Assembly: GCA_039028615.1 (NCBI GenBank)
Contig: JBCCHT010000009.1
Location: forward strand, 64,001-128,000
Source of the DNA: Myxococcota bacterium
GTDB taxonomy: Bacteria; Myxococcota_A; Polyangia; Nannocystales; Nannocystaceae
DNA length: 64,000 nucleotides
Direction of reading: 5' to 3'
The notes below the pieces were generated by a model. It made no database searches. It was not told where the DNA came from and saw only the letters and a program-made list of their open reading frames with translations. Each line of letters opens with the position of its first letter. The first letter of the stretch is position 1. The translations under genes were made by a program, and so were the position numbers. Below, in pieces: positions 1-64,000 of this stretch.

Positions 1-761
1 ATGTTCTGTTGGATCTCCTCGGCCGTGCGTGCCACCGTCCATACCCGCACGCCGGTCAGCTGCCCGTCGAAGGCCGCCGTGTCGTCGCCCGCCATGGCGA
101 GGTAGAAGTCCGAACCAGAGGACTGATCATCGCTCATCGCGATCGTGCCTTTGGCCTGGCCGTCCTTGTAAACGGTGATGCTGCCGTCATCGACGACGAT
201 GGCGACATGGTGCCAGCGCCCATCGGAGACATCAGTGGTGTCGGCCGAGGTGTAGGTGTCGCCCCAGGACAGCGTCAGCCGATTGCCCGAAATGGACACC
301 GCCGGGGTGCCATCGGAGCCGAACATGCAGATCGTCTGTGCGTCGGTCGTGGTGGTGTTGATCCAGGCCTCGAAGGTGCATGCGGTGCTCGAGATCCCGC
401 CGTTGGCGTCGGCTTGGACATACTGCGCGTCGTCGCCATCGAGCGCGAGGTAGCTCGGCTGCAGGACGACCGCCGCGGCCATCTGGCTGGGGTCCACCCC
501 GACGGTGGCCGTGCCGCTGAAGGTCCCGATATCGGCCGAGCCATCGAGCGGAACGGTGAATACCAACGAGTAGTTGGTACTGTTGTCGACGCTGGTCGTG
601 GGGGCACCCAGGGTCATGGTGACCGTGCCGATGGGGGCGCCGACCTCGATGGAGATGTCGGTCGGCAGCTGGCCGCTGCTCTGAAGGTTCTGCAATAGGG
701 TGGTGACGTAGTCGGCGGTGGTGGTGCTGACCAGGTCCCAGTCGTTCGTTGGAGTGCTCAT
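1..761 (-). CDS. LamG/concanavalin A-like domain protein, partial (runs off the window start); N-terminus resembles TULIP/P47-like proteins
   Basis: Not in the ORF track; translated by hand from ATG at 761 (RBS AGGAAAGG upstream): MSTPTNDWDLVSTTTADYV...CTFEAWINT...DGRWHHVAIVVDDGSITVYKDG...FDGQLTGVRVWTVARTAEEI. These are classic LamG_3 motifs. Confidence 0.8.
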   Translation of the reverse strand, partial: MSTPTNDWDLVSTTTADYVTTLLQNLQSSGQLPTDISIEVGAPIGTVTMTLGAPTTSVDNSTNYSLVFTVPLDGSADIGTFSGTATVGVDPSQMAAAVVLQPSYLALDGDDAQYVQADANGGISSTACTFEAWINTTTTDAQTICMFGSDGTPAVSISGNRLTLSWGDTYTSADTTDVSDGRWHHVAIVVDDGSITVYKDGQAKGTIAMSDDQSSGSDFYLAMAGDDTAAFDGQLTGVRVWTVARTAEEIQQN

Positions 762-777
762 TGCTCGCGTGCCTTTC

Positions 778-1419
778 CTAGATATCCATGCCCGCGTCTT
801 CGAGCTCATCTTCCAACCAGGTGGTCAAGGTCTCGCAGCTCGAGCGGCTGGCGGCACTCGACTTCGAGCTTCGCATTTCACATAGAGACCACTCTTCGTT
901 CTTGTTCTTCTTGTCGTCGATTTGCCATAGCTTGCAGTAGAACGCTTTTCCCGATTCGACATAGAACAGGTAGTTCTTCTCGATTTCGTCACGTTGCAGG
1001 TTGGCTTGGGTGCAGCCCTCGGCCATGCAACACAATGCCTGGCAGATCTCCATGCAGTCGTCGCCCGAGGTGCATAGTCCGCCATCTTCGTCACCCACCT
1101 CGAATAGCGGCAGGCCCCAGTAGGCCGCAGAGGCACTTCCTTTGAAGCCCAGGAACATTTTGTGGCCCTCGTCGGTGAGATCGGAGTCTTGGAATTCGTC
1201 GAGAACGTCTCCGCCGAGGTAGGCCTTGGTGCCTTCTTTGATCTTCTTCTTGCTCGTCTTTTCCCAATTGTCAGAGTCTGCGCAGTCGACCGAGTCGGCG
1301 GCGGCAGGGACTGCCCATGACGCTACGGCAATGGCGAGGGCGATCGTCAATAGTGACACTCGGCTCGATGAATGAGTTTGGGGGGATTGCATCCTCTTCA
1401 ACATGAGAGCCGAAGTCAT
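778..1419 (-). CDS. Secreted Cys-rich hypothetical protein (possible PAN/apple-like module)
   Basis: Signal-peptide-like LLTIALAIAVASWAVPAAA; CMEICQALCCMAEGC...YCKLW; Lys-rich and lower GC than flanks; start uncertain (1419 or 1404). Confidence 0.6.
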   Translation of the reverse strand: MTSALMLKRMQSPQTHSSSRVSLLTIALAIAVASWAVPAAADSVDCADSDNWEKTSKKKIKEGTKAYLGGDVLDEFQDSDLTDEGHKMFLGFKGSASAAYWGLPLFEVGDEDGGLCTSGDDCMEICQALCCMAEGCTQANLQRDEIEKNYLFYVESGKAFYCKLWQIDDKKNKNEEWSLCEMRSSKSSAASRSSCETLTTWLEDELEDAGMDI

Positions 1420-1579
1420 CCACTTCCATGACAGTCCATGACAGCCGTCGGGGCGCTACTTTGGAGTAATGAAACGAAATGAAATCGTCGTCGAAAAATG
1501 GCGATTTTGGGCCACAGAACGCAACAAGGCCAGGGCGCTGGGCCCCGGCCTTTGCTCCGCTCTCAATGGACCTTTGGTG

Positions 1580-3013
1580 CTAGGCCATCATCGCGCCGAA
1601 CTTGGCGTTGAGCGTCGGATCGACTCCGAGCTTGGTGCTCCACGCCTGCATGATCTGACCGTAGGTTCCCATGTCGAGTCCGTAGGCGGACAGCGCTCCG
1701 TTGAAGTCGCCCGACTGCATGCGCTTCATGAGCTGCACATAGTCCGAGAGCTTGGCGACGGCCTGGCCGGGAAAGACGGTCGGATCGGGATCGGTGTCGC
1801 CGCCCGCGGCCAGCTGCTGCTGCGCGGCCTGGGCCTTGCGCATCTCTTCTTCCTGGTCGAGGCCCTTGCCCTGCATGACGTTGTGGCTCAGCCGCGCTTC
1901 CTCGCTGTCGGGGTCGATGCCCTGCATGGAGAGTCGAATACGGGCCTTGGTCTGCTCGAAGGCCAGGGCGAGGCGGGCGTCGTGGTCGATCGATTCTTGC
2001 CAGCCCGGTACATAGCCGATGCCGCCGTGCTGCACGGGCACGCCGTGGGCCTGGGCGAGCGCGGCGATGCCCGTGTGGTCACCCTTGGCGATCAGCAGGT
2101 CTTGCTCGACGTTGAAGCGGGCGTAGTCCTCCATGTTGATGCCATCGATCACGCCGATCGCTCCGCTGGAGGTGGTGCCCGGTTCGTCGCCGCTCTCGAT
2201 GCGCTCCTGCCACGCGAGCAGCTCGGCGTGCCGCGGGTCGCCCTCGGGGACGAGGCGACGCCAGGTGCAGGCGAGCGGGTAGCCGTAGCAGGTGAAGCCT
2301 TCCTTGGGGATCTGGTCGCGCAGGAAACCGAAGAGCTGCTCCACTTCGCCTCGCAGGGCCGGGTTGCGCACGGCGAGGTCCCCCAGGGCGATGATGGCTG
2401 CGTCGATGGTCCAGTCCACGGGCCCGAGTGCGAGCGAGCGGAGCACGGAGTAACCCTGCTCCCCGTGGGCGAGCACGAGCGCGGCCGCGACCTGAACGCG
2501 GGGCACCCACTCGAGCGGGTGCAGGTGGTCGGGAGCCTTGGGCGGATCGAGCATGACCGCGACGAGGTGCTGAGCCCACGGGGTGCCGAAACGCGCGGCC
2601 GTGTGGGCGGCGAGCTCGGACCAGGCCTGGACGTCGTAGAGCTGGCGGGCGATGGCGGTGACCGCTTCGGCCAGGCCGGCATCGGGCGAGCCGAGCTGCG
2701 GCGCCGCGGTGGTGCCCTGGTAGGCCCACGCGACGAACTCGACCTGGCCCTTGGGCACCCGCGGGTCGGGACTCTGAATGGCTTCGAAGAACGGGACGAG
2801 CGGGAGCGTGATGCCGATCTCCGCCATGCGGAGGCGCCACGCGGTCTGGACGCTGGGCGACTCGATGTGGGTGACGGTCGTGCTGACTCGGTCACCGTCG
2901 GCCGCCTCGGGGGAGTTCGCGGCCCGGCACATGGCCTCCAGCGCGAAGTGAGCGGTGGCATCCCCCGGACCGGGATGAAAATCGACGTACGGGTGGGTCG
3001 CTTTCGCGGTCAT
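1580..3013 (-). CDS. Hypothetical protein, helical-repeat-like N-part and C-terminal DUF6620-like repeats
   Basis: Long ORF with GC3 bias; start re-chosen at MTAKATHPY; two similar C-terminal segments (INMEDYARF / AKLSDYVQL...MQAWSTKL). Confidence 0.65.
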   Translation of the reverse strand: MTAKATHPYVDFHPGPGDATAHFALEAMCRAANSPEAADGDRVSTTVTHIESPSVQTAWRLRMAEIGITLPLVPFFEAIQSPDPRVPKGQVEFVAWAYQGTTAAPQLGSPDAGLAEAVTAIARQLYDVQAWSELAAHTAARFGTPWAQHLVAVMLDPPKAPDHLHPLEWVPRVQVAAALVLAHGEQGYSVLRSLALGPVDWTIDAAIIALGDLAVRNPALRGEVEQLFGFLRDQIPKEGFTCYGYPLACTWRRLVPEGDPRHAELLAWQERIESGDEPGTTSSGAIGVIDGINMEDYARFNVEQDLLIAKGDHTGIAALAQAHGVPVQHGGIGYVPGWQESIDHDARLALAFEQTKARIRLSMQGIDPDSEEARLSHNVMQGKGLDQEEEMRKAQAAQQQLAAGGDTDPDPTVFPGQAVAKLSDYVQLMKRMQSGDFNGALSAYGLDMGTYGQIMQAWSTKLGVDPTLNAKFGAMMA

Positions 3014-3133
3014 GCCCCGGTAGAGAAACGGCGCCCGATTGTGTGACGCGGTTTCGAGCAAAAACCACGGCATTCGGGGGCACCATGGCCCCCGAATGCG
3101 TTCTGCGGCGTTGCGTGAGTGCCGCTACGGGTC

Positions 3134-4369
3134 TCAGATGGCGCGCTCGACCCGGTGGCGAAGACTGGCGAGACGGCCGATCCCGTCGCCCGCGTCCTGC
3201 AGCTTCTGCTTCCAGGACGCGTCCAGCGGCTGGCCCTTCACGATCTTGTGGAAGCGGAGCATCACCATGGTGATGAGCGTCGGCTCGATGAACGACTCGC
3301 GGACGGTTCGCACCATCATCATCGCGATGAGGCCACCCACCACCAGGCCCACCGCCAGCGCGATGAGGAAGGGGATGGGGTCGGCCTTCACCACGCCCAC
3401 GGCGTCGGTCTGCAGCGAGGCCAGGGTCCCGCCCATGGCGGAGAAGGTCGCCGCGAACACGCCCCCGATGGCACCGAGGCCGACGACCAGGTACAGCGGC
3501 ACGAGCATGAGCTTCTCGAGCACGATGACGCCGATGGCGGTGCGGAACATCTTGCCGCTGTTCTGGGCGCAGTAGGTGACCCCGTCGATGGCCGGGCTGG
3601 CGAAGTCCTGGTCACCGCGGGCGAGGCCGTAGGACAAGATCACCGCGTCGAGGTAGCGGCTGGCCCCGTTGACCAGGGCGTGGATGCCCCGCTTGATCGC
3701 GGAGATGTCGATGGGCAGCCACTTGTCGATGAAGTTCAGCGTACGGGTGAGCTGCTTGAGCGTGCGGTTGACCGAGCGGTTCACGTCCCACAGGGAGGTC
3801 AGGTCGGTGAACCGGGTCTGCACGAGCTGCTTGGCGTATGCGAAGGCACTCTGCTTGCCGTCGCCCACGTGGCCCTTGGTGATGAGCTCGGTCAGGATGG
3901 CGATGTGGGCACACTTGGCGCCGAAGGTCTTGCGCTCCACGAAGGGCAGCCAAAACATCACGATGGGCACCAGCGTGCCGAGGATGAGCACGATCCCGGC
4001 CCATTTGTTCACCGAGACGGTCAGCCAGGTGCCCAGCCCGAGCGAGGCGACCACCATGGTGATGCTGATGGCGGTGTACATGCTCCAGTGCGCCAGCCGA
4101 AACAGCGCGTAGGGCAGGACCTTGAAGGACAGCCCCAGGGCAGCAAAGAAGCCATCTTCGGCGGCCGAGACCGGGTAGTCATGGGGGCAGCCCGCCGCGG
4201 ATTCTTCGTCCGAGGCCCCCGTCGCCGCGTTTGGGGGCGCAGCGGCGACGGGAGCCGAGCCGGCCGTCGGGGGCGAGACCGGCTGTCCGGGCGAAGGTTG
4301 AACGCGAGGTTGGGGAACGGGCACTCCGACCGGTGGCGGAGCTCCCTGGGGAATCTGCTGTGCGTGCAT
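3134..4369 (-). CDS. Multi-pass membrane protein with Pro-rich N-terminus
   Basis: 411-aa ORF with several hydrophobic helices. Confidence 0.75.
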   Translation of the reverse strand: MHAQQIPQGAPPPVGVPVPQPRVQPSPGQPVSPPTAGSAPVAAAPPNAATGASDEESAAGCPHDYPVSAAEDGFFAALGLSFKVLPYALFRLAHWSMYTAISITMVVASLGLGTWLTVSVNKWAGIVLILGTLVPIVMFWLPFVERKTFGAKCAHIAILTELITKGHVGDGKQSAFAYAKQLVQTRFTDLTSLWDVNRSVNRTLKQLTRTLNFIDKWLPIDISAIKRGIHALVNGASRYLDAVILSYGLARGDQDFASPAIDGVTYCAQNSGKMFRTAIGVIVLEKLMLVPLYLVVGLGAIGGVFAATFSAMGGTLASLQTDAVGVVKADPIPFLIALAVGLVVGGLIAMMMVRTVRESFIEPTLITMVMLRFHKIVKGQPLDASWKQKLQDAGDGIGRLASLRHRVERAI

Positions 4370-4455
4370 GGTGGGCTCCCGTCGTCAGAGACCACCCCGC
4401 GCGATGTGTGACAGGGCTCGGGGCAGAAAATCTGCCGCGGGCTCCGTTGCCGACG

Positions 4456-5076
4456 CTAGGAGGTACGGCCGGGGTCGTTGGCCTTGGCCATGGCCCGCAG
4501 GCGGTTTTTGGTCCGCTCGAAGCGTTTGCGCAGCGTGGCGACCTGGCGCTTGAGGTCGTCGTCGCTGGGGGCGCCCTCGAAATCACCAGTGATTCGGGCG
4601 ATGTCTCGCCAGCGGAGCTGTCGATCGACGCGCAGGGTCAGCAGCATCTGCTCGTCGGACGAAAGCGTGGCTCGCAAGGCGGCGACCTCCTGGCGGCTCT
4701 CGGTGCGCAGGAAGGTCAGCGTTCGCGTGCGGATCTCTTCGACCAGCCCCGCGATGCCGTTGGTGGACAGCGGGTCGACCACACGATGGCGCTGCTTGGA
4801 CTTGGCCGTGCGGTGCAGGGCATGGCGAGCCAGGGTGTAGCCCCAGGTCCGCAGGCTCGCGTTCCAGCGAAACCCGCTGAGCCCGCGCCACAGGTCCTCG
4901 CTGAACTGCGAGAATGCCTCCACCGCCAGATCCTCGTCGGCGGCGGCGTTGATCAAGAACCCCAGGATCTCGGGGCCATACCCTCGCAGCGCGTCGGTGG
5001 CCGCGTCGTCGACCCGGTCGGCCTCCACCTTGCTCCGGACCTGACGCTCGAGCTCGTCACGCTGGTCGGGGGTCAT
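4456..5076 (-). CDS. ECF-type RNA polymerase sigma-70 factor
   Basis: Region 2-like DLWRGLSGFRWNASLRTWGYTLARH; region 4-like LSSDEQMLLTLRVDRQLRWRDIARI. Confidence 0.8.
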   Translation of the reverse strand: MTPDQRDELERQVRSKVEADRVDDAATDALRGYGPEILGFLINAAADEDLAVEAFSQFSEDLWRGLSGFRWNASLRTWGYTLARHALHRTAKSKQRHRVVDPLSTNGIAGLVEEIRTRTLTFLRTESRQEVAALRATLSSDEQMLLTLRVDRQLRWRDIARITGDFEGAPSDDDLKRQVATLRKRFERTKNRLRAMAKANDPGRTS

Positions 5077-5088
5077 CGAGGGATCGTA

Positions 5089-7962
<2,874 letters not shown>

Positions 7963-7999
7963 GGTCGGCGGGAACGCTAGCACGGGGCGTTGGTTGGCG

Positions 8000-8638
8000 T
8001 CATCGCTGGCGCAGCCACGCGGGGAGCCCCGCGACCGACTCGAGCACATGCGTCTTCGGGTGCGCATGCGGAAAGCCGAGGTCGCTCTCCGGGCCCGTGC
8101 AGACCGCGATGAACTCCATGCCCGCGGCCTGGGCTGCGATGCGGTCGTCGTCGCGATCGCCGACGTAGACCGGGTCTACGGGCGCATGCCCGAGCACTTC
8201 GCCGATGGGCTCGAAACACCGCGGGCTCGGCTTGGGCTCGGGCACCTCCTCGTTGCAGAAGATCCCGGAGAACCACGCCGGATCGAGCCGTGCCTCCGAC
8301 AGCCGCTGATCGAGGCGTAGCCGGTCTCGCTTGGTCACCACCCACAGACGATGTCCGGCGGTATGCAGCTGCCGCAGGGCGTCGCCCGCCCCCGGTACTT
8401 CGCCGTAGGGGTGCGTGTCGGCGAGCTCGCCGTAGCGGTCGACGAAGGGGTCGAGGTCATGCCCGGGCCACAGCACCGCGAGCGTGCCCCGCCAGGTCTC
8501 CCCGTATTCGATGAGCTCGCGCCGCGACGGCACGCGCCAGCCCAGCTCCTGGGCGATCTGTCGGTGCAGCTTCACATAGCAGGGAAAGCTCTCGATCAAG
8601 GTGTCGTCGAGATCGAAGATCAGGTCGCGAACCGGCAC
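8000..8638 (-). CDS. HAD-superfamily hydrolase (phosphoglycolate phosphatase-like)
   Basis: DLDDTL motif I, KPSP, VGDRDDD motif IV. Confidence 0.88.
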   Translation of the reverse strand: MPVRDLIFDLDDTLIESFPCYVKLHRQIAQELGWRVPSRRELIEYGETWRGTLAVLWPGHDLDPFVDRYGELADTHPYGEVPGAGDALRQLHTAGHRLWVVTKRDRLRLDQRLSEARLDPAWFSGIFCNEEVPEPKPSPRCFEPIGEVLGHAPVDPVYVGDRDDDRIAAQAAGMEFIAVCTGPESDLGFPHAHPKTHVLESVAGLPAWLRQR

Positions 8639-8696
8639 GAGCGGGAGGATAGCGGCGTGCTGGGCCGTCGTCGTGGGGGCGCGTAGACTCTGGCTC

Positions 8697-10139
8697 GTGC
8701 TTCCTCCCCGGGCCCAGGCCGCGCTTCGCTACGTGCTCATCTTCGTGGTGGCATTCGCGGGCCTGGCGACCCTCGCGGGGAAACACCTCACCAAGCCCAG
8801 CCGCGACAACCATTTCGTGCGCATGGCCGACGGTTGGCGGGATGGGCGACTCGCGCTGTCCGACAAACCCCCAGGGTGGTGCGCGCCCAAAGAGCGCGCC
8901 CGCGGCCGCTGTCGCGGGCATCGCTTCGACGACTATGCGGTGCTCTACGAGCTGACCCTCCCCGGAGAGGACGGCGACAGGGAGACCGCGCGCGGCTATC
9001 CGTGCAAGACCGAGGCGTGCAAGCAGGCGCGGCGCCAGGGCGAGTCGACCTGGTACGTGGTGGGACAGGGGTGGCGAAACTTCGAGCGGGGGCAGGTCCG
9101 TCGCGGCAAGGACACCTGGTACATCACCTTCCCGCCGGGTCCGGCCGCGATCATGTACCCGGTGGTGGCGGTGTTCGGGCTGTCGACCTGGGACGTGCTG
9201 CTCACCGTCATCGCGGCCGCGTTCATCCCCCTGGTGCTGGTGCATTTGCTCGATCGGGAGCGGGGCACGGAAGACGGTCGCGGGTGGCAGCACCTGTGGA
9301 TCGCCGCGGCCTGGACCTTCGCCAGCCCGGCCTGTTTTCTCGGCGCCAACGGGCGGGTGTGGTTCACCGCCCAGGTCTTCGCCGCGCTATGCCTGGCGCT
9401 TTATCTGCACGCGGGCTGGAACGCGCGGCGACCCGCCCTGGCCGGCTTCTGGCTCGCGCTGGCGGTGGCCTGCCGTCCCGCCAACATGGCGCCCGCGGTG
9501 ATCGTGTTCGCCATCGAGTGGTGGCGAGACGGTCGCAAGCTGGGCCCCGCGCTGCGCTTTTGTGTGCCCCTGGTGGTGATCGGCAGCGCCATCGCGTGGC
9601 TCAACTACGTGCGCTTCGAGAACATCTTCGAGTTCGGGCACCGCTTCCTCGAGATCCGTTGGCAGGCCCGCATGCAGGAGATCGGCATGTTCTCCGCGGA
9701 GTACCTGCCGAGGAACCTGCGCTGCCTGTTCTGGCTCGCGCCGCAGGTGGGCGCCGAGGCCCCGCACTTGCGGATCTCCATCCACGGCATGGCGCTATGG
9801 ATGAGCAGTCCCTGGGTGTTCGCCATCGCGGCGGCGCGCAAGCGGTTCCCACAGCAGCTGGGCCTCGCCCTCGCGCTGCTCGGCGCGGCGATTCCCTCGT
9901 TGCTGTACCAAAACAGCGGGCAGCTCCAGCCCGTCTACCGCTTCGCCTCCGACTGGCTGCTGCTGCTGCTGCTGCTCATCGGCTTCGGCGGCGGGGCCCG
10001 ACGCAAGTGGTTCCCCGTGCTGGTGATCGCCGGGGCGCTGCTCAACATCCACGCCGCGTGGGAGTTCGGGCGCAAGCCGGGGCACCTGTTCGTGACCGAT
10101 CCGCTCGGCTGGCCGTTCCAGGCCGAGCTCGAGCAGTAG
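8697..10139 (+). CDS. Polytopic membrane protein, probable GT-C-fold glycosyltransferase-like
   Basis: Many TM helices; YITFPPGPA, LAVACRP, NYVRFENIFEFG, YRFASDW motifs typical of GT-C-like proteins; GTG start at 8697 is an estimate. Confidence 0.6.
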   Translation: MLPPRAQAALRYVLIFVVAFAGLATLAGKHLTKPSRDNHFVRMADGWRDGRLALSDKPPGWCAPKERARGRCRGHRFDDYAVLYELTLPGEDGDRETARGYPCKTEACKQARRQGESTWYVVGQGWRNFERGQVRRGKDTWYITFPPGPAAIMYPVVAVFGLSTWDVLLTVIAAAFIPLVLVHLLDRERGTEDGRGWQHLWIAAAWTFASPACFLGANGRVWFTAQVFAALCLALYLHAGWNARRPALAGFWLALAVACRPANMAPAVIVFAIEWWRDGRKLGPALRFCVPLVVIGSAIAWLNYVRFENIFEFGHRFLEIRWQARMQEIGMFSAEYLPRNLRCLFWLAPQVGAEAPHLRISIHGMALWMSSPWVFAIAAARKRFPQQLGLALALLGAAIPSLLYQNSGQLQPVYRFASDWLLLLLLLIGFGGGARRKWFPVLVIAGALLNIHAAWEFGRKPGHLFVTDPLGWPFQAELEQ

Positions 10140-10141
10140 CG

Positions 10142-11551
10142 CTACCAGTCGACCCAGTCGCGGACCGAGCCGCCCACGGTGGCGGCGGTGCGCGGCGCCT
10201 CGTCGGGACGGTGCAGCGCCATGGAGATGGGCTCCTTGGGTCCCATGGTGATCCCGCGCGGGGCCACGTCGATGGTGCCGACGTCCGCCGGGCCCATGGC
10301 GAAGCGCTGCATGATCATGGCGAGCACCAGGCGGATCTCTTGGTCGGCAAAGGCCGCGCCCAGGCATAGCCGCGGCCCCGCGCCGAAGGGGAGGAACTCG
10401 AAGGGGGAGACCTTGCGCTCGGCCCAGCGGGCGGGGACGAAGCGCTGGGGCTGGTCGTACAGCTCGGGCAGGTGGTGGGTGATGAGCGGGCTGAGCACCA
10501 CCAGGGAGCCGGCGGGTAGCTCGTAGCCGGCCAGCTCGAAGGCCTCGGTCGCTCGCCGCACGAACATCATGTACGTGGGCGGGAGCAGCCGCAGGCTCTC
10601 TTTGACCACCGCGTCGAGCAGGGGCAGCCGATCGAGCTGCTCGACGGTGGGGGCCTCGCCGTGGAGCTCGGCGGACAGCTCGTCGTGCAGGTCGGCGCGG
10701 ACCTGCGGGTGCTGGGCGAGCAGCAGCAGGGCCCAGGTCAGCGCATAGGCGGTGGTCTCGTGCCCGGCCACGAACAGCAGGCCCATGTTGCCGATGAGTT
10801 CGACGTCGGTGAGTCGGGAGCCGTCTTCGTCGTGGGCGCGCACCAGGATCGACAGGACGTCTCGGCCCTCGGCTCCCTGTTCGCGGCGGCTCTCGATCAT
10901 CGTCAGCAGGTGACGCTCGAGTCGCTCGGTGAGCCGCAGCAGCTTGCCGTAGGGCGTGAAGGGCCAGCCCACGGGGAGCAGCGCGGTGGCGGGAGAGATG
11001 ACGCGCTGGAGGAATTCCTTGCCCATCGAGCCCAGCTCGGCCGCGTCCCCGCCGGGGTCGAGGCCGAACAGGCACTTGGTCATGACGTCGAGGGTGAGCT
11101 CGAGCATGGCCTGGGCGATGTCGATGTGCTGGCCGGGCTTCCACTGCGCCAGGTGCCGCTCGGCCACCGCCACCATGTCGTCGCGATGACCGTGCGTGGC
11201 CGACTTGCCGAACGCCGGCATCATGAGGCGACGCTGGCGGCGGTGGGTCTGTCCGTTGATCGCAGTGAGGTTGGATTGCGTGCGGGCCAGCGCGGAGTCG
11301 GCTGGCACTCGCATGGGCAGCTCGGCGAAGTGCTCGAAGGTCCGGGCGTAGGGCAGCAGCTGCTGGTTGTGCGATGGGCCGAAGGCACAGACCAGCGAGG
11401 CATCACCGCGGTTGAGCGCTGCGATCTCGCCGTACTCGCGGTGCAGCTGCGGCAGGATGCGCAGCGGGTCGCGGAAGAGGCGAGGAAAACCCAGGGCACG
11501 GCCCACCAGAGGAATGGGCCACAGACCAGGAAGCTCCGAGGCGGGTCGCAT
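10142..11551 (-). CDS. Cytochrome P450
   Basis: AGHETT I-helix, ESLR (ExxR), FGAGPRLCLG heme motif. Confidence 0.96.
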   Translation of the reverse strand: MRPASELPGLWPIPLVGRALGFPRLFRDPLRILPQLHREYGEIAALNRGDASLVCAFGPSHNQQLLPYARTFEHFAELPMRVPADSALARTQSNLTAINGQTHRRQRRLMMPAFGKSATHGHRDDMVAVAERHLAQWKPGQHIDIAQAMLELTLDVMTKCLFGLDPGGDAAELGSMGKEFLQRVISPATALLPVGWPFTPYGKLLRLTERLERHLLTMIESRREQGAEGRDVLSILVRAHDEDGSRLTDVELIGNMGLLFVAGHETTAYALTWALLLLAQHPQVRADLHDELSAELHGEAPTVEQLDRLPLLDAVVKESLRLLPPTYMMFVRRATEAFELAGYELPAGSLVVLSPLITHHLPELYDQPQRFVPARWAERKVSPFEFLPFGAGPRLCLGAAFADQEIRLVLAMIMQRFAMGPADVGTIDVAPRGITMGPKEPISMALHRPDEAPRTAATVGGSVRDWVDW

Positions 11552-11621
11552 GGCGAGGTTCGGAGAGTCGGCGATGTTTTCGGGCCCGGCAATGGTGACG
11601 AATCGTCGTGATTGAGCGCGG

Positions 11622-11726
11622 GAAGCCGGCCGTTAACGCCAATGATCCCCAAAGGTTGAGGCGTGGCACTTAAGGACCGTCAGGGGTTCCCTTTCTCCTC
11701 GATCGCGGCGGTGACCCGGCCGGTTC
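11622..11726 (+). ncRNA. Candidate structured RNA (three-way junction); unassigned
   Basis: Closing stem GAAGCCGGCCG/CGGCCGGTTC; inner stems ACGCC/GGCGT and ACCGTC-AGGGG/CTCCT-GGCGGT; C-rich loops; folded by eye only. Confidence 0.3.
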
Positions 11727-11815
11727 AGGCCGACGCGGCGGGCGAAAAAACGCGGTGCGATTGCGGGGGCGAAGGGCGAGCGGATCCGGGCGTGAGGGTG
11801 AAGACTCGCGCGCAC

Positions 11816-11850
11816 AAAAAAAGCCGAGCCGACGGATGACGCCGGCTCGG
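11816..11850 (-). terminator. Intrinsic terminator of the 11875-12291 gene
   Basis: Minus strand CCGAGCCGGCG-TCATC-CGTCGGCTCGG followed by CTTTTTTT. Confidence 0.8.
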
Positions 11851-11874
11851 GAGCGTTCGTTCGTGGCTCGGGCG

Positions 11875-12291
11875 CTAGGCTCCGTACGCTTCGACCAGAC
11901 CCCGCAGCCTTTGTTCGAAGTGACGGAGCAGACCATGCGCCAAGGTCAGGGGCGCGGCGCAGATGAGCGACCAGACGAGAGGATACGGAACGATCTTGTA
12001 GCCTCGCGCGGACGCGATGTCCCAGTGCTCGGGGTCGATGGACGGAAGCGCCGCGTTGACGCTGACCCAACCCAGGCTCGTGCCGAGCAGGCCTACCATG
12101 ACGATGGCTGCAAGCATCGACGGGGCGACCGCGCCCGTTCGACTGAGCTTGACGAGCCGCTCCCGCGGCCCGCGGCTGCCCCCTCGGATCGCCCCGCAGC
12201 GATGAAGGAGGCCCGCGGCCGTGAATATGGAGAGCAGGGTGATGACGTGCATGAACACGCCACCGTCTTGGTAGAACTGGCCAAAATTCAT
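11875..12291 (-). CDS. Small three-TM protein, MotA/TolQ/ExbB-like
   Basis: MNFGQFYQDGGVFMHVITLL N-terminus and VGLLGT motif of ExbB/TolQ; RBS AGGAGG upstream of ATG 12291. Confidence 0.6.
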   Translation of the reverse strand: MNFGQFYQDGGVFMHVITLLSIFTAAGLLHRCGAIRGGSRGPRERLVKLSRTGAVAPSMLAAIVMVGLLGTSLGWVSVNAALPSIDPEHWDIASARGYKIVPYPLVWSLICAAPLTLAHGLLRHFEQRLRGLVEAYGA

Positions 12292-12428
12292 CTGGATCCC
12301 TCCTGAGCGCCATCGTGGCCGCCCCAAGAGCGACGAACGAGCGCGTCACCCTGTTTGTGGCGGCGGCGGGCTCCAGGGTTTCGACCGGATCGACGAACGG
12401 GCAGGGCGGGCCGGGAACCCGCGCGGGC

Positions 12429-13655
12429 CTACCAACCGGGGTAGCTGCAGACCGCAGGAGCGCGCGTCAGTGAGCCTTCACAGGTCTGGCCGTTGCAGAC
12501 GAGGCCCGGGGCGCACAGCTCCCCCTCGGCACAGCTCTCGCCCGCGCCGGACCGCGGCCAGCAAAAGCCGTTGGGGCAGTAGCCGCTCTCGCACTGCGAG
12601 TGGCCGGAGCACATCTCGCCGTTGAGCGCGGGCGCGATGCAGGTGCCGTCGGGATCGTCGGCGCTGCTGAGGCACCAGCTACCCGCGGCGCATCGGTTGT
12701 CGAGGCAGGGCTGGTCGGCCTCGGGCAACGCCACGCAGCGGTTGATGGGGACGTCACACGCGAGCCCGAACGCACAGATGTTGCCGAACAAGCACAGCTC
12801 GTCGAGCCCGGGGGCGTCTTGGCAGAAGTTGAAGTCGTTGCAGTAGAGGTCTCCGGCACAGCGGGCCTGGCTGCAGTCTTCACCCTCGAGCGCCTCGACG
12901 ACGCAGATGCGAGAGTCGTTGATCCAGTCGCAGTCGAGGCCCTGGGCGCATTCGACGTTGTCGCAGGACTCCCCGGCCGCGGCCGCGGTGACGCAGACGT
13001 CCGAGTCCCAGTTGCAGCTCAGGCCGTCCGCGCACGCTCCGTTGGTCGAGCGGCACGGCTGGCCGAGCTCGGCCAGCGGCTGGCACGGGAAAAGGTCGCG
13101 GTCGCAGAACAAGCCCGCCGCGCAGTCGTCGTAGACGCTGCCGCCGCTGGGGTCGCGACACGGCTCGTCGAGCAGGCGTCCGCCGAGCACCGCACAGGGA
13201 TCGACGCAGGTGCCCTCGGAGCAGACCAGGCCCTGGGCGCAATCGGAGACGAGGGAGTCGACGCCCTCGCACGACGAGCCGAGCTGCTTGTCGCCGTGGT
13301 AGACGGCGCAGAAGCGACCGCACAGCGGGCTCTCGCCGCCCGAGTACGCGCAGCCGTAGCGATCGACATCGGCCGTCAGCTGATCGAAGCACTCGGCGTC
13401 GTACTGGAGTTCACGCTCCTCGCCCGCCCGAATGCGGGTGTTCCACCGGTCGGTGAGGTCTTCGTCGCAGCGGGTCGCGACCAGATCGCCTTCGCAGCGG
13501 CAGGTCTCGACGGTGGTGCAGTGGTTGGCGATGAGATCGACTAGATCTTCGGGCGCCGGTCCGCCGCGCTCGGCCTGACAACCCCCCAGGGCGGCCAGCA
13601 TCGCGAATGGAACCACTCCACGCACGTTTAGCTTAGTCAACAAGTCAAGGAGCAT
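12429..13655 (-). CDS. Cys-rich lipoprotein with Dickkopf-like Cys repeats
   Basis: Lipobox ALGGC; repeated GxxC...CAxGLxC...C units. Confidence 0.8.
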   Translation of the reverse strand: MLLDLLTKLNVRGVVPFAMLAALGGCQAERGGPAPEDLVDLIANHCTTVETCRCEGDLVATRCDEDLTDRWNTRIRAGEERELQYDAECFDQLTADVDRYGCAYSGGESPLCGRFCAVYHGDKQLGSSCEGVDSLVSDCAQGLVCSEGTCVDPCAVLGGRLLDEPCRDPSGGSVYDDCAAGLFCDRDLFPCQPLAELGQPCRSTNGACADGLSCNWDSDVCVTAAAAGESCDNVECAQGLDCDWINDSRICVVEALEGEDCSQARCAGDLYCNDFNFCQDAPGLDELCLFGNICAFGLACDVPINRCVALPEADQPCLDNRCAAGSWCLSSADDPDGTCIAPALNGEMCSGHSQCESGYCPNGFCWPRSGAGESCAEGELCAPGLVCNGQTCEGSLTRAPAVCSYPGW

Positions 13656-13785
13656 GGCGCAAAGCGTGCGGCATTGCGGGCGATTGAGCAATCGCGGAGC
13701 GGCCCAGAGCGCGGAGGCTGCCGCCGATGCCCGTTCCCCCGGGGTTGGGACGCCCCCGCCGCCACGATTCGCACCGCGCGCGGCC

Positions 13786-14997
13786 TCAGGGGACGCACTC
13801 GGGCTCGAAGGGCCCACACCCGAAGCGCACGTGCAGGTGATGTTCGTGCCCGGGGCTGTGCCGGACCAGGCGGCGCGCGACGTCGATGTCTTCGGGCTTG
13901 GCTCCGGCCTCGCGGGCCGCCCGGAACAAGCGTCGACGCGCGCGCTGGTCCAAGAAGATGATCATGACGTCGCGCTTGCTCAGCGCGTACACCAGGTCCC
14001 AGACCGCGCTCCATTGCACTCGGGTGCCGCGAATCTCTCGCCAGGCGGCCACGTCGGGGCGTCGCAACAGCTTGATGTCGATGTCGCGGCCGCTTTGGTG
14101 CGACAGGTGCCCGCCGATCTCACCGCCTCGCGGTCGACTCATCGAGCCCAGGCCCACGTCGATCTCGGTGGGGTAGTCGGTGCGGGCGCGGAACTCCTCG
14201 AGGGCGGCGAGCAGCTCGTGCACCGCGTGCGAGGTGCCGTAGGCGGAGCGAGGGATCCGCAGGTGCACACCCTCGGTGTCGGGGATGCGCAGCCCGTTGA
14301 CCAGCACGCCTTCGTTGGGCGTGCCCACGCTGAAGGCACCGCGTCGCCAGCCGCGATCGAGATCGGGGGGCAGGGGGTCGGGTCCGGCCAGAATCCAGTC
14401 GTAGACCACCGGGTCTACCCAGATCTGCAGCTGCCCGCCCGGCTTCATCTTCTTGCGCGCGGGCCAGTTGTAGGCCCGCAGGTCCCGACCATCGACGCCG
14501 TGACGCAGCGCGACCGACCACCAGGTGTCGCCCTCCTGCACCGTATAGTCGACGCGGCGCCGTGGCGGGGGCTTTCGTCGCGCCCAGATCTTCAGCCGCT
14601 TCTTGCGACGGGGCGCCGGATCGTCGGGGGCCAGCCCGTTCCACTCCCGCAGCTTGGACTCGCTGACCCCATGGCGCAGCGCGACCTGACGCAGCGTCTC
14701 GCGAGGCGCTCGGTGGTGTCGAATCCAGCGCGGAGGATCGAGGGGCTGCAGCTCCGGCGCCACCTCGACGCGCTTGCGACTGGGGTCGGGTGTCGGCTCG
14801 CCGTCACCGGTTCCGTCGTCGGCAACCGGCTCTTCGACGTCGCTCGGAGCCTCCGGTTCGAGGGTCGTCATCGCGACGGGCGTCGCCGCGGCGGGACGGG
14901 AGCTCGCCGCGGTGGCCATGGCCAGGAGTCCCGCTGCGACACCGAGACCCGCGAAGAACGCTCTTCGTCCGGTACGGGAGGGCGGCCGGCCACGCAT
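13786..14997 (-). CDS. LysM-domain murein endopeptidase (MepA-like)
   Basis: RRAFF Tat-like signal; two LysM repeats (YTVQEGDTWWSVALRHGV); GHLSHQSGRDIDI and HEHHLHVRF MepA Zn motifs. Confidence 0.85.
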   Translation of the reverse strand: MRGRPPSRTGRRAFFAGLGVAAGLLAMATAASSRPAAATPVAMTTLEPEAPSDVEEPVADDGTGDGEPTPDPSRKRVEVAPELQPLDPPRWIRHHRAPRETLRQVALRHGVSESKLREWNGLAPDDPAPRRKKRLKIWARRKPPPRRRVDYTVQEGDTWWSVALRHGVDGRDLRAYNWPARKKMKPGGQLQIWVDPVVYDWILAGPDPLPPDLDRGWRRGAFSVGTPNEGVLVNGLRIPDTEGVHLRIPRSAYGTSHAVHELLAALEEFRARTDYPTEIDVGLGSMSRPRGGEIGGHLSHQSGRDIDIKLLRRPDVAAWREIRGTRVQWSAVWDLVYALSKRDVMIIFLDQRARRRLFRAAREAGAKPEDIDVARRLVRHSPGHEHHLHVRFGCGPFEPECVP

Positions 14998-15081
14998 CTG
15001 CGGGCATCGTATCGCGATTCCGAGCCGACCGGGGATGGGGCAAAAGGCCGCGCGCGATGCATGCAGTACGATCGCGGGCCA

Positions 15082-16194
15082 ATGAGCTACGGCAATCGAG
15101 GCCGACGCGTGGTGGTGACCGAGTTCGGCAGCGACCCCGTCGATGCGATCTCCAACCATCTCGTCATCGAAGACCAGCCCGCCCCCGATCCCTCGACCCT
15201 CGCGCCTCACGACGTGGTCATCGAGATCGAGAGCGCAGCGGTGGGGTGGGTCGACCTGCTGATGAGCAGCGGACAGTACCAGCACATGGCCTCGCCGCCC
15301 TACTGCCCGGGGCTGGAGTACAGCGGTCGGGTGGTGTGGGCCGGACCCGAGGCGAAGGGCGTGGCCGTCGGCGATGCGGTGATGTCCGATGGCATCGTCA
15401 CCGGGCCGCGCTCGCTGGGCGATTACCAGAGCTACGGGGGCTTCGCCTCCTACGCGGTCGCGCCCGCCCGGGCGGTCATGCCCATTCCGTCCGCGCTGTC
15501 CTTCGACCAGGCGTGCAACATGAGCGGCTACGAGACCGCGTACCACTGCCTGATGCATCGCGGACAGCTCGAGGCGGGAGAGACGGTGCTCATCCACGGC
15601 TCCACTGGAACCACCGGGCTGGCCGCGGTGCAGATGGCCAAGACGGTGGGGGCGACGGTCATCGCCACCGGTCGCAACCCGGACAAGCTCGCGGTAGTCG
15701 CCGAGCACGGGGCCGATCACGTGGTGCGGGTGACCGAGGACGACGGCTCGCCGCGACGCTTTCGCGAGGACATCAAGGCGATCACCGACGGGCGCGGAGT
15801 CGACGTGGTCTACGACCCGGTGGGCGGCCCCATCTCGCTCGAGAGCTTGCGTTGCGTACGTTTCGGGGCCCGATTCCTCATCGTGGGCTGGGCCGCGACC
15901 CCGCTGGTGGCGCGCGGCAAGGGCCAGCGCGGGGCGCCCAACGCCAACGTGCTGCCCACCAACCTCATCATGATGAAGAGCCTGGACGTGCGCGGGTGCC
16001 CGGCCGCCATCTCGATCGCTCACGACCCCAGCATTCGGACCCGACGCCTCGAGCAGCTCGCGGTGTGGATCGAGGCCGGCTCGCTCAAGCCCCACGTCTC
16101 GGTGACCTACGGTATGGACGAGGTCCGCGTTGCGCTGGAGGCCAAGTGGCGGAGCCAGCACGTGGGGTGCTACGTGCTGCACCCCAAGCGCTAG
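15082..16194 (+). CDS. NADPH:quinone oxidoreductase (MDR family)
   Basis: PGLEYSGRV, VLIHGSTGTTGLAAVQMAK, GVDVVYDPVGG. Confidence 0.9.
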   Translation: MSYGNRGRRVVVTEFGSDPVDAISNHLVIEDQPAPDPSTLAPHDVVIEIESAAVGWVDLLMSSGQYQHMASPPYCPGLEYSGRVVWAGPEAKGVAVGDAVMSDGIVTGPRSLGDYQSYGGFASYAVAPARAVMPIPSALSFDQACNMSGYETAYHCLMHRGQLEAGETVLIHGSTGTTGLAAVQMAKTVGATVIATGRNPDKLAVVAEHGADHVVRVTEDDGSPRRFREDIKAITDGRGVDVVYDPVGGPISLESLRCVRFGARFLIVGWAATPLVARGKGQRGAPNANVLPTNLIMMKSLDVRGCPAAISIAHDPSIRTRRLEQLAVWIEAGSLKPHVSVTYGMDEVRVALEAKWRSQHVGCYVLHPKR

Positions 16195-16204
16195 CGCGCC
16201 GCGC

Positions 16205-17785
16205 TCAGGTCCCGGAGAGGATGAAGGTACGGCGCCGCTGCACGAAGTCCATGAGGTTGTAGCGGAACCACTGCCCCGACTGGTCGGCGCTCAGCGCCTG
16301 CTGGTAGGTCCACTCGTCGCCCGGATAGTTCGGGTCGGTCGCGATGCGATCGCCGATGAGCGCGTCGAACTCGTCGATCCAGGCCTGCTGCTGGGCGTCG
16401 GTGAGCACCGTCTCCGCGAACTCGCGCAGATAGCCCTGGTAGGCCTCGTTGTACGCGGGAATGGCCAAGATGCGCTCGGCCAGCGGGTAGTCGTCGGAGG
16501 AGCTGCCGCAGAAGCTGCCGTCCACCGCCGCCTGCGTCATGTTGGCCCCGGGGACCGCTGGATCCGGGTCGCCGGGGTGTCCACACCCGAAGCCGCCGTA
16601 GGACATGTTCATGTCCCAGGGGATCATCTCGAAGCGATCTGTGTCGGGGCGGTGGTACAGGTAGTAGTTGTTGCCCATGCCGAAGTAGCTGTCGAAGCTC
16701 GACAGGGCGATGGTGACCGCGGACAGCCGCAGGAACGAGTCGACCTCGAACACCGTCTCGATCTGCGCCGCGAACTCGGCATCGCTGGTGTTGTTGACGA
16801 TGTCGAGCAGCTCGATGAGGTCGGAGTAGTCGTTGAGCAGCGGGTCGTCTTCGTTGGTCTTGAGCAGCAGCCCGCACTCGTCGTAGCCCTCGGGGCAATC
16901 GGTGGTGACGTAGTCCTCGCGGGTCGAGCCGTACCACTGCAGGCGACAGTGGCTGCCCTCGGTGCGTGAGCACTTGTAGAGGTTGCCGTCGTCCATGCCA
17001 TCGGCGGTGCCGTAGTAGGCCTTGAGGAAGCGCTTATCGATGGGCTGCACCATCGTGTAGACGCCGAGGTAGGTCTCGTCGACCTCCACGCCCGCGAACG
17101 CGGTCACGGCCACGGGCACGTCCATGGCGGCGTAGGCCCGTGCGGTGAGGCGCTCGCGCATGTAGCTGCGATCGGACCAGTTATTGCCCAGGCTGATCTT
17201 GTCTTGGTAGTGAAAGCGCTCGCCGCCGTAGTAGTCGAAGTTGAGCTTGAGCGGGAAGTTCAGCGTCGGATCGAAGCTCAGGTTCTGATCCATGATGAAC
17301 AGCAAGGACGAGAAACCTTTGAAGCGCGCGCCGATCTCGGGCAGCGTCTCCTCGTCGCCGAAGAAGAACTCGGCGGGGCGGTAGTCCTTGATGAAGTTGT
17401 CGATGAAGTCGTTGATCATCGACGCCCAGTCGCCATCGGCGAAGTCGAGGCGGATGTCGACGACGTAGTCCTGCGGGTACACGTGGTCGAGCTCGGCCGG
17501 CCAGTCGATGCCCGCTCCGCCCGTGCTGCCCCCGTCGCTGCCGCTCTCGTCGACCCCGTCTTCGCCCGTGGTGCCGGTTTCGTCCGCATCTTCGCCGCCC
17601 GTGCCCGCGGTGGCGCTGGCGTCTTCGGAATCACCCCCCGGATCGTCGGCTGTGCCCTCGCTGGTCCCCGCCGTCGTGCCCCCGCCTCCGTCGTCCCCGT
17701 CGGGATCGGTGGCGTCGTCTTGGCATCCGGTGATGAGCCCGAGGCAGAGCAGAGTCGAAATCGTGAGTCGGGGCATCATCGGCAT
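16205..17785 (-). CDS. CotH kinase-family lipoprotein
   Basis: Lipobox LITGC; acidic linker; RFKGFSS, DRSYMRERL, GVYTMVQPID, NNYYLY, IPWDMNMSYG. Confidence 0.88.
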   Translation of the reverse strand: MPMMPRLTISTLLCLGLITGCQDDATDPDGDDGGGGTTAGTSEGTADDPGGDSEDASATAGTGGEDADETGTTGEDGVDESGSDGGSTGGAGIDWPAELDHVYPQDYVVDIRLDFADGDWASMINDFIDNFIKDYRPAEFFFGDEETLPEIGARFKGFSSLLFIMDQNLSFDPTLNFPLKLNFDYYGGERFHYQDKISLGNNWSDRSYMRERLTARAYAAMDVPVAVTAFAGVEVDETYLGVYTMVQPIDKRFLKAYYGTADGMDDGNLYKCSRTEGSHCRLQWYGSTREDYVTTDCPEGYDECGLLLKTNEDDPLLNDYSDLIELLDIVNNTSDAEFAAQIETVFEVDSFLRLSAVTIALSSFDSYFGMGNNYYLYHRPDTDRFEMIPWDMNMSYGGFGCGHPGDPDPAVPGANMTQAAVDGSFCGSSSDDYPLAERILAIPAYNEAYQGYLREFAETVLTDAQQQAWIDEFDALIGDRIATDPNYPGDEWTYQQALSADQSGQWFRYNLMDFVQRRRTFILSGT

Positions 17786-17982
17786 TGGGTCGGGTGTTCC
17801 AGATCGCAGGGCTACCGATTCAGTGTGGCCGCAATCGTGGCCTCGCGGTGCATCGCGGAATGTAAAAAACCGGATCCGTGTCGCGACTACGCGCACGTCC
17901 GAGGCGATGGTTGGCTCACACCGCGATCAATCGCCGGGTCTGTGCGCGCTTGCTCCAGGCGCGGCACGACGTTCCAGGGGCC

Positions 17983-18786
17983 TCAAAGCGGCAGGAACTG
18001 CGCAGCGTCGATGTCGGGGTCGTGGCTGTACACGAGGCCGGCGATGGCGGCCGTATTTGCATCCATGCCCGGCTCACGGTTGCTGACGACGACGGTGTGG
18101 GGTCCGGCGGTCAGGGGAACTTCGAGCCGAGCGAGCTCGCACGGCATGTCCTGGAAGGCACCGACCTCGAGCCAGTACCAGGAGCCTCCCGGGCGGCCGC
18201 CCACCGTGTCGCAGCCGTAGACCCACGGCACGATGTCGCTGCCGTCGATGCTGATCGAGTACGAGTCGGCGTTGGGTGGGTCGAAGCCCGGGGCGAAGTC
18301 CCACACGAGACCCCAGAAGAACACGGGCCCGTCGCACTCGAGTTCGAACTCGAGGGTCAGCGTGCCTTGATCGGGCTGGCCCGACCACGCGAACTGGCGG
18401 TCGAGGGTCTTCGAATATTGCAGCTGCATGCCGTCCGCCACCACGCCGTCCTCGGCCCACAGCACGGCAGTCTCCGGCTCGTCGGTGCAGATGGGCGGTC
18501 CGTCGGTGCCGCTGTCCTCCGTCGCGTCTTCGCCCCCCGAAGAGCTGTCGGCAGGGCCGACGGTGCTGGTCGCGGTTGCGCCCGAGGTCGTGCCGTCGCT
18601 CGTGGCAGCGGTGGTCGGGTCGGCGGAACCGGTGGAGCCCGGGGTCGAGGTGGTCGTGGGGCTGTCGGTGGACTCTCCGACGTTCGGGCCCGCGCCACTA
18701 CCTGCGCTGCTGGTGTCGGGCGTGCATCCCCACAGCAGCCCACCCGTCGCTACCCCCACAACCAAACCCTTAGTCCGCATCATCAA
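17983..18786 (-). CDS. Hypothetical lipoprotein (Ser/Thr linker + carbohydrate-binding-like beta domain)
   Basis: Lipobox LLWGC; NADSYSISIDG, LTAGPHTVVVSNREPG. Confidence 0.7.
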   Translation of the reverse strand: MMMRTKGLVVGVATGGLLWGCTPDTSSAGSGAGPNVGESTDSPTTTSTPGSTGSADPTTAATSDGTTSGATATSTVGPADSSSGGEDATEDSGTDGPPICTDEPETAVLWAEDGVVADGMQLQYSKTLDRQFAWSGQPDQGTLTLEFELECDGPVFFWGLVWDFAPGFDPPNADSYSISIDGSDIVPWVYGCDTVGGRPGGSWYWLEVGAFQDMPCELARLEVPLTAGPHTVVVSNREPGMDANTAAIAGLVYSHDPDIDAAQFLPL

Positions 18787-18877
18787 GGCAAGCAGTGTCT
18801 CGCGACGACCGAGCCCGGATCAATCGGGATTTACGGAGCCCAATACCGGGAGCAAGGGCGGATTGCGGGGTAACGAA

Positions 18878-19400
18878 ATGAACGCGGGGCAAAGCTGCGG
18901 GCGACGAGCTCGTGCGACGGGGCTCTTGTTGGCCGGTTGCGTCGTGGTGGTGGCGATCGGCGGTTGTGGCTCGGGGACGATGCCGACGGTGATCGTTCCG
19001 GGATGATGCCGCAGACCGGCAACGACCCGCGCGTCGGGCACGACGGTGCCGGACGGGGCAGCCGGGAGAGCACCGCGCAGGACACGGACGGCGACGGCCT
19101 CCGCCATCTCCATTGCGATTGTGGCGCCTGCGTCGATGACACGGGCTGTGCCGCCGAGTCGGTCTGCGACACGGCGTGCTGTGGGGAGGCCGCGCGGTGT
19201 CTCGTCGGTGCGAGCGTCGTACCGGGCACCGAGTCGAGTGCGACCCGCGACTCGGCCCGGTGATCAGCACGCAGGCGTCGCTCGGAGGACAGACCCAGGT
19301 GCTCGAGTTCACGACACTCGAGGGCCCGGCCGAGCGGGCGCCGTCGTCGTGCCGCGCTTCGATGCCGTCGGCGGCCCGTCAGCGCCTGGTGACGGGCTCG
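18878..19400 (+). pseudogene. Probable frameshifted lipoprotein gene remnant
   Basis: Signal + lipobox (AIGGC) in one frame; adding one G in the run at 18973-18976 continues into DDADGD...DTDGDGL...Cys-rich sequence; a third protein-like fragment in another frame; end approximate. Confidence 0.4.
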
Positions 19401-19431
19401 CCCCGGTCGGGCTTGCTACGGTGCGGGGACC

Positions 19432-19866
19432 ATGACCCCGCCGCTTTTCGTCCCCGAGAGCTTCGACGTGGTCATCGAGGTCCCGCGCGGGGGCATGGTC
19501 AAGCGCCGCGGCGACGGACGCATCGACTTCATCGCGCTGCCGTCTCCGTTCAACTACGGCTCCATCGTGGGAACCCTGGCGCCGGATGGTGACCCCTACG
19601 ATGCCATCGTCCTGGGCCCACGAATGCGTGCCGGGGTGACGCTGGAATGCACGGCGCTCGCTGTGTTCGGATTCCTCGACCGCGGGCAGCTCGACCCCAA
19701 GATCGTGTGCGGCCCGGGGCCGCTGGCGGATGCGGACCGACGCCGCGTGGAGCGGTTCTTCGCCATCTACCAGCGCTTCAAGCGGGGTCTGCAGCGCATT
19801 CGCGGGCAGTCGGAGCCCACCGAGGTCTTGGGCTGGTTGCCGTGGACCAGCCGCTCGTCGTCCTGA
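19432..19866 (+). CDS. ppa: Short family I inorganic pyrophosphatase-like protein
   Basis: IEVPRG, NYG, TLAPDGDPYD, DPKI, FFAIY. Confidence 0.75.
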   Translation: MTPPLFVPESFDVVIEVPRGGMVKRRGDGRIDFIALPSPFNYGSIVGTLAPDGDPYDAIVLGPRMRAGVTLECTALAVFGFLDRGQLDPKIVCGPGPLADADRRRVERFFAIYQRFKRGLQRIRGQSEPTEVLGWLPWTSRSSS

Positions 19867-19929
19867 GACGCCCCGGGGACTCGGGCCTTGGCAGCGCGGC
19901 TCGAACCAAGTACACCCGCATGGCGGAAG

Positions 19930-21249
19930 ATGTCTGACGATTCCAAGTTACCGACCGGGCGTCTCGGCCGCCTCGCTCGCCTCGCTCGGGCGGGTGCCTC
20001 CACCGGGATCGCGATGTTTCGCAACGGCAAAGATGCGAGCGTCGGTGCCGAGAAGGCCACCAAGATCCTCGGGCAGCTGCGCGGCGTCGCCACCAAGGTC
20101 GGGCAGATGGCCAGCTACGTCGACGGGGTCGTGCCGCCCGAGCATCGCGACACCTTCGAGGCGAGCATGGCCAAGCTGCGGGCCGCCGCTCCGCGCTCCA
20201 CTTCGGCGCAGATCCGCGCCCTCGTCGAGGCCGAGCTCGGGGCGCCCATCGAGGAGCGCTTCGCCGAGTGGGACGACGAGCCCCTCGCCAGCGCCTCCAT
20301 CGGCCAGGTCCACCGCGCCACCACCCGCGAGGGGCAGGCGGTCGCGGTCAAGGTGCAGCACCACGGGATCGTCGAGGCCATGGAGGCCGACCTCAAGAAC
20401 GCCGGGCTCTTCGACGTCATGGCGCGCACCTTCGGGCTCGGCAAGTTCGAGGTAGGGCGGCTCATCGACGAGGCCCGCACCCGCTTCCGCGAGGAGCTCG
20501 ACTACGGGCTCGAGGCCCGACGCCAAAAGGCCTTCGCCGCGCTGTACGAAGACCAGCCCAAGATCATCATCCCCACCGTCGTCGACGACTACAGCACCAA
20601 CCGCGTGCTGAGCACGACGCTGATGGAGGGCATGGACTTCGAGGAGGCGTGCCGGGCCGACGAGGACCAGCGCCGCCAGTGGTGCGAGACGCTGTGGCAC
20701 TTCGTGTACGGCTCGATCATGGTGGGAGGCTCGTTCAACGCCGATCCGCACCCCGGCAATTACGCGATGCAGCCCGACGGGCGCGTGGTGTTCTTCGACT
20801 TCGGCTGCGTGCAGCCCATCGAGCTGGAGCGTCGCGAGCTCATCCTGCGCGCGCACGATGCCGCGTTCGAAAAGGACTACCCCCGCTTCGACGAGGCCGC
20901 GGCGCAGATGCTGATGGTCGCCCCGGGCAAGCATCGCGAGCGTGTGCTCGAGTACATGCACTACGCGCTCAGTCCCGTGTTCCACTCGCCGTTCCGGGTC
21001 ACGCGGGAGTTCGCGACCGAGGTGGTCGATCGCTTCAAGGCGATGGCGGCCGAATTCCGCAAGCTACCCGCCGATCAGTTCGTGGCCATGCCCCCTGGGA
21101 TTTTGTTCCTCAACCGGCTGCAGTTCGGGTTCTTCTCGATCCTCGCGCGTCTCGATGCCGAGGCCGACTACGCTGCCGTCGAGCGTCGCTTCGTCCCACA
21201 GGGCTGGGAGACACTGAAGGCCGAGAAGGCCGGTTCCGCGCCTCGCTGA
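19930..21249 (+). CDS. AarF/ABC1/UbiB family atypical kinase
   Basis: TKVGQMAS, ASASIGQVH, VAVKVQ, EELDY, NADPHPGN, DFG. Confidence 0.93.
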   Translation: MSDDSKLPTGRLGRLARLARAGASTGIAMFRNGKDASVGAEKATKILGQLRGVATKVGQMASYVDGVVPPEHRDTFEASMAKLRAAAPRSTSAQIRALVEAELGAPIEERFAEWDDEPLASASIGQVHRATTREGQAVAVKVQHHGIVEAMEADLKNAGLFDVMARTFGLGKFEVGRLIDEARTRFREELDYGLEARRQKAFAALYEDQPKIIIPTVVDDYSTNRVLSTTLMEGMDFEEACRADEDQRRQWCETLWHFVYGSIMVGGSFNADPHPGNYAMQPDGRVVFFDFGCVQPIELERRELILRAHDAAFEKDYPRFDEAAAQMLMVAPGKHRERVLEYMHYALSPVFHSPFRVTREFATEVVDRFKAMAAEFRKLPADQFVAMPPGILFLNRLQFGFFSILARLDAEADYAAVERRFVPQGWETLKAEKAGSAPR

Positions 21250-21360
21250 GTCCCGCACGGCGACCCCTCGTGGTCGGAGCCTGATGCAAAGCGATCCGGC
21301 TGTGCGGCATGGGACGATTGTCGCTGCGCTCGGACCCCGGTCGGTGTCATCGTTGCGGCA

Positions 21361-22512
21361 ATGCCTCTAGCTTCCCCCGAAACCATGCGACGCGGCTGGC
21401 CCTTCGCGGCCGTCGGTGCGCTGGCGCTGTCGCTCATGGCGTGTCCAGGTGATGACGCCACGCAAGTGACGACGGCCGGCGATTCCACCGGGTCGCTCTC
21501 CACGACTTCGAGCGAGACGATCCCCGACGCGACTTGTGTCGACGGGTGCTCGAGCGGATCGGTCGATCCCAGCGCCACCAGTGCCGCCTCAACGGGCCCC
21601 GGCGGATCGTCGACCACGATGCCGCCTGGCACGACCTCGGAGACCGGCCAAGGTTCGACCGAGTCCACCGGCGAATCTGGCACGACTGAAGGTGGGTCGA
21701 CCGACAGCGGGTCGACCGACGGCGAGTCGACCGACGGTGGGTCGACCGACAGCGGCACGACTGAAGGTGGGTCGACCGACGGCGGCTCGACCGATTCCGG
21801 TGGCATGACGACCGGCGTCGTGTTCGTCATGCCGCCCGACGCCGGCGGCGGTGTCGAGTGCGACCCGTGGCTGCAAGACTGCCCGCCGGGCGAAAAGTGC
21901 AACGCGGCGGCCTCTGCCGGCGGTGGCGCCTGGGATACCAACATCTGCGTGCCCATCGATCCCTCGCCCGTGGCGGTGGGTGACGTCTGCAACGTGGTGG
22001 GCACGGCCGCCTCCGGCATCGACAACTGCGAAGCCGGCTCGATGTGCTGGGAGGTCGATGTCGCGACCCTCGAAGGCGTCTGCGTCGAGCTGTGCACCGG
22101 CTCCCCCGCGGCGCCCGTGTGTACCGACCCCGCGACGACGTGCAACATCGTCAACGGCGGCGTGCTGATCCTGTGCCTGCCCACGTGTGATCCGCTGATG
22201 CAGGACTGCAGCCCCGGTAGCGGCTGCTATCCGGTCGCGGACCAGTTCACCTGCGCCCCCGATGCCTCGGGCGGCGGCGGCGTGGACGGAGACACGTGCG
22301 AGTTCATCAACGCGTGTCAGCCGGGCAACGCCTGCGTCGGTGCGGGCTCGGTCGACGGTTGCTTCGGCGCCGTCGGTTGCTGCACGCCCTTCTGCGACGT
22401 GTCGGTCGCGCCCGACCCGTGCACGGCACCCGAGAGCTGCGAGGCTTTCTACGCGCCGGGCACGGCACCTCCGGGGTTCGAGAACGTCGGCCTGTGCTCG
22501 CTGGCTCCGTGA
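21361..22512 (+). CDS. Cys-rich lipoprotein of the myxobacterial CDPWxQDCPxGEKC family
   Basis: Lipobox LMAC; Ser/Thr/Gly linker; CDPWLQDCPPGEKC, CDPLMQDC, GCCTPFCD. Confidence 0.85.
   Translation: MPLASPETMRRGWPFAAVGALALSLMACPGDDATQVTTAGDSTGSLSTTSSETIPDATCVDGCSSGSVDPSATSAASTGPGGSSTTMPPGTTSETGQGSTESTGESGTTEGGSTDSGSTDGESTDGGSTDSGTTEGGSTDGGSTDSGGMTTGVVFVMPPDAGGGVECDPWLQDCPPGEKCNAAASAGGGAWDTNICVPIDPSPVAVGDVCNVVGTAASGIDNCEAGSMCWEVDVATLEGVCVELCTGSPAAPVCTDPATTCNIVNGGVLILCLPTCDPLMQDCSPGSGCYPVADQFTCAPDASGGGGVDGDTCEFINACQPGNACVGAGSVDGCFGAVGCCTPFCDVSVAPDPCTAPESCEAFYAPGTAPPGFENVGLCSLAP
21679..21800 (+). repeat. Coding 15-bp tandem repeat (about 8 units encoding GSTDG/GSTDS/GTTEG)
   Basis: Repeated gggtcgaccgac units, with ggcacgactgaaggtgggtcgaccgac present twice. 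Confidence 0.85.
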
Positions 22513-22533
22513 TCACGGCGGCGCGATGAAACG

Positions 22534-22570
22534 ACGCGAGCGGGTCTTCGTACCCGCTCGCGTTTTTGTT
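22534..22570 (+). terminator. Intrinsic terminator
   Basis: ACGCGAGCGGGT-CTTCGT-ACCCGCTCGCGT followed by TTTTGTT. Confidence 0.85.
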
Positions 22571-22689
22571 CGTCTACTGCTTGATCGGTCGCGGCGCCGA
22601 CAGGTCGGGCCGAGGCCACTGCGGCCGCGGCATCCGGGCGGTGGTGCACGGCAGGTGTCGCGAGGCCGGAGGCGGCGTGAGGGTGGGGA

Positions 22690-23151
22690 CTATCCGCGGG
22701 CGCGCCATGACAACCACCTCGACATGAAGGCGCGCAGATCGTCCGCGCTCATCAGGCGCAGCTTTCCGAGGCTGCCTTGGCTGGTTTGGGGACGACCACC
22801 GCGAGGCCCGGGGTCGACCCGCTCCCACCGAACCCAGACCGTGCCGTCGCGACGCTCGGCGAAGATGCGGAGCTCGTGCCCCTTGCGGACGCGAAGCCAG
22901 ACGCCTTGAGCGGGCCACACCTCGACCGAGAGTCCGGCCGCGCGTCCTTCGGGCGTCGTGGCGAGATCGAGGGCCACGCGTCCGGCGAGGTCGCGGATGA
23001 AATCGCGAGCGGCGGCAAGCTCGGCCCCGCGCTCCGGGCCGCGGGTTTGGGACGTGGTGTCGTGCGATGGAATCATGGGGGGTACCTCCACGGCGTCGTC
23101 CTCGTCGTCGTCATCGCGACCGCCGTTGGGCATGGGTGGGATACTGAACAT
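22690..23151 (-). CDS. Hypothetical protein
   Basis: 153-aa ORF filling the gap; protein-like C-half; no recognised motif. Confidence 0.5.
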   Translation of the reverse strand: MFSIPPMPNGGRDDDDEDDAVEVPPMIPSHDTTSQTRGPERGAELAAARDFIRDLAGRVALDLATTPEGRAAGLSVEVWPAQGVWLRVRKGHELRIFAERRDGTVWVRWERVDPGPRGGRPQTSQGSLGKLRLMSADDLRAFMSRWLSWRARG

Positions 23152-23421
23152 TTAAACAGTGCCGATCAAGCGGATCTTTCGAGTTTCTGGGCGCGATTCC
23201 GGGCACTTGCGTGCGCGAGCGAAAACGCGCCCGTCGAAACGAGCCGCGGTTGATTCCGCGCTGATGACGCGGCGCCGCGAGGATGAGACGAACGCCGTGC
23301 TCCCATTGTGACGGAGCACGAGCGTCCTTGCTTCCATGGTACGCGCTCGCTCCTGACGGTCGACGTCAGTAGGTCGGATCGAGGCGCAGGTCGTCGAATT
23401 GGCTGCGACGGACCGCAGCGT

Positions 23422-24201
23422 TCAGCGTGGTCCGGGGCGCACGAACACCCATTGGTCGTCGTCGGATAGACCCTCGTCGAAGGCATAGCCGTCCTCGGCG
23501 AAGCGCAGCAATTTCTCCGGGTGGTCGGCCCGTTGGTCGACCATGAAGCGCGCCATCATACCGCGAGCCCGCTTGGCGGAGAAACTGATCACCTTGAGGG
23601 CTTTGCCGCGCCGTTCCTTGAACAGCGGCGTCACGATGCGTGCGCCCAAGCTCGGCAGTCGGGCCGCCCTGGCGTACTCCTGGGAGGCGAGGTTCACCAC
23701 CACCGGCTGGGCGTGCGAGCGCAGCTGCCGGGCGAGGGTGTCGCGGATGCGGTCACCCCAGAACGCGTACAGGTCGTTGCCCCGCGGATTGGACAGGCGT
23801 GTGCCCATTTCCAGACGGTAGGGCTGGATCAGGTCGGCGGGACGCAGCAGCCCGTACAGCCCCGAAAGGATGCGCAGGTGCTCCTGCGCGAAATCGAGGG
23901 CGCCCCGCGACAAGGTCGGTGCGCGTAGTCCCATGTAGACGTCGCCGGCAAAGGCGAGCGCGGCCTGCTTGCGACCTTTGGTCGCGCGGCGGCTGAGTGA
24001 GAAGGCCTGAAATCGCTCGAAGTTGAGCGTCGCCAAAGATTCCGATAGGCCCATGAGCGACTGGAGGTCGTCGGGCTGCAAGGGGCGCACGCTCTCCATG
24101 AGCAGCTCCGTCTCTTTCGCGAGCACGGGACGCGTGCGCGGGAGGTCGGCGGGTGCCGGCTCGAAGTCGAGCTTCTTTGCGGGGGAGAGCAGCGCAAGCA
24201 T
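23422..24201 (-). CDS. yaaA: Peroxide stress protein YaaA
   Basis: LLSPAKKLDF, ILSGLYGLLRPADLIQPYRLEMGT, NLASQEY, AKRARGMMARF. Confidence 0.95.
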   Translation of the reverse strand: MLALLSPAKKLDFEPAPADLPRTRPVLAKETELLMESVRPLQPDDLQSLMGLSESLATLNFERFQAFSLSRRATKGRKQAALAFAGDVYMGLRAPTLSRGALDFAQEHLRILSGLYGLLRPADLIQPYRLEMGTRLSNPRGNDLYAFWGDRIRDTLARQLRSHAQPVVVNLASQEYARAARLPSLGARIVTPLFKERRGKALKVISFSAKRARGMMARFMVDQRADHPEKLLRFAEDGYAFDEGLSDDDQWVFVRPGPR

Positions 24202-24210
24202 CGCGAGACC

Positions 24211-25095
24211 TCACCAGGTGTAGAAGCCCTGACCGGACTTCTTGCCGAGCTTACCCTCGTCGACCATCTGGCGGAGCAGGGCGGGCGGCTCGAAGTGGGC
24301 GCCCATGGGCAGGGCGCGGCTGAGGTAGTCGGCGATGTGCAGTCGCACGTCGAGGCCGACCAGGTCGGTCAGCTTCAGCGGCCCCATCGGGAAGCCGTAG
24401 CCGAGGGTCATCGCCTTGTCGATGTCCTCCGCGCTGCCGACCCCTTGCTCGACCATGCGAATCGCCTCGAGCCCGATGACCAGGCCGAGCCGGCTGGTGG
24501 CGAAGCCGGGGAAGTCCTTGATCGTGATCGTCTCCTTGCCGAGCGTGGCCCCGAAGGCCTTGGTCCGGGCCAGCGCGGCCTCGGAGGTCGTGTCGGCCAC
24601 GATGATCTCCAGCAGCTTCATGATGTGCACCGGGTTGAAAAAGTGGGTCCCGATGACCCGCCCGGGGTTGGGCAGGGGGGCCGCGATCTTCTCGACCGAC
24701 AGCGAGCTGGTGTTGGTGGCGAGGATCGTGTCCTCGGAGACGTGCGGGGCGACCTTGCCGAACAGCTCCTGCTTGAGCTCGAGCTTCTCGGGCACCGCCT
24801 CGATGACGATGTCGGCGCCTGCGACGGCTGCGGCCAGGTCGGATTCGCCCCGGAGCCCAGCGAGCGTCGTTTCCCGTTGCTCGGCGGTGACCTTGCCTCG
24901 GTCGACGCCCTTGTCCAGGTTGGCCTTGACCCGCGACAGGCCGCGCTCGACGAATTCCGCCTTGATGTCGAACAGGCACGTCGAATGGCCGGTCGCAGCG
25001 GCGACTTGGGCGATGCCGTGGCCCATGGTGCCCGCGCCGAGGACCGCAACGGTACGGATGGGGTTGTCGATGGAAGGGGTGCTCGGCGGGGCCAT
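24211..25095 (-). CDS. 3-hydroxyacyl-/3-hydroxybutyryl-CoA dehydrogenase
   Basis: GAGTMGHGIA, IEAVPE, ATNTSSL, HFFNP, PMGPLKLTDLVGLD, GKKSGQGFY. Confidence 0.95.
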   Translation of the reverse strand: MAPPSTPSIDNPIRTVAVLGAGTMGHGIAQVAAATGHSTCLFDIKAEFVERGLSRVKANLDKGVDRGKVTAEQRETTLAGLRGESDLAAAVAGADIVIEAVPEKLELKQELFGKVAPHVSEDTILATNTSSLSVEKIAAPLPNPGRVIGTHFFNPVHIMKLLEIIVADTTSEAALARTKAFGATLGKETITIKDFPGFATSRLGLVIGLEAIRMVEQGVGSAEDIDKAMTLGYGFPMGPLKLTDLVGLDVRLHIADYLSRALPMGAHFEPPALLRQMVDEGKLGKKSGQGFYTW

Positions 25096-25218
25096 GGGGC
25101 GCGTTATGCCACTTTTTGTACGTTCTGGGGACGAGGAAGCGCGCAGGTTCTTCCGCGATCGGCGGCCTATCGCATACCCTCGGGCCGTGCGGGCTCGTTC
25201 CACACCCGGGGGGACGCC

Positions 25219-27075
25219 GTGACCGACGGCGAACGCATCCCCATCGTCCTTTGTTGTGCCGCCGACCGTGAGCTGTCCGTGGCCGCGGTGGCCGACGCGC
25301 TCATGCGGGAAGGTCACGCGCCTCAGGTGCTGCCCGGCGTCGAGGCCGACGAGGCGCTCGTGGCCGAGGCCACCGATCGCCTGCGGGGTGCGGCGCTGTT
25401 CGTGCTGTGCAGCAGCGAGGCGCTCGGACGCGCGGCACTGCGGCGGCTCGAGGGGCTGTTCTCCGCCCGCCGTGGACCGATGCATCGGCTCGTCACCGTG
25501 GACGTGCCCGCGCGGCGCCCGACGACGGTGGTCCCCGAGATCCTCGACGCAGTGGCCGAGCTCAGGCACGGCGCCGTGCAAGAGGAGGAGGACGACGGTC
25601 GCTTCATGCGAGACGTGGTCATTCCGACCTCGGTAGCCGCGGTGCCCACGGCGTCCGATCGCCGCTTGGGTGGCCGCGGAGGCATGCCGGGCGGCATCGA
25701 AGAGCCGCGCGGGATCTCGGGCGAGGCGCTCGGTTTGGGCGAGGACACCGAGATCGTCGATCCGGTGGTGTTTCGTTCTCGCGCGGCGCGACGCGTGCCG
25801 GAGCCGACCGTGCCCGTCGACACGCCGACGCCGATTCCCTCCGCGTCGCCGATGCCGGCCACGGCTCCGACGCCCGACCTGTCGCCGATGCCGGCCGGGT
25901 TCGAGCCCGAGGTGCAGATCGCCACCGATCCCACCACGGGGGAGATGACGGCGGTGCCCGAGAGCGACGGCGTGCCGCTGCCCGTCGCCGAAGATTTTCC
26001 GATGGTCGGAGGCTCGAGCCCCGACGTGGCCGTGCGGGGGGCTCCCGAGGTTCGCAACTGGGACCCGAGCGGCCCGGTGGAGGTCGAGCGCGTGGCGATG
26101 ACCGGTCGCGCCGATCCGCGAGCGGAGACCGACGATCGACCGTTGCCGTCGGCGAGCACGCCGATCGACATCGGGCCCGTTGGAGCGCCGCCCCAGCCCG
26201 CGCCCGAGCAGCCGCGGGGCAGCGCGCTACGGGTCGTTTTGTTGCTCTTCGCCGCCATCGGCATGGCTGGCGTGGTCGGCATGGCGGTGATGCACGGGGC
26301 CAGCCCGCGCGGTGGTGGTGGACGCCATCAATCGGTGCCGCAGCGTGGTCTCCCGCCCGAGAAGGCGGACGGCGAGGGCGAGGCGGGAGCCGAGGCTGCC
26401 GATTCTGCCGCGGCTGCGGCCGCCGACGCGGGTGCAGCCGCCGACGCGGCTTCGGCCGCCGGGGCCGAGCCGGCCCCGGCAGGCTCGTCGGGAGACGCGC
26501 GCGCAGCGGGGAGCACCGCCTCGGAGGCGGCGACCGGCGAGGAGCCCACCAGCGAGGGTGGCGGCTCGACCGGAGGCGACGCGGCGACCGACGACGGCGG
26601 CACCGACGAAGCATCGACGGGTGCGGCGGCAGTCGACGCGCCGCCCAAGGTCGTGCCCGATCCGCCCGCCGCTCCCTCGGGCACCAACGCCCCCATGGTT
26701 CCGCCGCCCCCCTCGGCCTCGCCCACCATCGGTCAGGTCGACGCCACGATCGCGGCGGCGCTCGACGACGGGCGCCTGCAGGAGATCGACGGGCTGCTCG
26801 TGCTCCCGACCGGTGGCGGCACCATGACCTGGGACGAGGCGGCCAATCGCTGCCGTCGCCGCAAGGTCGAGTCCGTCCGCGGCTGGCGACTGCCCTCCAA
26901 GGGGCAGCTGGTCGCCCTGCGCAAAGAGAAGATGCTCGGCGGGGGCAGCTACTGGTCTCGCTCCGTCGTCGGCGGGGACGAGGTCTATGCCATCGACTCG
27001 TCCTCGGGTCGCCTGAACGTGTGGCTGAAGATCGAGCCCAACGCCAAGGCGATCTGCGTGCGCAAGCGCCCCTGA
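25219..27075 (+). CDS. Single-pass membrane protein: TIR-like N-domain, Pro-rich linker, TM, C-terminal Lcl/DUF1566-like domain
   Basis: GTG start after GGGGGA; N-term beta/alpha pattern (IVLCCA...LFVLCSS); TM VVLLLFAAIGMAGVVGMAV; MTWDEAANRC...GWRLPS...YWS. Confidence 0.7.
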   Translation: MTDGERIPIVLCCAADRELSVAAVADALMREGHAPQVLPGVEADEALVAEATDRLRGAALFVLCSSEALGRAALRRLEGLFSARRGPMHRLVTVDVPARRPTTVVPEILDAVAELRHGAVQEEEDDGRFMRDVVIPTSVAAVPTASDRRLGGRGGMPGGIEEPRGISGEALGLGEDTEIVDPVVFRSRAARRVPEPTVPVDTPTPIPSASPMPATAPTPDLSPMPAGFEPEVQIATDPTTGEMTAVPESDGVPLPVAEDFPMVGGSSPDVAVRGAPEVRNWDPSGPVEVERVAMTGRADPRAETDDRPLPSASTPIDIGPVGAPPQPAPEQPRGSALRVVLLLFAAIGMAGVVGMAVMHGASPRGGGGRHQSVPQRGLPPEKADGEGEAGAEAADSAAAAAADAGAAADAASAAGAEPAPAGSSGDARAAGSTASEAATGEEPTSEGGGSTGGDAATDDGGTDEASTGAAAVDAPPKVVPDPPAAPSGTNAPMVPPPPSASPTIGQVDATIAAALDDGRLQEIDGLLVLPTGGGTMTWDEAANRCRRRKVESVRGWRLPSKGQLVALRKEKMLGGGSYWSRSVVGGDEVYAIDSSSGRLNVWLKIEPNAKAICVRKRP

Positions 27076-27115
27076 GAGGCCGTCGTTCAGGGTCGCTCGA
27101 GCCGGGCGCGGTGGG

Positions 27116-28804
27116 TCACCACAGGCGCTCGAGCTCGGCGTCGCGATAGTAGTGGGTCAGGATCTGCTCGTAGTCCTTGCCCTCGCGCGCCATGCCCATC
27201 GCGCCGTGCTGGCATAGGCCCACGCCGTGCCCGTGGCCGCCCCCGACGAGCTGGAATCGCCCGTAGCGGTCGCGCTCGGGGAGCACGATGAACATCGAGC
27301 TCTTCAGGTTGCCCAACGCGCGCCGGATCCGAAGCTCGCCGTGGATCTCGCACTGGCGACGCTTGCCCTCGAGCTTCACGCGAGTCGCCCGACCGCTGCG
27401 TCCGCGGGCGAGGACCGTCATGGCACTGAGCGCGCCCAGGTCGTCGGGAACGCCGGGGCGCCCCTTCAGCTCGCCGGGGTCGATCGTGGCCGTCCAGCGG
27501 TAGCCGGTCTTGCCTGCGTCGTCGTCGGGTCGGCTGTAGCTGCGCGGGGCTTCGCTGAGCCACGCGTCGAGCTGGGTGTCGGTGATGCCCGCGGCGAAGC
27601 GCTTCGGGAGCAGAGGATCCGGCCGACCGCGCAGCTGCGGGTCGGGGACGCTGGGCCACACCTCGTCGTTGTCCTCGGTATGGCCGCCACAGTTGGCCGA
27701 ATAGACCGTATCCACCAGCTGGGTGCCGCCGGGACGCATCAGCACGCGGCCCGCGGTGTCGCGCACGGCCTTGGTGGTGCGCGGGTGCTCCTTGCCCTTG
27801 CCCGCGTAGACCTGACAGTGCTGGTGCGCGCACAACAAGAAGGGGTCGTCGAGGTGGCGGGTGCCGACCTTGCTGACGAGCTGCCCGCGAGCGGCGACGG
27901 CCTGGGCCCGGAGCGCGTGGGTCGGCGCGCTGGCGTAGATCTCTGCGGGCACGAGCCCGGCCAAGACCTCGGTCTCGCTCACCAGGTTCACCACCGCGAG
28001 CTTGCCGTGCCGATCCACCGCGACGTAGACGGTGCCCCAGTACTGTCGGTCGCTGCGACGGCCCTTGCCCATGGTGGTGCCGGACAGCACGTCGTGGACG
28101 GTGATGGGGCCGCCGTCGCGCGGGGCCAGCCACAGCACGCCGTCGGCGTGGACCTTGGTGCCGTGCTCGATGTCCTCGGCCAAGATGCGGCCGTGGCTGC
28201 GCTTGCCCACGAGCGGGTGCAGCTTGCCGACGGCGCCGTGCTCCTGCTTGAGCGCCGACGCGTGCTCGCGCGCCACCGACTCGCTGTCGAACTTGCCCGA
28301 GGTGAGCAGCACGCGTCGGGTATCGAGCACGCGACCCTCGACGCCGAAGACCGTGCCCAGCTCGTGCTCGGTGAGGTCGATGCCGCGGCTTCTCCAGCGC
28401 GTGCTGGCCTGGTCGAGCGCACGCCCGGCCGCGCCGGGGACCGCCTGCACCACCACCGTGTAGCGCTGCTTGGCCGCGTGCCCTTCGGTGAGCCGCAGGG
28501 TGACGCTGTTGCCCGCTTCGATCCGCGTGCCGCCGTCGCCCGAGGGAAGGATGTCGAGGCCCCCGGGCGCGCTCAGTCGCACCTCGCGTTGGCCCTGCAT
28601 CAGCCCCACCGTGATCTGCGGCTCGCCGCGACGGTTGAAGTGGAACTGGTTGCTGTACAGCAGATCGATCCGCGCCGACAGGCTCAGGTCGGAGGCCCCG
28701 GCCCAGCGGGGCGCCCACAGGTGTGTGGCGTTCACGGTGAGCCCGGCACCCAAGCCCTGCAGGAGGCGGCGTCGTGAGCAGCGAGCGGGCGGAATCCGGG
28801 CCAT
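27116..28804 (-). CDS. SpoIID/LytB-domain lytic transglycosylase
   Basis: SRRRLLQ Tat signal; [47 protein letters not shown]. Confidence 0.93.
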
Positions 28805-28879
28805 GACGCCACATAGGCGCACCTCGTGGACAATCCCAAGTTTTTGGCGGATCGACGTTCCGAACCACGCCGCTGCGGC

Positions 28880-29488
28880 TCAGCGCTCGGACCGAGGCGC
28901 CGGCCACTGCGGCCCACGCAGCGCGAGCCGGGGCCGGTTGCGGGTGATGTACTGGAGGTTCTGCAGGTTGATCACGAAGTGGGCCGCTACCGCGGCGCCG
29001 AGGTTGCCCGTGGCCAGCGTCATCGCGCCGAAGCCCGCGCCCATCACCAGGGCGCTGACCGTCCAGGGCCACAGCGAGAGGCGAGGGGGGATGTGCAGCA
29101 GCGCGAACACGAGGCTGCTGACCCACAGGCCCCAGGCGTCGAGCATGGCCCCGCGAAACAGCAGCTCCTCGGCCAGCGCCGAGGTGGCGGCGAGCAGGAA
29201 CAGCTCGCCCGAGCTGGGGCGCCCGAAGATGGAGGAGAACTCGCGGTGCAGCTCGCCCAGCCAGACCATCCGACCCTGCAGGGCGCGGAAGATCTGCACT
29301 GTGATGAGGCCCACGACCACGCCCACCAGCGGGGTCCAGGCGAGGGTCGGGAGATCTTGGCCGTGGTCGAGCCGCCAGATGTCGTTCGTGTCCTGGCTGA
29401 TGCCGTGCCAGAAGAACGCCACCAGCAGCACACCGCCGTAGAACGTGGCCACGGTTCGGGCGCGCGCCGGGGCTGGCTTCGGCGACAT
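28880..29488 (-). CDS. CPBP/CAAX (Abi) intramembrane metalloprotease
   Basis: EELLFRG, FALLH, AHFVIN motifs. Confidence 0.9.
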
Positions 29489-29552
29489 GGCCTGGTGGGC
29501 CCGCACGGCGCCAGGATACCGCATGGCGTGGGGACGGCCCCGCCAAAACGAG

Positions 29553-29586
29553 CAAGGCCCGAATCGCGGTTGCGACTCGGGCCTTG
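29553..29586 (-). terminator. Hairpin directly 3' of the tRNA (terminator or processing signal)
   Basis: Minus strand CAAGGCCCGAGTCGC-AACC-GCGATTCGGGCCTTG then CTCGTTTT. Confidence 0.6.
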
Positions 29587-29671
29587 GTGCGAAGGGAGGG
29601 ACTCGAACCCTCACAGGTGTTACCCCACCAGATCCTTAGTCTGGCGCGTCTACCAGTTCCGCCACCTTCGC
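29585..29671 (-). tRNA. tRNA-Leu, anticodon AAG (87 nt, encoded CCA)
   Basis: GCGAAGGTGGCGGAACTGGTAGACGCG-CCAGA-CTAAGGA-TCTGG-TGGGGTAACACCTGT-GAGGGTTCGAGTCCCTC-CCTTCGC-ACCA; long variable arm; A73; anticodon at 29635-29637. Confidence 0.95.
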
Positions 29672-29764
29672 GTGGGGACGGGTGAGCTATCACGGCCGCC
29701 CGGTGGACACAACCCCCGGCGGCAAGAATTTGCGCGACAACCGCCGGGGTGAAGAGGGCTCGAT

Positions 29765-31234
29765 CTACTTGTTCAGCTCGAGGGTCTCGCCGACCTGGTG
29801 GAGCTTGAGCAGGTTGACCGAGGTGCCCTTCTTGATGGGGTGGGCGTAGGTGATGACGATCCGGGCGCCCCGCTCGAGGAAGCCACGACGCACGATCGCT
29901 TGGTCGAGGTCGATGAAGATCGTGTCGTCGTCGCCCGACGTCGCGAACAGGATCGGCGTGACGCCCCAATAAAGCGCGAGCGCCTGGTAGGTCGAGGCGT
30001 TCGGCGTGAACGCGTAGATGGGCACCCGCGGTCGGTACTCGGACACGAGCCGCGAGATCCCACCCGAGCCGGTGTACGTGACGATGGCCTTGGTGCCGGT
30101 CCAGCTCCGGGCCGCGCTCACGGCCGCGCGCGCGATGGCGTTGGTGGTGTGGCCGAGCGCGAGATCGTCCTGGCCGCGGTCCCACGAGCGAGGCGCTCGC
30201 TCGGTGCTGCGGATGATCTTGTCCATGGTCTGGACGACGCGGACCGGGTGCACGCCCGTGGCCGTCTCGCCCGAGAGCATCACCGTGTCGCTGCCGTCGA
30301 GCACCGCGTTGGCGACGTCCGAGGCCTCGGCGCGAGTCGGCCGGGAGTTGCGGATCATCGAGTCGAGCATCTGCGTGGCGGTGATGACCAGCTTGCCCCG
30401 GCTATTGGCCGTCTCGATGGCGCGCTTTTGCATGAGCGGCACGAGCTCCGGGCCCATCTCCACCCCGAGGTCACCGCGGGCGACCATGATGCCCTCGGCG
30501 ATCTCGACGATCGCGGCGAGGTTCTCGACGGCCTGAGGCTTCTCGATCTTCGCGACGATGGGGATCGTCCGCTCGTGCTTGCGCATTTGCTCGCGGCAGT
30601 ACTCGATGTCCTCCGGTTGGCGCACAAAGGAAAGTGCGACGGCGTCGACCCCGAGCTTGAGCGCGAACGCGAGATCCGCCTCGTCCTTCTCGGTCATCGC
30701 CGGGATCTGGAGGCTCACACCGGGGAGGTTGATGCCCTTGCGTGAGCTGAGCACGCCACCTTGGTCGACCTTGGTGGTGATGACGCTGCCCTCGGTGCCC
30801 TCGACGATCAGGTCGATGAGGCCGTCGTCGAGCAGGATGTGGTCGCCGGGGCGCACGTCCTCGACCATCTGCTTGTAGTTGGTCGTGACCCGCCAGCCGT
30901 CGTCCAGGGAGGCGGCCTCGGCGTCGGGGCTGACGTCGATCTCGACGCGTTCGTCGGGCTTCAGCGGGAAGCCGTCGCCCGGGATGGTGCCCACGCGGAT
31001 CTTGGGACCTTGGAGGTCGGCCAGGATCGCGACCGCGATACCTCGGCGGCTCGCCTCCTTGCGCACGGTCTTGTAGACGCGCGTGTGATCGTCGTGGCTA
31101 CCGTGCGACAGGTTGAGCCGAGCGGCGTTCATGCCGGCGTCGATGAGCGCGCCGATCACCTCGGGGGTGTTGCTGGCGGGACCCAGGGTGCACAGAATCT
31201 TGCAGTGTCGCGGCAGGGGTGCGGCGCTTGCCAT
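29765..31234 (-). CDS. pyk: Pyruvate kinase
   Basis: [55 protein letters not shown]. Confidence 0.98.
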
Positions 31235-31517
31235 GACCGAAGCATGGCTTCATCTGGCGCGGCGCGGGAGCCCCCCTCGTCGCTTTGTGAAGACCTACAT
31301 GCAGACCCTGGCCCGTGCGGTCCCTCGCGTGCCGGTGCGGTAACGATAGTGCAGTGTCGTTCACATCTATGTTGCCGCAGTGGACGAACGACACTCGGTA
31401 ATCTTCGTTCCGTGCCAGCGCCGAGAGCGGTCATTGACAAAGGGGTGACTCCCCGCAGAAGATCGGCGACAGCCTGGGTGTGAGCAGCGGAGCTCGGATA
31501 GGGAAGGGAAGGGCTCG

Positions 31518-32711
31518 ATGACGATAAGGGGACATAAGACAGCAATCGCAGCCGCATTTTCATTGTTGGCCGCGTGCGGACAGGTTGACGACACCAGCGG
31601 TGTGCAGCCTGATGATGATGGTGCGGCGGCCGACGACGACGGCTCCGGCTCGGAACCACAAACCACTTCTGCGGAAGGAACCGATCCGGGCGAAGGTACC
31701 GGACCGGCGACTTCCACTAGCGGCAATGCCGAGGCCGGAGGTGGCAGTACCGATGGCGCAAACGACGACAGCAACGACGACGGACCGCCGATCGTGCTCG
31801 ACGTCGGGGGAATTTCCGACGCGGGCAACGGATCTTGCGTCACTCCGCCGGCCGCGAACTGCGATCACCTCGACGACGATCCGTGGCACGCGTTCGGTTT
31901 GAACTGCCCGGGCGGAGCGCAGACGGTCACCGAAGAGATCAACCTCGCCGGTCCGGCGCAGCTTCACGTGCACTCGGGGAACTTGGGCACGCACGTGCCC
32001 GCACCGTTCCCGCCGCAAGAGGGAGACAAGTTCGTCATCCTCTCGAGCGGCAATGCCAGCGAGCTGACCATCCCAGGGTTCTACGCTTCGACGGCCGTCG
32101 GTTTTGGTGGTGGGCCTCTGCCTCCGCCGCTCGACACCGCGCCCGTCTCGGCCACCGACGACTGTGCTTCGGACCCGTCGCTCATCGGCTCGGGTGACTG
32201 CTCGAACACGATCCAGGTGCAGTGGGATCAGGGCGACGGCGAAGCGCACGACTACGCGGAGATGCGCTTCACCGCCGAGGTGCCGCAGGGCACCCCGGGC
32301 TTCGCGTACAACTTCGCGATGTTCTCGACGGAGTACCCGGTCTACTACCAGTCGATGTTCAACGACATGTACATCGCCTGGCTCGAGTCGGAGATCTGGA
32401 CGGGCAACGTGTCGTTCGACGACATGGGCAACCCGATCTCGCTCAACGCGGGCTTCCTCGACTACAAGGACGCGCCGAACGACTTCGACTGTCCGGCTCC
32501 CTGTGCCGCGCCCGAGCTGGCCGGTACCGCGATGGAAGGCCACGCAGGTACGCGCTGGCTGACCACCAGCGCGGGCGTCGTGCCCGGCGAGACCATGGAA
32601 CTCGTGCTCGCGGTGTTCGACCTCTCGGACGGCATCCTCGACACGGTGATCATCCTGGATAACTTCCACTGGGCCTGCGTCGGCGGACCCCCGGTGACCA
32701 TCCCCGGCTGA
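31518..32711 (+). CDS. Choice-of-anchor L-like domain lipoprotein
   Basis: Lipobox LLAAC; VILSSG, FSTEYPVY..SMFND, FDLSDGILDTVIILDNF. Confidence 0.8.
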   Translation: MTIRGHKTAIAAAFSLLAACGQVDDTSGVQPDDDGAAADDDGSGSEPQTTSAEGTDPGEGTGPATSTSGNAEAGGGSTDGANDDSNDDGPPIVLDVGGISDAGNGSCVTPPAANCDHLDDDPWHAFGLNCPGGAQTVTEEINLAGPAQLHVHSGNLGTHVPAPFPPQEGDKFVILSSGNASELTIPGFYASTAVGFGGGPLPPPLDTAPVSATDDCASDPSLIGSGDCSNTIQVQWDQGDGEAHDYAEMRFTAEVPQGTPGFAYNFAMFSTEYPVYYQSMFNDMYIAWLESEIWTGNVSFDDMGNPISLNAGFLDYKDAPNDFDCPAPCAAPELAGTAMEGHAGTRWLTTSAGVVPGETMELVLAVFDLSDGILDTVIILDNFHWACVGGPPVTIPG

Positions 32712-32730
32712 TCGTCGCCACTACGAGAAC

Positions 32731-32769
32731 AAAGAGCGGAGCGCCCACGGGCCTCCGCTCTTTTTCTTT
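32731..32769 (+). terminator. Intrinsic terminator (possibly bidirectional)
   Basis: AAAGAGCGGAG...CTCCGCTCTTTTTCTTT between convergent genes. Confidence 0.8.
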
Positions 32770-32811
32770 GCCCGGGCTATGGGTCTCGGGCGAAACGCCC
32801 GGTGAGGCGGC

Positions 32812-33855
32812 CTACAGCTGGCTGTCGAGCATCAGCTCGAGGTCGGGCGGCAGGACCTTCTTGCCCTTCACCCGGTAGGTGGGCGTGACCTTGATCTTCA
32901 GCTTGCGCGCCGCCGCGGCCTCGGTGTCGGCCCACTCGTAAGTCTGCGGGTCCTCGAGGCAGATCATGAACGAGGGCTCGTCGAGCTTCAGCGCTCGGGC
33001 GCCGTCGAGCACGTCGAGGTCGGCACGCCCGGGGCGATTGGCGAACAGCCACGCGTCCATCTCCCAGAACTTGCCTTGCTCGTGGGCGCAGTGAGCCGCG
33101 CGCACCGAAAGGCACCCGTGGTTGCGCTCGTTGCAGCGCATGCGGGGCTGGTGGCGACGGATGACTCGCAGTCGGTCGCCATCGGTGGCGAGGCGTCGAC
33201 GGGTGCGATTGGTCGCGATGGCGCAGTGGGGGCAGCCGTAGTCGACGAACTCCTCGATGGTGATCGTCGGGTTCTCGGCGCCGACCCAGTGGTGGCCCTG
33301 TTCGGTGACCCCAGTGGGGTGGGGGACGTCGCTCTGCCAGGTCAGCGGCGCCCAGTAGGGCGGGACCAGCAGCGCGGTCGCCAGCACGATGGTGGCCGGG
33401 ACGGCGATGGCCGAGAAGATCGAAGAGCCGGAGATCGCCTCGCCGTGCTTGCGGTGTGAGCGGAAGGCGACGATGGCGAGCAGCACCGACAGCACGTGGA
33501 CCGCCTCGCACATGAGGCAGACGCTACCGACGTGCAGCAGGCTCTCGAGCAGTAATCCGATGGAGGCCAGGGCCGAGAACGCCGCGAGCGGCCACAGCAG
33601 CTTGCTGCGCTGCCAGGCGGCGATGGTCATGGCCAGGAAGCCGGCGGCACCCCACAGCGGTAGGGGGACGCCGAGCAGCACCGACATGCGCGACAGCGCG
33701 ACCGTGCTGCAATCGAAGCTCTCGTTGACTTTGCAGAAGCTGTCGACCGAGGGCATCAGGTAGGTCTTGGCGTGGATCCACTCCAAGACCCCAGAAACGA
33801 CGAGGCCCGCGACTGCCAACAGTAGAGGCAGCAGCCGCGGGACCTTGTTGCTCAT
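32812..33855 (-). CDS. VKOR-DsbA(thioredoxin) fusion, disulfide-bond formation protein
   Basis: VKOR loop Cys pair CKVNESFDC, TM CLMC; thioredoxin-like CPHC and TPT cis-Pro motif. Confidence 0.9.
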   Translation of the reverse strand: MSNKVPRLLPLLLAVAGLVVSGVLEWIHAKTYLMPSVDSFCKVNESFDCSTVALSRMSVLLGVPLPLWGAAGFLAMTIAAWQRSKLLWPLAAFSALASIGLLLESLLHVGSVCLMCEAVHVLSVLLAIVAFRSHRKHGEAISGSSIFSAIAVPATIVLATALLVPPYWAPLTWQSDVPHPTGVTEQGHHWVGAENPTITIEEFVDYGCPHCAIATNRTRRRLATDGDRLRVIRRHQPRMRCNERNHGCLSVRAAHCAHEQGKFWEMDAWLFANRPGRADLDVLDGARALKLDEPSFMICLEDPQTYEWADTEAAAARKLKIKVTPTYRVKGKKVLPPDLELMLDSQL

Positions 33856-33903
33856 CAGTTCGGTTCCCTTCCGTGATTCACGAACGTGGGACCGAAGTGC
33901 TCA

Positions 33904-35250
33904 TCAGCCGCCGACCAGGAAGGTGGCGAAGTTGAGCTGAGCGCCCACCGAAGCGGTGAACTCGGTGCCGATCTCGCCGACGATGGTGACGGCCTCTTCG
34001 AGGGCCGGCAGCACGCAGTCGATGCGACCCGGGGCGATGTCGAACTCGCCGCTGAGGCCAGCGCTGACCAGGCCCGAGAACTGGGTCTGGATGTTGGCGA
34101 ACGGAGCGGGGTCGAAGACCACCTCGCCGTTGACCTCACCGTCGAGCAGAGCCTGCGCGCGGGCGAAGCCCTGGATGATGGCGACACCGCGGACGCGGAG
34201 CTCGCCGATGCGGGCCTGGAAGGCCGCCTGGGCGCTGGCGTCGAGACCGGCCTCGAACTCGTAGACGAGGTCGATGCTGGGCGGGGTGCACTCGATGTTC
34301 GCCTCGGCCTGGGCGGAGGCCTGAGCCTCGCAGTCGGCCGACGCCTCGCACTCGCACTCGGCGGAAGCGCTGGGCGGGGTGAAGCTGCCCTCGCAGGAGC
34401 CCGAGCACTCGCCCATGCAGCTGCCGGAGCACTCGACGCTGCCCTCGCAGCCGCCGGGATCGAAGTCGCCGCGGCAGGTGCCGTGGCAGGTGCCGGAGCA
34501 GGACGCTCCGCCCGAGACCTCGCAGGTGCCCTGGCACATGCCGGAGCACTCGCCCTCGCACTGGCCCTCGGCGTTGGTGAGCGAGCACTCACCGTCGCAG
34601 GCGCCGCGGCAGGTGCCTTCGCAGGACGCGGCGACGTCCAGCTCGCAGGCGCCCTCGCACATGGCGGTGCACTCGAAGCCGGCCGAGGGGGCCTGGCAAG
34701 CGATGTCACCCATGCACTCGGCCGAGCAACCGCCGCGGCAGGTGCCTTCGCACGAGACCGAGACCTCGCCGGGGTCGACCTCGACGTCGCACTCGCAGCC
34801 CGCGTTGGCCTCGCAGCTGGCCTGCGCCTCGACGGAGACGGCAACGTTGGCCGAGCAGCTGGGGGGCACGTACTCGACGGAGATTCCAGCCGAGAGGTTG
34901 GCGTCGAAGTCCGCCTGGATGGCGGCGATGACCTGGTCGACGAACGCGGCGTCGACGCTCACGTCGGCTCCGGCCTCGACCACGCCGTACACCTCGGCGA
35001 GCGCCGTGATGTTCGCGTTGAAGTCCGCGGTGATGGTGCCCGTCGCCCCTTGCAGGTCGGCGAGGGCGTTGAAAAATCCGTCGAGACGGGCGTCGCCCGA
35101 GATGGAGAGCTGGCCGCTGGAGATGCTGCCGCACGGGCCACAGATCCCGCCTCCGTCGCCACAGCCGTCAAGCGTGGTGACGCCTGCCGCAGCGCCAACG
35201 ACGAGGCCGATGCTCGCGAGAGTGAAGCCCTGTTTCCGAATAGCCTTCAT
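33904..35250 (-). CDS. Very Cys-rich lipoprotein with CxGxCxGxC repeats
   Basis: Lipobox LDGC; about 8 CEGTCRGGC-type repeats; strong codon bias. Confidence 0.88.
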   Translation of the reverse strand: MKAIRKQGFTLASIGLVVGAAAGVTTLDGCGDGGGICGPCGSISSGQLSISGDARLDGFFNALADLQGATGTITADFNANITALAEVYGVVEAGADVSVDAAFVDQVIAAIQADFDANLSAGISVEYVPPSCSANVAVSVEAQASCEANAGCECDVEVDPGEVSVSCEGTCRGGCSAECMGDIACQAPSAGFECTAMCEGACELDVAASCEGTCRGACDGECSLTNAEGQCEGECSGMCQGTCEVSGGASCSGTCHGTCRGDFDPGGCEGSVECSGSCMGECSGSCEGSFTPPSASAECECEASADCEAQASAQAEANIECTPPSIDLVYEFEAGLDASAQAAFQARIGELRVRGVAIIQGFARAQALLDGEVNGEVVFDPAPFANIQTQFSGLVSAGLSGEFDIAPGRIDCVLPALEEAVTIVGEIGTEFTASVGAQLNFATFLVGG

Positions 35251-35739
35251 GATGTCCGATTCTCCTGAGTGATCAGCGAGTGAGTGTGCCGAGAGTTCTC
35301 GTTGTTGAAGCTCGGCGCGCTGCCGTTAGCGTGTTCGAGTCGGGGGGGTTGTTTTCGTCGACTCGTTGGAGGCGCCGCGGATGGTCCCATACCCCCGTCC
35401 GGCCTCGCAACGCCCCTTCTGCAAGGGGCGTGTCATCGTGGCATTTCACGAACGACCGCGGGTTGGACCGATGCCGGGCGAGAATCTTCAAAGTGCAGCC
35501 AGTTAACGATTTCGCGGCCCGAATTCGGCCTTTGCATCATCCTGCCCACGGCAAAAAAGTCGCGATGCTCCGCACGTTTTGCCCGATGAGGCCTCGAGTG
35601 GCTGCGGCGCGGCGTTTTGCCTCTGCGGTCGGCTTCGCCCCAACCGATTCCTCCCATTCATCACGCCGCCACAACGAACGATCGATGACGCGCCGAGGCC
35701 CGATAGAGGAAAGAGGTTCCGCCCTGGGCCGGAACGTCG

Positions 35740-36774
35740 TCATGAAGGATGGCGTTGCGATCCCCCCGGTCGATCGATCACCACGGGGCAGTGATCGCTG
35801 ATGCCCTGGAGGTCGGGGTCGGGGTGATGCTCGGAGGCGTGCACGGGATCACATGCGTGTCGTGCACAGTGAGCGCCGGACCACGCGACGCGCTGGTCGG
35901 GATCGGGAGGCGACGTGATCGGACTCCAGGCGAGATCGAGTCGGGAAGGCTCCCACCACGAGTCCCGCCGAGATCCTTCCCAATAGGCGGTACAGCCGCC
36001 GTTGGACGCCCAAACGCCGAGGCCGACGGAGGCGAGGACGCGCTCGAGCTGGCGTAGCTCGGCGGTGGCGGGGGTGGAGGTTCCGCCCGCGACGTTGAAG
36101 TCACCGACGAGCAGGACGTCGTGCATGCGGTGGCTCGGGGCAAGGGATTCACCGAGGATTCGTGTGAGCACGGCCCATTGCTGCCGACGCATGGGCAGAC
36201 CATCACGGGTGGCCTTGAGGTGCACGTTGACGAGTCGGAATGCAGATCCGGCATTCCGGCCGAGCGGCTGTACCCACGCCGACAACCCGGGGCGAACCTT
36301 GCCGCCCATGCTGAGCTGTCGATGTTCGACGATGTCGTGCAGATCGACGCGGGTGGGATCCCACCCGAACACCAAACGCTGATCGTGACGGCCTCCGGTC
36401 TCCGAGGTGTGCCAGCGCCACTGGGGACGCAGGGCGAACAGAGCCTCGGGATCGCGCACCTCTTGGGCCGCGAGCACGGCGGGGGCGAGCTCGTCGAGGT
36501 GCTCGCGAAGGCGATCGAGGTCGTGCGTGCCCGGGAAGTTGCGCAGGTTCCAGGAAACGACCCGTAGGTGGTCGTGGCCTGCCGCGGGCACGGTGCGGCC
36601 CTGGTGCTCGAGCGCGGCGTGGCGGAGAGCGGGATAGCTACAGACCAACGCCGCGACGGCGAGGGGCAGACGCCAACGGGACCACGCGCGCATCGGGGCG
36701 GTTGTCGACCATCGGGCGCGGCCCGTTGCGCCGTTCGAAACAAAAGAAGGCGGGCGAGTCGAAGACTCTCCCAC
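35740..36774 (-). CDS. Endonuclease/exonuclease/phosphatase (EEP) family protein
   Basis: SWNLRNF, QEV, NVHLKA, GDFN, SDHCPV; start uncertain. Confidence 0.88.
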   Translation of the reverse strand: MGESSTRPPSFVSNGATGRARWSTTAPMRAWSRWRLPLAVAALVCSYPALRHAALEHQGRTVPAAGHDHLRVVSWNLRNFPGTHDLDRLREHLDELAPAVLAAQEVRDPEALFALRPQWRWHTSETGGRHDQRLVFGWDPTRVDLHDIVEHRQLSMGGKVRPGLSAWVQPLGRNAGSAFRLVNVHLKATRDGLPMRRQQWAVLTRILGESLAPSHRMHDVLLVGDFNVAGGTSTPATAELRQLERVLASVGLGVWASNGGCTAYWEGSRRDSWWEPSRLDLAWSPITSPPDPDQRVAWSGAHCARHACDPVHASEHHPDPDLQGISDHCPVVIDRPGGSQRHPS

Positions 36775-36803
36775 CTTCCATTCGATGGATGTCGCGCGAA
36801 GGC

Positions 36804-37088
36804 CTAGCGGTCTTGAAGCCGCTTACGCTCGCGACGCTTGCGGCGACGCTCGGCCTCGCGGAGCTTTCTCTTGCTCTTCACGCTCGGCTTCTCGTGATGG
36901 CGACGACGCTTGATCTCTCGGAGCACGCCCTCGCTGGCGAGGAGGCGGCGAAGCTTGCGGATGGCTCGCTCGACGCCGCGGTCATCGACCCGAACTTCGA
37001 GGGGGCGACCCTGCACGGGCTCGTACTGGACGACTTGCTCGGCCGCGTTGACGGTGGGCTCGGGAGTGGCTTGTTCAGGCGTCGACAT
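36804..37088 (-). CDS. rpsU: 30S ribosomal protein S21 with N-terminal extension
   Basis: VERAIRKLRR..EGVLREIKRRRHHEKPSVKSKRK. Confidence 0.92.
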   Translation of the reverse strand: MSTPEQATPEPTVNAAEQVVQYEPVQGRPLEVRVDDRGVERAIRKLRRLLASEGVLREIKRRRHHEKPSVKSKRKLREAERRRKRRERKRLQDR

Positions 37089-37262
37089 CGAAGGGCTAGG
37101 ACGTATAGAAGTCGCGGCGCGGGCGGTCAAGCCCCGAGATGCAGGGGATTGGATCCGCGGGCTCACAGGCGCGCTGCGTGATGTGCGCGGTGTCTGCCGT
37201 GTGGGCAGAGGCCGCCCGAGGGCCGGCAAATCGCCGGATCCGCGCTCGCACTGGGGAACAGG

Positions 37263-38042
37263 TCACGGGCGGCGACCGCCCGCGGCCGCGAGCCGACCGC
37301 CATCGACGGCGAGGATCTGCCCGGTGACGTGGCGGCTGCCCGCAAAGAACACCACCGCCGCGGCGACATCGGCCGGCGTGCCGATGCGGCCGAGGGGGAT
37401 CTCGTCGATGATCGCGCGCTGGCGGTCGGGGGTGTCGAGCTCGGCCGGCCAATCGACGGTCCCGGGCGCGACGCCGTTGACCCGCAGGGGCGCCAGCTCC
37501 ACCGCGAGCCCGCGCGTGGCGGCGAGCAGCCCGGCCTTGGCGGTGCAGTGGTCGAGGTATTCGGGCCAGGGGTGTACCCCGGCCACGTCGAGGATGTTGA
37601 TGATCGCGCCGCCCCGGGCCTGCAGGGCGGGGGCGCACGCGCGGGCCAGCGACAAGGGCGCGATCAGGTTGAGCTCGAGGACCCGGCGGAGATCGCCATC
37701 GCCGCGCTCGAGGAACGGACCGCGCTCGAACCCGGCGGCATTGTTGACCAGCAGATCGAGCCGCCCTCCGGCCGGGCCCTGCGGATCGGTCACCGTGCGC
37801 GCGAGTGACCGCCGCTGCGCTTCGTCCATGAGATCTGCCGCGACGGGCCCCAGGGGCGGCGGCGTCGAGGCCTCGGACAAGCTGGCATGCCGCTGGGTGG
37901 CCGCCTCGCCCGAGCGATGGTGGTGCATCCACACGCGGTAGCCGGCCTCGGCGAGGGCGGTGGTGATGGCTGCGCCGACGCGGATTGCCGATCCCGTGAC
38001 CAGCGCGACGGGGGCGTCGGCGTACCGATCGAAATCGGTCAT
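37263..38042 (-). CDS. SDR, pteridine reductase/FolM-like
   Basis: TGSAIRVGAAI (GxxxRxG of pteridine reductases), LVNNAA, IINILD, RVNGVAPG, TGQILAVDGG. Confidence 0.85.
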   Translation of the reverse strand: MTDFDRYADAPVALVTGSAIRVGAAITTALAEAGYRVWMHHHRSGEAATQRHASLSEASTPPPLGPVAADLMDEAQRRSLARTVTDPQGPAGGRLDLLVNNAAGFERGPFLERGDGDLRRVLELNLIAPLSLARACAPALQARGGAIINILDVAGVHPWPEYLDHCTAKAGLLAATRGLAVELAPLRVNGVAPGTVDWPAELDTPDRQRAIIDEIPLGRIGTPADVAAAVVFFAGSRHVTGQILAVDGGRLAAAGGRRP

Positions 38043-38078
38043 GGGGGCATGGTAGCCGACCCGCGCGACGGGCTCGAA

Positions 38079-38116
38079 TTGACAGGCATGCCGGCAGCGG
38101 GCAGCGTTGCCGTCAG
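38079..38116 (+). promoter_or_regulatory. Putative -35 (TTGACA) with an imperfect dyad upstream of the MerR gene
   Basis: TTGACA at 38079-38084; tgacaggca...tgccgtca imperfect inverted repeat. Confidence 0.3.
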
Positions 38117-38125
38117 GGTCACGCC

Positions 38126-38650
38126 GTGGCGGATCGTTATCTGACGCTCAAGGACATGACGAGTGGAGGCCGTTGTACGCCTCGCACCGTCCGGTACTAC
38201 GAGCGCCAGGGGTTGTTGCGCGCCACCCGGAGCGCGGGGGGGCATCGGCTCTTCGCCGCCATCGAGCTCGAGCGCCTCAACTTCGTCATCGCGTTGCGAG
38301 AGGCGGGGTGGGCCCTCGAGGAGATCGTCGAGGTCCTCGGGGCCCGGGATACCGCGCCCACCGATCGCGAGGCGGCCAAGCGTCTCGATGGTCTGCTGGC
38401 CACGCATCTCGAGCGGCTCGACCGGAAGCTCGAGATCCTCAACCGGCTGCGTGAAGAGCTGCGCAGCACTCAGCAGGCCCTGCGCGTGTGCCTCGAGTGC
38501 ACGGGGGAGCACGACGAGGTCTCGTGCGAGTCGTGTCATCGACTCCCCGAGCTCGTAAAGCTTCCCCGGGGGTTCCGGCTCACGTGGCGCGGACGAGAGG
38601 ACGGCGACCCGCCCTTCGACGAGCCGGCCTCGCCCGCGGGCGCGGAGTAA
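38126..38650 (+). CDS. MerR-family transcriptional regulator with C-terminal Cys cluster
   Basis: TPRTVRYYERQGLL..RSAGGHRLF; CLECTGEHDEVSCESC. Confidence 0.9.
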   Translation: MADRYLTLKDMTSGGRCTPRTVRYYERQGLLRATRSAGGHRLFAAIELERLNFVIALREAGWALEEIVEVLGARDTAPTDREAAKRLDGLLATHLERLDRKLEILNRLREELRSTQQALRVCLECTGEHDEVSCESCHRLPELVKLPRGFRLTWRGREDGDPPFDEPASPAGAE

Positions 38651-38664
38651 GGTATCCCGCGAGG

Positions 38665-39231
38665 GTGAGCGAGCCCGCGGACGATCCCACCGTGCAGGCC
38701 TTGGTGCCGGCCGTCGATCAGTTCTTGCGCGCGTGCGGCCAGGACCTGGAGCACAAGGACTTCAGCGACACCCCGGCGCGCGTGGCCAAGCTGTGGCGCG
38801 AGAAGTTCCTGTCGGGCGAGACCATGGACCCGGCGCAGATCCTCGGCGACCCGGTCGAAGGCGAGGCGCCGACCGAGCTGGTCATCATTCGCGACCTGCC
38901 CTACCACGGCATGTGCCCGCATCACCTGCTGCCCTACGTGGGGCGGGCCACGGTGGCCTACCTGCCGGGGGAGCAGCTCGTGGGCTTCGGCCGGCTCGGC
39001 GATCTGGTCAACTGCTTCACCCGGCGGCTCACGCTGCAAGAGCGAGCCTGCAACGAGATCGTCGACGCCCTCATGAGGCACCTCGACGCTCGCGGGGCGG
39101 GCTGCGTGATGGTGGGCGAGCACATGTGCCTGAAGATCCCGGACAACCGTCATCGGGCCGAGGTCGTCACCGCGTCCTTTCGCGGCGAGCTGCAGCGTCG
39201 CACCGAGCTCCAAGATCGGCTGTGGTCATGA
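38665..39231 (+). CDS. folE: GTP cyclohydrolase I-like (divergent FolE)
   Basis: DTPARVAK, MCPHHLLP, VAYLP, RRLTLQER, EHMC. Confidence 0.85.
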   Translation: MSEPADDPTVQALVPAVDQFLRACGQDLEHKDFSDTPARVAKLWREKFLSGETMDPAQILGDPVEGEAPTELVIIRDLPYHGMCPHHLLPYVGRATVAYLPGEQLVGFGRLGDLVNCFTRRLTLQERACNEIVDALMRHLDARGAGCVMVGEHMCLKIPDNRHRAEVVTASFRGELQRRTELQDRLWS

Positions 39232-39905
39232 GCGCTCGCGGCCTTCGTCTGTACGTGTTGCGGCACGGCGAGCCCGATCGTCGCGACATCTTCTACGGCT
39301 TCCACGACGTCGGGCTCTCCGAGCGAGGGCTCGCGCAGGCGCAAGGCCAGGCCGAGTGCCTGGGCTCGATTCCCTTCACCGCCATCTACTCCAGCGACCT
39401 TCAGCGGGCGCGCCGAGGGGCCGAGCTCATCGCCGAGCGACGCGACCTCGACGTCCGCATCGAGACCGAGCTGCGTGAGATGAGCCTCGGCGAGCTCGAG
39501 GGCGTGCCGCATCAAGAAGCCAAGGAGCGCTATCCCGAATGGGCCGGGCGTTCGTACTTCGACATGCTCGACGCGCGGATGCCCGGGGGCGGCGAGAGCG
39601 TGCGTGACCTTTCGGTGCGCGTGCTCGCGTGCCTCGAACGCATTGCGGCAGAACACGCCGATGTCCCCGACCAAGGGCGTTGGCCTACCGTGCTGGTCTA
39701 TGCACACAACACCGTGGCCCGCGTGTTGTTGGCCCAGGCGGCAGGCGTCGGAGTGTCCGGATATCCACGTTTCCTGCAGCGCTACGGTGCGATCAACCGC
39801 ATCGAGGTGCCCGTGGTCGAACCCGGCGATTCCGACGACGGCGCCGGCTGCATCCAGTGGGACAGAGCCACGATTGCGTATTGCAACCGCGATCCGCTGG
39901 CCTAG
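39228..39905 (+). CDS. Histidine phosphatase family protein
   Basis: LRHGE, SSDLQRA, LREMSLG, PGGGES, AH; ATGA overlap with folE-like gene. Confidence 0.9.
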   Translation: MSARGLRLYVLRHGEPDRRDIFYGFHDVGLSERGLAQAQGQAECLGSIPFTAIYSSDLQRARRGAELIAERRDLDVRIETELREMSLGELEGVPHQEAKERYPEWAGRSYFDMLDARMPGGGESVRDLSVRVLACLERIAAEHADVPDQGRWPTVLVYAHNTVARVLLAQAAGVGVSGYPRFLQRYGAINRIEVPVVEPGDSDDGAGCIQWDRATIAYCNRDPLA

Positions 39906-40158
39906 GGTGGTGGGTGGCGCTACGCTCGATGGACACCTGAAGAAGTCGTGCCCCCCACTGCGCGGATTCGAGGTTCTCGAGTACGTGTCAGCGCACATTG
40001 GGTGACGTCGTCGCGCTTTTCGGCCGTGGTCTGGGTCGGTCCGTGGCTCGGCGAGAAGTCGCGTGTGGGGTGAAACCGTCGAGATCGGGGACCTATCGGC
40101 CTCTGGCTCGCCTGACTACCTCGGACCCGCTACAGTGAACCGTAACGATCCTCTCGCC

Positions 40159-40878
40159 ATGTTGGACGATGCTCGAAAACCCGCTGCGGAGGTACTGGCT
40201 GCACTGCCCGTATTCCCACTTCCCAATGCGGTGCTGTTGCCGGGCATGGTGTTGCCGTTGAACGTCTTCGAGGGGCGGTATCTCGAGCTGGTCGATCACG
40301 TGCGGGCCGGCGGCGGTCACCTCGGCATCCCGCTGCTGCGTCCGGGGTTCGAGGCCGAGTACGAGGGGCGCCCCGCCATCGAGTCCGTGTTCGGGCTGGG
40401 GCGGCTCGCGTCGCACCAGCGCTTGCCCGACGGCCGCCGTTTCATTCGTGTCGAGGGGCTCGGCCGCGTGCGAACCCTGCAGGAGCTCCCGCCGCGAGCG
40501 ACCTTTCGCGAGCTTTCGGTCGAGGTCCTGCCCGAGCCGGAGCCCCGCGACGTGCACCAGCTGTCGGTCCTCGAGGCCCAGCTCGAGCGCATCTCGGGCA
40601 CGCTCGGCCCCGACGACGCCCACATGGTCGAGTCCGTCCTGCGCATCACCGACGTCGGCCTCAAGCTCTACGCGATCACGGCCATCATGCCGACGCTCGG
40701 GTTTTTGGCGCACGGCAATCGCATCAGCAACGGTCGCCCCGCGCTGCTCGAGTTTCAGCAGCAGTGCTTGGCCGCCGACGATGGCGACGGTCAGGTCGAG
40801 GTGCTGATCGAGTGCGCCGCGGGCATCTGCGACGAGATGGCCGACAGCGGGCGCTGGCCCAAGCGCATGCTGAACTAG
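40159..40878 (+). CDS. Stand-alone Lon N-terminal (substrate-binding) domain protein
   Basis: LPVFPLPNAVLLPGMVLPLNVFEGRY, LPDGR...GLGR. Confidence 0.88.
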   Translation: MLDDARKPAAEVLAALPVFPLPNAVLLPGMVLPLNVFEGRYLELVDHVRAGGGHLGIPLLRPGFEAEYEGRPAIESVFGLGRLASHQRLPDGRRFIRVEGLGRVRTLQELPPRATFRELSVEVLPEPEPRDVHQLSVLEAQLERISGTLGPDDAHMVESVLRITDVGLKLYAITAIMPTLGFLAHGNRISNGRPALLEFQQQCLAADDGDGQVEVLIECAAGICDEMADSGRWPKRMLN

Positions 40879-40909
40879 AGCTCCGGCCGACGGTGTCGCG
40901 AAGGTGCGG

Positions 40910-42001
40910 CTAGTCGACGGTACGCAGCAGGCTGCTGCGCTTGGGGCCGGTGGCGCTGCGCTTGCTCGTGCCCAGGGCGGCCGCGGCCGCGAGGTCGAAG
41001 AACGCCTGCGCGTGCGGGGAGTCGGGGTTGCTCTCGACGACGGGGACGCCGGCTTCACCACCGAACGCAATGGCCGGCTCGATGGGGATCTGGGCGAGCA
41101 GCTCGGTGTCGATTTCCTTGGCCAAGCGTTCGCCTCCGCCCGCGCCGAAGATCTCGTCGTGGTGACCACACGCCGGGCAGCGGTAGTAGCTCATGTTTTC
41201 CGTCACGCCGAGCACGGGCACCTCGAGCTTGCCGAACATGTTCACCGCCTTGCGCACGTCGATGAGCGCGACCTCTTGCGGGGTGGTGACGATGACGGAT
41301 CCGTTGATGGGGATGAGCTGCGCCAGCGACAGCTGGGCGTCACCGGTGCCGGGCGGTAGATCGACGATGAGGTAGTCGAGCTCGCCCCACTGCACGTCCT
41401 CGAGGAACTGGGTGAGCAGCTTGTGGATCATGGGCCCGCGCCAGATGACGGCGGACCCGGGCTCCACGAAGTAGTCGACGCTCATGACGGCCAGGCCGCG
41501 GTACAGCGCGGGGGCGATGCCCTTGCCCTCGGGCGCGGTGCCGGCCTCGCGATCGGCCTTGCCGAGCATCTTGGGCACGCTGGGGCCGTAGATGTCGGCG
41601 TCGAGGATGCCGACCGAAGCCCCGAGCTTCTGTAGGGCCAGCGCGACGTTGACGCTGACCGTGCTCTTGCCCACGCCGCCCTTGCCGGCCGCGATGGCGA
41701 TGACGTTCTTGACGGTGGGGAGCCGGTTGAGGTCCTGGCGTGCGGGCTTTTTGGGCACGGCCAGGCCCCAGTCGAACTCGACGCCGGGCAGCGACAGCGA
41801 CTCGAGCGCTTGCCGCACGTCCTTCTCCAGCGTGTCGCGCAGCGGATAGCCCGGAGAGATGAGGTTGATGCTCAGCGTGGCCGCGCCGTCGTCGGCGACG
41901 CTCACCGAAGTGAGCTGACCGGAGGCCACGATGCCGTGACCGGTGGCAGGGTCCTTGACCGAACCCAGTGCGCTACGGATGGTTGCTTCGGTCGTGGACA
42001 T
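40910..42001 (-). CDS. apbC: Mrp/NBP35 (ApbC) Fe-S cluster carrier ATPase
   Basis: GKGGVGKST, DADIYGPS, WRGPM, DLPPGTGD, ENMSYYRCPAC. Confidence 0.95.
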   Translation of the reverse strand: MSTTEATIRSALGSVKDPATGHGIVASGQLTSVSVADDGAATLSINLISPGYPLRDTLEKDVRQALESLSLPGVEFDWGLAVPKKPARQDLNRLPTVKNVIAIAAGKGGVGKSTVSVNVALALQKLGASVGILDADIYGPSVPKMLGKADREAGTAPEGKGIAPALYRGLAVMSVDYFVEPGSAVIWRGPMIHKLLTQFLEDVQWGELDYLIVDLPPGTGDAQLSLAQLIPINGSVIVTTPQEVALIDVRKAVNMFGKLEVPVLGVTENMSYYRCPACGHHDEIFGAGGGERLAKEIDTELLAQIPIEPAIAFGGEAGVPVVESNPDSPHAQAFFDLAAAAALGTSKRSATGPKRSSLLRTVD

Positions 42002-42143
42002 GAGCGCTGGCGCATGTAGCACTGGCCGCGACGACAAGCTACCCTTCCGTCACCCTTTGCCGCCCTTCGCGCAGGTCCAATGTGGCGCGTGCCGTTCGCG
42101 TGCCACCCAGCCTGTCGCCGAGCGCGGACCCAGTACCAGGATC

Positions 42144-42680
42144 ATGGCCGTTCTCGACATCGTCACCTATCCCGATCCCCGCCTTCGCGAGGCCACCTTT
42201 GATGTGAAAGAGGTCGACGACAGCGTGCGCGCGCTGGTGAAGGACATGACCGACACGATGTACGCGCACAACGGCGCAGGCATCGCGGCGATTCAGGTCG
42301 GCCGCTTCGAGCGGATTTTCCTCATCGATGGCCGCGTGGCCACCGGGCAAGAGGACGCCGACCCGGTGGTGTTCATCAACCCGCAAGTGGTGGAGTCCGG
42401 CAAGGGCGAGATCGTCGAAGAAGAAGGCTGCCTCAGCTTCCCTGGTGTGTTCGTCTCCGTGAAGCGTCCGCGCTGGGCCAAGGTCCGCGCGATGAACATG
42501 GACGGCGACACCTTCGAGTGCGAGGGCGAGGGCCTGCTCGGCCGGGCGCTCCAGCACGAGCGTGATCATCTCAATGGCAAGCTCATGTACGACCTCGTCG
42601 GCATGGTCAAAAAAGAGATGATCAAGCGCAAGATGAAGCGCTACCACAACGACCAGGGCCGCGAAGCGGCCAGCCAGTAA
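42144..42680 (+). CDS. def: Peptide deformylase
   Basis: GAGIAAIQVG, EGCLS, QHERDHLNG. Confidence 0.96.
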   Translation: MAVLDIVTYPDPRLREATFDVKEVDDSVRALVKDMTDTMYAHNGAGIAAIQVGRFERIFLIDGRVATGQEDADPVVFINPQVVESGKGEIVEEEGCLSFPGVFVSVKRPRWAKVRAMNMDGDTFECEGEGLLGRALQHERDHLNGKLMYDLVGMVKKEMIKRKMKRYHNDQGREAASQ

Positions 42681-42775
42681 CGGGTAGTCCGTGCCGGATG
42701 ACTGCTCGTAGGCCCGTGCCGAGAGCCCGTCGTTCGCGAACCCCGAGGCGCAGGCGTGGCGTCGTGCGAGCGCCC

Positions 42776-45700
42776 ATGACTCGGCTCGGGCTCGTGGTCG
42801 CGATGGTGTCGTTCGTGATCGTCGGCGCGTGGTCGCGGCTCGTGCACGCGCACGAGCTGGGGATCGCGGTCCTGTCGACGACCGTGCCGTCCCGGTTCTG
42901 TCCCGGCGAGCGACGAGGCGTGCCCCTCACGGTGCGCAACGTCGGGCAAGAGGCCTGGGACCCGGCCAAGGGCGATCGCCTCGCGTACCACTGGCTCGAC
43001 CCGTCCGGGGAGATGGTGGAGCGCGATGGTCATCGGACGCTGCTGCCTGGTCCCATCGAGCCCGCCGCTGCGTTCGAGACCCTGGCGCATGTCGAGGCGC
43101 CCGCCGAGCCCGGGCGCTACCGGCTGCAGTGGGCGCTGGTGCGCGAGCAGGTGGACTGGGTGCACACGGGCGATCCGGGGGTGGAGACCGAGGTCGGCGG
43201 CTCCGGGCCCCCGCTGTCGTGGCGCATGGTCGCAGGCGGGCAGCCCGAGCCCATGCGCGTGGGCGAGACGGGCACGGCCTCCCTGACCGTGCGTAACGAC
43301 GGGTGTTCGTCGTGGGCGGCCGAGCAGGGCGACCACATGGCCTACCACTGGTACGACGCCGACGGGCGGGTGGTGGAGCCCGAGGGGCTACGCAGTCCCA
43401 TGCCCGCGCTCGGACCCGGCGAAGAGGCCACCTTCGACGCGAAGGTGCTGCCGCCCTTGGAGCCCGGGGACTACGTTTTGCAGTGGCACCCGGTGCGGGA
43501 AGGCCAGGCGTGGTTTCCCGAGCAGGAGGCCATGGCCGCGGTCTCGGTCGGCGACTCGGCCTGGGCGTGGTCGATGCACATGCTCGAGCCCTTCGACTCG
43601 ATCGCGGCCGGGGAGGTCGCCGACTTCGAGGTTTGGCTCCGCCACGACGGGCTCGACGACTGGTCGACCGCTCAGGGGGATGCGTTCTCGTACCGCTGGC
43701 TCGACGCCGACGGGGCGGTCGTGGCCGAAGGGGCGCGGGTCTCGTTGCCGTCGCCGTGGCTGCCCGGGGATGCGGCGCTCGTCACCGCCAAGGTCGTCGC
43801 GCCCGCGAAGCCGGGCCAGTACACGCTCGCGTGGGAGCCCGTGCGGGAAAACGTGCGGTGGTTCGGCGCGGCCTCGACGATCGGCGATCGACTCGCGGTG
43901 GAGGTCACCACGCCTCGCCTGGGCTGGGCCGTGGAGCAGATCGAGGTCCCCAGCCGGGCCTGGGTCGCGCGACAGGACACGGTACCCGTGGTGCTGCGCA
44001 ACACCGGGGCCGAGGCCTGGGATCCCGCGCGCGGCGATGGGCTCTCGTATCGCTGGTACGACGCCGACGGAGAGACGCTCCTGAGCGATGGCATGCGAAC
44101 CGTCTTGCCCGGCGTGGTGGAGCCGGGGGAGACCGTCGCGCTCGATGCCCGGGTCCGCGGCCCCCTCGAGCCGGGGCAGTTCGTGCTGGGCCTGGAGATG
44201 GTGCGCGAGCACGTCCGCTGGTACGGGGCACCCACCGCGGGGCAGGGTCGGATGGAGGTCCGGGTCGAGCGATGGTCGAGCTACCTGGTGACGCTGCTCG
44301 GCGCAGCGGGCATCGTCTTGGTGGTGGCCTTGCGTCGCCGCCCCGCGCCTGGCCCCGCGTGGTGGGTCGCGTGGCGAGTCGGTCCCGCGCTGTGGTGCGG
44401 GCTGGCCATGGCGGTGGTGGTGCACTGCTTCGTCGACCTCAGCGGCGCGGAGCCCTGGGAGGGTCGGCAGTGGGTGGTGATCGGCCCCGGCTTCGGCCTG
44501 GCCCTGGCGGTGCTGCCCTGGTCGCCGCGCATCCAGGCGTGGGCGGGCGCGGTGGTGCTGGGGCTGTGCACCTTCATCGCCCTGGCCGATCTGGCGTACC
44601 TGCACTTTTTCGGCAGCATCGTGCCGATCTCGGCGGTCTGGGCGGTGCACCACCTGTCGGACGCCGAGGCCACCGTGTCCTCGCTGCTGCAGCCCTCCCA
44701 CGGGTGGCTGGTGACCGTGCCCATCCTGGCGATCGGGCTGGCCATCGCTTGGCCGGGGCGCCTCACCGACGCCCGCCCGCCCGCTCGCCGTCGCCGAATC
44801 TTGGTGGCGATCGGGCTCGGCGTGCTGCTGGGGGCCATGCCCATGGTGCGCACCTTTCAGAAGGTGTTCTCCACCAGCCTGGGTCGCCGCGTCTTCAACG
44901 AGGAGGACAACGTGGGTCGCCTGGGCGTGGTGGGGGCCCACCTGTTCCAGGTGATTCGAGAGCTTCGCGACCTGCTGGGCCCCGACGAGCTGACCGGCGA
45001 GCGGGCGGAGGTCATGGCCCGCGAGCTCGCCGAGCGTCGCGAGGCCCGGGCGCAGGCCAAGCCCCAGACCCCGGGCTTCGGGGCGGCCGAGGGCTACGAC
45101 GTGGTGCTGATCCAGGTCGAAGCGCTCCAGCAGTGGGTCATCGGCGCGAGCGTGCAAGGCCAGGAAGTCACGCCCTTCCTCAATGCGGCCACCCACAATG
45201 CGCTCTACTTCGACCAGGTCTTCGATCAGACCGCGCAGGGGCGGACCTCCGACGCCGAGTACCTGGTGCTCGGAGCCGGCCACCCCCCGGCTCGGGGCGC
45301 GCTGGCGTTTCAGTACCAGGACAACGACTTCTATACGGTCGCCCACGTCCTCGCCGACCGCGGCTACACCACGTTCTCGGCCCATCCCTACAAGCGCGGC
45401 TTCTGGAACCGAGCGCGGATCCACCCCCGCTATGGCTTCGGAAGCTCGCGCTTTCGTCGAGAGTTCGGCCCGGGCCCGATGGTGGGGTGGGGGCTGAGCG
45501 ATGAGGCGTTCTTGGAGCGAATGACGCCCGACATCGTCGGCGCGCCACGGCCCTCGCTCACCTTCATGATCACGCTCAGCCTGCATCATCCCTACGATTC
45601 GTTCCCGTCCGCGTTCAAGCGCTTGGATCTGGGCGGGCTCGAGGGGCACTGGGTGGGCAACTACCTCCATGCCATGCATCACTTCGACGTGGCGTTCGAG

Positions 45701-46240
45701 ACCTTGATGACCACGCTCGAAGAAGAAGGTCGGCTCGAGCACACGCTGGTGGTCCTGTATGGCGATCACGTCACCGGGATGGAAGAGCCGCCCGAGGTGC
45801 TGGCGTTCGCGGGACGTGAGACCTGGGACCCGGGGGCCCACGTTGCGTTGCATCGGGTGCCCGTGTTCTTCTGGGTCGGCGACTCACCGCCCGAAGAGCT
45901 TCGTGGTCAACGCAACCGCGTCGGGGGGCACGTCGACATCGGACCGACGACGCTGCACCTGCTGGGCATCGACGATCCTCGACCGGCCGCATTGGGGCGA
46001 CCTTTGCTCGAGCCGGGGCCGGGCTTCGCCGTGCTGTCCTCGGGTGGGGCCGTCGATGCCGAGCTCGCGCTGGCCATGGCGGGCGAGGGCATCCCTCGCG
46101 AGGGCACGTGCTTCGAGCGGCACGGAGGCCGGAGTGTCGCGCTCGAACGCTGCGCGTCGCTCGCCGCGCGGGCCGAAGTCGAGCTCGAAATCGCCCGGGA
46201 ACTACTCACGCACGACGTGCACCGCGCGCCGCCCGAGTGA
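42776..46240 (+). CDS. LtaS-family (sulfatase-fold) membrane enzyme with four N-terminal Ig-like repeats
   Basis: Signal peptide; 4x LTVRNxG..W...GD.L.Y.W.D..G repeats; 5 TM; IQVEALQ, GRTSDAE (catalytic Thr), SLHHPY, YGDH. Confidence 0.88.
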   Translation: MTRLGLVVAMVSFVIVGAWSRLVHAHELGIAVLSTTVPSRFCPGERRGVPLTVRNVGQEAWDPAKGDRLAYHWLDPSGEMVERDGHRTLLPGPIEPAAAFETLAHVEAPAEPGRYRLQWALVREQVDWVHTGDPGVETEVGGSGPPLSWRMVAGGQPEPMRVGETGTASLTVRNDGCSSWAAEQGDHMAYHWYDADGRVVEPEGLRSPMPALGPGEEATFDAKVLPPLEPGDYVLQWHPVREGQAWFPEQEAMAAVSVGDSAWAWSMHMLEPFDSIAAGEVADFEVWLRHDGLDDWSTAQGDAFSYRWLDADGAVVAEGARVSLPSPWLPGDAALVTAKVVAPAKPGQYTLAWEPVRENVRWFGAASTIGDRLAVEVTTPRLGWAVEQIEVPSRAWVARQDTVPVVLRNTGAEAWDPARGDGLSYRWYDADGETLLSDGMRTVLPGVVEPGETVALDARVRGPLEPGQFVLGLEMVREHVRWYGAPTAGQGRMEVRVERWSSYLVTLLGAAGIVLVVALRRRPAPGPAWWVAWRVGPALWCGLAMAVVVHCFVDLSGAEPWEGRQWVVIGPGFGLALAVLPWSPRIQAWAGAVVLGLCTFIALADLAYLHFFGSIVPISAVWAVHHLSDAEATVSSLLQPSHGWLVTVPILAIGLAIAWPGRLTDARPPARRRRILVAIGLGVLLGAMPMVRTFQKVFSTSLGRRVFNEEDNVGRLGVVGAHLFQVIRELRDLLGPDELTGERAEVMARELAERREARAQAKPQTPGFGAAEGYDVVLIQVEALQQWVIGASVQGQEVTPFLNAATHNALYFDQVFDQTAQGRTSDAEYLVLGAGHPPARGALAFQYQDNDFYTVAHVLADRGYTTFSAHPYKRGFWNRARIHPRYGFGSSRFRREFGPGPMVGWGLSDEAFLERMTPDIVGAPRPSLTFMITLSLHHPYDSFPSAFKRLDLGGLEGHWVGNYLHAMHHFDVAFETLMTTLEEEGRLEHTLVVLYGDHVTGMEEPPEVLAFAGRETWDPGAHVALHRVPVFFWVGDSPPEELRGQRNRVGGHVDIGPTTLHLLGIDDPRPAALGRPLLEPGPGFAVLSSGGAVDAELALAMAGEGIPREGTCFERHGGRSVALERCASLAARAEVELEIARELLTHDVHRAPPE

Positions 46241-46504
46241 CGGTTTCGCGCCGTTTTTGATCTGCGCGCCCGATCCATGGCGAGATCTGCCGGGCGACTC
46301 CCCGGTTCGCGGGAGAACGGTACTCGAAAGCACAAAAGCGGCGCCGATTCTGGCCTGAGATGGGCGGAATCGAGCATTGATGGCTAGTGGTTATGCTACC
46401 AGTGGCTACAAGTATAGCCATATAGGTTTTGGGCATACAATGTAGGCATGTGTAGACACACGTAGTTTCTCCAATGATTCCTACATGTAGGTCAATGGTG
46501 GGCC

Positions 46505-46519
46505 TGGCACACACATTGC
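46505..46519 (+). promoter_or_regulatory. Sigma-54 (-24/-12) promoter
   Basis: TGGCAC-ACACA-TTGC matches the RpoN consensus exactly, about 95 bp upstream of ATG 46615. Confidence 0.75.
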
Positions 46520-46614
46520 GTAGGGGGGGAGCGCGAGGCCAGTGGCCACCCGCAACCGCAACCGTCACCCACGACGCCCGTCCTAACCGCCCAAGAGCTT
46601 CTCGAGGAATCAAG

Positions 46615-48768
46615 ATGATGAAAGCCAACAAGATCGCCTGGCTGACCGCTTTGACCATTCTGGCTGGCTGCGCCGATGCAGGGACGGACAACGAGCCCGG
46701 CGACGAGCTGAGCCCGGACTTCCGTGACGGCTCGTACCACTACGTGTTCGGGTACGACCCCGAGACCGGCGAGCAGATTCGCGGCGGCGCGCACATGGTC
46801 CTGACCTTCGACGAAGAGGGCAAGACCGAGGCCATCGACTCCGCCAACCGCACCTCGCGATTCCACCCCTCGCTGACCACGGGCAGCGAGTACGCCCGCT
46901 TCGACGCGAGCCTCACCGAGGGCGAGACCGACTGGGACGTGTTCGCCTCCACCTGGTGGCCGCAGTCCAAGAACGGCACCGCTTGGCGCTGGCAGCCCGG
47001 CGCCAACCAGGACTACGCCGACCTCAGCGACGTCGACACCCTCTCCCCCATGGAGAAGTACGACCTGCTGTTCTACCCGGGCCAGGGCGATACGGTCCCC
47101 GCGACCGAGAACTGCACCTACGCCGACTACGCCGAGGACCGCGACAACTGCGAGAAGACCTCGCACCCCGAGCTGACCGTGGCCGGCCCCGCTACCAAGT
47201 GGGAGATCGAGAACCAGGGCCAGTACCAGTGGGTGCAGCCCGAGAACTGGTGGGGCCACTGCAACGGCTGGGCCTCCTACGCCACCGCCGAGCCCATGGG
47301 CTACCCGCACCGCGACGTCCGCGTGAAGCTGGTCGACGACAAGGTCACCGAGTGCGTCGAGGGTGATGACGACGCCAGCTGCGTGCTGTGGAAGATGGCC
47401 GACGTCGAGGGCCTGTTCACCGAGCTTCACTTCAGCGACCAGGCCACCTTCACCGGCCGACGCTGCCGCACCGCCGCCGACGAGATCGAGCGCGACGAGT
47501 TCGGTCGTCCCACCGACGTGTCCTGCCGCGACCTCAACCCCGGCTCCTTCCACATCGCCATCACCGGCCTGCTGGGCCGTGGCACCCGCAACCTGACCAC
47601 CAACGAGGACGGCCGCCCGCCCTTCGTGGTCGACCACACCGCGGACTACGAGGTCTGGAACTTCCCCGTGACCGCGTTCACGGCGGACTACGAGACCGTC
47701 ACCGCCGAGCAGGCCAACGAGCTCATCGGGGCCAACGGCTCCGACTACGTCTTCAACGACGACGCCGTGTCCTTCCAGCGGGTCGCCCTGACCTACACCA
47801 TGATCTCGGACGCCGTGCCCGAGAACGAGCTGCTCAAGCGCGCCGACACCCGCAACGTCGACCCGCACCTGGTCGAGCTCAACTACGTGCTCGAGCTGGA
47901 CGAGGGCGGCCGCATCATCGGCGGCGAGTGGATCAAGGATCCCGTCACCACCGGTCCCAACAACCAAGAGCTGCACCCGGACTTCGCCTGGATGGCCGTG
48001 GGCGCCATTGGCTACGGCGAGGGGTCGGATGACACCGGCGGCGACAACGACAACCCCTACATCGCGCTGTCCAAGGCTCGCGCCCTGCTCCAGTGCGCCA
48101 ACGAGCCCGAGTCCTGCGCCCCCGAGGGCCGCGACGGCGAGCTCGAGCCCCTGCTCGACGTGACCGAGATGGTCGCCGAGGACGAGACCCGCACCTACGC
48201 CACCGAGGAGCTTCCCGCGGGCGAGTTCACCGTGACCCTGGCCCACACCGAGGCCAATCCCGGCGGCGACGCGGACCTCTACGTCCGGGTGGGCGAAGGC
48301 CCGACCATGGAGGAGTACGACTGCCGCCCCTGGGAGACCGGCAGCGACGAGGTGTGCGTGGTCAACCTGACCGAGGCCAGCCGCATCGACATCATGGTCC
48401 ACGGCTACCCGGGCGAGGGCGACAGCCACTTCCGCCTGACCGTGACCGGTGACGTCGGCGAGCCCGAGCCCGAGGTCTGGGGCGGCCTGAACGAGAGCGG
48501 CACCGTGGTCGCGGGCGAGGAAGTTCGCTTCACCACGCCCAGCCTGCCCGTCGGGAGCTATCTGTTCGACATGAAGGGTGACGAGGACGCAGACCTCTAC
48601 GTCGCGGTGGGCAGCGAGCCGACCACTTCGGTCTACGAGTGCCGCCCCTACCTCAACGGCTCCGAAGAGCAGTGCACCGTCACGCTGAGCGAGCCCGCCG
48701 AGATTCACGTCATGGTCCGCGGCTACGCCGACCGCTCCAACTGGCAGCTCACTGGCGCCGCCCAGTAG
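46615..48768 (+). CDS. Transglutaminase-elicitor-like lipoprotein with two C-terminal PPC domains
   Basis: Lipobox LAGC; LSPMEKYD, WWGHCNGW, DLNPGSFH, EVWNFPV, GEWI, HPDFAW; 2x DADLYV...YDCRP...C PPC domains. Confidence 0.8.
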   Translation: MMKANKIAWLTALTILAGCADAGTDNEPGDELSPDFRDGSYHYVFGYDPETGEQIRGGAHMVLTFDEEGKTEAIDSANRTSRFHPSLTTGSEYARFDASLTEGETDWDVFASTWWPQSKNGTAWRWQPGANQDYADLSDVDTLSPMEKYDLLFYPGQGDTVPATENCTYADYAEDRDNCEKTSHPELTVAGPATKWEIENQGQYQWVQPENWWGHCNGWASYATAEPMGYPHRDVRVKLVDDKVTECVEGDDDASCVLWKMADVEGLFTELHFSDQATFTGRRCRTAADEIERDEFGRPTDVSCRDLNPGSFHIAITGLLGRGTRNLTTNEDGRPPFVVDHTADYEVWNFPVTAFTADYETVTAEQANELIGANGSDYVFNDDAVSFQRVALTYTMISDAVPENELLKRADTRNVDPHLVELNYVLELDEGGRIIGGEWIKDPVTTGPNNQELHPDFAWMAVGAIGYGEGSDDTGGDNDNPYIALSKARALLQCANEPESCAPEGRDGELEPLLDVTEMVAEDETRTYATEELPAGEFTVTLAHTEANPGGDADLYVRVGEGPTMEEYDCRPWETGSDEVCVVNLTEASRIDIMVHGYPGEGDSHFRLTVTGDVGEPEPEVWGGLNESGTVVAGEEVRFTTPSLPVGSYLFDMKGDEDADLYVAVGSEPTTSVYECRPYLNGSEEQCTVTLSEPAEIHVMVRGYADRSNWQLTGAAQ

Positions 48769-48803
48769 TGCCGACGGGGAAGAGGTTTCGGGGATGAAAA
48801 AAC

Positions 48804-48990
48804 GGCGCGCCTAGGTGCGCCACGGAGGAGGAGCGGGGGCTCTTCCTCCACTCGAGGGGAGCTTGGGGAAGCTCCCCTCACTTTTTCGGTTGGTCACCAA
48901 CCACGCAGAAGGGGCAGCCGCGTCGTCGCGGGCTGCCCCTTTCGTTCGTCCCACGCAAAGAGGGGAGCCGCGTCGTCGCGAGCTCCCCTC
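48804..48990. repeat. Array of six hairpins including a 50-bp tandem duplication; includes a likely + strand terminator (48854-48887)
   Basis: Inverted repeats at 48804-21, 48824-49, 48854-79 (followed by ACTTTTT), 48888-902, 48908-42 and 48960-90. Confidence 0.75.
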
Positions 48991-49040
48991 CGTCGTCGAG
49001 TCCGGGCCCAGCGTGCGCTGGGCCGAACCGGTCGTGGCTT

Positions 49041-49376
49041 CTAGCCGAGCGCCTTGGACACGAACGCCTTGACCTTGGCCGACGAGCCCGGGTTGCCGAT
49101 CATCTTGTCGGCGACCTGGCCATCCTTGAACAGGATGAGGGTCGGCACCGAGCGCACGCCGAGCTTCGACGGCGTCTGCGGGTTGTTGTCGATGTCCATC
49201 TTCACGACCTTGAGCTTGCCCGCGAACTCGTGGGCCACGGTCTCGACGTGGGGCGCCAGGGCGCGGCACGGCCCGCACCAGGTGGCCCAGAAATCTACGA
49301 GTACGGGAACCTGCGACTGGAGTACTTCGCTGTCGAAGCCGTCGTCGGTCGTGTCCGAGATGATGTCGCTCGCCAT
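49041..49376 (-). CDS. trxA: Thioredoxin
   Basis: VLVDFWATWCGPC, VRSVPTL. Confidence 0.97.
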   Translation of the reverse strand: MASDIISDTTDDGFDSEVLQSQVPVLVDFWATWCGPCRALAPHVETVAHEFAGKLKVVKMDIDNNPQTPSKLGVRSVPTLILFKDGQVADKMIGNPGSSAKVKAFVSKALG

Positions 49377-49490
49377 TTCGCGAAGGGTAACGCACGGACC
49401 GAGCCCGTGCGGTGCGCAAAGGCTTGCGCTAGCGCACTTGCGACGCTAGCGCGAACCGAGCGGAAGCGGGCGTGGTTGGCCCTTTGGGCC

Positions 49491-50180
49491 TCAGGCGGCG
49501 CGACTGCCGAGCCAGCCCGGCCGATCTCCGAGGCTCGCCTGAGGTTTTTTGATCATGCCGATGAAGCGCTCGACGATGTCGTCGACGGTGGAGCCCTGCA
49601 CACTCGGACGTTCGAGTAGGGCGTTGTGCCACGCCTGCACCTTGGGCAGGCCGTCGAAGGGGTCGAGGCTGGCTTCGATGTCGGTGGACCAGCGGGCGCG
49701 CTGCATGAAGGGCGCGACGGCCGAGTCGACGAGGGAAAACTCGGATCCGTTGAAGTAGGGCCCCTTGCCCAGCTGACCTTCGATGCGCTCGAGCTTGGCG
49801 CGCTGGTCGGCGAGGAACTTGCGGGTCTGCTCTTCGGTCTCGGCCATGCTCATGCGGTACTGATCGAAGAGCAGCGACGAGCCGAACTCGATCCACGCCC
49901 GGTTGTGGGCGCGGCGCAGCGGATCTGCGGGGTGGAGGCGAGGCCCGGGCGTGGTCTCGTCGAGGTACTCGTTGATCACCGCCGACTCGAAGAGCACCAC
50001 GTCATCGTCGACCACCAGTACCGGCACCTTGCCGAAGGGGGAGATGTCGAGGAACCACTGCGGCTTGTTGGACAGGTCGATGTACTCGATGTCGTACTCG
50101 ACGCCCTTTTCCAGCAAGGTGATGATGGAGCGCTGTACGAAGGGGCACAGCTTGAACGAGACCAGCTTGTAGTGCGGCAT
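49491..50180 (-). CDS. Glutathione S-transferase (omega-like, CPF motif)
   Basis: LCPFVQR, SPFGKVPVL, LFESAVINEYLDE. Confidence 0.93.
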   Translation of the reverse strand: MPHYKLVSFKLCPFVQRSIITLLEKGVEYDIEYIDLSNKPQWFLDISPFGKVPVLVVDDDVVLFESAVINEYLDETTPGPRLHPADPLRRAHNRAWIEFGSSLLFDQYRMSMAETEEQTRKFLADQRAKLERIEGQLGKGPYFNGSEFSLVDSAVAPFMQRARWSTDIEASLDPFDGLPKVQAWHNALLERPSVQGSTVDDIVERFIGMIKKPQASLGDRPGWLGSRAA

Positions 50181-50233
50181 GGTGGACGGAAGCTCCTGCG
50201 GATGCAGGGCAATCGCCACGCGCGACGCCTCGG

Positions 50234-51763
50234 TTACATCCGGTAGCGGTGCTTGATGGACTGAGCCTTGCGCGCCTCGGAGAACCGCGTGCTGCGGACG
50301 AGATTCTCGATGCAGCTGGCGCCCTTGCGGCTGACCGAGCCCTGGGCCTTGGCCGACTGCACGCGGCCATTGGGGCTGATCTTGACGGCGACCTCGATGG
50401 ACTCGCCCGGGAACAGGCCGGCCTTCTTGCCGCAGCTGCGAATCTTGGCGTCGAGCCGGGCGAGGCGGCTGCGAACCTCGCGGGTCGTGCGGCGGACGGG
50501 CAGCTCGGCGTCGGCCTGCGTCGGCTCGGCGTCCTCGGTGGGCTCGTCGGTCGCGGGGGGATCGGCGGTCGAGGAATCGGCTGCGTCCAGCGCAGCTGGG
50601 TCCGCGTCGGCTTCACCACCCTCGGGCGCGGGCTCGGCGAGCTCGGCCTTGGCTGGCTCGGCCTCGTGCGGGGTCGGTTCGGCCGGCGGGGCCTCGGGGG
50701 TCGCTTTGGCCTCGTCGTTCAGGCCCGCGATGCTGGCTCCGGCCGCCGCGGAGGGCTCGGCCTCCTCGCCTTGCAGCATCGACCACGCCCCGATGCCCAG
50801 CCCCAGCAACACCGTGGCTGCCCCGGCGAGCGCGAGCCCACGGAGCCGGCCCCCGCTCGGCGCCGACGCGGTCGCGTCGACGGCCTCGATGGCCTCGATG
50901 AAATCCTCGGCGGTGGCGAACCGCTCGTCGCGGTCTCTGGCCAGCGCCTTGAGCACGAGCGCGTCGATCTGCGGGCCGATCTCCGCCTCGGGGCAGGCCT
51001 TGCTCGGCGGCACCCGGTCGGCGTGGATGTGCTGGTAGAGGATCGCCATCGGGTTGTTGCCGCGATAGGGCACTTCCCCGGTGAGCATGCGATAGAGGAT
51101 GACCCCCACCGAGTACAGGTCGGTCCGACCGTCGATGTCCTCGCCCAGGCCCTGCTCGGGCGACATGTACTCCGCCGTGCCGATGATCGCTCCCGTCTGG
51201 GTCAGCTGTTCCTCGGAGCCGTCGCCGTAGAGCTTGGCGATGCCGAAGTCGATGACCTTGACGAAGTCTTGGTTGCCGGGACGCGGGGTGATGAAGCAGT
51301 TGTGCGGCTTGATGTCGCGGTGGATGATGCCCGCTTCGTGGGCGGCCGACAGAGCGCCCAGCAGCTGGATGCAGATCGGCTTGATGCGCGACCAGGGCAG
51401 GCGTTTTTCCCGTTTGACGAGGAAGCGCAGGTCCTCGCCCTCGAGGTACTCCATCACGAAGAACGCACAGCCGTCGCTCTCGCCGTAGTCGGTGATGTCG
51501 ACGATGTTCTCGTGGCGGATCCGCGACGATGCCTTGGCCTCCTGGAGGAAGCGCCCCACCGTTCGAGGGCGGCGCATCTGCTCCGGCGCCAGCACCTTGA
51601 TGGCGACGTCCTTGTCGATCTTCAGGTGTTTGGCGAGGTAAACGTCGCCCATGCCCCCCTCGCCGATGAGGGAGTCGATGCGGTAGCGCCCGGCGAGAAC
51701 CGTGCCCGAGGACAGGGTTGTCCGTTCGATCAACGGATCTCCGTTGGTCGCCAGGGTTTGCAT
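50234..51763 (-). CDS. Membrane Ser/Thr protein kinase with TonB-C/AgmX-like C-terminal domain
   Basis: GEGGMGDVY, HRDIKPHN, DFGIAK, GTAEYMSPEQ; TM; C-term C...VAVKISPNGRV...CI; start may be GTG 51787. Confidence 0.92.
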   Translation of the reverse strand: MQTLATNGDPLIERTTLSSGTVLAGRYRIDSLIGEGGMGDVYLAKHLKIDKDVAIKVLAPEQMRRPRTVGRFLQEAKASSRIRHENIVDITDYGESDGCAFFVMEYLEGEDLRFLVKREKRLPWSRIKPICIQLLGALSAAHEAGIIHRDIKPHNCFITPRPGNQDFVKVIDFGIAKLYGDGSEEQLTQTGAIIGTAEYMSPEQGLGEDIDGRTDLYSVGVILYRMLTGEVPYRGNNPMAILYQHIHADRVPPSKACPEAEIGPQIDALVLKALARDRDERFATAEDFIEAIEAVDATASAPSGGRLRGLALAGAATVLLGLGIGAWSMLQGEEAEPSAAAGASIAGLNDEAKATPEAPPAEPTPHEAEPAKAELAEPAPEGGEADADPAALDAADSSTADPPATDEPTEDAEPTQADAELPVRRTTREVRSRLARLDAKIRSCGKKAGLFPGESIEVAVKISPNGRVQSAKAQGSVSRKGASCIENLVRSTRFSEARKAQSIKHRYRM

Positions 51764-51923
51764 CTCGTCGGGCGTGTAGGTCGTCACCAAAGAAGAAGCC
51801 GTGCCACCATGGTAGCGGTGAGCAGGTGTCGGCGCAGCAATCCGGCTTGAGCCGCCCCGGTCACCCTGCATATCATCTCGGCTCGAAATGTCGGCGGATC
51901 ACGGACAGGCCCCGCAAAAAGCG

Positions 51924-52844
51924 ATGACGCGCGCGCTGGCGACGGCGATTGCAGCGATGCTCGCAATGCCCGGCACCGTGATTGCCGCTCCGGCGAAGGG
52001 CGAAGCCGCGGAAGGCGCAGTCGGGGGGGACACGACGGCGCCGGCTCCCGTCGACATCGGTGAGCTGTGGCAGCAGGCGCAGACCCGGATGGGCACGGCG
52101 GATTACGACGAGGCGATCGTCGCGTTGACCCGCCTCTATGATGCGATCGCGCTCGATCCAGAGGCGTCGGCATTGCGCCTGCGTGTGCAATGGACCCTGC
52201 ACCGAGCGCATGTCGGCGCCCACGGGGTCGATGGCGATCTCACGCATCTGTACTTCGCCCGGGATCTACTGGCGACGTACCTCGAGACCTTGCCCGAGGC
52301 CGAGGTCGAGCGACGCCAGGAGGCCACCGCGGCGCAGAAGGAAGTGCTCGCTCGCATCGAGGAGCAGGAGGCCGCCGAGGCAGCCGAGGCCGAAGCGCAG
52401 GCCGAGGCCGCGAGGTTGGCCGCCGAGCGCGAGGCCGAAGCCGCCCGACAGCGAGCCGCCGCGGCCGAGGCCGAGCGCGCCGCTCGAGAGGCGGAAGCCA
52501 AGGCCAAGGCGCCGCCCCCCGAGTCGAACCACCGCACCTTCATCATCATCGGCTCGGTGGGCGTCGGCTTGGGCGTGGCCGGCTTGGCCACCATGGGCGG
52601 AGGCCTCGGGCTCTCCGGCAACGCCATCCAGACCTTCGAGACCGAGCCCGATATGCGAGCCCAGGCGCGCGACGACGTGCAGCGCGGTAACACCATCGCG
52701 CTCGCCGGCGGTATCGCGGGTGGATTGTTGCTGGCCGGCGGTGCCGCGGTCCTGGCCTTGGGCCTCAAGCGCCGGGCCGAGTTCAAGGGCTCGCTGGCGG
52801 CCGGTCCGAGCCCGCTGGGCATCGGTTGGCGCTGGCGTTTTTAG
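51924..52844 (+). CDS. Secreted TPR-like protein with C-terminal membrane hairpins
   Basis: Signal peptide; helical region; Ala/Glu linker; Gly-rich hydrophobic C-terminus ending GWRWRF. Confidence 0.75.
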   Translation: MTRALATAIAAMLAMPGTVIAAPAKGEAAEGAVGGDTTAPAPVDIGELWQQAQTRMGTADYDEAIVALTRLYDAIALDPEASALRLRVQWTLHRAHVGAHGVDGDLTHLYFARDLLATYLETLPEAEVERRQEATAAQKEVLARIEEQEAAEAAEAEAQAEAARLAAEREAEAARQRAAAAEAERAAREAEAKAKAPPPESNHRTFIIIGSVGVGLGVAGLATMGGGLGLSGNAIQTFETEPDMRAQARDDVQRGNTIALAGGIAGGLLLAGGAAVLALGLKRRAEFKGSLAAGPSPLGIGWRWRF

Positions 52845-52857
52845 AGGACCACCCGAC

Positions 52858-54048
52858 ATGAGCAGACCGTCCTTCGTTCGCCGTTGGTTTCGCCGCTCGT
52901 TGCGGATCGCGGGGGCCTTGTTCGGCCTGTTCCTCGTCGTGGCGCTCGTCGCCCTCGTGCAGGCCTGGGAGGCGCTCGGCAAGGCGCCCGAGGGCGAACG
53001 CCTCGACCGCATGAAGCAGTCGGCGCAGTGGAAGGACGACATCTTTCACAACCCGCAGCCGCTGTGGAACGACGCGGTCGGCTCGGTCACGGGGATGTTC
53101 AGCGCCAGCGAGTACGGCAGCCCGTCGGATCCGCTGCCGGTCGTGAAGGTCGACCCACAGGTGTTGAAGACGGCACCCGAGTCGGGCCTGCGGGTGACGT
53201 GGCTGGGGCACTCCACCTTGCTCATCGAGGTCGATGGCGTTCGGCTGCTCACCGATCCGGTCTGGGGCGAGCGGACCTCGCCGCTGTCCTGGGTCGGGCC
53301 CGAGCGCTGGTACGAGCCATTGATCGCGCTCGACGAGCTGCCGCCGATCGACGCGGTGGTGCTCTCCCACGATCACTACGACCACCTCGACTTCCCCACC
53401 ATCGTGGCGATGAAGGACTGGGACACCCGCTTCGTCGCGCCGCTGGGGGTGGGGGCGCACCTGGCCTACTGGGGCGTGCCCGAGGATCGGATCGTCGAGG
53501 TCGACTGGTGGGACACGGTGAAGCTGGGCGAGGACGAAGCGTTCGAGCTGCACTGCGTGCCCGCCCGTCATGCCTCCGGGCGGCAGGTCTTCGACCAAAA
53601 CCGCACCCTGTGGTCGGGCTACGCGATGATCGGTGCGGAGCATCGGGTCTACTTCTCCGGCGACACGGGGTTGTTCCCCGGCATGACCGAGATCGGCGAA
53701 CGCTTCGGGCCCTTCGATCTCACGATGATCGAGGCGGGGGCATACGGCCAGGAGTGGCCGGATTGGCACATCGGCCCCGAGCAGGCGGTGCGCGCCCACG
53801 GCATGGTGAAGGGCAAGGTCTACCTGCCGATCCACTGGGGGTTGTTCAACCTCGCGTTCCATGGCTGGACCGAACCCATCGAGCGCTCGGTGGTGGCGGC
53901 GAAGGAAGCGGGGATCGCCATGGTGGTGCCCAAGCCGGGGCAGAGCATCGAGCCCACGGTCGAGGTCGAGGCCATCGAGCCCTGGTGGCCGCAGGTCCCG
54001 TGGCGTACGGCGGCCGAGTACCCCATCGTCTCGACGAAGGTCGACTAG
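52858..54048 (+). CDS. MBL-fold metallohydrolase (NAPE-PLD/RomA-like)
   Basis: WLGHST, TDPVW, SHDHYDHLD, PARHASGR, FSGDTG, PIHWG. Confidence 0.92.
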   Translation: MSRPSFVRRWFRRSLRIAGALFGLFLVVALVALVQAWEALGKAPEGERLDRMKQSAQWKDDIFHNPQPLWNDAVGSVTGMFSASEYGSPSDPLPVVKVDPQVLKTAPESGLRVTWLGHSTLLIEVDGVRLLTDPVWGERTSPLSWVGPERWYEPLIALDELPPIDAVVLSHDHYDHLDFPTIVAMKDWDTRFVAPLGVGAHLAYWGVPEDRIVEVDWWDTVKLGEDEAFELHCVPARHASGRQVFDQNRTLWSGYAMIGAEHRVYFSGDTGLFPGMTEIGERFGPFDLTMIEAGAYGQEWPDWHIGPEQAVRAHGMVKGKVYLPIHWGLFNLAFHGWTEPIERSVVAAKEAGIAMVVPKPGQSIEPTVEVEAIEPWWPQVPWRTAAEYPIVSTKVD

Positions 54049-54060
54049 AACTGGTTTGTC

Positions 54061-54324
54061 TCAGTCCTCGGCGGGGAGGGGGCGCAGGCGAGCCCGACCC
54101 GCGCGTCGCTTGAGGCGGTACTCGAGCGACTGCGCTTCGCCGCGGGTCTCGAAGGGGCCGTGGGTGATGCCGACCGTCCAGGGGCGCCCGGCTCGGGTCG
54201 ACTTGGCGCCGCCCGGTTGCTCCCCGTTGTGCTGCTCGAGCCGGCGATCGAGGTCGTTGGTGATGCCTACGTAGGTCCGCCGACCATTGCTGGATACCAG
54301 CACGTACACCGTCCACTCGGACAC
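54061..54324 (-). CDS. GIY-YIG nuclease family protein (stand-alone, YhbQ-like)
   Basis: VYVL..TYVGITNDLDRRLEQHNG..GAKSTR..RPW..E..LK; GTG start estimated. Confidence 0.88.
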   Translation of the reverse strand: MSEWTVYVLVSSNGRRTYVGITNDLDRRLEQHNGEQPGGAKSTRAGRPWTVGITHGPFETRGEAQSLEYRLKRRAGRARLRPLPAED

Positions 54325-54491
54325 CCCCGCAGCGTCGCCGATGGGTCGCGCCGTGTCCAGGGCGCTGCGGTCCACGCCGACGCCCGAGCGGGGAAACCAT
54401 GAACGTCGCGCGGAACGAAGGTCCGCGCGAGCCCAACGGGCATCCATCTCCCGTGTTGACCCCGCCCGAATCCGCGTGCGATCGATGATGG

Positions 54492-55220
54492 GTGACCGTG
54501 AAATCCCGCCCCGATCGTAGCCCCCTCGTCGTCCCTCGCCGCGGCTTCCTGGTCGCCGCGGGTGCGCTCGCAGGGGTCACCGTGCTCCCGCGCTGGGCGG
54601 TGGCCGGGACCCACTACGCGTTCGTGAAGATCGAGGCCAACGGCACCGTCGTCACGGGGAACACGGACATCACCAACATCGGCGGCGAGGAACTGCCCCG
54701 CGCGGAGTGGATTCAGTGCAAGCGGGTCAGCTACGGGCTCAAGCGCGACATCGGCACGGGCGCTCGCGTCAGCGGTCACACGCACTACGACCGCATCGAG
54801 TTCGATGCCAAGGGCGGCCCCGGCTACAAGGGGCTCACTTCGGCGCTGAAGCGCGATCCCAAGCACAAGTCCTATACCCACATCGGCTTGTATTGCCCCC
54901 GGAGCACGTCGGCCCCCTTGCTCGCCCAGGCCCTCGAGCGCGGCCACACCGTCAACCTGGAGATGCGGTTCTTCCACTCGGGCAGTGCCAAGGGCGACGA
55001 GGCCACCAAGTACATGGAGATCGTGTGCACCGATGGCCGTCTCGCCGGCGTCAAGGTCATCAACCAGACCCGGCCCGAGGCCAAAGGGACGACGGACGTG
55101 GAGGGGGAGGCCAACATGATGATCCACTACGCCTTCCATCAGATGCAGATCGACCACGTGGGCGATGACGGTGCGACCTCGGCCCACTTCGAGTGGACGG
55201 GCATGAGCAAGGCCGACTAG
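54492..55220 (+). CDS. Hcp/TssD-like tube-fold protein with twin-arginine signal peptide
   Basis: PRRGFL+hydrophobic+AVA; mature part AFVKIE..VTG..WIQC..VSYG; SAPLLAQALERG; EMRFF..G..KYMEIVCTDG; YAFHQMQI..FEW follows the Hcp pattern. Confidence 0.65.
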   Translation: MTVKSRPDRSPLVVPRRGFLVAAGALAGVTVLPRWAVAGTHYAFVKIEANGTVVTGNTDITNIGGEELPRAEWIQCKRVSYGLKRDIGTGARVSGHTHYDRIEFDAKGGPGYKGLTSALKRDPKHKSYTHIGLYCPRSTSAPLLAQALERGHTVNLEMRFFHSGSAKGDEATKYMEIVCTDGRLAGVKVINQTRPEAKGTTDVEGEANMMIHYAFHQMQIDHVGDDGATSAHFEWTGMSKAD

Positions 55221-55247
55221 CCATCGCGCACCGGGAGGTCTCGCGAC

Positions 55248-56747
55248 TCATCGAGGCAGCGTCACTCGGATGGTGTCGGTGCGGATCGTCCCGCCCCAAT
55301 CATCCTTCGTCAGCCTCCAGCGGTCGCGTTTCCGTTGCGTGTCGTTGTGACGATCCTGCACCGCCGGGTCCTGAGATAGCTCGAAGCCGAGAGTGACGAC
55401 CTCCCCGGGGCTGGCGGGCACGCCGTACTCGGTGTGCTGTGCGGCTTCACCCGTCTCGGGATCGACGCCGACGTTCTCGGCGGGGTTGCGGACGAGCAAG
55501 GCCTTGCGCCCCTCGTCGTAGGCGAGGCGGAGCTCGAACCTCAACGTGTCACCCGCGTGCATGCGCAGGAGCTTCCCTTGCGTCGCCGCTCTGATGTTGC
55601 CGGCCCCCGGGAAATCGTAGTGCTGCAGCGGGGCCCAGGTGCCATCGGGCCTCGCGAAGTGAAGCGTGCTGCCATCGACGAAGCGGGTGCTGTGTGTGTT
55701 CGTGACGGGGGCTCGATAGCGGCCTGGCAGTGATTCCTGGATGGACGACAGCCGGACCATCCGAAGGCTCTCGTTGCGGATGGTCACGATGGCCGTGAAC
55801 TCTTTGCCATCGCTACCGGCCTGCGGCCCATCCTCGATGGACAACGAGACCGCCAGCGTCTCCGTTGGCGCTTCGGCGACGCCATCGAGGACGCCGGGAT
55901 GAAATCCCTCGATCTCGAGGCCCGGGCGAGCCGCCAGGAGGTCGCGAAGAGCCTTTTGTTGTTCGCGGTCGATCCGTGTGGAGTCGATGCCGAACGAACC
56001 GAGCACGCTCAACCGCTCGAGGTTGGGCAGCTCCGCGAGGCGGGACAGCGCGCCGAGGGGGAGCTGGTCGTTGTCGCGAAGGTCGAGCGTTCGCAGCCGT
56101 TTCATCGCGAGGACGTGGTCGAAGCCGGCCTCGTCGAGCCCGTAGTTCGCGAGGTGGAGGTGTTCCAGGTGCTCGAGCTTCGCGACGGTGCTCAGCTCGG
56201 TACCCCCGGTGACCTCGGCGTGGGTGAAGCGATGGTCTGCGAGGTTGAGGGCTCGCAGACTGGACAGCGCCGCCAAGTTGGAGAGCGCCGCGTCTTCGTA
56301 GGGCAAGCCCGCGAGGTCCAGTGCCGCGAGGCGATTGAGTTCGGTCGGGCCCCAGTGGCAGTGGTCTTGGCTGGACTGGTGATCGGAGGCGATATAGCCG
56401 TCGAAGTAGGGGAGGAACCCGCCCCGTGGTGAGTCGGGCTGGCACAGGGTCGACAACCAGCGCGCCGTGGGCTCGAGGGATGCGGGGTTGTTCGTGTGCG
56501 GCGTAAAGCCTGGCGGGGTCGACAGCAGGTCGAGGCGAAACCAGTCGATCGGCTCATCCCATGCGGCAACGCTCTGCCCGTCGTCAGTCTTCGCGGCCCC
56601 GGCGGAGCTTTGGCCCTCGGCCTGCGGTGCCGTCGACGGCGGAGCGCTCGTCTCGGGCGGTGGCGAGGGACGGTGCGCGCAGCCACTCGCAAAGAGCACT
56701 GCGATCGACATGAGTTGGGTCAGAGGCTTCACGATGTTGATCGCCAT
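55248..56747 (-). CDS. Leucine-rich-repeat lipoprotein
   Basis: Lipobox FASGC; LxxLxxLxL repeats (LRALNL, LEHLHL, LRTLDLRDN, LERLSV). Confidence 0.78.
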   Translation of the reverse strand: MAINIVKPLTQLMSIAVLFASGCAHRPSPPPETSAPPSTAPQAEGQSSAGAAKTDDGQSVAAWDEPIDWFRLDLLSTPPGFTPHTNNPASLEPTARWLSTLCQPDSPRGGFLPYFDGYIASDHQSSQDHCHWGPTELNRLAALDLAGLPYEDAALSNLAALSSLRALNLADHRFTHAEVTGGTELSTVAKLEHLEHLHLANYGLDEAGFDHVLAMKRLRTLDLRDNDQLPLGALSRLAELPNLERLSVLGSFGIDSTRIDREQQKALRDLLAARPGLEIEGFHPGVLDGVAEAPTETLAVSLSIEDGPQAGSDGKEFTAIVTIRNESLRMVRLSSIQESLPGRYRAPVTNTHSTRFVDGSTLHFARPDGTWAPLQHYDFPGAGNIRAATQGKLLRMHAGDTLRFELRLAYDEGRKALLVRNPAENVGVDPETGEAAQHTEYGVPASPGEVVTLGFELSQDPAVQDRHNDTQRKRDRWRLTKDDWGGTIRTDTIRVTLPR

Positions 56748-56825
56748 TGTAGTGCACCGCATTGGAACTCTGACAGACGAGCATGGCGACCGAGTCGTAT
56801 TGCGCTAGCCTCGACGCGAGGCACG

Positions 56826-57635
56826 ATGAGAATCCTGGTCACGGGCGCAACCTCGGGCATCGGCAAGGAGACGGCGAGGGCTCTCGCGGCTCAGGGCCAT
56901 ACGGTGCTCGTGCATGGTCGCAGCGAGGACAAGAGCCATCGAGCGGTCGCGGACATCGTGGCTGGGCAGTCGGAGGCCCGCTGTATTCCCGAGGTTTGTG
57001 ACTTGTCGTCCCAGGCCGCAATTCGGTCGTGGGCGAAACAGCTCTGTGCGGCCCAGCCGATCGATGTGATCGTGCACAACGCAGGCGTCTGGTTGAATGA
57101 GCCGACGCGGACCGTCGACGGGCGAGAGACCACGTGGGCCGTCAACCACCTCGCCCCGTTCCTGCTGACGACGCTGCTGCTCGACCGCCTCTTGGCCCGC
57201 CCGGCGAGCCGAGTCATCAACGTCTCTTCCATCGGTCACACAGCGGGCACGATCCGTTTCGACGATCCCGATCTCACCGGTCGCTTCGATGGCCTCTCGG
57301 CCTATTGTCAGTCCAAGCTGGCCAATGTGCTGTTCACGCAGGAACTCGCTCGCCGCACGAAGGGGACGGGGTTGGTGACCCACGCCCTACATCCCGGGGT
57401 GGTCGATACCAAGATGCTGCAGGTCACCGGGTTCGGGGCGCAGCCCTCGATCTCGCCCGAGCGTGGGGCGCAGACCAGCATCTTTCTCGCCACGGACCCC
57501 GCCGTGGCTCGGACGAGCGGACGATACTTCGTGGACTGCGAAGAGCAGCGCCCGGCGACCACGAACGCCGCGCTCGCGGAGCGACTATGGACGTTGTCCG
57601 AGCAGCAGACCCAGCCTCGGGCCCACGAGGACTAG
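56826..57635 (+). CDS. SDR oxidoreductase (retinol dehydrogenase/WWOX-like)
   Basis: TGATSGIG, HNAG, VNHLAPFLLT, YCQSKLAN, LHPGVVDT. Confidence 0.93.
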   Translation: MRILVTGATSGIGKETARALAAQGHTVLVHGRSEDKSHRAVADIVAGQSEARCIPEVCDLSSQAAIRSWAKQLCAAQPIDVIVHNAGVWLNEPTRTVDGRETTWAVNHLAPFLLTTLLLDRLLARPASRVINVSSIGHTAGTIRFDDPDLTGRFDGLSAYCQSKLANVLFTQELARRTKGTGLVTHALHPGVVDTKMLQVTGFGAQPSISPERGAQTSIFLATDPAVARTSGRYFVDCEEQRPATTNAALAERLWTLSEQQTQPRAHED

Positions 57636-58213
57636 CGCCCCAAAATCAGGTCGAGGGAGCTCCCCGCGGCACGGCGCAGACGGCCGGGCTCCGTGTTCGT
57701 GCGAAGGGCCCGCAGCGGCTCGATGAAATCGGCCCAGCCGATGATCCCCGCGACCTCGGCCGCCGCGACCGCGACCTCGAGCGAATCCGACTCGAGGCCT
57801 CGTAGCACCCCACGTACCGTATTCTTCGCCGGCTCGTTGGGGGCCGAGTAGCCGAGCCGATACAGTATCGACGGGTCGCTCGAGTCCGCGGCCGAGGCAC
57901 ACAGCGCCTCGTGGGACTCGGCTGGAATCAGGCGCTCGAAGACCTCGACCAACCGTCCCAGCTCGGCGGCATCGGACGACTCCAGGCGGAGGTAGCGAAC
58001 TCGCCCGAGGTAGTCCTCCCACAGCTCGATATGACTGGTCTCGGGCTCATCGGAGAAACGGGTGCGCCGCGTGGTATCGGACTCGTCGTGCGCCGACTCC
58101 ACGAACTCGAACCCCAGCTCGTCCAGCGCGTCGATGCACTCGAACAGGAGCTTGCGCAGCGCTTCACGCTCTGCAAACGGCAGGCGTGGGACCAGGTACT
58201 GTTCGGCGCTCAT
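57632..58213 (-). CDS. Hypothetical protein with HEAT-like C-terminus
   Basis: Start re-chosen at MSAEQYL; helical C-term AVAAAEVAGIIGW...LRRAA. Confidence 0.6.
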   Translation of the reverse strand: MSAEQYLVPRLPFAEREALRKLLFECIDALDELGFEFVESAHDESDTTRRTRFSDEPETSHIELWEDYLGRVRYLRLESSDAAELGRLVEVFERLIPAESHEALCASAADSSDPSILYRLGYSAPNEPAKNTVRGVLRGLESDSLEVAVAAAEVAGIIGWADFIEPLRALRTNTEPGRLRRAAGSSLDLILGR

Positions 58214-58284
58214 CAGTCGAAGGGGTCTGCCCTTCCGACCCTCGACGGTCATGCGGGCTCTGCAATCGTACAATGCCGTCGACC

Positions 58285-59277
58285 ATGCGGATCGGGCTGA
58301 CATCCTTCCTTTTGTTTGCGGCCGGGTGCGCTGCGTCTCCCACCGTGCCCACCTCTGCGCCGGGACCCGGGGCGGTCGAGCCCGTGGCGATCTCGGAGTC
58401 CGCCTCCGAAGGGGCAGAGCCCGCGGCGAGTTCGGGGCCCGCGTTCGAGACGAGCGACCCCGGGGCGAGCGAGTTCGCCCCGAACGTTGCTCCCGGTTCA
58501 CTCACGTGGAAGGAGGCGGTCGAAGTCGAAGCGGCCACGCTCGAGGCGGCGTACCCAGAGGCCGACATTCGCATCATGGTGCTGGATTCATCGGGGTCCG
58601 ACATGCTGGCCGATCATGGCGATGTGGACCGGAGGTCACCGATCGGAGACACCACGAAGCCGGTGGCCATCTATGCTGCGCTCGGCGAAGGCCTCGACCC
58701 CGCGATGACCTTCGATACGTCGAAGCCGGTCGTGCTGGACGGACTGGAGGTCCGCGACGAGAGATCCAGTGGCGTGCTCACCCTGTCGCAGGCGATCGCC
58801 GGGTCCTCGAACGTCGCCGTGGCTCAGGTGCTGGAGATGGTGCCGTGGAAGGCGGTCTACGCTCGTGTCGCTTACTTTCTGCCGATTCCCGAGTCGGGCC
58901 GCGAGACCCTGCAGGAGGTGGCGGGGCAGCTCATTGGGTTCACCTGCGAGGTTCCGCTGCGCGACCTCGGGCGGGCCTACGCGAGGATGGTGGCAGAGCC
59001 CGACAGCGCGGCCATCGTCGACGTGCTGCGCCTGGCGGTGGGGCCCGACGCGACCGGAGCGCGGGCCGCCGTACCCGGCCTGGATGTCCTGGGCAAGACG
59101 GGGACGGCCGGAGATCCAGGCAATCGCATCGCGGTGTTCATCGGGCGTGTCAGCGATGGTGAGACGACAGCCTGGATCGGAGTCTCGGTCGGCGGGGCGG
59201 GCAAAGGCGAGGACGGAGGTTCGGTGGCGGCTCCGGCCTTCGCCCGGATTGCTCGCGCGGTGCTCGGAGGATCCTGA
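58285..59277 (+). CDS. Penicillin-binding transpeptidase-domain lipoprotein lacking the catalytic Ser
   Basis: Lipobox AAGC; GDTTKP (SxxK site), SSN, GKTGTA, GGSVAAPAF. Confidence 0.82.
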   Translation: MRIGLTSFLLFAAGCAASPTVPTSAPGPGAVEPVAISESASEGAEPAASSGPAFETSDPGASEFAPNVAPGSLTWKEAVEVEAATLEAAYPEADIRIMVLDSSGSDMLADHGDVDRRSPIGDTTKPVAIYAALGEGLDPAMTFDTSKPVVLDGLEVRDERSSGVLTLSQAIAGSSNVAVAQVLEMVPWKAVYARVAYFLPIPESGRETLQEVAGQLIGFTCEVPLRDLGRAYARMVAEPDSAAIVDVLRLAVGPDATGARAAVPGLDVLGKTGTAGDPGNRIAVFIGRVSDGETTAWIGVSVGGAGKGEDGGSVAAPAFARIARAVLGGS

Positions 59278-59481
59278 CCTTCGTTTCCGTCCGAAGACCG
59301 ACGCGCCTCGAGCCGCTCGCGAGCGGTGACGAGGTGTCAGCCCGATTCCATCGCGGTGTGTCGTCGTGACGGCGTGCTTCTGCGCTTGGCGCCGCAAAGC
59401 CCCGTGAACTCGACGAATGGGGCTCGGTACCATTGTTGCTACAGCTCTGAGCCCGCCCCTTGCCCGGGAGTCTCAGTCCAA

Positions 59482-60993
59482 ATGCCTCGCCCCCGAAATC
59501 TTCGCCGCCTGTTTTTCATCGCCGTCACCTGCGGAGCGTGCGGCCCCGATGACCTCGGCGACGAGCCGGCCATGCTCGGCGAGCGGTGTGGGAGTACCGA
59601 GCCGACGCAGTTGCTGCCGCTCCTGCCCGAGGAGATTGTCTCCTTTGGCGCGAACTCTACCGCCCCCTACGAGGATGGATGGTTGGTCGCGGTCACGACC
59701 CTCGATGCTCCGTTCGACGGGACCTTGGCGGGTCAGGCCGTCGCCCACCGCGTGGTGTCGGTGGATGCGTGCGGACAACGGGAGCCGGAGCTGGTCCTCG
59801 AGGGGGTCGATCGCATCTTCCCTCCTCCCGCGTCGGGCGATCTGCCGTGGCTGGCGTGCTCGAGCGCGACCGATGAGATGTTCACGTTCGACCCCGAAGG
59901 CGAGGGGCAGGCGAGCTCGCAGGGAGTCGTCGAGCACTGTTTGTTCCGCGTATCCGGTGACCGGATCTGGATGTCGACCACCCGAAACGGCGGCCAGCAC
60001 GAGCTCATCAGTCTGTCCCCGAGCCCCGGCGGCATTGCAGGGACCACGTCTTGGACCGTGACCGATGAGCTCGCCCCAGGTCTCGGAAGTTTCGCGGTCG
60101 ATGCCGCCGGAGACTACGCGTGGATGGTCAACGACGCAGGTGAGCTCATCGAGATCGAACTCGAGCCCCGCGGATTCACCCTCTTGGCCGAAGGTGTCGG
60201 GACCGTCTTCACCGCGCTCGATGGGCGTTTCGTGGTCTGGGGATCCGAGGCCGACACGTTCACCCCCGGGGAGTGGACGATCCTCGATCGTGAGTCCGGC
60301 GAGCACATCGACGTCGACGTCGACGGGGAGCGCGAGCTGTTGGTCAGGGGCTCGCCATTTTCTCTGGTGTTCGAGGCCGGGCGCGACGAGCAGACCAGCG
60401 ACTACGCGATCGTGCGACTACCGACCCTCGAGGTCTCGGCGCTGACCGGCGGCCGCTGGGGGCGTTTCGTCGACAACGGCCCGGGTGACATGGTCTTGCT
60501 CGAGCTGGGACCCGAGCCCGATCTCCACGTACTTCGGTCGGGATCCAGCACGCCCGAGCTGCTCTACGAAGGCAACGTGGTCGACTTTCGTGTCGACGAC
60601 GGCGTCGTCTGGGCGTGGGACTACTACGACTACCAACCGTCGCCCGCGCTCCGCGACAACCAGACGCGCTTGGTTCGAATCCCGCTCGACGGGAGCGCGC
60701 CGGAGGTCGTGGTGGACGGGGTCTGGCAGCCTCGGGGGCTGGACGACGGGCGCTGGCTGGCGGTGCAGGACCACGGTGGCGATGGCCTGGGGGAGCTGCG
60801 AGTCCTCGATCCAGTCGAAGGGACCTCGCAGTGGATCGACGACGACGTCTCCCTCTGGTTCACGCGTCTCAGCGGGTTCGCACACTCCTTTTCGGGTGAG
60901 ACCACGCTGTCCTCGGACGACCCGTTCCTGTACAGCGTGCATCACTCGGAGCGCAGCGGGCTGTGGGCGGCGACCCTCGCCGCTCGGGAGTGA
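59482..60993 (+). CDS. Hypothetical lipoprotein, probable beta-propeller
   Basis: Lipobox CGAC; beta-rich repeats. Confidence 0.7.
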   Translation: MPRPRNLRRLFFIAVTCGACGPDDLGDEPAMLGERCGSTEPTQLLPLLPEEIVSFGANSTAPYEDGWLVAVTTLDAPFDGTLAGQAVAHRVVSVDACGQREPELVLEGVDRIFPPPASGDLPWLACSSATDEMFTFDPEGEGQASSQGVVEHCLFRVSGDRIWMSTTRNGGQHELISLSPSPGGIAGTTSWTVTDELAPGLGSFAVDAAGDYAWMVNDAGELIEIELEPRGFTLLAEGVGTVFTALDGRFVVWGSEADTFTPGEWTILDRESGEHIDVDVDGERELLVRGSPFSLVFEAGRDEQTSDYAIVRLPTLEVSALTGGRWGRFVDNGPGDMVLLELGPEPDLHVLRSGSSTPELLYEGNVVDFRVDDGVVWAWDYYDYQPSPALRDNQTRLVRIPLDGSAPEVVVDGVWQPRGLDDGRWLAVQDHGGDGLGELRVLDPVEGTSQWIDDDVSLWFTRLSGFAHSFSGETTLSSDDPFLYSVHHSERSGLWAATLAARE

Positions 60994-61070
60994 GCCCGAC
61001 TCGATATCGCTGAGGACCTTGGGTTGCGCCCACGCTTGCGCGCCGTGAAGATCGCGCCCAGACTGCGACG

Positions 61071-61820
61071 GTGGCCGACCCCGACGAGCACCCCGCGAAA
61101 CCGTCGGGCTCGGCGCAGGTGGCCGAGGACCTCGTCGACGCGGCAACGGGGCTGGACGGAAGGGCCTGGCAGACCTTGCGAGACCTCGTGCTGCGACCGT
61201 GGACGATGATCCAGCGCGCGGCGTTCGACCACGACCCTCGGTACGTCAGCGCCGTCAAGCTCTCGCTGGCAATGTCCACCCTCTCCATCGTGCTGATGAG
61301 CTGGCTGGTGCCCAGCGAGGCCTACTTCGATCGTCTCCGAGTCTCTTCACCGGAGGCGTGGGCGCAGCTCACCGCTCAGCTCGACGCGCACGGGGTTTGT
61401 TTCCCTCACTTCGCGGATCGTTTCTCGAGCCGCCACGAGTTGCTCAACACGATCGCCACGCTGTTCGAGTGCGGGGTCTTTGGCCTGTTCTTGTACGTCC
61501 TCGACCGGGCTCGTCCGTACCTGTCGCACCTGAACTTCGTGCTGTACTGCTACTCGCTGTGGTTGCTGGCCACCGCCCCGCTGCAGTTCGTGGTGGTCGC
61601 AGACCTCGGCGGGTCCGGCTTCCTCGCGGGAGTGGGAATGATCGTGCTGCTCCCCGGGCTGATGCTCATGGGGCTGCGTCGGCTCTATCCGGCGCCGTGG
61701 CTCAGGCAGGTGGTCCGCGGGTCGATGCTCCTGGTCCTGACGGCGGTCCTGCTCGGCGCGACCGTGGTCATGATCTCGTCGGGGGCGATGGCCTGGACGC
61801 GCGCCTCGTTCGGCCTTTGA
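61071..61820 (+). CDS. Membrane protein (DUF3667-like)
   Basis: DGRAWQTLRDLVLRP...RYVSAVKL; HLNFVLY; multiple TM. Confidence 0.7.
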   Translation: MADPDEHPAKPSGSAQVAEDLVDAATGLDGRAWQTLRDLVLRPWTMIQRAAFDHDPRYVSAVKLSLAMSTLSIVLMSWLVPSEAYFDRLRVSSPEAWAQLTAQLDAHGVCFPHFADRFSSRHELLNTIATLFECGVFGLFLYVLDRARPYLSHLNFVLYCYSLWLLATAPLQFVVVADLGGSGFLAGVGMIVLLPGLMLMGLRRLYPAPWLRQVVRGSMLLVLTAVLLGATVVMISSGAMAWTRASFGL

Positions 61821-61884
61821 GCCCCGGATCTCGGGAGGCCTCCAAGCCGCCATCACGGGGCGACTTGGAGGTCCCGACAGTCGT

Positions 61885-63768
61885 TCAGCCCGGCGGCGGC
61901 AGCTCGGCCGGGGGCACCAGGATGAACACGTCGCGCTCGTCGAGCTCACCGCAGTCGTCGGCCAGGACTCGAATCGTGGCCACGAACAGCCGCGGATCAG
62001 ACGCTTGCGGCACGAAGTCGTTGTAGGCCTCGACGGTGAAGGTGACGTCGGTGTTGGGCACCACGCCCTCGAAGGTCGTGGGCGTGAGCACCGGGTCCGC
62101 GACGCCGGGCACGGGCACGGGCCCATGCGACAGCGGCACGACGGACACGATGAAGTCCGCGGTGGTGGTCCCCGGAGGGAGGGCGATGCCGTCTTGATCG
62201 GTGTCGATGCCCTCCCACTCGCGGGTCACGTCGAAGGGCGAGAACAGCGTGACCATCTCGATCCCCGAGACGATGGAGTTGTCGACGCCCGCCCCGGTCC
62301 CCGAAGCGAGATAGGTCAGCGGGCACATGCCCGAGGCGTCGGGAGCTTGCCCCGCGCCGTTGATCCCCGTGCAGCACTGTCCGATGGCACACCCCGCGGG
62401 GTGACCCGCGACGTCCCATGCCTCCGGGGGCACGATGGCTCCGGTGGCGTTGTTCCACTCGATCCCGTCGGACTGCGCGGAGCAGGTGGCCCCGGATGCG
62501 GTCGCGACCTGCACCACGCGGGCACAGATGTCGTTGAGCGCGGCCATCGTCGTCGCTTGGTCGTGAGCCACGGCGGTGACGGATCCGGTCGTGTACTGCT
62601 CCTGGAAGCATGCCGCGCTGCCCGGATCGTGGCTGATCGCGTCGGTGATGTTGACGACGACCGGCATCGTGCCTTCGCGGAAGCCGACCCCGCCGATCCC
62701 CGAGGCATTGGGGGGCACGTTGGTGGGCGCCGGCCCGGCGAGCCCGTCGCCCGTCGCGATCTGGTACAGCGCCTCCAGAGCGGACTCTGGCGTGTCGTTG
62801 CCGCACCCGATCGCGTTGCCGGCAATGCCCAGCTGACCCACGGCGGCCTGCACGGCCGGGATGTCGTTGGTGATCTCGCTGAACAGCTCGAAGGGCTGAT
62901 CCGGGCCTCCCACCGCGCCGTAGGTGCACGAGACCTCACCGTATGGGAGCACGGGGAAATCGTCGTAGGCACCGACGCCGAACCAGGTATCGGGCACCGC
63001 CGCCTCGATGCCCGGGATCACGGTCGAGGTCAGCGAGTTTTGCAGGTTGGTGACCTCGCCATCCATCGACCCCGTGGTGTCCATGTTGAAGAACACGTCG
63101 AGGCTCTTGACGTCGGTGCTGAAGGTCAGCTCGTTGGTCTGGTTCCCGTCACGATCTTCGTAGGGCAGCACGAAGAAGAAGTCGGGCTCCTCTCCGCTCT
63201 GCTGGTACGCCGCGACGGTGACCTGCGCTTGCCCCTGTCGCTCTCCGTAGTTGGCGGTGACGATGGTCGACGCGAAGTAGTTGGTGGGAAAGCCCGGGAT
63301 CTCGAGGGTGGGCCCGTTCATCGTGCCCACCGTCATGTTGGACAGCTCCCAGGTCACGTCGGTCGTCACGTCCTCCTGCATGCCGCCGTCGTAGAAGGCG
63401 GTCACGGTGAAGTCGGTGGTCGCCGGAGTCTCGAGGTCGAGCTCGATCACCGAGTTGGGCGGCGAGACGAGCACGTAGAGCAGCTCTGCATCACCCGGCG
63501 GTCCGGTCGTCGACGAGCCGGAGTCCGCGGCGGTGTCCATGCCGTCGCTACCCGAGCCGCCCTGGTCACCGCCGCCGGAGCCATCGTCGGTTCCGCTGCC
63601 ACCGGTGCCGGTACCCGTGGCCGAGCCCGCGGGGCCTACGGACGCAATGCCGCCTCCGTCGTCGTCACCTCCTCCACCGCTACCCGTACATCCCGCGGTC
63701 AGCGTCAATGCAGTCCATGAGACCAATAGCCTCAAACGCAGCAGCCCTGCCTTCGAGTCTTCCATCAT
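61885..63768 (-). CDS. vWA (integrin beta-I-like) domain lipoprotein
   Basis: Lipobox LTAGC; Ig-like segment; MDTTGSM MIDAS; GNDTPESALEALYQ; GVGFR..VNITDA. Confidence 0.82.
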   Translation of the reverse strand: MMEDSKAGLLRLRLLVSWTALTLTAGCTGSGGGGDDDGGGIASVGPAGSATGTGTGGSGTDDGSGGGDQGGSGSDGMDTAADSGSSTTGPPGDAELLYVLVSPPNSVIELDLETPATTDFTVTAFYDGGMQEDVTTDVTWELSNMTVGTMNGPTLEIPGFPTNYFASTIVTANYGERQGQAQVTVAAYQQSGEEPDFFFVLPYEDRDGNQTNELTFSTDVKSLDVFFNMDTTGSMDGEVTNLQNSLTSTVIPGIEAAVPDTWFGVGAYDDFPVLPYGEVSCTYGAVGGPDQPFELFSEITNDIPAVQAAVGQLGIAGNAIGCGNDTPESALEALYQIATGDGLAGPAPTNVPPNASGIGGVGFREGTMPVVVNITDAISHDPGSAACFQEQYTTGSVTAVAHDQATTMAALNDICARVVQVATASGATCSAQSDGIEWNNATGAIVPPEAWDVAGHPAGCAIGQCCTGINGAGQAPDASGMCPLTYLASGTGAGVDNSIVSGIEMVTLFSPFDVTREWEGIDTDQDGIALPPGTTTADFIVSVVPLSHGPVPVPGVADPVLTPTTFEGVVPNTDVTFTVEAYNDFVPQASDPRLFVATIRVLADDCGELDERDVFILVPPAELPPPG

Positions 63769-64000
63769 CGTTCCCCCTTGCTCTTCCGGAGCAATGCCAC
63801 GGTAGGGGTTGCGTCCGCGGATTGTCAAAACGAAGTCGATGACGGCAATGACCGTGAAAGGCCTCGCACGGCCATTGCCGACGCGATACGTCCAACACCC
63901 AACAAACCAGATCGTGCGAAACGAACATGGGGCTTCGTCCCCCCGCATTGCCCATGGGTCTCGGGGGCTCGAGTTGACACGGTGGCACGATGCACACGGG

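Follow-up and report, generated by a model that had tools for sequence, protein, structure and literature searches.

The window analysed here, a stretch of 64,000 nucleotides from the genome of a marine myxobacterium, contains on its forward strand (positions 54492-55220) a GTG-initiated open reading frame encoding a precursor of 242 amino acids, designated P0001, in which a predicted twin-arginine (Tat) signal of 38 residues (54492-54605) precedes a mature domain of 204 residues with a predicted Hcp fold (54606-55217). The GC3 value of this frame is 0.91, similar to that of the neighbouring genes, and an ORF on the opposite strand was rejected as the shadow of this GC3-rich gene. A single Logan contig, which may stem from the source sample, covers the gene with 0 differences. 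An in-frame stop located two codons 5' of the GTG defines the start; the same GTG is present in the relative at locus L004 and in a relative from a biofilm metagenome, and a clear ribosome-binding site lies immediately 5' of the twin-arginine signal of the relative at L007. Two internal GTG codons were considered and rejected: the biofilm-metagenome relative has CTG at the position of codon 31, while codon 37, which corresponds to ATG in the biofilm relative but to Phe/Leu in L004 and P0004, is not a conserved start. A signal-less isoform starting at codon 37 may be produced. A scan for promoters and terminators at the gene returned nothing.

The gene is flanked by a small, divergently oriented GIY-YIG gene (54061-54447, minus strand) and by a convergent gene for a lipoprotein-like LRR protein (55248-56762, minus strand), both of which are absent beside the gene in L004-L007. 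Elsewhere in the window, positions 46474-48768 (plus strand) encode a secreted protein in which a transglutaminase-elicitor domain (PF16683, E 2.8e-29) is combined with two PPC domains, and positions 58186-59277 (plus strand) encode a stand-alone penicillin-binding transpeptidase-like domain with a weak match (PF00905, E 4e-10).

The N-terminus of P0001 exhibits the sequence PRRGFLV at residues 15-21 (RRGFL at residues 16-20, positions 54537-54551, plus strand), which is near the S-R-R-x-F-L-K twin-arginine motif and is followed by an Ala/Gly-rich h-region with a best ten-residue hydropathy of 2.24, by an Arg at residue 34 in the c-region and by a predicted AVA cleavage site at residues 36-38 (54597-54605, plus strand), so that the mature protein would begin with GTHY at residues 39-42. 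The twin-arginine motif, hydrophobic stretch and AVA site noted in a preliminary description of this locus were all confirmed. Criteria for Tat signals given in a published account comprise a moderately hydrophobic h-region, a basic residue in the c-region, which is a Sec-avoidance feature, and an AxA site (PMC7317946). The rule employed in the current study, devised for this analysis, combines RRx[FL][LI], an uncharged hydrophobic stretch and AxA; the N-terminus of P0001 passes this rule against a background of 2 of 109,850 stop-free 38-residue windows on the plus strand of 20 contigs, and the Pfam TAT_signal model yielded a match below its cut-off (E 0.061). Comparison with L004 returned a dN/dS of 0.21 for signal residues 15-38, as compared to 0.13 for the N-terminal half of the domain, 0.38 for a duplicated stretch and 0.49 for the C-terminal half, with residues 1-14 being unconstrained, and the signal region 15-38 is under purifying selection. 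The host encodes TatC (on contig C27), and a TatC match was obtained in two of the three other carriers of the gene, with no match in the third, G021. Judging from these features, the precursor would very probably fold, leave the cytoplasm via Tat and be cut after AVA.

Homologues retaining the RR motif, for which the preliminary description had proposed a search, comprise seven relatives as called, in addition to the DNA of L004 and L006. Together with the retained GTG start, this also speaks against the concern raised in that description that the true start might lie downstream of the motif and that homologues might lack the signal. Other relatives carry Sec or ER-type signals joined at the same junction as the Tat signal of P0001, indicating that Tat is not demanded by the Hcp fold. 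While folded proteins are indeed Tat cargo according to the above account (PMC7317946), the need for Tat as the route of a folded oligomer, as originally envisaged, is therefore weakened, also because other exported Hcps use Sec (see below). The joining of several unrelated signals at the same residue, the low dN/dS of the signal (0.21) and of the N-terminal half (0.13) and a frame that is open in all four genomes carrying the gene also speak against the idea that a stray hcp gene was joined to a signal by chance and is now decaying neutrally; this explanation is highly improbable, even though the patchy presence of the gene (in four of the order's 73 genomes) and the relaxed dN/dS of the C-terminal half (0.49) would be consistent with it.

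The preliminary description had recognized an Hcp-like domain along the whole length of the mature protein, an assignment which is weak when based on the P0001 sequence alone, yet clear from the family profile and the predicted structure. TIGR03344 matched P0001 with an E value of 2.3e-5 and 24.4 bits, compared to a cut-off of 58.9, while a PF05638 search of P0001 returned no match and a direct sequence search of the PDB returned no match to Hcp. The relatives lacking the duplication described below exceed the PF05638 cut-off of 23.5 (P0005 with 30.6, P0043 with 27.7 and P0015 with 33.0), 18 of the 30 rows of the family alignment (A1) match PF05638 at E <= 0.1, and the family profile retrieves the Myxococcus xanthus Hcp (5URW), the closest solved structure by this measure, at E 1.2e-7. 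Two AlphaFold2 models of P0001 were generated, with mean pLDDT values of 63.7 and 73.5, canonical Hcps having been included in the alignment for the second model and none in that for the first. A Foldseek search placed Hcp at the top (E 2.9e-10), and VIA returned a best Hcp match with a Z score of 17.6 (rmsd 3.1, 143 residues aligned), the range for Hcp structures being 15.3-17.6, with a β-barrel and helix across the whole mature domain; the structural match to Hcp on which the preliminary description had made its reading depend was thus obtained. The best fold matches are 4HKH, 7FCF, 3V4H and 6A2V, identity to solved Hcps by structure amounts to 10-17%, and the Atlas assigned P0001 to Hcp at 0.93, as compared to less than 0.9 for P0022, one of the so-called short-C members, the latter value being no more than a lead. 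P0001 and canonical Hcps furthermore have in common the Pro at the start of the helix, a helix Leu and a loop Gly. It is almost certain from these predicted structures that mature P0001 adopts the Hcp fold.

In its predicted fold over the whole mature domain and in its motif order P0001 thus resembles Hcp/TssD (PF05638, TIGR03344), and the P0001 family descends from a myxobacterial-type Hcp subgroup with which it has an LGG insert in common. It differs from Hcp/TssD by its Tat signal, a score below the family cut-off, its location outside a T6SS cluster or hcp-vgrG island, a duplicated β3-α1 unit and relatives in protists. Phage tail tubes and the tubes of extracellular contractile injection systems (PF06841, PVC, R-pyocin) belong to the same fold superfamily, yet are further removed from the P0001 model than Hcp is (Z scores of only about 8-10, against 17.6), and P0001 also departs from these by its signal and by the lack of sheath or baseplate genes nearby.

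An insertion of about 25 residues had been reported in the preliminary description; an insertion is indeed present, although it corresponds to 29 residues and represents an internal tandem duplication of the β3-α1 unit, i.e., strand β3 plus helix α1. The first copy (residues 99-127, positions 54786-54872, plus strand), which contains the insertion reported in the preliminary description, is identical at 12 of 29 positions to the single unit of the signal-less relative P0005, and the second (residues 128-156, positions 54873-54959, plus strand) at 16 of 29. A self-match test detected the duplication in P0004, P0006, P0008 and P0009 (0 of 100 shuffles being as good in each case), yet missed it in P0001 (19 of 100) and in P0019 (73 of 100), so that for P0001 it is supported by the match of both copies to the P0005 unit. 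In the AlphaFold2 model the diverged second β3 copy fills the barrel and the strand of the invariant first copy is left outside, a placement that would be in line with selection on exact sequence instead of the fold as a whole, yet is weak evidence since mature residues 47-74, including this first β3 copy, have a pLDDT below 50.

As stated in the preliminary description, no T6SS or contractile-injection genes occur in the window: none of these families is present among the matches listed for its 48 ORFs, and a tblastn search of the window returned none, although the host genome possesses both elsewhere. No vgrG gene, PAAR gene or effector-immunity pair adjoins the P0001 gene. The loci of relatives L004-L007, representing three genomes and one metagenome, have different neighbours, without any T6SS family among those read and with an upstream msrA gene common to L005 and L006 only, and at each of the five loci examined (the window and L004-L007) the gene stands as an orphan. 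A synteny comparison showed that the genes flanking P0001 match separate contigs in congeners. Of the order's 73 genomes, four contain an orthologue, and five congeners gave none; three further weak matches among the 73 are canonical Hcps. In the phylum sample the gene occurs only in the host genome (1 of 401), in the class sample in the same four (4 of 401), and a pattern scan of GTDB returned three loci and that of JGI one. An Hcp match as such was obtained in 61 of the 73 genomes of the order.

Within the host genome, a T6SS with its own hcp gene is located at C34:126000-144943 and C19:1-3600, four VgrG genes score above cut-off, and a PF06841 search returned four places, none of which is at the P0001 gene, with contractile-injection tube genes at C9:206194-211900, C15:146289 and C73:16793, two of them on the contig of the window at a distance of 87 kb. 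P0001 could in principle be an accessory subunit of this T6SS, or of a contractile injection system, that is added from the periplasmic side, and the presence of these genes would agree with such a role. This is, however, very improbable, given that the host's own Hcp (L001:1456-1953, minus strand) is only 21% identical to the mature domain of P0001, that the five congeners possess Hcp without the P0001 gene, that carrier G021 gave no match to T6SS families or to PF06841, and that protists carry the P0001 family. The host's own Hcp has an unusually long branch (0.66) in a quick tree. In carriers G021 (86% complete) and G023 (87% complete) searches for Hcp, TssC and TssF returned no match and no VgrG scored above cut-off, absences which are uncertain at this level of completeness and because G021 lacks a TatC match as well, while carrier G010 (78% complete) has matches to tssC and vgrG.

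Orphan hcp-vgrG-effector islands, or auxiliary T6SS clusters, are comparable to the P0001 locus in that their hcp gene is remote from the main cluster, yet they differ by the vgrG, PAAR and effector-immunity genes that P0001 lacks next to it, and the signal would remove P0001 from the cytoplasm.

Apart from the record of the window itself, a first search identified 28 relatives, to which a profile search added three more. Five of the 28 are signal-less and have their Met exactly at the mature start, i.e., mature P0001 begins at the position right after this Met. Seven have the RR motif as called and one more when read from DNA, three were called in truncated form and show a Tat-like h/c-region, two have Sec-like signals, two are fragments, and five carry names from eukaryotes or fall into clusters with them, while three signal-bearing relatives on contigs of 95-720 kb group with the diplonemid members in the quick tree. 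A search of 1.84 billion representatives showed a steep drop after four strong matches, and the P0001 family is small and tight. Viral contigs, phages and plasmids gave no match to the family, and no fused longer forms were present among 7,991 candidates, the latter being weak evidence.

Chromera velia is a cultured organism, as are the diplonemids Rhynchopus humris and Flectonema neradi. The members named from them (P0016 and P0012/P0043 from Chromera, P0015 and P0031 from Flectonema, and P0029 from Rhynchopus) bear N-terminal hydrophobic signals, and stretches of 25 and 26 residues in the Chromera proteins (genes Cvel_22785 and Cvel_13547) are exactly those of P0001. Since Chromera and Flectonema have two paralogues each and one MMETSP transcript record exists, these data argue against simple contamination of the putative protist genes. 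The quick tree, from which the signals, one duplicated stretch and the fragments P0014 and P0024 were removed and in which P0043, the full cluster mate, stood in for P0012, places the P0001 family on a long branch as a single clade, distinct both from the canonical Hcps of myxobacteria and from a separate lineage with Sec signals. A careful tree, calculated without the short-C group and P0019, leaves the family unrooted; because Hcp is bacterial, we infer transfer from bacteria to protists. The term 'HCPL' in one diplonemid paper was found to denote a lens rather than an Hcp.

The Sec-signal lineage just mentioned consists of orphan Hcps of the same myxobacterial family, twelve of which were read directly (L020:1363-1947, L021, L023-L027 and L029-L033), the hcp gene being located at about 1450-1990 of each locus. 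At E 1e-30, a query with one of these proteins matched 14 of the 73 genomes, signals having been checked in part of these, and the host genome of P0001 returned no match. A copy with an internal TAG stop is present at L022 (G056:C962:1480-1932). These proteins are comparable to the P0001 family in combining an export signal with Hcp outside T6SS clusters, but they form a separate clade and use Sec rather than Tat. Among 66 weaker matches (P0044-P0109), 28 have a hydrophobic N-terminal stretch according to a crude test, at least two of these appearing false, which suggests that signal-bearing Hcps are common. RR motifs are seen in P0045 and P0051, several Hcp repeats per chain in P0058, P0059, P0080 and P0094, and P0054, a secreted, Cys-rich protein of 379 residues from a 1.9 Mb ENA contig that may be eukaryotic, contains two split pieces resembling the P0001 family. 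In the open literature, as distinct from subscription papers, no description of signal-bearing or protist Hcps was found, nor any paper joining Hcp, Chromera and type VI secretion. Exported Hcps thus represent a recurring and apparently undescribed class, to which P0001 adds a Tat form, protist members and a link to verbatim peptide copies.

The most conserved part of the family is a stretch of 24 residues comprising the β2-β3 loop and the first β3 copy (residues 82-105, positions 54735-54806, plus strand), which is exact in 12 of 29 family proteins and identical at 22 or more of 24 positions in 20 of 29. Compared with the signal-less P0005, the β2-β3 stretch displays an identity of 0.95 in the two exported groups of bacteria and in the eight short-C members, yet the last two segments of these short-C members display only 0.07 identity to P0005, their C-terminal half having been replaced. 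[quoted passage not shown] P0001 may be a freely occurring structural ring or nanotube of the periplasm or surface: exported subunits would assemble into hexamers that stack via the β2-β3 loop, serving for conduction, as a scaffold or in adhesion. Such a structure is in keeping with an Hcp fold that aligns in full from residue 2 to 200, with the Pro, Leu and Gly retained from canonical Hcps, with the reported hexamerization and stacking of Hcps in vitro (PMC2944823) and with the family's most conserved part being the stacking region. We consider it possible but rather unlikely, however, as it is difficult to reconcile with the replaced C-terminal half of eight relatives, with a 29-residue duplication in the core of the P0001 lineage, and with Gln75 and His96 occupying the sites that correspond to the stacking pair D26/K50 of Hcp1 (by manual mapping); moreover, no conserved anchor or partner gene accompanies the gene and the 20-residue pieces in unrelated proteins described below are left unexplained. 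The Gln75/His96 pair is likewise found in signal-less members, and therefore says little on any change at export.

Verbatim pieces of the family occur in otherwise unrelated proteins. An exact piece of 21 residues is located at residues 984-1004 of P0109, a protein of 1328 residues from the Asgard archaeon Ca. Heimdallarchaeota (MCY3411598.1), with a second near copy at about 1173-1194. P0109 bears a signal, and its two copies correspond to the C-terminal hairpin of the family, with ends that resemble two different family alleles; a weak eCIS_core match lies at 872-908. A 20-residue exact piece is present in P0072, a protein of 56 residues, in which it occupies the last part after a leader ending in Gly-Gly, an arrangement that we take to resemble a precursor peptide. 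Exact runs of 22 and 21 residues are found in the secreted-looking proteins P0036 and P0061, which could be assembly products as their contigs are short (1.2 and 3.4 kb, respectively), and a 12-residue exact piece in a Myxococcales protein. P0024, P0034 and P0035 were omitted from this list as probable gene fragments, and the host genome contains no further copies of family words beyond chance 8-mers.

The near-constancy of the family also bears on a possible function as a periplasmic or secreted cargo chaperone, whose lumen would stabilize the cell's own toxins or enzymes while Tat would move the ring together with its cargo. The Hcp lumen is reported to bind diverse cargo (10.64898/2026.06.15.732508) and Tat to transport folded proteins (PMC7317946), yet according to the former source the lumen residues of genuine Hcp are variable, no cargo gene accompanies the hcp-like gene, and the Tat signal is replaced by Sec or ER-type signals in relatives, which makes this function distinctly unlikely. 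Composition of the family suggests a further candidate role, that of a His-rich metal-binding protein: His amounts to 4.9% of core residues for 23 rows of the family, versus 2.1% for 24 other Hcps, and cleavage would expose an N-terminal Gly-Thr-His that presumably resembles the Cu/Ni-binding ATCUN motif, with x-x-His following the predicted cleavage site in most signal-bearing members. This role is nonetheless quite improbable, seeing that P0006, P0008 and P0009 keep the His column without His being third, that this His is absent from P0016, P0029 and three signal-less members, and that no metal genes adjoin.

T6SS tubes are assembled in the cytoplasm. For this reason, and because protists carry the family and two carriers show no T6SS, P0001 probably would act independently of the cell's own T6SS, and the presence of close relatives with export signals in unrelated protists makes an extracytoplasmic, needle-free role likely. 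In this respect the preliminary description, which had envisaged the T6SS-independent export of a domesticated tail-tube fold, finds support in the Hcp fold, the conserved and selected signal, the orphan location, the two carriers in which no T6SS was detected and the protist members; its interpretation as a whole is supported in part, with ring, filament, chaperone and decoy as candidate functions. Hcp is described in one study as forming hexamers with outer and inner diameters of 80 Å and 40 Å and as lacking a classical signal peptide (PMC2944823), and P0001 would, on balance, form putative rings of this type.

The function of the exported protein could tentatively be to confront something foreign with surfaces of Hcp, chiefly with the β2-β3 loop, for example by capping incoming tube rings, by soaking up tube-borne effectors or by jamming a receptor that reads Hcp. 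Surface presentation is suggested by the fact that the exact sequence is kept where the surrounding fold is not, and that other organisms export the same words in isolation. An attacking T6SS equipped with this type of Hcp was not seen at the loci read. Our favoured, though still tentative, reading is thus that P0001 is a stand-alone, Tat-exported Hcp at the periplasm or surface that may imitate the T6SS tube, or act as its decoy, without firing. A wider and rather doubtful extension of this mimic or decoy reading is that predatory myxobacteria, protists and an Asgard archaeon each took up the same T6SS tube sequence, either whole or as 20-residue words, and joined it to export signals, and that this sequence would have stayed nearly letter-perfect since exported copies intercept or jam a contractile-injection attack or its recognition.

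Hcp is regarded as the signature protein of the T6SS and as a cytoplasmic subunit that lacks a signal. A family whose members would leave the cytoplasm via Tat, via Sec and apparently via the eukaryotic secretory pathway represents a second use of the Hcp fold, and annotation as 'Hcp' alone is thus not evidence of a T6SS. The mature domain of 204 residues should be easily expressed. If the decoy reading is true, P0001 would represent a general defence against T6SSs that is independent of cognate immunity genes, and cross-domain mimicry, if true, would amount to an anti-T6SS decoy and to a T6SS component domesticated by eukaryotes.
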